DNA of 40,336 bases from Catajapyx aquilonaris. Its lineage: Eukaryota. Under the pieces are notes generated by a model, which was not told the origin of the DNA, searched no databases, and saw only the letters and a list, made by a program, of their open reading frames with translations. Position 1 is the first letter of the stretch. Each line of letters starts with the position of its first letter. Positions 1 through 40,336 of this stretch are shown here, piece by piece. Location: contig JYFJ02003559.1 of NCBI GenBank assembly GCA_000934665.2, positions 1-40,336 of the forward strand, in the 5' to 3' direction. The position numbers were made by a program, and so were the translations under genes.

Positions 1-55
1 CCCCCCCCCCCCGCCCCCGGAAATTCACACAAAATTAATATATACTTATTTGCCT

Positions 56-2920
56 TTACATTATATTTGCAAGCAACATTTTAGCAACGCACATATTCGG
101 AAAACAACCAAATAACAAAATACCAAGGGCACACTTAAATCCTGCAATAAAATCGTAAATAAGCATCAGATTTAAGTCAGCACCTTTTCTGCTTGTTGTT
201 GATCTCAAAGATCTAGTTGCAGGAGGAGAAATCTGGGATTCTGGGTCTATTTTCGTTTCCCTTGATTTTTCCCTTGGCTTCCCTCGGCCACTCCTAGTTA
301 CAGCTTCTGCCTGATCCACACTCAGTTGTTGTGCAGGTTCAGGATCTTGAGCTACACTCAATTGTTGTGTGGGTTCAGGATCTTGATCCACACTCAATTT
401 TTGTGTTGGTTCAGGATCTTGACACACACTGGGTGGTTCAGGGTCTCGAGCGACACTGACGTGTTGGGCCTGTTCAGGTTCTTCATCCACACATTCTTCC
501 TTCACATGAACCTGAATGCCATTATCCAAGTTTATGGTGCTGGAGCCTACATCTGGATTCTTCTCACCCACGTCACTGATGAGTTTTTTCTGGGCCTCCT
601 GAGTGAATTCCAAAAACTCCCACCACATCTGCACCTTCCCATGGCACACGCGACATATTTTTTTTGGAAGGGGATCTTCTTCCCCTATCTGCAACTGAAA
701 ATAGGCATTAGAATAATAATTCAAGAGTAGTACCACTTGTAATGTGTAAGTTCTCACTTGATATTACATTATCCTACCTACAGTCCTTTAACCCCTTCGG
801 CCCCAGATCGGCCCGAACCACACAGTTTTTGGCTTACGCGTACTCCGAAGATACGGACATGATATTTTGCAAATAATAACAGCTATACTTACGAGATCTG
901 GGAAAACCCTATGAATGTGTCTGGAACCATTTTACTCGTCTAGAAGTCCCTAAATTAATTTCCAAAAAAGGGCTATAATAACCCGAAATTGGACTACTGC
1001 CGCCCAACCTTTAGGCTGATTTAATTATGAAATGCGTGAAAATATGCGGAATAGCAACCTTGAGAACCATGCCAGAGGAATTTGCTGAAATCGTCGTGCT
1101 TTGCGAGAAATAAATTAATACCTATTTGCGGCTTTCTGGCACTTCGGAAAACTTCGGAAAACTCCCAAATTTATTTGTTTCTCATGAAGTACGACGATTT
1201 CAGAAAATTCATCTCATACTCATTTAGGAATTTTCCTAAGTGCTAGAAAGCCGCAAATAAATATTAATTTATTTCTCGCAAAGTACGACGATTTCAGCAA
1301 ATTCGTCTGGCATGGTTCTCAAGGTTGCTATTCCGCATATTTTCACGCATTTCATAATCAAATCAGCCTAAAAGTTGGGCGGCAGTAGTCCAATTTCGAG
1401 TTATTATAGCCCTTTTTTGGAAATTAATTTAGGGACTTCTAGACGAGTAAAATGGTTCCAGACACATTCATAGGGTTTTCCCAGATCTCGTAAGTATAGC
1501 TGTTATTATTTGCAAAATATCTTATCCGTATCTTCGGAGTACGCGTAAGCCAAAAACTGTGTGGTTCGGGCCGATCTGGGGCCGAAGGGGTTAAGCATGA
1601 GACAGACATGACGTCACAAGAAAACGTCACTACTACACACTAATCTGAAGCACGTGTGAGGATTCAAAAGACCTGAAATTGGAGGGAAAGTGGTGGTGAT
1701 TCGGAACTTGAGAGGGAGGAAGAGCCGGAATGGAGGTGGGGTGAACTTGACATCATGTCGTTGTCTTGCTTAAAGGACTGTAACTGAGGACTGGGTTCTC
1801 ATGAGATTTTACGATCCTCAAGAATATAAATCCTGCAGAACCACTCCCTCCTGAGCCCTGCTCCCATCTCCTAAAGCCCTGTAACTTTAGGCCATCCACA
1901 ACAAGTATGGACTGGACAAAAAATATGTCTCTGGATGGCATTTGTATTCTACAGTTTGTACAGGTGAAATTCCTACCATTAAATTACAGTAATACCCCAA
2001 TTGTTACTTAGCAAGGCAAGTGGATAATGTAGATCTGGTCCAATGTGCTGATAAACTGGCATTCCCCCTGGCCCTACCAGGATCGTAGGCGTGGAAGAAG
2101 GGGCTTGGCAATCAAAGATGGGGCTGGGGATGTTACTATGCCTATTATACCCAACACCTGCACCTCTGCCTCTGTGCCTCATCCCTTCCTCCTGCACAGT
2201 CGAGTCTGGCAGGGAAAAATATCAGTATATCTGAATGTTCGGCCAGATATAAGTCAGGGGATTGCTGTATTCAATCACAGCTATGCTTCAAGAGCATAGA
2301 GATGTGTGCTGTTTCAAGTCTCAAATGCTCCATATTCAGACCAAACCTGAATCAATGTCTTTAAAATCTAAGATCTTGGCAGGATGAATTTGACCAATTT
2401 TGTCCTAAATGGGGTCTCAGGGACCTTATGTTCAACTTATATATGTTTGCATTATTAGAAGTTGCACTGTACTTTTGCAGTTAGGCAACAGGGAAAATGG
2501 GCCCTTGTCAATAGGGATGTGAGCTAAATTCTGGCACATGCAGTGCAATGATGCGAGGCTTCAAGTACAATGCTTAGCAATTAATTGCATGTCCACCAAT
2601 GAGCTTGTGAGTCCTTATTTATGTTCTATCAAAACTCTGGGAAGATGCTCATTGAAGGTGATGGCTGCCTAGTCCATCCTAACTGGACATACACTGCCTC
2701 TCGTTACGCCTTGGGTTGTCATAGCGAGTGTGTGGCTGGTAGGCATGCTTACAGTGCTGGAGGGGAAGCACTTGTTGATCTTGTCCAGTAGCTCCAGCTC
2801 CTTCCCCTTCTTGCTGAAGACGTGCACCCCGTCTCCGGCATCCTTGGCGCACACCCTGCACAGCCTGGACAGATGCTTTCTTTTCTTGCTGCTGCTGCTG
2901 CTGCGTGTGCCGCTCACCAT
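56..2920 (-). CDS. ZAD (zf-AD) domain protein, N-terminal part. Exon 2920-2753 is spliced to an exon starting at 688; the 3' end is unresolved and probably continues left of the window
   Basis: The phase-0 join ACT|GTAAGC (2752) to TTGCAG|ATA (688) reconstitutes LCRVCAKDAGDGVHVFSKKGKELELLDKINKCFPSST-IGEEDPLPKKICRVCHGKVQMWWEFLEFTQEAQKKL. This is the CxxC...LPxxICxxC pattern of the ZAD domain, followed by an acidic VKEE linker. No C2H2 fingers are seen in the window. The start at 2920 is the nearest in-frame ATG. Confidence 0.85.
312..492 (-). repeat. Coding tandem repeat, about 33 nt (11 aa, QDPEPxQQLSV), roughly 5 degenerate copies in the ZAD linker
   Basis: Recurrent ggttcaggatcttga...acactca units; protein ARDPEPPSV-CQDPEPTQKLSV-DQDPEPTQQLSV-AQDPEPAQQLSV-DQ. 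Confidence 0.9.
781..1780. mobile_element. Older Tc1/mariner-like MITE (about 197 bp once the nested element is removed), TA target duplication
   Basis: TA at 779-780 and 1781-1782, termini CAGT...ACTG. The reconstructed left end tacagtcctttaagcatgagacagacatgacgtca matches the reverse complement of the right end, tacagtcctttaagcaagacaacgacatgatgtca. Confidence 0.7.
792..1590. mobile_element. Non-autonomous piggyBac-like foldback MITE, 799 bp
   Basis: TTAA at 788-791 and 1591-1594, termini CCCCTTCGG...CCGAAGGGG. Near-perfect inverted arms of about 360 bp (792-~1151 vs ~1230-1590) surround a spacer of about 80 bp. No transposase ORF. Confidence 0.92.
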
Positions 2921-3666
2921 TGCTGCCCTCCACTCACTCGACCAGACGGAGTCCGCTGCTGGCACACGATGCCAGCCAGAAGGTGTTGCTGCTGATGGTC
3001 TCTTAACAGCCACTGGAGCGTGCTGCACTGGAGAAAAGGTGGTCTTCTGGGTGCCTTCCAGTGAGGAAACGGTCTTCCATTCCCTTGCCCCAGGCGATGC
3101 CTAGAAACTCCGATAGGTGGCAGTACGGGACTCGCACTGCCCGCCTGCCTGAATCTTTCCATCGTTCCCGTAGATCGTTCCACACAACTTTTTTGCCCTA
3201 TCTGTTCATATCTAGCGTCTGGGACATTTTCCCGACAAAATTCGAGTAAGAATGGACCTCTTTCAACTAGAGCAGCAATGGGGGATGGCGGTATTGAGGC
3301 TGGCATGGCGTACTACTTTAGACGTACTTTTAAACCACTCGCGCTTCTGGCGGCTAATCGTCAAAGCTCCCTTCTTGGATATGGAATTGGGCGCTCTTTA
3401 CAACTGCAGGTCAGCTGCAGGTTTGTGACATCGCATCGCAGGCTTTATAAATTATGTGTAAACTGGAAGCTGATTTATTCATTAAGAGTAGCAGCTAGAG
3501 TAGCTGCCGAGAATAGCGTTTGAAAATTCTGATTGTAAGCCTGGTTATAACCCTGATACATATCGAATGACAAACTTAGGGAGGATGGTGAGGTAGGAAA
3601 TGAAGTGGGAGGATGGGAAATGCTAATTGAGCAACAATCTCGTAAATGGGCTCTGGAGCACGTAGG

Positions 3667-3925
3667 AGGGCCGGAGAGAGGTCTAGCCGGGCCCCAGGGA
3701 TGACAAAGATTCGGGGCCCGTTCCCTCAAATTTCAAACATTTTTTGACGGCAGAAAAATTCGTCCCGTATAGGCCGTATTAATATTACACACTTTAAAAA
3801 ATTTCATACAGGTATCTGATCATTAAAGGGAAAAACAAAACAAGTTTTTGACGAATATACTACCGTGTCACTCGGGCCCGAGGAATTTTGCCCCCCNNNN
3901 NNNNNCCCCCCCCCCCCCCCCCCGG
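3667..3925. repeat. GC-rich repeat remnant (AGGGCCGG...GGGCCC motifs) running into a poly-C tract with an assembly gap; probable MITE
   Basis: Repeated gggccc motifs, poly-C on both sides of 9 Ns (3897-3905), and a start similar to the element at 40277. Confidence 0.45.
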
Positions 3926-4518
3926 GCATATGTCGAGCGGATTTGTATGGGTATCAGACAGAAAGACAGATATACGTCGCGAAACTGTATTAGATTAGAT
4001 TAATCACATCTATACTGATGTGTCAAAGAAGATCAGCATTTATATCCACATTGACAATTAAATGAAGAAATTAATGTGACTTGCGATTTTTTAAAATATC
4101 CTTGTCATTTTAAAGACTGTATTGACCCATGAAGAGAGATAGTTTTGGAAACAAGCCGTACGATGCTGTTGTTCATGTTGGCTGTTGCGTCCTGCTGCAG
4201 GTTCTCTGGTTCTGCTCTCTCTCTCTCAGGTTATCTCTGCTGCAGGTTTCCTGCAGTGCTGCCATTAGATTTTCATTCCTGAGATTGTGGTGTCCTCTTA
4301 CGGAAAGATACGGAGTAGCTACGCGAAATCTTCACATCGTCTACTACTCTTATTATGAAACATTTTAACATAATGGAAACGACCAAAATTCCCAGCATTT
4401 GTGACGTACCTTTCCAATAAATACTGTAGAAGTAGACTACGTTTCAGCTATAGTCCACAATACTGTATGCCAGGATATTGAAAGGCTCTAAAAAGCCCCA
4501 GCAGCAACCCTATCACCG

Positions 4519-4598
<80 letters not shown>
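4519..4598. repeat. (ATT)n microsatellite, about 26 units
   Basis: Directly visible perfect trinucleotide tract. Confidence 0.98.
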
Positions 4599-4599
<1 letters not shown>

Positions 4600-5825
4600 A
4601 CACGCTGAGAATAAAGCGCATCCTGTCCAAACATTCCTGCTACATGTTGCCTGGAATGCAGCACGTAAATTGTAACATCGATTATCTCCGTAATGAACAT
4701 GCATTCACGATTCACCAAAAAGCAGGCAGGAAATGCGCAAACCTTTGGCACCACCTTGCAGAATCGTGTATCACTGACTATACCTACAGGTTATTCGTGA
4801 ATAAGGCACAGTTTCCTTATGCCATATCTTTTCCCCAGCATACGTGCTGCAATCTCAGTAGGACAAGTGTGACACCAGAATGACCTAAAACTCTCCACGA
4901 GGTGGGCTGACCAGTTGCACTGTCCATTATCACGGTTAACCTTCCAGAGTATCTGATGAGGCAGAGAAACTCAAAATGGCACTGATGTCAGTAGGTCTAC
5001 ACAGTTTATCAGCCATTTACGAATTAAATACCAAGGCAACTTTCGTGGCACGTTTCTGTGAATCGAATCTTGAAAATAACTTACCAACTCTTATATTGGC
5101 CTTCATTATTCTGTTTCGACATATTAGACTTCACAGGCCGATACACTTGTGGACTGCCTTGAAAATATGGGGCTATGCATTGCTTTTATGATGGTCTCTT
5201 GGACTGAAGAAATTAGGCCTACCTAGAGACTTCATCAAGACAGTGGTTTCCGGTCTTATGATACAGTCGTATGCAAGATAATGCCATTAGAAATGAGGCA
5301 CAAAGCTGGTGCTGGATTAGCAACGTTATACTTGGATTACCATTTAAACGAACGGCACTTGTTGTAATAATTCCTTGCAGGCAAGGAGCAATCTGTGCTA
5401 GATTCCTCCTTCCATTAATGGTGCTGTCCATGCCTCAAACTGGGAAGCCACTTTCCCAAAACCACTCACTCGTTAGTTATCTGCGACATGACCTGACCTA
5501 ACCCATCTGGACTTCTAGTTTACCTGGACCAGATATGCACTTGACCTTATTCTAAATGGCCTTCACAACTACAGCAAAAAAATCAGGGTTAAAGAATATG
5601 GTATATCTATCGGTATACTAGTAAATCATCGTGTAAATCAATAATGCTTCACTTTCAGGAGATTAACTATTCATCATTTTCTTGTAAGACTATAGTAAAT
5701 TTTTTTTCAATCAGTGTAGTGTCCCCAACTTTCATGCTTATTACTGTACATGTTTCTAATAATATATGTACGGTATACTATAATGCCTTACCAACCCACC
5801 GTTCTTCATTACATGATACCTTTAA

Positions 5826-5942
5826 CCTCCTGAGACCCCTGGTACAGTATACTGTACCTTTGTTTTTTCCAGCACCTTCTGACTAACTCAAAATCGTAAA
5901 AAAACAAAGGTGATTGAAAGGTGTACTAGGGGTCTCAGGAGG
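5826..5942. mobile_element. Small piggyBac-like MITE remnant (117 bp)
   Basis: TIRs CCTCCTGAGACCCCT(G)GTACA / TGTAC(T)AGGGGTCTCAGGAGG; flanks TTAA (5822-5825) and TTAT (5943-5946); internal inverted pair cctttgtttttt / aaaaaacaaagg. Confidence 0.75.
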
Positions 5943-7049
5943 TTATAAATTTATAATACAACCTACAAGGTAAGGATCTGGAGGTGCCACAAATACGAAA
6001 TTAAGGTGTTCAAGGTATGGCAAATTCATACAGTTTTATTTACATAAGGACAAGTAAAGGGGAACAATGTGTAAACATAATTATTGTAGCCTACACTGTC
6101 CTGTTTAATCTCTCAAGCAGTTTTCGGTTATTTTTTACCGCATCCGGACTTGAAAAATTGTGATATGGAAGATAGCAGAAAATTACTTATTTCTGTAAAT
6201 GTAGGCTCGTATTACTGATTTGAAAGAATTGAGAAATAATTACGGTCTTATAATTATATTTTGTAGCAATAGAAGACTGTCATGATATAGAATTCTGCCA
6301 AACTCCACTATAATCATCGCGCCAAGAGTGTACTTGTATAGTATCTCGAATCCATGCATTGATGCAAAACCTGTTCATTGTGAGTGTGCACCTGAACCTT
6401 ATACTGTAATAATCGATTCTTGATGCTCCCCACATTTCGCTTGCAAATTATAGGCTACATGATAAGTCTTAACCAGAACGAGAAAGTCGCCCCTCAACAA
6501 GATTGCAACGCACGATTTGCGAAGGGGATCCAATAACCGGCTTTAAAATAACGAGCCATGAATCACCCATAGCGATGGACCAAAGTAGGTGTCAATATCT
6601 CCAAAGGGGATTCTATGTACGGCAGATGGTGACCAATATAGGCGTATAAGGTACAGCAGGTAGGGATTCAGTCCGTGAAGCAAGTGGGTCACTGGAGCCA
6701 TGCGGGCATACATCCTTGACCCCTGGCAGCTGCTTGGATGGAGAGACGCTAAGAGGGTATAAAGGGTGGGGTTTCCATAAAACCTACGCGTTGCTAGGTT
6801 ATACCTGCACCATCGGAGAAACCTGTGTTTGACGCAAGTTTCGACTTTCTCCGTCGTCACTCGCGGATCTCTTTTGCGTGGGAGGTATTAAAGTACGTCA
6901 TTTTAGGCGGATAACAGCTTTCAAACTGTATGGCACTGATATTACTTAACAGTTAATATGTTTCGACCGGTGTTTGACATATAGCAGATAGCGAATTACT
7001 GTTTGTGTCATTTTGATATAACAGCGCATAAAACAATTAAAAGTTACAG

Positions 7050-8450
7050 TTCTGGTTGTGAGCAAGGTTGATCCAGTGTGTATGCAGATTGAGAGATGAC
7101 CTGGGCTCATGGAGCGTTGGAATATATGGAGAATGTAGGGCAAAAAGCACTTACTTCTAGTAAAAGTCACGGACTGTGGCCAACTTTGATATTGAAATTG
7201 ACCATCGAAAATAAGCGTGGCATGAGACTTTCTCCGACAAATTGTCAAACCGCACTTCTTTTATGTCTCATCGGAACATTCTTCAGCGAATTTGAGCATT
7301 TTGTTCCGCCAGCTTTCAGGTGCGGCTATGACAACCACCAAAAATATTCCAGACAAAAAAAAAGGTCTTGGGCTTCATCGCGTGGGCCTAAACTTTCCCC
7401 TCCAAGAAATCCCGTTACATTTCCTCCACGGGCAAGGTCTATTTTCAGGTTCCATATGACCTACTCTACCTGGTATCGTGGGGAAGGTCACCTTGGTTTC
7501 AATTTTTTCTTACCCCACGCTAGTTGTCTTCAACTCTTGATTTATCGTGTGAGGAAGAAATCTCCTGTTTTTTCTTTAAGAGAAAAAAAAAATCCGGCAC
7601 TAATGGTACTCCTCCTTGGCCGGAGGTGGGACCGATCCCTGTTCATCCTACCATTAAAGTCTCCTCCATCCTGATTCATCCGTGTATAGGGGAAGGGGTG
7701 AGAAGACGGACCCCTCTAAAAAAGCGGACATCAACAAAAACACGGAATGAAATGGACATCCTCAGGGTAGGGGTCCCCATAATAATGGGGGTTTTTTGGT
7801 TAGAAGTAGGTCATATCCGCCAACGGAAGGGAACTTGGACGAAAGAGGTGACGCCATCCAGCTGCTTTGGTTCCGCCTTCGACTTTCGCCCTCATTGCCT
7901 CCCGAATATTGCCATTGTCCATGGTCCGATGACTGGCGGAGCCCGCTTTCTTCTGAAATACTGAATATGGATTTTCCCAATAGGATATGGCCAGGTTGTC
8001 ACCCGGAACTACATATCATAAGTCATACTTCGTTACCTGGTTGTGCACATATTGGCTATATTGATCATGAAACTTCTCATTTTTATGACTTCCCATGGTG
8101 GTAGTCACAGGCATGAAGATGACCGTTTCCTATATGATTTCACGTGGTAATACGATTCGCGGTGGAGTTTAGAGGTATGATCAGTGGGAGTCATTGTTCC
8201 ACCTCAGCGTAGGTCTTTGTCATGGCCATCCTCATAACCGTGGGAGAAGTAAAGTGGGTCAGTTCCGTGCATAGAAGAGCTGTACCGGCATTACACCACA
8301 ACTTTGTATAGCCGTGTCCATTCCGGATGTGTCGTAAGGGCCTCTCACTTTCAAAGGACGTTTGGCCTTGTATCAAGGATGTTCCCAAAATGATTGCCCA
8401 TCTTCAATACTTACCGGAAAGACACGCGTTCTTCTCGGATTCTTATTCGG
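7050..8450 (-). pseudogene. Possible decayed protein-coding sequence of unknown family
   Basis: Minus-strand stretches with coding-like, His/Tyr/Gly-rich translation (e.g. SHKNEKFHDQYSQYVHNQ, PHYYGDPYPEDVHF) are broken by stops and frameshifts, with plausible splice donors near 8413 and 8036. No recognisable domain. Confidence 0.25.
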
Positions 8451-10907
8451 AGGATTTCGAACAAAAAAAATGGCCGAGGTTTTGTGATTATAGGAACGAG
8501 ACAAAGTCTTAGCTCCCGAAGTATAATAGTTGCACTTTTCGCCTGGCGCTCTCAGGAAAGTGTGCATGACCCGGTTTGTCTACTCCGTAAGTGGTGCATG
8601 CAGTCAATAGCATTATCATATCATGCCTATAGGAAAGTACGTAGTTTAGTGGACCCTAATTTGGTCGTGATTTTACATGTCGATAAGTGGCCATCCAGTT
8701 CAGAAAATAGGACACTGCTATTTATCCCAGCATGTTGTCTAATAAAACTAATACGCGGCTGTCATTACGTGCAGATGAGACGGACCCATTACTTTTGTTA
8801 ACAAATTGAAATTAATTTCATAGCGTCCTTGACACCCACATACAATATTAATCAAGCAGCCACGCACGAAGCTAATGACTACCTGCTTAACGGTACGTTC
8901 CATGAATCTCGCTTAGATGCATCTGACACATTCCAATCGCCGCCTTTTGTAGCCGGGTTCAAATAATTTAACTTATGTATAGGGAGAGCGAAAGGGTTTT
9001 CTTCTTTTCAGCTGTCCCCTGAAGGTCCCGTATAAACCTAACTGTCATGTAGTTCTGGGCGGGATGGGGTAGTTCCCTCCTACTCCTGTTACAGTAATCC
9101 CTACTAGCCCTGATTTCACCTTCCATGGCTAAAAATTCCGAACCGAAACAGGATGTTTCCGACAGAGAAACGGGGCGAGACAGAGAGAAATTATATTATT
9201 ACTTGTAATATTCCAAAAAGGCGTCAAACTCTTTCGTAGCCCAAGCCGAACGGAGAAAGGATGCTAGCAGGAACTTACAAGTAGGAAAGTGTATTAAGTC
9301 AATTAAACTGGCTCACACACCTAGGGAACTCATGTGGTCAGTATTCCAGATTTTCCGCTTAAACGCATTCCAAGTAATTCGGCGGTAGTGTTAAGTGGCA
9401 GCTGACTTCGACTACTGTACAGCATAATGAATGATATCAGAGATGTTTTGTCATTGGCACCGTGGCCTTGATCATTTTCTAACCATTATCAAGGTTGGCC
9501 TGAATAGTTTGACAGGAAAAAAAGAAATCAAAACATGTACTGCCCGGGCTAGTAATCGTATGTTTGAGCATCCCAGTTGTATGTACAAAAAAAAAAAGTA
9601 GGTGAGCATTTCCAAGGTCGTAAACCTTCTTTTGATTTATAACAGTTGGCCAATAGTATAACAAAACATGGGATGATAGTGGGAGGCGTTCATTGTGTGA
9701 GTTTTATTTTGTACGTTTTAGTAAGGCACAACTGGCACAAGAACTTAATTATATGTCCTTGTTGAAATGTTTCCGCCAGTCTGAAGAACGTCACCGTGAT
9801 GGTGCATGTTTTGCTGACATACTGCAGCTTCCTGCTTTCAGGATTGTAGGCTACAGTTCTTGCGTTTTTCTCGTGCCATGAAATCTGGCACTAAAGATAG
9901 GAAATTCTTCAACGGCAGTTAGCGAATGGGTTCACAAACGACTGTTGCCTTTTTTTTTTGTGATGCTCGATGCACTTCACAGCAACTTTATTTTGAAATT
10001 CGCAGCTCTTGGAATTTCCCTCCCATGAGAGATATCAACATCTACGTACAGGTATTGATGGTGTCACATGTGATGCAAAAATATATGGAGAAAAAGAATC
10101 TAACAAATTTTCTTAATAAGTACAGTTTGCATAATTCAGTTTTTTTCTGATCAAACACAGGTTGATTTGTTTCCACGTTACAAAAAAGTAGGCATTTTCT
10201 AATGCTATTTTGTCGGCATGACTTTATTGGGTATATTGCATGAACATGTTCATGAAGAGGCTGCTGACAGTTTATTGCGGCAGGTGGAAAAGTTAGTACC
10301 TGATTCCTACACCATCCTTGCATTGAATTGCACTGTAACTAGCACTTAACCTTTGCTCTGTAACACTTGCTCACCGTACCGCATGCTTTTACCTGACCAG
10401 ATGTAACCGTAAAGCAGCATAATGAACACAACTTTTATGGCTCTTGCCCAAACAATATTAATCTTCACCATATTTCCGAACAGTATTTCCCATATTCAAG
10501 GCGTCGTACAATTCAAAATTCATTACGCATTTTCGCAAGGATGCAAACATTCCTCCTGAACTGGTCCAGGTAAGTTGGTCACCAATTAATTGGACCTGCC
10601 GCACAAAACGTTGCGTATCCACTGACAGATGATAAACCACATTCCAGTCCGAGGATATTGCAACAAGTTCCTCCGGACGAGCCATGACAGTCGCTGTCAG
10701 TAGAAACAAGTGGAAATTACCACCTCCTAAGTGACATCACATCAGAGAGCAATGCGGAGTTGAAAGTCGAGGGAAAGAAAGGCTTTCTTTTGAACAAGTT
10801 GCGAGGGAGGGCTTCTGGAAAGGTGGGGGAATACCCCCACCATGTTCCTCCAGCTCTTTCGTCCCTCCCAACCCCCACCTGATGGAAGGCATGGATGGGT
10901 GGTGGCC

Positions 10908-10998
10908 TATATAACCCAAAAGCGGAGGGGGGGCCGCACTCAGTGTGCGCTTCTTCTTCCTACTCTCTTCAACTGCTCCGGCTGCCTTTTTGGTAAGT
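10908..10998 (+). promoter_or_regulatory. TATA + Initiator core promoter and a short non-coding first exon (10942-10992)
   Basis: TATATAA at 10908-10914, arthropod-type Inr TCAGT at 10940-10944 about 30 nt downstream, then a perfect donor GTAAGT at 10993-10998. Probably a distal promoter of the ZP gene. Confidence 0.6.
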
Positions 10999-13900
10999 CC
11001 GGGTGCTTCTGTTTGGCTCAATTGGTGTGGTGGTGACTATTTGGTGATCGATCCCTGGATTGTTTGTTTGTGAAACACGTGGTGCAGCAACGGACCTGAG
11101 GCCGTGGCCCTGGCAGTGACCTGGGAATGGTCGTGAGCGAGGACAACCTTGTCCCATTTTTTATTCAAGTTTATTTGCTGCTGTGGATTTTGTGAGCTGT
11201 TGAAGGTGCAGGTTGGAGAGAATTATGTTCGCTGATGCAGTTTTATATCCTTGTTTCATGAGGGTTCTATGGCCTAGATAATGCAAGTTGTTACTATTGA
11301 ATTTGACATGAATTGCATTGTAAGTTTGTTGCAGTCTTACACATTTGTTATAAAATGGGGTAGATATTTCCGGGTTTAAAATAGTCTAATTAACTCCAGG
11401 GAAAAATATTTTCTATGGTCATTAATGATTCAGCAATTTTTTATTTAATTATATGTACCGGTAATTTTTAATGATACAGTAGATAATTTTAATTGCTGAT
11501 GGGGTAAATTACGAAATTATTCAGTGTAAGCCTATTCAAATGAATATCTTGTTCAATTCCGGTTCATTTCCCATATTGCATCATTTTGCACTTTGGCTTT
11601 CTCAAGACTCAAGAATGGCCAGGATTTTCTCTAACTCGGGTGATAGGGTCATAAAACTGCTTCATGTGTCAAATAGGTTTCCGAGACAATTAGCAAGGTT
11701 TACTGACACTCTTCCTGGCGGTACTAATTTTTTTTATGCATCGCTTCAAATATCGTGGCACGGTATATTTTTAAAAGACATCTCCTACAATAGCCCAAGC
11801 GACAACCGTACAGTTTATTCTTCTAAGAACAGTTGTTTGTTTCCTCGCGTATTCTAATAACGGCTAAGAAGCTGCCAAGCTCTTTGATGATGACAAAACG
11901 TGCAAAGTGGAAGTGTTCCTGGAGCGTGTCGGTTGACATACTATTCAGACTCCTGTTTTATGTCTTTTCCTCTCTTTTTTTTGTGCCCCCTCCCGCCCTG
12001 GTAGAGTTAGGATTTCGTTCCAGTAGAGTCAGGGATTGTCTCATCTAAGGGTCCGACCTACTGAACTCAGGTGTGTCCGCAGATTGGCATTTTTCTTGGC
12101 ATAGTCTCACTGCGCCTTTCTATGCAAAAACCTTCTGTCCGTTAGATGACCTTGTGTCGGTATAGAACGAATAGTGATGACAAGGTGTCCCACTGGATTA
12201 TCCATCATCGGACGGAATGATAGACGGATCAAGACGAATTCGATTCCGTCGATTAGGGTTGGAATCAAGCGTAAATTTCGCCGTTATTCAATAACTCGGC
12301 TAGGGTTGAATTATTACGGACATAATGAGGAGTGGTCTGTCCAGTGTAACTAGCTCTAATGGACCGAGTGTCCTCCTTTATGCTGACTTACTTTACATCC
12401 ATGCGTTGCAGACCACTACAGAGTGGCTTCGTATTTATAACGTTTCCTTGCTCTCCTGTTTCCACGGCAGGTGATAATCTGATTTCGAGAATAAGTGTGT
12501 CGTACGCAACGGTGTCACGTTAGGGTAATGAAGGGGTGAGAACCCACTTGCGGGGTAGATTTCAGAGAGAGATGGGACTCTAACTGTGCGTGTTGTTGAC
12601 GAATGTCCTGTCCATATTCTAACCTAATTGAAACCGGAGAAACCGATGCGTGGAACGAAAAATATGATGGCATTATTTCCACACAAAGTGTGGGAAAGTT
12701 GTTCTAAAAAAATACTAGGGGTTTTACGCGGTACAAATGGCGATTCATTTTCACGCTTCTGGCATTTGTTGACACTGTTTGTGGGTCATGAAAGCTTTCC
12801 CAAATATAAACAGCACTGTTGTGTTCGCCAATTTTACTTATAGTGCAATGGATATCTTGGTGTGACATTTGTGCACATACTGTCAGTCAATGACTGGAAT
12901 ATTATATTACCAATAATGGTTTGATTATTGACAAGCAGAAGAGGAACAATGAATTTCCGGATTTCTTTAACACTTGTCACGTACAAATTCATGCAAGGCC
13001 CAAGGGTCACGTCCCATGCATCAGCTGCAATTCCCCGCCCCCATACGTTAAACCAAGCCAAAATAAGAATCATAAAAGAAAAAGTGGGCCAACTGCACCA
13101 TCCCCCAGCTGGCGAGCAAGTATAGCGGTTCCAAGTCAAGGCTCTGCTGCCTGCTGCTTTGCTTCTCTTCACGGCCAAGGACTGCCACACACACTTGTCC
13201 ACTTGAGACATTTTCAATCCTGAAATGTCGATTGCTTTTCTATTCGTTCGTTGAAGTCTCAGTCATATTGTGGCGCCTTTGGCGTATGTTGTACTGTATA
13301 TATCCGGTATGTTCACTGCAGGCAAAGTACAGTAGTTATTCTGACAGGTTTCACGCTTTTATGGCCAGGGGCGAATTATAAGCCATTTTGTTGTTATTCA
13401 TGTTTATTATCCTGGGGTGAAATTTGTATATTCCCTCCAGAATTGCAGTTTGTGTATACACAGCCAATCTTGGTGCGTGCATATTCTTCACACATGCGAG
13501 GATCATTAGTCAAGTGCATGTGATGGTGGAGCGAAAATTGTAGTCACGATGGTGATACCCGCTATTTAAGGCTGGTTTGGACGTGTAATAATAAGGCATT
13601 ATTTTTAGACGGAGGAGGAACGAAAACGGGATCTGAAAGTCAGGTCTAGCTCAGTCAGGTGTTATGTTAAACTTAATTTTTTGGTCAGGGTCTCACCAGG
13701 ATTGCAATGTTTGAAACGAGAGTAAGAATACTTTAGGTTTGAAATTCGTGATGCTCAGCGGTTATGTTGTAGACCTACATGTATACTGTACAGTACCGTC
13801 AGGACATTAGTGGCACTATACTGCTGTACAGTCCCCACATGTCATTGTGCCGAATGTGCTGCAGGTAGTGGATATATTGTACAAAATAATGATAAGCCGG

Positions 13901-16900
13901 TAGTAATATTTGGCAGCGATACTACGTTGTGTTAACATTTTCCCGTAGAGTTACTGCGTCATTGTACTTCAATACAATATAGCTTCCACCTGCTTGTCAC
14001 ACTACATTAGTAAATAAAAAATTAATACTAAGCCACCATGAGGTCACATAGTAATCAAACAGTTGCTTAGCTCTCTGCATATTTTTTTTTGGTTGCTCGC
14101 TTGTTAATTTCAGTGCCAGTTTTTACGCCCCTGGCACACATTTTGAAATGACCAGTCCTTTATGTGTCAAGTAAAGGAGGTGGAAGAAGGATGCGAAACA
14201 GTGGCACAACGTGATTTGCCACTGGAATCGAGATGATGCAGACGTACTCTAAAATTCCTCAGCACGCTCGTAACTCAATGCCGCAACCATATTATCCTCC
14301 ACTTCCGACAGAGGTGTCATTGTGCTTCCGGAATAATCTTATGCAAGATTTCGAGGTTGAGAAGATAGTGAATGAGGCTACAACCCTCTCTAGTAGGGCA
14401 GGTTGTGAGAAAATAAGATGCCCATGACCCTCCCCCTCCAGGCAAATATTCACATGCCTAAGGGGCTCCCTCCAGGATGGGATTGAAGTCTAACTGGCTA
14501 GACCACAAAAGAGACACCCAAGAAAAGACGTTTGACAATGACAATGTCAACCTGTTTGCGGGTGGGCAGAGTCGACCCTGTTTTTTTTCTACCCTCCCAC
14601 TTGCCAATCGGATTAAAATCGTGGGGGAGTTGATAAAGCCACAAAAAAGTGGGTTCCCGGTGCTGTACTACTTCCAACAAGTGCAATTTGACCGTTAATG
14701 ACAATTTGCTTAGGGAGTGAACAAGAATAATTGTGTGGGAATCCGAATCAGGTGTGTCCGGTGGGGTGGGTTTAGTCATACAGGTTCCCTAAGTCCTAGA
14801 GTAGGTCAAGACGCCCACTCCCATCATGCATTACCTAGGAAAAGTAGCTCCCTCACGAACCAGAGCGCGGACTAATGTAGTCCACACCAGCAGATGAAGA
14901 GCCGTCACTCTGATTACACTATATATATTTTTTTCTTACCTTTTCTTCTTCCTTGGATTACGTCTGCCATTGTGATGAATAATGGCCCACAAGTCGAGAG
15001 GCTAATTGGAATGGCGAGGGGGAATTCTGGGTTAAAGCAGCCGGAAGATCGTTTCGCTTGGTTTGGTCCAACTAACACGATGCCGGGGATGGAACAAATA
15101 AAAGGAGGGGCAATCACAATGGCAAGTCATTGATTCCTCATTAGGTTTTCAGAAGCAATTCGGTTGTAAAAGTTTTCAACCTGAAGAATGAGAACTAGTT
15201 TGCAGGAATTGTTGCACTTTCGCTCCAGCCTATTAGCGAATGGAAGTGTTTGACTCTCATAACGCACCACTGCCATTGTGCTTTGCTCTTATGTCAGCTG
15301 TTGGATAATAGTCAGGGTGTAGACAGACTGCAAATGAACCGTCCATGTCTTTGAGTTTCGAGAGACGCTTTAAATAGACTTCAGGTTGCAAGTCAGGAAT
15401 TGTGATTACTATGCATAACACGAGTTAAACGGTACTGGCTTTTGGTGCTGAAGTGTTTATGATGTGTGTCTGAAAGGCCTTGATGACGTACAGGGGCAAA
15501 AGGATTTTGTTTGCTGTGATTTATACTGCACTTCACCGCATAAATAGAGGTTCGCAAAAGAAAATATGTTGCTCGGACTGTACAGGATAAGGATAAACGT
15601 GTAGAATACCGGTGGACTCTACTGAATTCTGAAAATGCGAACGTTTTTTATTTTCATACAACAAGAATAGTTTGATGCTAATTATTCGGTCAATCGTAGA
15701 CTATCCTGGCTCTATAGAACCATCAGCACTCGAGTGTTTTCTTTCTGATATATTTTTTTCGTGGGTAGAGTGCTGATGGTTGCATAAAGCGCCAGGATAC
15801 TTTTGGTAGAGTTTGGCCTGCAGTCCATAAGGAATGTAGCAATGAAAAAACATTAAGCAACGATAGTACTGTACCACAGATAGACTGTACACTGTGGGCT
15901 GCTTGACTATTAAATTGTTTCAAACACAAAAAAAAACTATACGGAAATTTTTTGACAAAGTCTGGGATAACCCATCCTAAATACAAAAAAAAAATCAATA
16001 TTAAAATTCACTTCAACGGAACCAATACGTTTTCAGTAATTAACAAGGTTAATTCGCATTTATAATATTTTCTCCGCCTGGTAATATACATACTGTCACA
16101 CCAGTACTTAAGTTACTTCACACTTTATATACGAGTTCCAGATACAAAAATCCGACCTTAATTTTCTGGCTCACGACTCCTGCTAAATTGGATCCTCCCC
16201 GCGGCGCCATTTGCACCTGTTAAGTGAAAAATCTCTTCGGGCAATTGAGGAGCCGATGGAGCATGACTCAATCCATCTGTATGGTTGTCGAGCAAGAGTC
16301 ACGTTCGAGCCCGAATCATCCGGGAGCCCGTTCCAGAAGACGCCTTACGTGCTAAACCACTACCTGAAGATAAGATATTATACGCTGCCCAGCAAGTTGC
16401 TGCAGCGAGGTTCCGTGTCTCATTCATTCTTCCAGACCACATCAGCACCGCACCCTCCAAAAAATGCATTTCTTTCGCATTTTTTTTTTGCATTCCACGC
16501 AAAGATCCACGATGCCGTGAAATTGGGAAGGACTTTGGATGCGATGACCATGGCCATGCAGCCGGTTTTCTGCAGCTTTTTTTTCTGTAATGTCCCGCAG
16601 GTCTAATTATCTCACCTTGTTTTCACTGTCGCCTCGTCACTCTTGGAACTTAACGTTTTATTGCTTTACGACGGGAAGCGAATAGTAAACAAAATAGATG
16701 GTTAAATTGTCGGCTCATATATTTTGAACGGAGGGTTCTATAGGTAACAAAGTGCGCTAACTGTTTTGGCGGATTCGTGTCATTGATTGAAGGCAGAGAT
16801 TTTCAGGCGTGCTTGAGGATCACTGATACGTGGAGAACTATTGTATGCATATTTTGCTAATGGCACTTGGGGATGGGCAACGCTGACCAAGTCTATCGCC

Positions 16901-17404
16901 CCGTAAGTTGTTCCATATGTACCGGAATTAATTTGAGTACTTATTAATCTAAGTGCCGGTGCTGTATAGCCATTTAAAAAAAATTGAATGAAAAATCAGA
17001 CGAAATCCGCAAGGAGTGTCACCTGACATTCAGTGACCGCGATTTTTAAAAGCGCGAAATAGTAGCCTACACCTCCCCTTTTTTCGCCTGCCCTGGATAA
17101 TCAACGACAATGCCGAGATCAAGGGTTGGACAGGCTTCTGGAAAGAAACGCAGTCTTCAGATAGGATTGTGCACAGGGGGAGGGTAGGGGTGTGGAGGGA
17201 GGGAGGAGGGGGGCAAAAATGAGGGGAGAAGCATGTATGTGAGGAATCCCTCCGACCCACTTTTTCGAGAGGAGGAACTGAAACGTGGCAGCAACCTCCT
17301 CTTCTTGTGCCCTTCCTGACACACAACCCGGATAACGGGAATTATCCACGGTGACGTCATTGATCCTCCTGGATGCCCGTCCCAACAGCTGCTGAGCGCA
17401 CCTC

Positions 17405-17524
17405 CGCCAGTTGTCTCCGGTGCGCGGGACATCTCACACCAACAACTACTGTCTAGTTTACCGGAGGACACTCGAGAGGACACTCGGAGTTACTGCCCTC
17501 CGACTTATGCGTGGGTGTGTGAGT
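17405..17524 (+). promoter_or_regulatory. Candidate proximal non-coding first exon of the ZP gene
   Basis: Inr-like CCAGTT near 17407 after a purine/GC-rich stretch with a TGACGTCA site; donor GTGAGT at 17519-17524; acceptor TTGTTGCAG at 18376-18384 downstream. Confidence 0.4.
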
Positions 17525-18414
17525 GATTTAGTGACACTGTGGGGGTGTGATTGATCCAGATTATAGGTCATATCTGAAGTGAATGTGACAGGTCAGTGCG
17601 TATCGGTTTTGATAGACTTGTGAGCAGCTTTGATAGCTATTTTTCTTCGATTAATTAATGGTGTGACTTTTAAGATAAGTTATTGACATTGCCGGTACAC
17701 GCAAACTATTAATTTTCTTACCATTAATTTATTTAACCCATAGCACCTGTTGTGTTTTCGATATGCTGACTTTCTAGTATCGGACCTACACTCCGCGAGA
17801 GATACGAACGCTACAAAGTGTTAAGGTCTGATGGTGGTGACTGACAGTGAATGGAGCATAATGTCCCACAGTATTAATTTGGCGGGAAAACGAAATTGCA
17901 CCTGGAGCGTGTTCGAGTTCCCATCAGGTGAGAAATGTGCCATCATTCTTACCAGCCCCCAGAGGAACCAGGACGTAATAGTTTCTGCGGAGGATCTGGT
18001 TGTTTTATTTTACAATCACAAGGTCACTGATGTTACCGAAGATCTTTGCTCTTATAACAAGTTTCGCCTGTAAGAATCGAATTCATTATTTTTAATTACC
18101 TAACTATCCTCGAGTATTGACATAACACTGTTAAACAATGTAATCCGGTAAAATGCTGGGGGCGAAAAAGAAGGTCGTCGAAATTGGTGTCTATTGACAC
18201 CTATATAGAGTAGAAGATTCGCTGGACTGACCGGTAGTCGAGTCGGCCTGCCAGGTTTTCAGTACTAACGGGACACTTCACCATCAGGTTGTGGATTTTG
18301 TGCCAGTGTTGGGTGGACGCCGGATTATTGTTACAAATTGTTGTTTTTTCTATCAATCTCCTAATTCGACCCATATTGTTGCAGGGTGGAGCTTGACAGC
18401 GTCCGGACGCCAGG

Positions 18415-21071
18415 ATGAAGACGCATCTGGCGGCTGCCACAGCCGTCCTTTTAACCCTCTTCATACAGGCAAGTCCCCTCTTTTGTCCCATGTCTTTGAG
18501 AAACAATGGGGTTGGCTTTTTTCCATGAAAAGAAAGAAAAGAAGGGCGTGAAATATGATAAAGCATTGTCCGAACTAACTGTAAAAGTTGGTCACCTCAT
18601 GAAGGAATGCGAGCGAGAGCCGAACCTTATGCAAGTCAGCGATGTCTGTCGGAGCTCCTATGCTTCTGGTTGCTGGGAGCGTTCACACGGTGGGCTCCAC
18701 CCCGAATGATGATCATGATTATTCTGGTGACCTACTTCCGCTGCCCCTGGGCGTGTTAAAAGTGCGTACTCACCATCCCCAATCCCCCGTCTCTCCCCTT
18801 ACATGGGCGGCTAATTTCGAGCTCCTTGCCCATCCTCCTCCAGGGCAGGGTAGGTTCCTGTTCTACATTCCGCTTTGTTCCGCCACCGAACGATGGACAT
18901 CCTTACAGAGAAAGAGAGAGGGAGAAAAAATGGCTCATCCACGCCCTTCTTTTTTGACTTCTTTTCATCTGGGATCTGAATTATTATTGCCACCAATCTT
19001 AAGTTTCTTCCTGTATGTATCTCAACTTTCACCAGCAATTGGCGCCTTTTCTAGAAGCAATTAAGGCGCACTGATGACAATGTGCTGAGTCATGACATCC
19101 GCAATTGTCCTTACAGAGGGTTCGAAATGAAGAAGTACCTCCGAGTGGATCGGGTTCATCGAATAACCTGAAGCCAGAGCACAGAGCTGGAGGATTTCCT
19201 TTGCCTCACTATGGTCCTCCACTGCCTATACCTTCTGGCCCGTCGTCGACGGGGTACGGGCCGCCATCGGGAGGAGATGACCTTTGGCCTCTGGGAACTC
19301 CCGACATGCCGCAGATCAAGCATCTGCAGGTTCAGTGCGAGAAAACTCACATGAGGGTCAACATAGAGTTCGATCGTCCGTTCTACGGAATGATCTTTTC
19401 GAAAGGTCATTACAGGTCAGTAGTACCGATGTTGGAGGATTTGCGCTGTTAAATCAGAAGGGTTGTAATTATTTCTCTCTGCAGCGATCCGCACTGTGTG
19501 CATCTACCTCCTGGTACGGGTCACCTCAGTGCCACATTCGACATTTACCTGAACGGTTGCGGGATGACCTCATCGTCCAACCAGCACGGAGCTTACGGAC
19601 AGCCTTCTCCTAGCGGAAGCTTTGTTGAAAATACTATCATCCTGCAATACGATCCTCTTGTCCAGGAAGTGTGGGATCAAGCCAGAAAGCTTAGGTGCAC
19701 GTGGTATGACTTTTATGAAAAGTCTGTCACCTTCAGGCCATTCCAGGTGAGTGTTACCCTACTAATTAGCGAACTCCTCATTTGAAACCCGGCAGCGACT
19801 AATTGCGATTTGTATTAGGTTGATATGCTGAATGCCATCACAGCCAACTTCTTGGGTGACAACCTGCAGTGCTGGATGCAAATTCAGGTGGGCAAGGGCC
19901 CATGGGCATCGGAAGTGTCCGGGATAGTCAAGATCGGTCAGACCATGACCATGGTCCTGGCCATCAAGGACGACGAGAACAAGTTCGATATGCTGGTCCG
20001 CAACTGTGTGGCCCACGACGGAAAGAGAGCTCCGATCCAGCTGGTGGACCAGTACGGGTGTGTCACCAGACCCAAGATCATGTCGAAGTTTCAGAAGATC
20101 AAGAATTTCGGCTCGTCGGCCTCTGTGGTCTCGTACGCCTACTTCCAAGCGTTCAAGTTCCCTGACTCGATGAACGTACACTTCCAGTGCGTGATCCAGG
20201 TGTGCCGGTACCAATGCCCCGAGCCAAAGTGCGGCGGAGGAGGCGGGATCCTTTCAGACGAGTACGGGCCGCCCCAGGGCCACCCGGACCCACGGCACCC
20301 TGCCGGAGCCTACACAGAACCGGTGGCTGAGGGAGTACCGTTGCCCCTCAGCGGGCCCGGTCTGCACAGCGGGCCCGCCCTTAGCGCCAGTGGGGCGCCG
20401 CCTCACCTGCCGCCCCTTCCCCCTCTCAACCAGCCCATCCCTGCTCCTCTCTTGGTCTCCGGAAAACCCGCCTTCATCAAGCTGCCTCAGCAACATGTCC
20501 CCGGAGGTTATCCGGTTAAGCGGGAAGGTGTTGCTCCGGAGGAACCCACCTTCGCAGCTCTCGGGGGACGACCCCGATCCGTCGATGTCGAGGTGTCCGC
20601 CACTACCCTTCGAAGCGCCTCCAAGAATAACCACAGACCAGCGAGGGTAAGTAACCACCACATATAAGTGGACAGTATAACGCCGAAGAGACAACTTACT
20701 AATCATTTCTGCTTCCTCAGAGTGTCAGGGTGTACCGGCGAGAGGCTACGGACATGACGGACATTGAAACCACTCGTGTGATCCAAGTGGTGGCGCCTGG
20801 CGACGTGGCCTTCAGCCTGAATGGTGCCAACGAGACAGTGGTGGTGGAGACCAGCACTAGCTTCGGAGGCGAGGGAGAGAACAGCATCTGCATGACGATA
20901 CCCAGCTTCGTCGGAGGCCTCATCATGCTCTTGCTACTCCTGGTGGTCGCCTGCTTAGTCTCGGCCTTCCTCTTCTTCCGCATCCGGTCCCTGGACCAAA
21001 AGTCTTCCACCACGACGTTCATCCGAGGAGGATACGACAATCCAGAGTTCGTCAAGATGAGCTCCAGCTAG
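18415..21071 (+). CDS. dyl: Dusky-like ZP (zona pellucida)-domain cuticle/apical ECM protein, about 597 aa; exons 18415-18468, 19117-19415, 19485-19746, 19819-20646, 20721-21071
   Basis: Signal peptide MKTHLAAATAVLLTLFIQ; ZP domain PQIKHLQVQCEKTHMRVNIEFDRPFYGMIFSKG...QARKLRCTWYDFYEK...CWMQIQVGKGPWASEVSG...FQAFKFPDSMNVHFQCVIQVCRYQCPEPKC; Pro-rich spacer; basic furin-like site RVYRR; TM helix FVGGLIMLLLLLVVACLVSAFLFF; short tail. All splice phases are consistent (1794 nt). The dusky family is secure; dyl rather than dy is from recall of the family sequences. Confidence 0.93.
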
Positions 21072-22624
21072 GAGAGGCCGACCCTAACTTATTTTTAACT
21101 TATTCCACCACCGTGCATACTTGCCTTGTACGTCGTGATCCAGTCAGTGGATGGACATCCCATGCTCAGTTTTCATGTTGGGACACAACGAACAGCGACA
21201 ACAACAGTGGTGGCCCAAGCCAATCTGTCGCAGCACACAGAGGGCACTTTGAACTGGACAGAAACAGTGACACATTCCTCAGGGGCCGATTCTGGGGGGC
21301 CTCCAGTCCGCACCTTTCGATCATAGTAAGTTCCTGCCCGCGACGAAGCGATGGAGTCATTGTTCTGCAAAAGCATCGCCGTAGTCGCTCGTAGAAACTT
21401 TTGCTCGTAGCCAATTTTTGGGGCACCTTGTGTAAATAATAAGACTATATTAGAGGCAGTGTGCAAGAAGAAGCAAGATGATGCGTACGATAAAATTTCC
21501 AGCGTGGTCATCTCTAGTTTAGCACGTCTTTATTTTCAGATCTATCTGCTATTTTGAGACTGACGCCTCCCAAAATCGATCAATCAGCCAGATACGAAAA
21601 ATAATGTTATGATATTTGAATGACACCATAATGTTGTAAATACATTACTCAACTGGTCTGTATGTTGTGTTTTATAATTAAACAGTGTTCAGGACTGTCT
21701 GTTTTTGCTCAAAATATTTGTCAAAGTGTGCAGGCCTGCTTTTATAAAATGAATCAATCTGTTGTAATGAAATGTAATCTTGTAACGGTAGATCCTGCAC
21801 TTTTTTGTTACCCGTCCCTTCACACTTAGTTAATCCGAGTATCGCAAACCATCAGACTGTAGTAGACCTGGATGGCCCTTGGACCGGAAAGGGGAAGCCA
21901 TCTGAGACTTTGCCTTCTCAGTGCTTCTCTCTGTGTATATGTGTGAGTGTGTGTGATGAGAAGGAGGTAATAGATGTGTTTGGGATCTAAATCTATGAGC
22001 CTTTCACGATGATGGGAATTGGGAAGATTATTGGGATCAGTAGCCACTCCCAAGAGAAGTTGGTTTGCCAAAGGCTTCGGGTGTAGCTTCCAAAGTATAA
22101 GAGGAAATGGCACAATTTGATCTTATAAAACCAGGTCAGGATTTCCTTTCCCCTTTGATCGTCTTCCCAAGCCTTTCACAAGATTAGGTGTCCGCCATCA
22201 TCATGTGTACTGTATAACAATTGCACAAATTCCGTCACTTCTTTTGCATTTAAAAGTCGATAGGTGTCTCTGCTTCAAACTGGCCTGTGTCCAAGTAGGC
22301 CGAGCAAATTTTACGGAACTACCAGGTGCTTGTTACCCAAGATTCTGTGCGCATCGTTATGTAGGTTGTGTGTCCAGCTTTTTATTCAATTACGTGGAGT
22401 TTTTCCCTTAGGTGACCAGAGCCAGGTGACCTGGTTTATGAACAAGAATTGTCCGACGACCCTCTCACATTGACCAACTAAAATCATGGGAAATGCTTTA
22501 TTATAATGCCTATTTTATGTGCATGTAACGATGTAAAATTCCAGAGTGCACACACTAAAGTGTTTTTTTTTGAAAAATAATCCCAATTGTTGTAAAATGT
22601 TGTTTTTTTTGCCAGAGGGGATGT

Positions 22625-25600
22625 TCAGTTAGAGGCAGTTGAATATTTTTTGGTCTGGGGATGAGGTACGGAGAATCGAGATGGCGCCTTTGTGCCACCA
22701 CTTTTCTTTCTCTTGTAATCATTGTCTTCTCTGGTGGTACTGGTGGCGTCGTCCTCTTCATCACTCTCCTCGACATCTTCTTCCTCCACAGTAGAGTCGC
22801 GGTGATCATATTTCATTTCCTTCGCCCTCTTTGCGTCTTCATATTTCATCTTAATATTAGCCACTCTGAAAAGAACCTTAAGAGGTTATATCTCCTTGTG
22901 TAAGAGTGTTAGTCCACGACAGTTACCTCCATCGGTAGCAAGCATCCCTCAAGCTGTTGAGCATCAACTGGAAGTTGTGCTGCAGCTGCTTGGGTGCAGG
23001 CGTATAGCTGGATGCAGCCTCGAGGTCCGTGTCTGACTGAGTTTGAGGCATGGGAGGAGCCCCATATCTTTGGCCAACTTTCAGTCGCATGCCCCTTTGG
23101 AAGGCCTCTATCTGCAAAACGACGTTGTCCAGGCGGAGTATCCTGACCGAAATGTAATGGTTCAACTTCAGACACAATGGCTGCAAAGGAGGTGCGTGGA
23201 CGTGCGGGGAAGTTTGGGTCCACTTCCACTTGGTGGTCAGGCCATGGATTGCATCCAGTCGTACACCCTCCCATGGTGTGTATGTCACCCTATACACATG
23301 GCATTAATTACTGCGCAACAATGATCACCTTGGCTACTCACCTGATGTGTCCTTCGTCGTCATAGATGACCCCGTTTCCGTCGTTGGTAAAGATAGCCAG
23401 GACTACCTTCTGCTCCGGTGAATCGCCTGCTTTCAACACGGTGAATTGAAAACCTTCGTATGAAACGGATTGGGTTAGTCGATGTCACATTCCTGGTTCC
23501 AACCTTAAGTGTACCGTACAATACCTTTGTGAAAGGCTGATATAATAACTGCAGGTGAGCCATCTGGATAAAGTACTTCTCCTGTTCCGTTTGAGAAAAA
23601 GGTACTGAAGATCTTATTATCAGGGTAGAAACGATGTCGTATGCCTTCGGCCTTCGAAGGAGCCCTGGACAAGATACGACATAACCAACAACGTGCAGGA
23701 AATGCAACAACAAACTCTTACCATTCAGGTTGCTCTTGAACCAGAAAAGTGGGTTCCTCCTGAGTCTTCAAAAGACCATCCGGGTCAAATGGAAAGTACA
23801 CGGGCTTGTGGCCTGTTTGCAGGTGGTCGGGGATAATGGTATTTCCGGCGAAGGAACCTGCCTTCTTGGGCCCTCCGACTGTAAGTATGGCTGGTTTGAC
23901 CGGCTCTATGGATATTTCCGACATGGCATCGCTCCTCCGCCTGATGCTACCGTCCTGGGCGGTGTAAGTTTCAGAATGCCTCGGTACCGACGGCAGCACC
24001 GTCCAACCCATATTGGCGTATATGCGCTGAGACAGCAGATAGGACAGGGTACCCGGAGTGTCAGCTAAATAGAGAAAGGCATGTTCAAGTGGTACTTACT
24101 GAGACAAGAAATTGACTATTAAATGTGTCATATTCTTACGTTGTCTGCCTCCATTTCTCTTCTATTCGTGTGCAAAGAAAATAGAGAAAAAAATTATTCA
24201 AACTGTCAGACAATAACATACAGTATTATCCTAGCAATAGATCAGCTTATTTATCAACATGCATTCGATTCCATCCCTTGCTGTACTGTGCTGACACATC
24301 AGTTCCAATGCAGCAAGAATGTCTACAGTGCGACAACCACACCGGAGCATTCGCGTTTAGAACAATGAAGATAAGAACCTGCTGCAGTCGAGCAGAATCG
24401 GCTTCGCTGACGATTGCTGACACGTCCACTGATTTTTTGCGACCTTTTGCGCCGGGTACGATAGAAAAGTTGTCCGCCCCGGCCATCAACTCTTTGATTT
24501 TGTCTCATCAACGAGTCACTCCCCTCGGCAGGTTTTTTTCCTTTTATAGTACTAGTTTTGCCTCTTCGATTCATGTTGACAACTAAGCCGACACAACAAT
24601 CAAATTGTTTTCATATAGTTACACTTGGAAACCGACTCACCAATGATGTCACAGACTGTTTTGCCTTCTTTGTGTATTCTATTTCCCACAAAAGGGCGGC
24701 TTGCTTGCAGCAATCAGGCTGAAGCAAAACAAAGACAATTGAATGCATCTGAGCCTTTAAAATAAAATAATTAAATACGGTGTCATCAGTACCTTTCTGT
24801 TCAGATCGTATAATTTACTGCAGAAGGTGCATCTTGCTTTGCCTGCAGGGATCACGTCTCCAAGTTTTCTGCCTCCCTTACTTTTTTTGTTCTTGGGAGG
24901 ATGGAGTTTTTTGATGAACAGTTCTGATGGAAGTGCCTGAAGTGACTTGACCGCGGTGGTTAGAAGCCCAAGACGTGTGAATCTCTCTTCAGGTGTTTCC
25001 GAGGCTGCCGGAGGTTTACTCGTTTCTCGAATGTATCGAAGAAGTTTAGGCATGTCTGCATCAGGCGGTAGCATAGCCGGGGCTCCTTTATTGAAATGTC
25101 CAGCCTTTTCCCAATCTTTGGGGTTACTTATCTGAATTCAAAATCACTCATTAATACTGCCGTGGACTGATGGGTATTTACAGAGTGATGATGGCAACTT
25201 ACATGATAAGTGTCCATCTTATTTAAAAGTACTTCCATACTCTCGGTTTGTTCTTTTAGTGCCTTCTTCACTTTACGACCGGCCTTGGATACGTGGCTAA
25301 TATCCTTTATTCTTCCTACCAAATCGTCAGGGACAGTAGACTTTCTGTGCTTCTTTTCATCTCTTTCTACTATCAAGTCATGAGAACGCCTTTTTTTGGT
25401 TTTAAAGCTGTCAAAATATATAATAAATTTAGCTTAAATTATGAAGCGCGATGGTGCTGTCAGGCGAACTTATGCCTTGAGGCTGAATCATAATTATTTA
25501 ACAATATTATCTGGAAAATTATGTAATACCTGGGTCTCCTGCCTACTTTCTTTCTGGATCGGTCAGAATCGAGGGAATCTTTACGACTGTCGTCGTCATA

Positions 25601-27257
25601 AGTGTCTCTTCGCCTGTTCCCTTTAGGTTTTCGACGCCTGTCATCGTCGTCAGAGTCTCTTCCTCTGTCCCCTTTAGGTTTTCGGCGACTGTCATCGTCG
25701 TCAGAGTCTCTTCCTCTGTCCCCTTTAGGTTTTCGACGCCTGTCATCGTCGTCAGAGTCTCTTCGCCTGCCCTCTTTGGATCGTTGGTAATCCTTTTTCT
25801 CGTCTCGTCTTTGGGTCTGTCTAGAGCTTGGTTTAGAGGAATCTTCATCCCTCGAGTCGGATCTGGCTCTCCGTTTTGATTGAGGACGGAATTCTTTCTC
25901 AGCGTCACTTCCATATGATCTCCTCCTGTGTTTCTTCCGAGCCAGTGAGTCATCGTCACTGTAGCTGTCACGAGATTTTAGGTCCGCATGTTTCTTCCTA
26001 TCGCGATCTTTCTTTCTTACATATATCTCGTTGAGTGTACCGGAGTCGTCTTCTCGAGACCTCTTTCTATCTCGTGCTTTTTTACCACCCTTTTTGTCTT
26101 CACGTCGGCTCTCCTCATCATCCATCATACGAAGAACTTCTTCGCTGACAGACCTAGGAAGTCTCCCGGGAGATTTCTTCATTTTGCGCTTACTTCGTTG
26201 GCCATCTTCATCAATAATTTCGCTAGGCGTCAATGATCCTATTGATGTCCTTCTTCCTTTTCCCTTTACACGCCTACTCCCTTCGTCGCTTTCCTCCTCG
26301 AAGCTTAATCTCCTATCAGACCCCTTTGATCTTGACCCCTTTCTAAGGATAGACTTTCTTGAGGGGAGTTCTCTTCGTGACAAGAGGAACCCTTTCTGCT
26401 GAGCGATAAATTCGGCAAAGAGCTGTTGCTGTGCATTCAGACGGTGCAACCACCCCCATCCGCCCTGTACACCTTTACTCCTCTTGGTTTCGTCCCATGG
26501 AAAAGCTTCATCGACGACATATGACTCGTCTTCTTCTTCTCGCTCCTCCATGGCCAAACGAAGCAGTTCGTGCAAGCTCAAAGGCTGGGCGGGGTCTCCC
26601 CACGCAGCACCCGACTGAAAATCACAACGAAAATGTCAAACCATTTTTCTTGGGCAAGTAATAATGTCGCGTACCTTCTTCTGTATGACAAGAGTCTCCA
26701 GAAATGCGCTCATTACTGGAGTTGGAGGAGGGGCGTAGTCGGGATGAATGTAGACTGGCTCTGACGGCTTCTTCGCCGATGGCATCCGTGGCTCTGTCTG
26801 TGACTCTGATAGGTGCATTCTCTTCTTATTAATGGAATCTTGGAGGGATTCCCATGATGACGCTAATGTTGGCGATGGTACAATTTCAGAGTGGCTTCGG
26901 TGCAGTTAAGTGCCGCAAAAGTCTTCTAGGTTTATTATATTTTCTGAATCTACTCGATGAGCTGAATCGAATGACACTATGTACAGAGCGCGGAAAGTTT
27001 ATTTTCATTTATTCATTGTTATAACTTGCAATTTCAAAATTCAATTACTCTTGCACCAAGCATTTCCCCACTCTAGGAATAGTGTCATTCGACTCAGCTC
27101 ATCGAGTAGATTCAGAAAATATATAGAAACCTGCAAGAATTTTGCAGCACTAAACTGCACCCTTACCTTCAGAGTTTTCTTCCGAGTACTCTAGCACTAC
27201 TTCCAGGTCATTGGAGGAAGCGGTCTGGGTACTTGTAGGGCTCTCCTCTTCGTCCAT
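22625..27257 (-). CDS. ERICH6/FAM194-like protein. Exons 27257-27167, 26838-26675, 26614-25530, 25407-25203, 25131-24793, 24718-24641, (~24490-24379, 5' edge uncertain), 24161-24140, 24064-23722, 23664-23525, 23453-23342, 23289-22927, 22865-22625
   Basis: The spliced C-terminal half reads CTFC...PDCC, TLSYLLSQ...GWT, FYPDNKIFSTFFSNGTGEVLYPDGSPAVII...VLAIFTNDGNGVIYDDEGHIR...KWKW...HAPPLQPLCLKLNHYISVRILRLDNVVL...RLKVG, which follows the FAM194 domain motif order of ERICH6. The N-terminus is long and charged. GT-AG introns have consistent phases except around 24380-24640. AATAAA at 22502-22497. Confidence 0.82.
25585..25770 (-). repeat. Coding tandem repeat, 51 nt (17 aa RDSDDDDRRRKPKGDRG), about 3.7 copies
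   Basis: Near-identical units tgtcatcgtcgtcagagtctcttcctctgtcccctttaggttttcg on the + strand. Confidence 0.92.
26899..27161. mobile_element. MITE (about 263 bp, TIRs about 80 bp) in intron 1 of the ERICH6-like gene; possibly PIF/Harbinger-like
   Basis: ggtgcagttaagtgccgcaaaa...ttttctgaatctactcgatgagctgaatcgaatgacactat (26899-26980) is the inverted match of atagtgtcattcgactcagctcatcgagtagattcagaaaa...gcactaaactgcacc (27079-27161). The right flank is TTA; the left flank is degenerate. Confidence 0.8.
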
Positions 27258-27982
27258 GGCTGGGAGTGAAATAAAGGAAATTAATTCGCGTTACCAAAAA
27301 GCCAGAATTATGAAATTCACCTGCAATCTCGATGATCCAAGAGGAGTAAAAAAGGTCAAGATTTCATATACCAGTATCCCTCATTGTAGCGTCCATTGCC
27401 TGACAACGACATATTATAACAATTTAAAAGGCGAAGGGCATACACTTTGCAGTGCATGTGACGTGCAAGACACTCCACTGTCTTTTACTTTTATTTAAAC
27501 AATATTCTAATTCCTCTTTTTATAGTCTCTAAATTTAATATACGTTCCTTAAAACTGACATTCAACTTGGCACCTTGAACTGCAGCTTTTCATCACACGA
27601 TTTTTTAGATTATATTCCTATTGTTAAAACAAATAATCCTTATGGATGTTTGGATGGATTGATGGACCGCCAAGTCAGAGAAACTCTTGCATAACTGTCA
27701 CTGAGATTTATTTCACAATTTTATACAAGTACATTGCATGTGGTTGTGTTCTTATGGCTCCTCCTCCTCCTCTCGCTCTCTTTTTCCATCATGATAAAAT
27801 ATACAATTTAAAAGGTGCAGTACATAATGTAGTTTGACTACTGATAAAGGAGAGATTAGGTATTATCACTCCTAGTATATCTGACAATTGCACAAATTAA
27901 AAAGAGAGGAGAGTGATGAGCCTATATGAGCAAATTGGTCAACTGGGGCATACGGCACATTCATCTCATGAATACAGGTAGC

Positions 27983-29919
27983 TCATTCGAAACATCTGTC
28001 CTGATTTGTGGTGCGGAGGTGATTTACGTCCAGTCCCAAAATTTCCAAGTCATCATGGGCTCTTGAGAGGATCGCCTTATCCGGCTTCTTTTCTCTTGTA
28101 AGGACCCACAAGTACTCTGAAAAGTCACGATCATTAGTTTGTATCAAAATGCTGCTTCATTGCCTCATTGTGAAATAAGTGACAATAGTGTTAATGATGG
28201 TAATTCCTTACGTAGCGTGAAAAAGCTGAAGTCTTGGCAAGACCAAAGGATGGCATATCGGGTGTAATCAGTCTCCAACACCCACTGAGTACCTTCCAGA
28301 ACAACTGCCGAAGTAAAAATAATACAGTCAATTGAGTTACAGTTTAACGCTTTCCCATTCTTGAATGAAACCATGTAATCAACCTCCTCAAGCGAATTCT
28401 CTCACAGTTGAGAGTTATCTCATTGCCAAACAGTATAACATAATGGAGAGAGTTTTTTTGTTGTTTAAATTCCTCTACTGTTTAAAAGTTTAAGAGCGAA
28501 TACAATTTCTTGATGTTGCTAATGTTCCAGAGCACGATAATAACAATGTCATTATTAAAACTCGACTCACATGGATTATTTTGGTATTTAACTTTAAATT
28601 TTCCTTCTGTGGATGACGGATTTACTTGTGTTGCTTCGGCTGTCGACACCTTCGATGTAGTAAAACCTCTGAAATATTGGCGAAAGCAGATGATTAGTCT
28701 CAGAACGTCATTATAACCACAACATTTTAGCAATGTGCCACATTTTCAGATGCATTTTAAAACTACCCACATTCAGGTCAAAAATGTCATGCACACGGGG
28801 CAGGTTTGAGGAATGCTAAAGACTAGCTTGTGCTTTCTGCTACAACCGGTACAGAAATATAGGTTGGATTAGCATCAACTTTTATTGTTCCAGTTCCACC
28901 ATTTGCCGCATTTTGCTGGCAGGTGACCTCGACCTGTAACGCTGCCAAATTCCATTTGCAACATACTGTACCGTCTGCTACTAGTGTTTTTTTTTACTGT
29001 TGTTCGTTTGTATTTTCATACTTAAGGCGGTGTCGGAATGGTGATAGTGAACCAGAACAGCATTTTCCAGGCGCAGTGATTCAGGTTTCAGTTTCAAGGC
29101 AAGAAAAAATTGCTACCAAACATTTTCGCAATGTGTGGATGATTGTGCCGACTTTGCCATGTGTGAAAGAAAACACTTCAACCCTATACCCTCTTCTCGC
29201 TTCTTCGCCCCCCTGTAACACATCTTCCATCATCATAATTATTAAGCAGAAATAATTCACATATGCTTGTGCAACGTTTGGATATTTTTTGACTTACTTG
29301 AAAACCCATCAAATTATACCTTTTTTTAACTGTAGATTTATTCTTTCTCACTCTCTTCGGATCCTTGCATTCAAAAGGTTAGGCCAGGGTAAGGAGGAAG
29401 GGAGTTGTGGTGAAAGAAAATGCCCAAGAGTCACTTGCGCCACTGCAGATAAAAAAGATTGTATCCGAGTCCGCACAAAATGACATTTTGATAATACCCT
29501 TTGACTTTAAATTACATGCTTACTGGCATTCATGTGATAAATAGTACTTATATTATTTCATAACTCATTGTCAGTTTGGTACACTTACGAGCTTGACGCG
29601 ACGGAATTGTGTACTTCCATTTTGCCGTTTCCTTTGTCTGTAAAAGTGATACTTGGACACCTGCCTCCGTACAGGTCTTCGAACAGTGAGAAGTATTTCT
29701 CGGCTGCGAACCACTTTCCTGCGAACTGCTCGCAAGACAAAATTTCCTCAGTAAATTTATACCTCAAAATAAATGCTGAATGGTGGAAACACCTACCCTT
29801 TCTGGTTTGAACCTCCTTGCTACGGGGTAATCGGGACATGGGCCGAAAAAGAAGACTTGAGCAGTGGCCGCACCGGTAACACACATCACCACCAGAAATC
29901 TCATCGTTGTCTCGTGCAT
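27983..29919 (-). CDS. Apolipoprotein D-like lipocalin, about 194 aa; exons 29919-29797, 29725-29589, 28668-28571, 28304-28212, 28116-27983
   Basis: Signal peptide MRFLVVMCVTGAATA, then QVFFFGPCP, lipocalin motifs FAGKWF, WVLETDYTRYAILWSC and YLWVLTR, and terminal TNQDRC. Four cysteines fall in the ApoD pattern. All four GT-AG introns are in phase (585 nt). An alternative ATG lies at 29904. Confidence 0.93.
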
Positions 29920-32900
29920 GGTTCACTTCCCTGTCAACAAAAAAATTGATTTCACTTTTCAATAAATCACACTGACAGTAATTCACATCACTGGCTGCTC
30001 CTAGTCACCTGCAAAATATTACTATTATAAATGAACAACGACGAGGCTTATGTAAGCTTAGAGTATTGTCTTCGTAGTGTAATTATGAGCTCAATAGGCA
30101 TTGATTGTTCCACAAACTGCGAGTCAAAAGGCCCATATAAGAGGCAGAGAAAGTAAGGCGCCAACCGTTGGAAAGGAGCCTATTTGAAACTGGGACCATC
30201 CCCAGAAAAGTGACGCAATGTTATTAAATTAAAAGGAAGAATGAGAGAAAGTGGCTCACAGGAAAGAGATGCCACCATTTTGGTAACCCTAGTCCACCGG
30301 GCAATATGTTAGAATTATTAGAATTTTTTGAGAGGACAAAAAGTGAACTTGAATTTGGGTCACTACGTAACCGGATCAAAAAAAAGGGAAAATTGCTCCA
30401 TACCTGAAAGGTCTCGTGAAATGTGTTACATGCCATGTTTTTGATTCATGGCACCAACGGACAACGCGTGCTGAGAACTATTTTCAAATAGCAGTTGTAC
30501 CAGTTTGCAAGTAATTTGTTAGTCTCTTTGCAATTGCCGATTACTTCTTAGTTACATGCGATCTAGATCAAGTCACATTATTACAGAACTAATGCGGTTT
30601 GACTCGAACAGGTGACTTGTGCAGGCTGTTGAACCGACCAATTACAACATCCAATTGCCGCAATTTTCGCAAGGACCCAAGGGAGACTCTAGTCTTCCAT
30701 TCCCACCACTTTGAAACAATGAATTGCACAGTGTATCAAGCGACTGTTGCGTAAAAAGAGAGCCCTTTCAATGGTGATGCACCCTTATTCGACCGGTATG
30801 TTCTGCAAGTGATGGCTTCAGGACACTTTTAGCACCTTTCGTGATGTATTGTTACATAAGACGTGGTAATGGCCCACAGGACTTGGGCGTGTTTGCAAAA
30901 CGGGTTTTATTAAGCGGAAAAGCGGCCAATAGAGGGTGCAAAAATTCGTGACAAGGTCGTGCATGCGTTTGTAAAGTGTACTCCAAAATGATGGGATGAA
31001 AAAAAAACAATAGAAAAAAAACAGAAAAAAAATTGTGCCTTCAGGCTTAGCGATTGAGTAAATCAAAATTGCTTCCTGAATGCCCATTGCGTGTTTTGGA
31101 CATTCTTCATCTTGACGGTGACTTGCTACATGTCTCCCCTTAGCTTTTGATCATTACGTCTTTCTCCTCGAGTAGTTAGTGGTGAAATTCAGCCTGCCGG
31201 TAGTCATCAAGTGACATTTGGATGTCTCAACACTGATTCAAAATGCGGACACTGAGGGAAAAAAAGTGGCTAATGAGGCTATTTTTTCCTGAGATGCACG
31301 CACGTGGATTTTCCGCGTTGTATATACTAATGATGGAAAAGACCACAATCACAGTATTTTTTCCTGCCAAGGTTGTGCACGAAAGTTAAGGCGGTTATAA
31401 CCTATTTATGTCATGTCTTTATAGTGTTATTACATTTCTTTTTTTAAAGAGAGACTTTTCTAAAATTGCTGCAATCTACGACGCATTTCAGTCATCTACT
31501 TGTAAGCTCATGAATATAATCCTGCAAATATCAGGATGAGGACATGATCTACTACGCTGTGAGATGAATTTATGATGAACGGAATCCCTGAACCTATTGC
31601 AAACAATTAGTAGAAAAAATTGTTTTCCGTATCTAAACTAGTTTGTTATTTTCACTTGTACGGCAAGGGACGTATTTGCAACAATAAACCTGCTCTGAAG
31701 GCAAACTAGATTTTTGAACTCAACTTTGAGTAAAAGCGGTTATTTGTAAATATGCAAGTTAACCTTGGGATAGGCAAATTAGTACCATCATTATAAACTG
31801 TATCGTTTTTTCACTGATAATAATTTATGTGACTGTATCGAGTATCGCAAACATATTGAGTGAATTCAAAAGTAAATGTGGTAAATCTGCTAAAGTTATC
31901 ATAGCAATAGATCAACTTGCCTATATCCTGAGAACACATTAACCTGAATATAGGTAGTCTACTTAGAAACTAAGTTGCCCGACATGTACTCGAGAATTTC
32001 CTACACCTACAACTTATATCAACACTTTTTTTATTCGTGAAATCAACTAAATCAGCACAAAACAGCACTCTCACCAGGGCAGTGGGTGAAATTATCAGCT
32101 CAATACTACCGGGTAGCATAAAAAGTAGCAAAACAACTGAAACCCGCCGCAGTAAATAAGAAATACCGACTTACCACCCAGCATCCAACTGACACAACCC
32201 CAGAAAAGAAAATGCAAAAAGGCCTTCACCGGCAACTTAAAATTCCATCACACACAACAATGGTCATAATGAACCATTCAATATTCAACAACCTCAGTCC
32301 TTTGTCATTGACAATCAATGCCAAAGGAGGGTTACCTGCCAATATCACCAGAGCCTCGAAATGCACAAACCGTCCTCAAGCTGTACAAGATTCGCACTGT
32401 CAAAAGCGTGGACCGAGACCAAGGTGTCAAAAGTCCATCAACCAAGGCCAAGTCCTTCTGCAGGTTTTCTCAATTGTCCCCCTCCTCACTACCACCAACC
32501 ACACTACCACAACAGCAGCTATTCTTCACTTTTTTGCACCACCTAACTCCTCCCCATTGTGCATGAGTGACGGGGGTTCAAGGATAACAGCCACCTAGAC
32601 CAGTGACGTGTGCACACTCGGTCATAGAACACTGCAACTACTGCCTTACCTACGGCCTGTAACTGAAAGGCAAAGAAAAATCTTCTAAAAAGACTCGGAG
32701 GTTGTGGAGGTGGGGGTGGTTGGGCGTAACATTTTACGTAATAGAGGACTCGCTGGAGTGTGGTGTTGACCAGTCGTAGACCAGGAGGAACCTACCACTT
32801 CCCTCACGAACAGAGCAGATTGCCCACTTTCGCCACGGTGTTGCCAATTTAACACTCTCCTTTTCTGCAGAAATGTACATAAAGGATCTCACCATCAGTA

Positions 32901-34308
32901 TTGTACATTGGGCATCAACGGTAACCTAGGGTATGAGATGGGTTTAGCATGGAGCATGCCAGTAAGGTCTGGAAGGCCGAAGGAGGACCATTGAGGATTG
33001 GATACATGGAAACATGGGAAATGAAACTGAATTGCCGGTACCGGTAGTGGATTTGGTCGCATATCTTCCGCTTTGGCTTGTTATACATGCAAGTAACATA
33101 CATTTAGGAGGAGAGAAAAAACTTGTATACTTTCCCTGCTCAACTGGTCATCTGGAACAGCATAATCGAGGGAAATTATTCGTCATCTCTAATCAGGAAT
33201 AATTATTGTTGGCCTATTTGATATCACGAGCAATCCTATTGTGCATAAAGATCGTTGTGGATTCGGTTGCAAACAGATCATTATATCACGGGCAGTAGTC
33301 TCATATTACTTAAGTATTTGAAATCATCCGAGTGTAACGGCCTCATTTTCGTTACACCAATTTGCATTACTTTAAAAACAAGTGTAACAACATTAGCTCA
33401 TTCTTATTAATATTGTTATTCTCACGGTTTTCTAGGTGTCACACTTATGAGGCCAATTAAGCACTCTATGGACCTGTAGTGCTTTCAAATCTCAATTATT
33501 GACAAATAACTCGATAGTGTTTTTTTGACACATATTTTTCTTGGCATGTGTCACATATCAGTTCGCTTGCATGACCACTTCTTTTGTCAAATATTCCAAC
33601 CGTACGGGTTGGCATACAATATATTTCTTAATAATTTGTGCCGAGAAGGAATGAGTCCAGTCCTAGTATACGTACTGTACGAAAATCGAAATCTCAACAG
33701 CAATTATCCAGTCCCGTCACAGAAACAACGTCGTACAGTACCTGTAGTGATATAACACTGTAGTTCCAAAAGAGAAATTTGACTCTTTTTTTGCACAACA
33801 CCCCATGAAACTGGTTATGAAAAACAACCTGACATCTGATTTGCATTCGTCGTAATCTTGAATGTCAGCTTACTTAGCAAGTAAGGTAATGTATGCTCGG
33901 TTCGATTTCAGGCAGAAAAAAACACATCTCAAAATGCCGATACGCTTGTGAATCCGGTTAATATGTTGTTATGTCAGCCACACCCAAGTCAATTAGCGCT
34001 ATAGGTGTCGAATTATATAATGCCAGTTTACTTAGGAATTAACACAGTAAAGGAAGTTTACGAGTAGGGTTGTAATCCTACTGCGCGATGCAAGGTTGAA
34101 TCATGCACTTGCTGAAATAGTTATCCATTACCCCTTCGTGCTGAGTAGCCCGTTTTCCTTCTAGAATTACGATCAACAAGATTTCCTTGGCGTATGATAC
34201 ACACAAAAACGCGGTAGTCTTATCTATCAATCGCACATTATAAATACATAGCCTCATCCCTATAATGTGTAGCTGTACAAAGTTCAAACCATTCACCATG
34301 GTAGGTTT

Positions 34309-35366
34309 CTACTCATTATACTGTAGAACCAGATTGAAGTGATATATCAACCACATGGCCACATGGGAGCAGATTTGAATAATGTTTCCTTTTACCTGTC
34401 CCAATGCCTGCTCCTTTGCATCCTGTCCCGCCAGTTCCTTGTCCTGTTCTTCTGCTGCCAATACTTGACCAAAGTCCTCCGCATCTGCATCCGTCTCTTG
34501 GTCCTCAGCTTCCTCTGCCTGTTCCTCTGCCGGTTCCTTCTCTGCCTGGCCAATGTCCAAGCAGCTACCATTGCTGGAATTTTCTTCAGCATCATTACAC
34601 TTCCGGACACATCATAAAACTGACATGTTTTTGAGGTCCATCCAGCCATATGCACAGCATTCCAAAACTCGTCCATCCAATTCCTGAATCAAATCCCAAA
34701 ATATAGGCAGGCCATTGTTGTCCCTTATGTGAATATTATAAAGGTCCTGTTTATTATACTGCATATAGTTACTACCTGGACAGAGCGTCAGCACCTCTGA
34801 GATAATGGTCTGTCCTTCTGTGTGTCAAGTGCCAGGTCATGGAAGAGCGACATGTGACCTCCAGCCAATTTATCATGTTATTGGCCAATTTCCCTGATCT
34901 GTGTCCGCTACTCAGGCCATTGTTGTCAGTCAGGAGAACGACCTTTTTCGATAAAAACTTACTCCGCCAGTGATAGAGAGCCCAGGCAGCGTTCATCATT
35001 TCAAAATTAGTGGCATCCGAACCACAGCTGTAAGTGAACGGATGTAGAATAATCAGATGCTGCTATTATGATGAAAGGAATGGGTATCATAATATACTTA
35101 TCTGCTATACGCGAAATGCAGGATGCAAGAAATTTTAAGCGAATTATCACTTTGATTGCCTTTAAAAAATATATTTTGTTGTTGTAGCCACTAAATTACT
35201 TATTACTATACGGAATATCTGCTGACTAGTATGAAACATACCTGTGGGTTTGCGAATAAAATTCGCAGATGACTCTTCCGGAATTCCCTTTGAAAAAGCA
35301 CATGCCTCCGGCTCTATTGCGGGAAGCGTCCACTACTACTGTCACATCATACCGATTGCGGAACAT
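34309..35366 (-). CDS. Stand-alone retrotransposon-type RNase H protein, paralog C, with intact catalytic tetrad; exons 35366-35242, 35027-34776, 34683-34396, probable last exon from 34320
   Basis: Spliced product MFRNRYDVTVVVDASRNRAGGMCFFKGNSGRVICEFYSQTHSCGSDATNFEMMNAAWALYHWRSKFLSKKVVLLTDNNGL...YLRGADALSRNWMDEFWNAV...CQFYDVSGSV. The motifs DAS (D13), E51, TDN (D76) and ADALSR (D122) are those of DIRS/Ty3-type RNase H. Two phase-2 GT-AG introns restore the frame. The frame of the tail is ambiguous (see findings). Confidence 0.8.
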
Positions 35367-35857
35367 ATTTAAGTACAATAAAATGACCGCGGGTAAGTAA
35401 CTTTTTGCATATGTAAATTATGTTTTTAGGCGGAGTAAAAAAAAAGAGTCCATCCACGACCAGATTATTTATTGCAGCAGCTATATACTCTCGGTGCTAA
35501 GTAACACAATCATACAGTATTCTACATAATAATAAGTAGAGTCCTACATTACTGCCTTTGCCCTAATGGTTCAGGGCTTACAATCCTGGGTGATTGATTC
35601 ACCCACGGCTCCCGTGAACCTGCAGCACCTAAGGGTGGGTTTTGGTGCATAATAAATACAGTTTATAGTAGAAGAGTAGATACAGTAAATCCAGAACAAG
35701 TGATTGATAGACTAAGTGTTGCGTATTGTACTTAATGTTGTTGGTGACAATGAATAACAAGGATCAACAATATATTTGTCCTGTGTTCTTGGATTTACTG
35801 TCAGCCACTCAACATCAGCTGTGCATTCATATTCATATTACATGTACTCTTGAAGAA

Positions 35858-36328
35858 CTAATGACCACATGCTTTCACAACGCTTATGTTCTCTGAAATG
35901 TCACTATATGCCTGGTTGTCCATAGTAGGTTGCAGATTGTCCAAGAACCAGAAGAAAATTTGGGAGTTCTTCTTCGGATCTTGTTTCCAAACTGGAAGGC
36001 GGACTGCTGCCTCCAAATACCCAGCACTTGTAGGTTGGGATTTGGACGCAATCGTGATGCTGCAGCGGTACTTCCTCTCTAGAAACGTCTTCGTTGGCTC
36101 CTTCACGTCATCTGCGGCGTAAACAGTGACGCACCGACCTTTGACATGTCTGCGCCAGAAGTGGATCGCTGTTGACAGGTTGTCCAATAGGTCCATGGCA
36201 TTGCCCAGTTGTTTGCTGTGGTAAAACTCGCAATAACGAGTGTCCTGGCTTTGGTAAACGCAATACCCTCCTGCAAAACTGCCTTTTATGGCAATCCCAA
36301 CTGCCACATCTTCCACTATCTGAAACAT
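35858..36328 (-). CDS. RNase H-fold paralog B, 156 aa, intronless CDS, catalytic residues lost
   Basis: Colinear with paralogs A and C: MF start, AGGYCVY, CEFY, N..TAIHFWR, VTVY, YLEAA, YSDISENI. The aligned catalytic positions are A/L/A/V. AATAAA at 35473-35468. Confidence 0.72.
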   Translation of the reverse strand: MFQIVEDVAVGIAIKGSFAGGYCVYQSQDTRYCEFYHSKQLGNAMDLLDNLSTAIHFWRRHVKGRCVTVYAADDVKEPTKTFLERKYRCSITIASKSQPTSAGYLEAAVRLPVWKQDPKKNSQIFFWFLDNLQPTMDNQAYSDISENISVVKACGH

Positions 36329-36539
36329 GCTGCTACTTGCACAAATTCTCTACGACAACTAAAGTCGATGTTGATCAATCCACCTGGAAAAGCAATGATT
36401 TAAAGTGTAGCTTTTAACTCGATTAAATTGCAGAAATCAGTCTCGGGAGAATCGAGGTAAATAAAAAATACACGCAACACAGCTTGCATTCGGAATTGTT
36501 TTATTGACCACAGTTATATTGGTCAAGGCCAGTTTTAAA

Positions 36540-37172
36540 TTAAGATTTGCAAGATGTGAACCCGTAAATGATGAGAACCAGGATAAGAAGTAGGCCTAAA
36601 GCAATGGCAGCGATGCACAACTTCCTCCTCAGTGCCCTCCAGGTTTGATATGACCCCCTGACGTCAACGCTATCAGACACATCTCGAAACTTGCATTCTG
36701 GCAGGACCTTCTCCACAGCCGAATAAAAGTGATACATATTCTGACTGTGGCCAGCATCTCCACGTGACAATTGCTTGATGGCCACCAGATATGGGTTGTC
36801 TGAAGGTGTTGTCCGGAGATCTATGACGCAGGCAAAGTTTTCTTGTGCTTCCAAACTAGCCCTGAACCTTCGTAGTTCTCGAGCCGATGGATTCAGAATG
36901 GACATAAGCCCTTGGGAGTCGCTGAGAAGAACCATCTGGGTCTTCTCCTTGGCCGCCATAATCGGCCGCCAATGTCGAAGTGCAACAATCGCATTTCCGG
37001 TCTGATGTTCCAGAGGATCTTCAGACAGAAGTTGATGGCTCTTGTGGTAGAATTCGCAATGGGACGCACCGCGATGGTGGTAGACACAAAGGGCAGCCAG
37101 ACACTCCCTGGTGCTGTCAACCGCTATGGTGACTTCATACTGATCATCTTCACCAAGTTCTCTGCAAAACAT
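36540..37172 (-). CDS. RNase H-fold paralog A, 210 aa, intronless CDS, with a C-terminal transmembrane anchor
   Basis: YEVTIAVDS, CEFY, NAIVALRHWR, MVLLSDSQGL, YLVAIKQLSR and CKFRDVSDSV align to paralog C. The tetrad reads D/Q/D/K. It ends RALRRK-LCIAAIALGLLLILVLIIYGF-TSCKS. AATAAA at 36505-36500. Confidence 0.8.
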   Translation of the reverse strand: MFCRELGEDDQYEVTIAVDSTRECLAALCVYHHRGASHCEFYHKSHQLLSEDPLEHQTGNAIVALRHWRPIMAAKEKTQMVLLSDSQGLMSILNPSARELRRFRASLEAQENFACVIDLRTTPSDNPYLVAIKQLSRGDAGHSQNMYHFYSAVEKVLPECKFRDVSDSVDVRGSYQTWRALRRKLCIAAIALGLLLILVLIIYGFTSCKS

Positions 37173-39423
37173 AGCTGCTCAAGAAGTGCGCAATGGTAAG
37201 CTATACGTCACTGCCAGACTTAGCACGCAAAATGTTATTGTGACGTGATAAGTAAGCGGAAAAAAATCTCACGGTGTATTACACACATGATTGTGTACAT
37301 ATGCAGAGTTTTGCTAATTTTCCTGACACACATTAATACTTACGAACTTTTATCACTCTCGGCACTATGATTTCCGCCTATGGAAACCAACAAATTGCTG
37401 TCGTCCGACATGACCAACTCTGCCTCTCTGCCTGTCATCGAGTACCTTATCGCTATCACCATAGAAATATTATCTAATCTTAATCCCAGGTTCGTTACCC
37501 TGCAAAAGTACATATAGCCAGTAATAATACGTTACAACCATTGCGCCAAATTTGCTCCTATCCCTCAAATTACAATTAATCATTAAAAGAAGGTCATACC
37601 AACCTGCCTTGGCCAAGTCGTTGAAAAGTCATCAGTCAGGATTGGTTAGGTTAGTTTTTTTGTAATTTTTTTTTTTCAAAAATAGTGAAACTCATAGTGG
37701 GGCATATCTTTCACCGCAAAACAGGTGCCGCTTGTGTTGGGTGAACTCAAAAAGGGTAGTTGAGACTTCCCCAATCGATATGGGGCCTGTCACCCCTGGA
37801 ATATTTTGTTGCCCCCTCCATCCCCCTATACTCCCCACTTTCCACCCGCGCAGGTTGCTGCTCCATGCGATTAATAATTTTCCAGTCGGCTGCTGCGTCT
37901 GATTCTACCCTGTACATACCCTGGTGTAGCTCCAGTTACTATATACGCCCCTGCCATTTGTACAAAGGATCAATAACGTTGCGGGCTTTTCATCTGAAAG
38001 TGCAGCATGCGGCATATTTTCCACGCTGTAATGACAGTTGAGAGAGGGGGAAAAAATTGTGGGAAAATGCGTTTTCACAGCGGAAAAGGAGGCCATTTCT
38101 TATAACGAATATTTTTTAAAAAAACTGGATGCAAATTGTAATTGCAAACGTTCGGACGTGCCTTGACTTTTCGTTTCCGTCTTTTGTACGCGACGGGATG
38201 CCTTAATTAACGGGTTGCGTTGTATTCTAATATCGACTTACTTTTAGCCCTTGGACTGGTCTATAGTCTTGTAACACACGCAGGGGTTGTGTCATTCGGA
38301 CCTTTTATTTTATTCCTTTCTATTATTACATTTTGCAAAATATGCAATTACTTGCCCAATACTTTTTTAATATGCTTTTCTCTTATCACGGAAAAGTAGG
38401 AGCCCTAATTTGCAATAACGTATTCAAAGCTATTGTTGAGAAATATTATGCAATGTGACTTTAAGATCGGTTTTATTTTAATTTACCATTACTTGTTGCA
38501 GCGTATACAATGTATGAATACCTGTAATTCAGTTTGGTCATAATCTTCGACAATCGAGTCACGCGATGTGATTGTTAGAGAATTGAATCTAGCATTTTCC
38601 CGTAAGTGAGAATATGTTATAAATATCTCAAGGGGATTACTTATAAAGATATACTTTACACTCACAAAGTATACGCGTCAAGGACTACCCTACATGTCCG
38701 ATCGGATCAGTTCGTGCAAAAATGTATGAGTGATAATGATCCTGAGCAGTCAGGACATGATCCCTTTAAAAAGGGTGCAGCAGGTGATGCCTTGATCACG
38801 TAACGGATCAATGTGGCAGCCAACCAGCAAGCAAGGCTTATTCGTGTCATGAATGCTGCGGAGTTGTCGCCGCGCTGCTTATTAAATGTTTCATAATGTA
38901 CGGCTGGGTGTATAGCCTCACTTTTATGACCTGGGAGGAAGGGAAATGGGGTGCAATGAGGGTGAAGGGTGGAAAAAAGGAGTAAGCGCACTCGGCGCTC
39001 CATCAATAACAATAACAAGAGGAATAATTATGATGGTCGATAGCATCGTCGCGTAGTGATCCATCGAGGATCGTCCGTCGCTGGAAGCTGTGAAACGGAG
39101 GCTGGCTCCTGGCTGGAACCTCTGGAAGCAAGCTGTGCGGGGGCTGCAGGCGAAGGTGGTTCAAGGTACGCACGCCCACACGCTTGCTGCTGACCCTGCC
39201 ATGGAGCCTGCCAGCTGAGGGGACACTCCGGGATGTGGCCTCCTGCTCTCCCTTCCCGCTTGTCCAGGTCATGTGCGGTTCCAGGCCGACCATGAGTGGG
39301 GCTAAGAAGAAGCGGAAGGGAGGGCAGCAGAAGCAGTGAAGAGGATTCAGGGAGGGAAATGTTGGCCAAGGACCACCACACCTGAAGACAGCAATCGTGG
39401 TCCCAATAGGAGAAGGAGGGAGG

Positions 39424-39920
39424 ATGGCTGACGTCCCCAGCACTTGTAACGGAAGCAAGGCATACTTCATGGGTCACTCCATCTTTGGGCACACTGGCCT
39501 CATCAATGACCTGGCAGACTTCACCCTCATGGACCAGGCCATGCAGCCACCACTGTTCCCAGCAGCCAAGGGAGTGGAAGCAGCTGTGGTATCCTGGCCC
39601 GTCCCCAGCGCCAAGGAAGAGGTGAACAGGAGCGAGCACAGCCTGACCCCTTCTGAGGTGAATGCAATGCTGGAGAAGCTGATCAGGAAGAACGGGCTGA
39701 AGGTCAAGATAGTGTCCCCTGACCCGCCACCGCCGCCGCCACCACCACCACCCGTCACACTGCCCACTGTGCTGCAGCAGGATATGACTGTCACAGCAGT
39801 GGCGCCAGTGGTGACCCCTCAGGTTGTGACAACTAATGATGCAAATGCAAACACAAGTACAAATATGCTACCTCAAATTGGGTGTCAATCATGGAGGTCG
39901 CAGGAGAACAGCAGTGGGCA
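39424..39920 (+). CDS. Probable coding exon of an unidentified Pro-rich protein, continuing beyond the window
   Basis: GC3-rich open frame from aggATGG (39424) containing a P10 tract and ending at a perfect donor GTAAGT (39921). An acceptor CCCGCTTGTCCAG lies upstream near 39267. No domain recognised. Confidence 0.45.
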
Positions 39921-40276
39921 GTAAGTATGTTAAAGTACACGTATAACCTCTACACATTAAAGTGTGTCAAATGTAACAAATTATGGTTGGTTGGATCAAT
40001 ACATGTAATATGCAGTCAGCATATCTATGGAGTAATGCATAAGAAAAACTTGCTATCAGTATCGACATATCCTGTGCTGAAGTCATCCAGGAAGGAAACA
40101 AAGAGCCCAAGGATTCATTTTTGCCATGCTTCCTGATAAATTGTATAGTACAGGATGTGCTGAGAAATATATCTGACCTTGATTCTCACAAGTCACATAG
40201 GCCTACAATATGAAAGAAGCGTATTATATGTTGCATAATAAATGACTTTCTACAAACTGATAGGATGACATACCAT

Positions 40277-40336
40277 CAGGGCCGCATTAAGGTTTTTTGC
40301 GCCCCAAGCCCGAAGAAGAAATGCGCCCCCTCCCCC
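40277..40336. mobile_element. Left end of a probable hAT-like MITE, truncated by the window end
   Basis: Begins CAGGGCCGCATTAAGG, followed by repeated GCGCCCC motifs running into a C-tract. No partner TIR or TSD is visible. Confidence 0.4.

Follow-up and report, generated by a model that had tools for sequence, protein, structure and literature searches.

A tandem family with a retroelement-type RNase H domain in Catajapyx aquilonaris: one transcribed paralog and one putatively intron-bearing copy with a complete catalytic tetrad

Contig JYFJ02003559.1 of Catajapyx aquilonaris, which we analysed over its whole length of 40,336 nt and refer to as the window, carries on its minus strand three neighbouring copies of an RNase H-like coding region, A, B and C. 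Copy C is broken up into short open frames that can be joined across two predicted introns. The question raised by this locus is whether the RNase H domain of a retroelement, standing apart from the rest of such an element, has become a host gene, and whether copy C is a live and spliced member of the family that may still act as a nuclease.

To define the family, copies A, B and C were compared with the window by tblastn. These searches found only the three copies, arranged in tandem and all on the minus strand at 34.4-37.4 kb, with tblastn spans of 36543-37172 for A, 35861-36325 for B and 34392-35366 for C (features in Table 1). When the predicted exons of C were joined, the product aligned to A in a single tblastn alignment that ran from C residue 4 to residue 155 across both junctions, with 31% identity over 161 aa and an E-value of 2.6e-12 within the window. 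The two copies differed in length by one residue at junction 1 and by a few at junction 2. Identity between A and B was 21% (E about 5e-5), and the copies were 21-31% identical among themselves. All three had in common a CEFY motif before the first intron of C and an extension after the RNase H-like core, and the extension motif C.F.DVS.SV was present in A and C.

An alignment of the pieces showed D/E/D/D at the catalytic columns of copy C, D/Q/D/K at those of A (two of the four lost) and I/gap/D/V at those of B (one of the four kept). Copy C is the sole copy with all four metal-binding carboxylates. Both A and B were uninterrupted at the two intron sites of C, so the introns arose in C, or else A and B lost them. 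DNA alignment of the regions upstream of A, B and C gave scores that were not above those of shuffles. A decayed copy of A exon 1 upstream of C, noticed by eye, was dropped, as its DNA alignment was no better than shuffles.

Table 1. Positions of the RNase H-like copies and their parts in the 40,336-nt window.
Feature	Position	Strand	Description
Paralog A, upstream coding exon	37344-37411	-	last 12 nt in X5 contig; ATG 37411 inferred
Paralog A, intron	37162-37343	-	182 nt, GTAAGT ... TTTTGCAG, joined out in one X5 contig
Paralog A, main exon (to stop)	36540-37161	-	RNase H-like core, shared extension, C-terminal hydrophobic helix
Paralog B	35861-36325	-	uninterrupted 155-codon frame
Copy C, exon 1	35366-35242	-	125 nt, ATG start, ...CACAG end; first RNase H-like core strands, VVVDAS with D13
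Copy C, predicted intron 1	35241-35028	-	214 nt, CAG/GTATGT ... TTACAG/C, phase 2
Copy C, exon 2	35027-34776	-	252 nt, ...TCCAG end; helix with E51, LLTDNN strand with D76, GADALSR with D122
Copy C, predicted intron 2	34775-34684	-	92 nt, CAG/GTAGTA ... ATTCAG/G, phase 2
Copy C, exon 3 (family-specific extension after RNase H core)	34683-34590	-	FWNAV…CQFYDVSGSV, colinear with A and B
Copy C, tail in the modelled frame	34589-34392	-	65 residues, low-complexity DNA, TAA 34394-34392; frame and 3' end uncertain

The exon-intron model of copy C proposed in the first-pass annotation was borne out, and reading of the sequence and recomputation by coordinates gave the same junctions. The recomputed joined frame has 222 open codons up to the TAA in Table 1, and the proposed tetrad D13-E51-D76-D122 fell at exactly the positions claimed for it. 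The likeness that had been pointed out between exon 3 of C (CQFYDVSGSV) and paralog A (CKFRDVSDSV) lies inside the single tblastn alignment of the two. Two further statements were right in part. The range given for the domain, 34683-35366, includes exons 1 and 2 but omits exon 3, which lies below 34683. Paralog A, described as uninterrupted, indeed has no interruption at the gaps of C but has a spliceosomal intron further upstream, which the X5 contig described below revealed.

Several features of copy C were consistent with a constrained, spliced coding sequence. Predicted intron 1 has stops in all three frames. The lengths of the predicted introns are 1 and 2 modulo 3, which means that retaining them would shift the frame, and no protein would be made without splicing. 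The frame of exon 1 stops 5 codons into intron 1, the frame of exon 2 meets a TAG at the donor, and all of the exon frames close within 0-13 codons beyond the predicted splice sites. The edges of both interruptions coincide exactly with the points at which similarity to A picks up again, and the interruptions show extended splice consensus (CAG/GTATGT and a pyrimidine-rich TTACAG). Mononucleotide shuffles of the 471-nt joined core gave an open frame in 0 of 5000 cases, showing that the open joined core exceeds chance. The GC content of the exons (0.48, 0.48 and 0.43) was higher than that of the introns (0.32 and 0.34) and of the 200-nt flanks (0.34 and 0.37), and GC3 was 0.54 for the C core, 0.51 for A and 0.54 for B. 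Such a contrast in exon GC and GC3 would be hard to maintain in long-neutral sequence so diverged from its paralogs. Of the 30 GT..AG pairings available up to 24 nt on either side of the junctions, 4 preserved the frame, so such pairs are not rare. The pairing chosen in the first reading had the best-looking consensus by eye among those nearby.

We further compared the ends of copy C with those of its paralogs. The 5' site in C that matches the acceptor of A, TTTTGCAG, reads CCGCAA and has no AG. In wider context, the acceptor of A reads ATGTTTTGCAG up to the splice site, B has a similar TTTCAG (ATGTTTCAG) and C has ATGTTCCGCAA. With the AG absent, C is unspliceable at this site and its 5' end is unlike that of A; its start may be at ATG 35366, a position that is intronic in the transcript of A. 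At the other end, exon 2 runs in frame into a TAG at its donor, and an AATAAA (34750-34755, inside intron 2) lies 20 nt beyond it. Downstream of the modelled stop (34392) there was no AATAAA on the same strand for 2.3 kb, the next one being at 32030-32035. This arrangement suggests that the 3' end of C may differ from the modelled one, and a short product terminating at ADALSR is possible.

The tail in the modelled frame has 25 K/R and 2 D/E among its 65 residues. Its DNA has a 12-nt period, its codon-position GC is odd (0.35, 0.51, 0.77), and a second open frame in it is acidic and terminates at CAG/GTAAAA. A 15-nt segment of exon 2 that codes for the third carboxylate also recurs exactly in intron 2, within a repeat at 34708-34733; by our own estimate, about 0.01 exact matches of 15 nt are expected in 4.3 kb.

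Four DNA sequencing runs (X1-X4) contain the stretch and may be where it came from; no run that contains it is registered as RNA. Transcript evidence was sought in a fifth run, X5, the kind of which is not recorded and in which 13% of the sampled words of the stretch were found. The X5 reads mapped to 33500-37800 showed one contig of 490 nt, on paralog A only, which covered 36684-37161 and then continued for 12 further letters; the lack of cover elsewhere, B and C included, is uninformative. The reverse complement of those 12 letters is unique in the window and lies at 37344-37355 on the minus strand, directly before GTAAGT, with a chance expectation of 0.01 for a 12-letter match in the window. 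Position 37161 in turn stands directly after TTTTGCAG. The contig thus joins the upstream exon of A to the main exon across the 182-nt GT..AG intron, from which we infer that X5 is RNA-derived. Paralog A is transcribed and spliced, on one transcript-like contig.

The joined frame of A has 229 open codons from the putative start at ATG 37411, with more in-frame ATGs upstream, and its stop is followed about 35 nt on by AATAAA (36500-36505). The C-terminus has a strongly hydrophobic stretch of 19 residues (Kyte-Doolittle mean 3.13) that is absent from B and C. The best-supported member of the family is A rather than C, and host-gene status is established for paralog A alone.

To see whether the family lies within a retroelement, we searched the 138 window ORFs of at least 75 aa with Pfam at E up to 0.01. 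None of them matched reverse transcriptase (RT), integrase, gag, protease or recombinase families. Copy C stands alone among host-gene neighbours. In an intact element, RNase H would be joined to RT with an integrase or recombinase and gag nearby, and no such arrangement is present in the 40-kb window. The GC content of the window is about 39-52%, and no Rfam families were found in it. Elsewhere in the window there were a zf-AD-like exon at 59-763 on the minus strand (26.7 bits, slightly below the cut-off), a ZP gene of the cuticlin type on the plus strand at about 19.1-20.7 kb and a FAM194 exon at 22926-23303 on the minus strand.

The identity of the domain was examined by profile, cluster and motif comparison. 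Copy C was scanned against Pfam as separate exon peptides and not as a joined domain. The exon-2 peptide matched RT_RNaseH (PF17917) at 21.2 bits (E 3.3e-4), below the curated cut-off of 24.8 bits. On this peptide alone the match covered positions 50-100 of the 105 in the profile and included E51 and D76. It was the sole RNase H-type match among the 138 window ORFs. The exon-1 peptide of C, paralogs A and B and the library protein P0002 (see below), scanned singly, showed no Pfam match. No match to Pfam RNase_H (PF00075) was found in the pieces of C, A, B or P0002 at E up to 10, or in the 138 ORFs at E up to 0.01.

In the Atlas, exon 2 of C had neighbouring clusters that scored 0.93, 0.92 and 0.91 and had 170-178 features in common with it; scores of that size are rated as leads. 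Members of these clusters included RVT_3 (15%), RT_RNaseH (10%) and 'DNA polymerase (viral) C-terminal domain', with Pao retrotransposon names lower down. For paralog A, the Atlas gave a plant cluster of RVT_3/RNase_H type, with a score of only 0.77.

The four catalytic carboxylates of C stand in the order D-E-D-D, as checked against the columns of A and B, with VVVDAS at residues 10-15 around the first and GADALSR at residues 120-126 around the last. In the consulted part of a paper on crustacean elements, 'LTTDAS' and 'ADALSR' are given as conserved Gypsy RT/RH primer motifs (PMC3587641). ADALSR is also the RH motif of DIRS1-like elements in the consulted part of PMC2685390, where the DIRS1-like rows of the supplementary alignment have TDAS..GWG, D-N at the third carboxylate and a terminal H..G..N..AD.LSR. 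Copy C has DAS, D-N and ADALSR in common with these rows, and its H is one residue farther from the D. By eye, this motif set may lean to the DIRS type; DIRS/Ngaro, Ty3, Bel-Pao and other retroelement clades are all candidates for C.

The first-pass annotation had placed the domain with the retroelement kind rather than with cellular RNase H1, and had reported that the hybrid-binding domain is absent. The former is upheld by the Pfam matches, which were to RT_RNaseH only, by the retroelement Atlas clusters and by the DAS and ADALSR motifs. The latter agrees with the lack of any Pfam match to that domain in C scanned in pieces (E up to 10) and in the 138 ORFs (E up to 0.01). Identity as a retroelement-type RNase H is moderately supported by these comparisons, and a retroelement origin of the copy C domain is likely.

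Structure prediction was carried out mainly on paralog A. The AF2 model of A, built on a 5-row alignment, had a mean pLDDT of 55 and a pTM of 0.38, and the order of elements in this low-confidence model (strand, long helix, strand, helices, strand, helix) was compatible with RNase H. Compared with the PDB by Foldseek, the model had no matches at or below E 0.001; scattered rows with an RNase H-like fold at E 0.02-0.3 were discounted as evidence. In the VIA wide search with the same model, the best Z was 5.6 and most rows matched the terminal helix only. The family profile gave a single row against PDB sequences, a chance one at E 1.5, and the exon-2 peptide gave none. The exon-1 and exon-2 peptides of C, modelled as two chains to learn if they would come together as a single domain, scored 0.12 against a mark of 0.34.

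Relatives were few. The word-index search with the exon-2 peptide of C returned zero candidates at near lengths and 11 candidates among longer proteins, none of them at E up to 10, and no retroelement polyprotein relatives came from these word searches. When the whole library of 1.84 billion proteins was searched with A by HMMER, 2 of them scored at E up to 0.001. The protein P0002 (107 aa) is 82% identical to A residues 8-113, which marks it as a fragment from a close relative. P0003 was rejected as a family member, being a 356-aa tandem-repeat protein with 29 residues matched, probably meaninglessly. A lone close fragment among 1.84 billion proteins speaks against an old, widespread gene. 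Metagenome scans for C found nothing, and no orthologue of this copy came to light in these searches. Two scan candidates were discarded: L001, from the viral-contig scan, was a chance match to the search pattern AWALYHWR in unrelated sequence, and L002, from the metagenome scan with P0002, was a 17-residue chance match on a 68%-GC contig.

Copy C could be a silent or decaying duplicate, with A as the working gene. Its interruptions would then be insertions with chance GT..AG ends and its tetrad would be not yet eroded. The transcript evidence, confined to A, agrees with this, as do the AG acceptor that C lacks where A has one and B a similar TTTCAG, the lack of a polyadenylation signal near the stop of C, the uninterrupted state of A and B at its gaps, the 4 of 30 nearby GT..AG pairings that preserve the frame, and the 15-nt exon-2 copy in intron 2, which resembles a duplication or insertion scar. 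However, the frame called for by homology is open in each of the three exon blocks (0 of 5000 shuffles open), and the retroelement motifs are better kept than in A or B despite the 21-31% identity. Exon GC and GC3 are well above the surrounding DNA, and the interruptions end exactly at resumed A homology with extended splice consensus. We regard a silent C as rather unlikely. It is less likely again that C is expressed as a non-nuclease, in a family that binds nucleic acid or protein as pseudo-enzymes and in which the tetrad is an ancestral leftover; in one variant a short form to ADALSR would be made by way of the AATAAA in intron 2. The family does tolerate catalytic loss, since two catalytic positions are Q and K in the expressed copy A and three are lost in B. 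Retroviral RNase H domains isolated from the remainder of RT are in some cases poorly active, and the in-frame TAG and AATAAA right after exon 2 suit the short form. On the other hand, C has kept its four carboxylates and their DAS/TDN/ADALSR context while the paralogs lost them, as purifying selection on catalysis would give, and homology to A and B persists in its exon 3.

The remaining alternatives concern the origin of the whole family. Retroelement fragments are common in animal genomes and the domain is of retroelement type, as would be expected if A, B and C were plain insertion remnants and not host genes. We consider this very unlikely in view of the 0 of 138 ORFs with RT, integrase, gag, protease or recombinase in the 40-kb window, the same-strand tandem units with a common post-core extension, the splicing of A to an upstream exon with a stop and then AATAAA, and the word searches with C exon 2 that gave no retroelement polyprotein. 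Least probable of all is that C is a diverged gene of the cellular RNase H1 type, or of another non-retroelement branch of the RNase H-like superfamily. The tetrad spacing suits RNase H generally, and the plant RVT_3/RNase_H cluster matched by A (only 0.77) points the same way, but the pieces of C matched RT_RNaseH only, with neither Pfam RNase_H nor a hybrid-binding domain at E up to 10, and C has the ADALSR and DAS motifs.

The explanation that we favour, tentatively and a little short of even confidence, is that copy C is an intron-bearing, constrained host gene in a tandem family from a retroelement RNase H. A, B and C would form a small, lineage-restricted tandem host-gene family from the RNase H of an LTR- or DIRS-type retroelement, and the family would later have acquired its C-terminal extension and spliceosomal introns. 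Both GT..AG interruptions of C would be real introns, and C would still be under constraint. Judged from its sequence, that copy C is a live and spliced gene is slightly the better bet. Its product, if expressed, would have about 126 to 222 residues and would consist of an RNase H core from exons 1 and 2, the extension common to the family and a highly basic tail, which may aid nucleic-acid binding. The most likely mechanism would be two-metal-ion cleavage of the RNA strand in RNA:DNA hybrids by D13/E51/D76/D122. Catalytic activity of C is a real prospect but a doubtful one, and the earlier description of C as 'long-domesticated, probably active' stands as an inference.

A bolder conjecture, which we rate as improbable, is that an RNase H domain alone, from a DIRS- or Ty3-type source, was domesticated into a fast-evolving tandem family in an arthropod-like lineage. 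Copy C would be competent and intron-bearing, the others would be pseudo-enzymes with A tail-anchored, and together they might restrict the RNA:DNA hybrids of retroelements or viruses. An expressed and active C would be a small natural instance of a retroelement nuclease recruited as a host enzyme, and with its adjoining paralogs it would form an enzyme/pseudo-enzyme set useful for asking why the domain was kept. Even with a silent C, the locus clearly illustrates how a retroelement domain acquires exons, introns and, in copy A, a membrane anchor.

Compared with known systems, copy C is like cellular RNase H1 in having a comparable tetrad spacing, and the same catalytic chemistry would be expected of it. 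It differs from cellular RNase H1 in having no hybrid-binding domain or Pfam RNase_H match, and its motifs are retroelement-type. With the RNase H of LTR and DIRS1-like elements (RT_RNaseH), C shares the D-E-D-D order and spacing, DAS at the first D and GADALSR at the last, and with the DIRS1-like alignment rows consulted it shares the D-N dipeptide after the third carboxylate. Unlike the RNase H of those elements, C is unjoined to RT or any other part of pol, has predicted introns and a paralog-shared extension of non-retroelement kind, and has a Pfam score (exon 2) below the cut-off.

Gag, envelope, integrase and protease are the retroelement parts given in the consulted part of PMC3670739 as having turned into host genes, and RNase H is missing from that list. 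The same part describes catalytic residue loss in many domesticated genes, and exonisation with de novo gain of promoters and UTRs. The portions consulted of PMC5603734 and PMC12599619 held nothing on RNase H-derived host genes. A full-text literature search, mostly at abstract level, did not turn up any stand-alone host gene described as derived from the RNase H of a retroelement, although one may have been published all the same. As far as the consulted part of PMC3670739 goes, the genes described there differ from the present family in domain, which here is RNase H, and in conservation, the A/B/C family looking lineage-restricted and fast-evolving rather than conserved. The family resembles those genes in being an isolated single domain among host genes with introns gained, in the transcription of copy A with an upstream exon and in the loss of catalytic residues in some copies. 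It is a plausible new form of retroelement domestication.

Copy C, the paralog that carries the D13-E51-D76-D122 tetrad, showed an in-frame TAG at the end of exon 2, with an AATAAA 20 nt downstream. On the minus strand, AATAAA was absent for 2.3 kb past the TAA that closes the joined three-exon frame of the first-pass annotation. The tail of copy C could be read in two open frames, that of the joined reading being very basic and the other acidic and terminating at CAG|GTAAAA, and its DNA was of low complexity with a 12-nt period. Predicted intron 2 shared a repeat with the part of exon 2 that codes for the third carboxylate; this may be a trace of the origin of the interruption. The ATG of copy C was covered by one arm of an inverted repeat, which is weak and could have arisen by chance.

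Features of the locus and its surroundings (window positions)
Feature	Position	Strand	Details
TAT/ATA microsatellite	4482-4880		long; appears as poly-Y or poly-I in ORF lists
Cuticlin-type ZP-domain gene	19096-21068	+	ZP-C E 1.3e-10, CUT_C E 2.8e-8
FAM194 exon	22926-23303	-	E 2.8e-16
391-codon open frame	25463-26635	-	R-, S-, D-, K-rich
Copy C tail	34392-34611	-	two open frames
Repeat in copy C	34708-34733, 34913-34938		15 nt exact (26 nt at 81%)
AATAAA	34750-34755	-	within predicted intron 2 of copy C
19-nt inverted repeat	35362-35380, 35724-35742		arms 84% complementary, 343 nt apart
Paralog A	36540-37411	-	upstream coding exon, 182-nt GT..AG intron

Paralog A, previously described as uninterrupted, proved to have an upstream coding exon and an intron, the latter joined out in one contig of sequencing run X5. 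Its product lacked two of the four catalytic residues and ended C-terminally in a strongly hydrophobic stretch of 19 residues, which is tail anchor-like.

The cuticlin-type gene and the FAM194 exon are ordinary host genes framing the locus. The 391-codon frame contained repeated units resembling RRKPKGDRGRDSDDDD and matched no Pfam family. With paralog A as query, the HMMER library search matched P0003, a protein of 356 aa built of tandem repeats of ~52 residues, every one of which resembled paralog A residues 47-75 (45% identity, E 1.4e-4); this may be an array of repeats, or the match may be due to chance.

Follow-up and report, generated by a model that had tools for sequence, protein, structure and literature searches.

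That retroelement gag, env, protease and integrase have given rise to host genes is amply documented. For animals, hardly any stand-alone gene that descends from the reverse transcriptase (RT) RNase H domain has been described, to our knowledge. RNase H folds with a degenerate metal site are found in the retroviral RT connection domain and in the RH domain of Prp8, both of which serve as scaffolds. NYNRIN (CGIN1) is presented in PMC9447858 as a mammalian host gene with an RNase H plus integrase segment derived from Ty3/Gypsy pol. Our search of the literature on domesticated RNase H returned general reviews only, among the matches listed.

Among proteins inserted into membranes by a C-terminal anchor, those with a long, very hydrophobic segment and a weakly charged stub are directed to the endoplasmic reticulum (ER) via the GET/TRC40 route. 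The anchors of the mitochondrial outer membrane are shorter and less hydrophobic, with more basic flanks. The piRNA factor PNLDC1 is said to have a C-terminal anchor. For GASZ, a C-terminal mitochondrial anchor is described in PMC7072634. No paper joining the terms "tail-anchored" and "RNase H-like" was found in the literature searched.

Here we describe gene A, which lies with two paralogs, B and C, in a 40,336-nucleotide stretch of DNA (the window). A preliminary description had proposed that A encodes an RNase H-like domain with a lost active site, fused to a tail anchor, and had drawn a parallel to PNLDC1 and GASZ.

Results

Gene A and Its Splicing

Gene A contains an unbroken ORF of 210 codons at 36540..37172 on the reverse strand, among the four longest ORFs of the 40-kb window. 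Its exons and nearby signals are as follows.

37344..37513 (-), upstream exon; its last 12 nt are the part present in the X5 contig, and its 5' limit is tentative
37162..37343 (-), intron of 182 nt, GTAAGT...TTTTGCAG, containing the ATG at 37172-37170
36540..37161 (-), terminal coding exon, encoding residues 5-210 of the 210-amino acid ORF; stop codon at 36542-36540
36500..36505 (-), AATAAA poly(A) signal, which starts 35 nt past the stop codon of A

The intron is defined by one 490-nt contig of run X5, a run whose kind is not recorded as RNA. This contig is identical to positions 36684-37161 and then continues for 12 further letters, which are unique in the window and lie at 37344-37355 (0.02 chance matches expected). 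The acceptor used is at 37162/37161, in the context TTTTGCAG/A. With the GT-AG consensus at its borders, we read the contig as a probable spliced transcript of gene A. The upstream exon is open over 57 codons that include four ATGs, and its frame continues into exon 2 through the junction codon TC/A; it may be coding or belong to the 5' UTR. A possible further acceptor, TTTTGCAG/G, can be read from the sequence of this exon near 37503.

These observations bear on the 210-amino acid ORF of the preliminary description. The ORF itself matches what was described, but its ATG at 37172 is intronic in the sole transcript-like contig. Because the X5 splice removes this ATG and joins an in-frame upstream exon, the N-terminus of A is uncertain. 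A short N-terminus may be ancestral, since in B and C, too, an MF start lies only a few residues ahead of the first strand. At the other end, the X5 contig stops at 36684, and positions 36540-36683, among them those encoding the tail, lie outside its coverage. In the DNA run X1, the whole stretch is found in one contig, which is the sole one to align over the locus among 895,032 contigs; three other records share 18-29-base pieces with the A locus.

Paralogs and Homologs

Two further genes on the same strand resemble A, and tblastn of the A, B and C proteins against the window finds exactly three copies.

35858-36328 (-), paralog B, 156 amino acids, directly downstream of A
35366-35242, 35027-34776 and 34683-34392 (-), paralog C, a putative gene of three exons, with GT-AG borders read from the sequence

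The Smith-Waterman score of A against spliced C is 134, compared to 30.2 +/- 4.6 for shuffled sequences (z = 22; 0 of 500 shuffles reach 134), with an alignment that spans residues 10-169 of A. The corresponding z-values, also from 500 shuffles, are 12.7 for A and B and 7.1 for B and C. C matches the A locus in tblastn with an E-value of 2.5e-11, and in BLASTP A matches B (E 2e-7) and C exon 1 (E 2e-8); with C exon 2 alone, BLASTP of A gives nothing significant. All three genes are open (210, 156 and approximately 222 codons), at 21-34% local identity to A by BLASTP and tblastn. Neutral decay would not be expected to leave three open paralogs at such a distance, and we regard this as the best argument for function.

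The paralogs have peculiarities of their own. The stop codon of A and the ATG of B are 212 nt apart, and in B no more than one of the four catalytic positions survives. An acceptor-like TTTCAG follows just after the ATG of B, as in A. The possibility that the three genes represent alternative terminal exons of one common upstream exon was rejected, as the acceptor-like site of B would be out of frame with the phase of that exon (TC/A TAG). In the exon model of C (34392-35366 (-)), the D-E-D-D set is intact. The predicted C-terminus of C is extremely Arg-rich over approximately 50 residues (NRQRNRQRKLRTKRR...), and another frame of the same stretch is acidic and rich in E, D and A. A complex prediction for A(1-178) with B, run without controls, gave no answer (score 0.00).

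Outside the window, A is nearly alone. A phmmer search of 1.84 billion representative proteins gives one credible homolog, P0001 (107 amino acids, E 1.4e-51), which has 82% identity over residues 8-113 of A, no stop in 106 codons and an unchanged HQTGNA motif (Q57). The match ends at residue 113, short of the tail. Searches of word-indexed proteins with A as query, at near and at longer lengths, gave no homolog; a profile built from A, P0001, B and the C exons recovered P0001 only; and among metagenome contigs the single-protein query A gave 70 pattern matches, with no relatives among them. With one fragmentary homolog in 1.84 billion representatives, the conservation of A is barely documented.

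The second phmmer match, P0002, covers 29 residues (E 1.4e-4) of a tandem-repeat protein, and we treated it as unrelated or uninformative. P0002 has 356 amino acids, arranged in tandem units of approximately 50 residues (SSDPTERQTVLSALTQWR...) that resemble the helix A region of A (SEDPLEHQTGNAIVALRHWR). These units may be a repeated RNase H-like fragment, or the match may be due to chance.

Fold and Catalytic Positions

Upstream of the tail, the product of A can be divided into two parts.

36753..37145 (-), predicted RNase H-like domain, residues approximately 10-140, assigned by homology to C, AlphaFold topology and fold matches
36639..36752 (-), predicted helical linker, residues 141-178, weakly similar to C exon 3 (BLASTP E 0.013), with model helices at 140-156 and 159-168

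A, B and the homolog P0001 match no Pfam family, even at E-values up to 10. The link to known families runs through C. Exon 2 of C matches positions 50-100 of RT_RNaseH (PF17917) with an E-value of 3.3e-4 and 21.2 bits, under the cut-off of 24.8; the ORF over exon 1 matches positions 22-65 of RT_RNaseH_2 (PF17919) with an E-value of 0.11, collinear with the exon 2 match. Among the protein-atlas neighbors of C exon 2, at 0.91-0.93, are clusters in which 10-15% of the members carry RVT_3 or RT_RNaseH; the best neighbor of A is an RVT_3 cluster, at just 0.77. A sequence search of the PDB gave no matches for A alone or for C exon 2 alone, and with the profile it gave one chance match (E 1.6).

From the single sequence of A, AlphaFold gives a pLDDT of 50, unusable for the domain. 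An alignment of five rows raises the mean to 60, still a poor model. In this low-confidence model, strands are placed at 12-17, 24-32, 37-43, 78-83 and 115-118, and helices at 53-73, 86-90, 95-108 and 127-137; the order b1-b2-b3-aA-b4-a-a-b5-aE is the topology of RNase H. The best Foldseek rows are HIV-1 RT, Ty3 RT (4ol8_B, prob 0.99), foamy virus RT and E. coli RNase HI, all of them weak matches with E-values of 2e-3 to 1e-2 (best 2.2e-3). VIA-align against 48,161 chains places mostly RNase H-like folds at the top, including Cas9 RuvC, Pelota, integrases and, with a weak Z of 5.8, the Prp8 RH domain. Against residues 346-459 of Ty3 RT, VIA-align gives Z 5.7, an rmsd of 3.5 and 92 aligned residues, and its best value for A is Z 6.9, in a range that VIA-align rates as common.

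The RNase H-like domain of the preliminary description thus finds agreement in transitive homology through C, in the predicted topology and in weak fold matches. We think it likely that A is RNase H-like and descended from an RNase H of the RT type. As A has no profile match of its own and C stays under the cut-off, we class A as derived from or resembling RT_RNaseH and not as a scored member of that family.

The catalytic positions of A were assigned from its Smith-Waterman alignment to spliced C. D19 of A (codon 37118-37116) stands opposite the D of VVVDAS in C, and D85 (in LLSDS; codon 36920-36918) opposite the D of LLTDN. Q57 (in QTGNA; codon CAG, 37004-37002) stands opposite the E of FEMMNA, and K133 (in AIKQLSR; codon AAG, 36776-36774) opposite the D of GADALSR. 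Where C has D, E, D and D, A therefore has D19, Q57, D85 and K133, and the two replacements and two retained Asp reported earlier are exact in this alignment. In the AlphaFold model, D19 comes after strand 1 and D85 after strand 4, Q57 is at the start of the long helix A, and K133 is part of the last core helix; we take these to be the canonical places of the RNase H carboxylates. In HIV-1 RT, Glu478 is an essential residue of the RNase H active site, and PMC3632107, in its treatment of this residue, regards the change of Glu478 to Gln as RNase H-deficient. Since Q57 replaces the catalytic Glu and K133 the last Asp, A is most likely no nuclease, and the loss of activity can reasonably be inferred.

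The C-Terminal Tail

The end of the ORF consists of a short basic motif and a hydrophobic segment.

36621..36638 (-), basic juxtamembrane motif RALRRK, residues 179-184, read from the sequence
36558..36620 (-), predicted transmembrane tail anchor, L185-F205, by hydropathy; followed by TSCKS (36543-36557) and the stop codon

The hydrophobic stretch that had been noticed after RALRRK, 21 residues long and ending five residues before the C-terminus, is L185-F205 by Kyte-Doolittle hydropathy. Its mean value is 2.95, and its best 19-residue window scores 3.13. The tail is the only confident part of A in both AlphaFold models; in the five-row model the mean pLDDT is 81 for residues 181-190, 92 for 191-200 and 76 for 201-210, with the maximum of the model in this region. 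The anchor is found in A alone of the three paralogs. B ends before the homologous place, and C has a basic stretch (ARQRR) at the place homologous to RALRRK, followed by an Arg-rich stretch instead of an anchor.

How often would such a tail be found by chance? We took all stop-to-stop ORFs of at least 100 amino acids in the six frames of the window (n = 66) and asked which have a 19-residue window of at least 2.5. There are four: A, an ORF scoring 4.5, the ORF that follows the ZP domain (see below) and one other. The 4.5 window presumably reflects a simple repeat that encodes poly-Ile. With 4 of 66 ORFs reaching 2.5, a chance origin of the tail of A is rather unlikely.

Outside the tail, no 19-residue Kyte-Doolittle window exceeds 1.0, whether the protein is taken as 210 amino acids or as the version lengthened by 57 codons. 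By hydropathy, no N-terminal signal peptide, described earlier as lacking, is seen with either start, and the upstream extension leaves the predicted topology unchanged. Further 5' exons could change it, since just 12 nt of the upstream exon are covered by the contig. A single transmembrane-like segment thus lies within approximately 30 residues of the C-terminus, with none seen near the N-terminus in either model, and the tail-anchored topology that had been proposed is a fair structural prediction. A dead RNase H-like domain in the cytosol on a C-terminal anchor would be a sound reading as far as sequence can show.

As to the membrane, the very hydrophobic 21-residue segment and the +1 C-terminal stub favor the ER over the mitochondrial outer membrane, and the ER is the more likely predicted target. 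Two other readings of the tail were rejected: a GPI signal, because no signal peptide is seen, and an anchor of the errantivirus env type, because the ORF runs unbroken from the RNase H-like domain into the anchor and further retroelement genes are absent from the ORFs scanned.

Genomic Context

Of the window's 168 ORFs with 70 or more amino acids, 150 were scanned against Pfam; the remaining 18 comprised A, scanned separately, and overlapping frames located in 25.5-26.8 kb and 34.3-37.2 kb. RT, integrase, gag and protease families were absent from the 150 ORFs, in which the matches are to zf-AD (under the cut-off), cuticlin/ZP and FAM194. In the region 33000-40336 there are no long direct repeats of the LTR type and no Rfam families. 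With no RT, integrase, gag or LTR, in single copy and with introns, the A/B/C locus looks like a cluster of host genes. A itself has what is expected of a domesticated gene: a single copy, a GT-AG intron and surroundings free of mobile elements.

Elsewhere in the window, a cuticlin-type ZP gene is found at 19096-21068 (+), with a weak CUT_N match at 19096-19449 and a ZP-C / CUT_C match at 19819-20664 (E 1.3e-10). The ORF at 20703-21068 (+) after the ZP domain has a hydrophobic window of 3.17, probably the ZP protein's own membrane anchor. Two exons at 22926-23717 (-) match the FAM194 family (E 2.8e-16 and 3e-6). An ORF of 363 codons at 25460-26551 (-) has no Pfam family; its product abounds in Arg, Ser, Asp and Lys and contains repeats of the unit DSDDDD(S/R)RRKPKG(D/N)R. 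The zf-AD match is in an ORF at 59-763 (-) and scores 26.7 against the 28-bit Pfam cut-off. Taken with the cuticlin-type gene, it points weakly to an arthropod as the source of the cluster. Finally, an ORF of 166 codons at 39424-39924 (+) contains a run of 11 prolines and no Pfam family; it may be the first exon of a neighboring gene.

Discussion

What kind of gene is A? We favor, with somewhat more belief than doubt, a transcribed host gene whose inactive RNase H-like domain is tail-anchored and acts as a non-catalytic scaffold or binder at a membrane. A, B and C would be tandem, very diverged paralogs descended from an RNase H domain that once belonged to an RT of the LTR-retroelement type, and ties to RT, integrase and LTRs would have been lost in all three. 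A would have kept the RNase H-like fold, most likely without nuclease activity. Its last 26 residues (the helix and the five-residue stub) would lead to post-translational insertion with the RNase H-like domain in the cytosol, a mode suggested by the C-terminal hydrophobic helix and stub together with the lack of an N-terminal hydrophobic segment. Held at the membrane in this way, A might serve as a scaffold or binder, for which any ligand is a guess. RNA:DNA hybrids are a doubtful choice, because isolated RT-type RNase H domains bind their substrate poorly without the rest of the RT. The adaptor role proposed earlier, in which A would recruit C, is likewise conjectural.

It is rather unlikely, in our judgment, that A is a transcribed remnant without function, i.e., a duplicated fragment of a retroelement RNase H that acquired its tail neutrally from the 3' flank. 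The near-orphan state of the family, with its one homolog fragment, is what such an account would lead one to expect, as are the degenerate catalytic residues of both A and B and the absence of the tail from B and C; a hydrophobic window is also present in non-genic ORFs (1-2 of the 66, leaving aside A and the ZP anchor). Yet all three paralogs are open at 21-34% local identity to A, a consensus splice site is used, the poly(A) signal is correctly placed, and the 82% homolog P0001 has kept the Q57 motif and acquired no stop over 106 codons. Lower still we rate the chance that the 210-codon ORF is the last exon of a larger gene, with 5' exons that add domains, a signal peptide or membrane segments, so that the product would not be tail-anchored. 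Such a gene is suggested by the splicing out of ATG 37172 in the X5 contig, by the in-frame upstream exon with its 57 open codons and by the acceptor-like TTTTGCAG/G near 37503. However, the 57 upstream codons contribute no hydrophobic window above 1.0, the ORFs of at least 70 amino acids in 37600-40336 have no Pfam domain at E <=0.01 apart from one chance-level match, and the MF start shortly before the first strand recurs in B and C.

Could A still be a nuclease, with a non-canonical site in which E55, D52 or D139 substitutes, or with three ligands? D19 and D85 remain, there are acidic residues near both substituted positions, and in bacterial RNase HI the fourth carboxylate is the least essential. 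We consider this very improbable all the same: a Lys at the fourth position would presumably bring a positive charge into the metal site, the 82% homolog P0001 has Q57 as well, and in HIV-1 RT the replacement of Glu by Gln is the classical change for RNase H deficiency, in the usage of PMC3632107. Finally, it is tempting to speculate that A, B and C make up a domesticated RNase H module whose members are sent to different places by their C-termini: C with an intact DEDD set and an Arg-rich end, B degenerate and soluble, and A dead and held at the ER or mitochondria on the cytosolic side, where it would capture RNA:DNA hybrids or retroelement replication complexes, or dock C. We give this elaboration very little credence; if true, it would point to a retroelement-derived restriction or RNA-processing system of an undescribed kind.

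Under the preferred reading, a non-catalytic membrane-held protein, A is at present a lineage-restricted prediction behind which stand one transcript-like contig and one fragmentary homolog, and the evidence for its biological importance is thin. If the tail and the dead site prove to be conserved, A would offer a small, tractable example of how a nuclease fold became a membrane-tethered scaffold, with B and C as natural controls.

Among known systems, the RNase H domain of LTR-retroelement RTs (e.g., Ty3 RT, PDB 4ol8) has the same order of strands and helices as that predicted for A, and its pattern, DAS ... E..NA..AL..WR ... L[ST]D ... ADALSR, is intact in C and recognizable in A. In contrast to the RT domain, A is spliced and stands alone: a polymerase domain, an integrase and LTRs are all missing. 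No HMM matches A itself, two of its catalytic residues are replaced, and it ends in a predicted membrane anchor. NYNRIN and A are likened here by description and not by sequence. Both would be host genes that keep a retroelement RNase H domain, and the host role is unclear in both, for NYNRIN as far as the cited account of it goes. NYNRIN is a large, therian-specific fusion in which KH-like and NYN domains are joined to an integrase; A, in contrast, is small, contains the RNase H-like domain only, sits in a tandem array of three genes and has a C-terminal anchor.

With tail-anchored proteins, including GASZ, A shares a lone C-terminal hydrophobic segment and a cytosolic N-terminal domain, both as predicted. 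There is no homology to GASZ, and by the usual rule the segment of A exceeds typical mitochondrial outer-membrane anchors in both length and hydrophobicity. The parallel to the piRNA factors PNLDC1 and GASZ that had been drawn does not hold beyond the position of the anchor: A, lacking any Pfam family, has no similarity to nucleases of the CAF1/PARN type or to ankyrin and SAM domains, and the anchor, being of the ER type by the usual rules, does not favor a mitochondrial or piRNA analogy. The RT connection domain and the Prp8 RH domain are each part of a large protein, whereas A would be a separate, small protein with a membrane anchor of its own.
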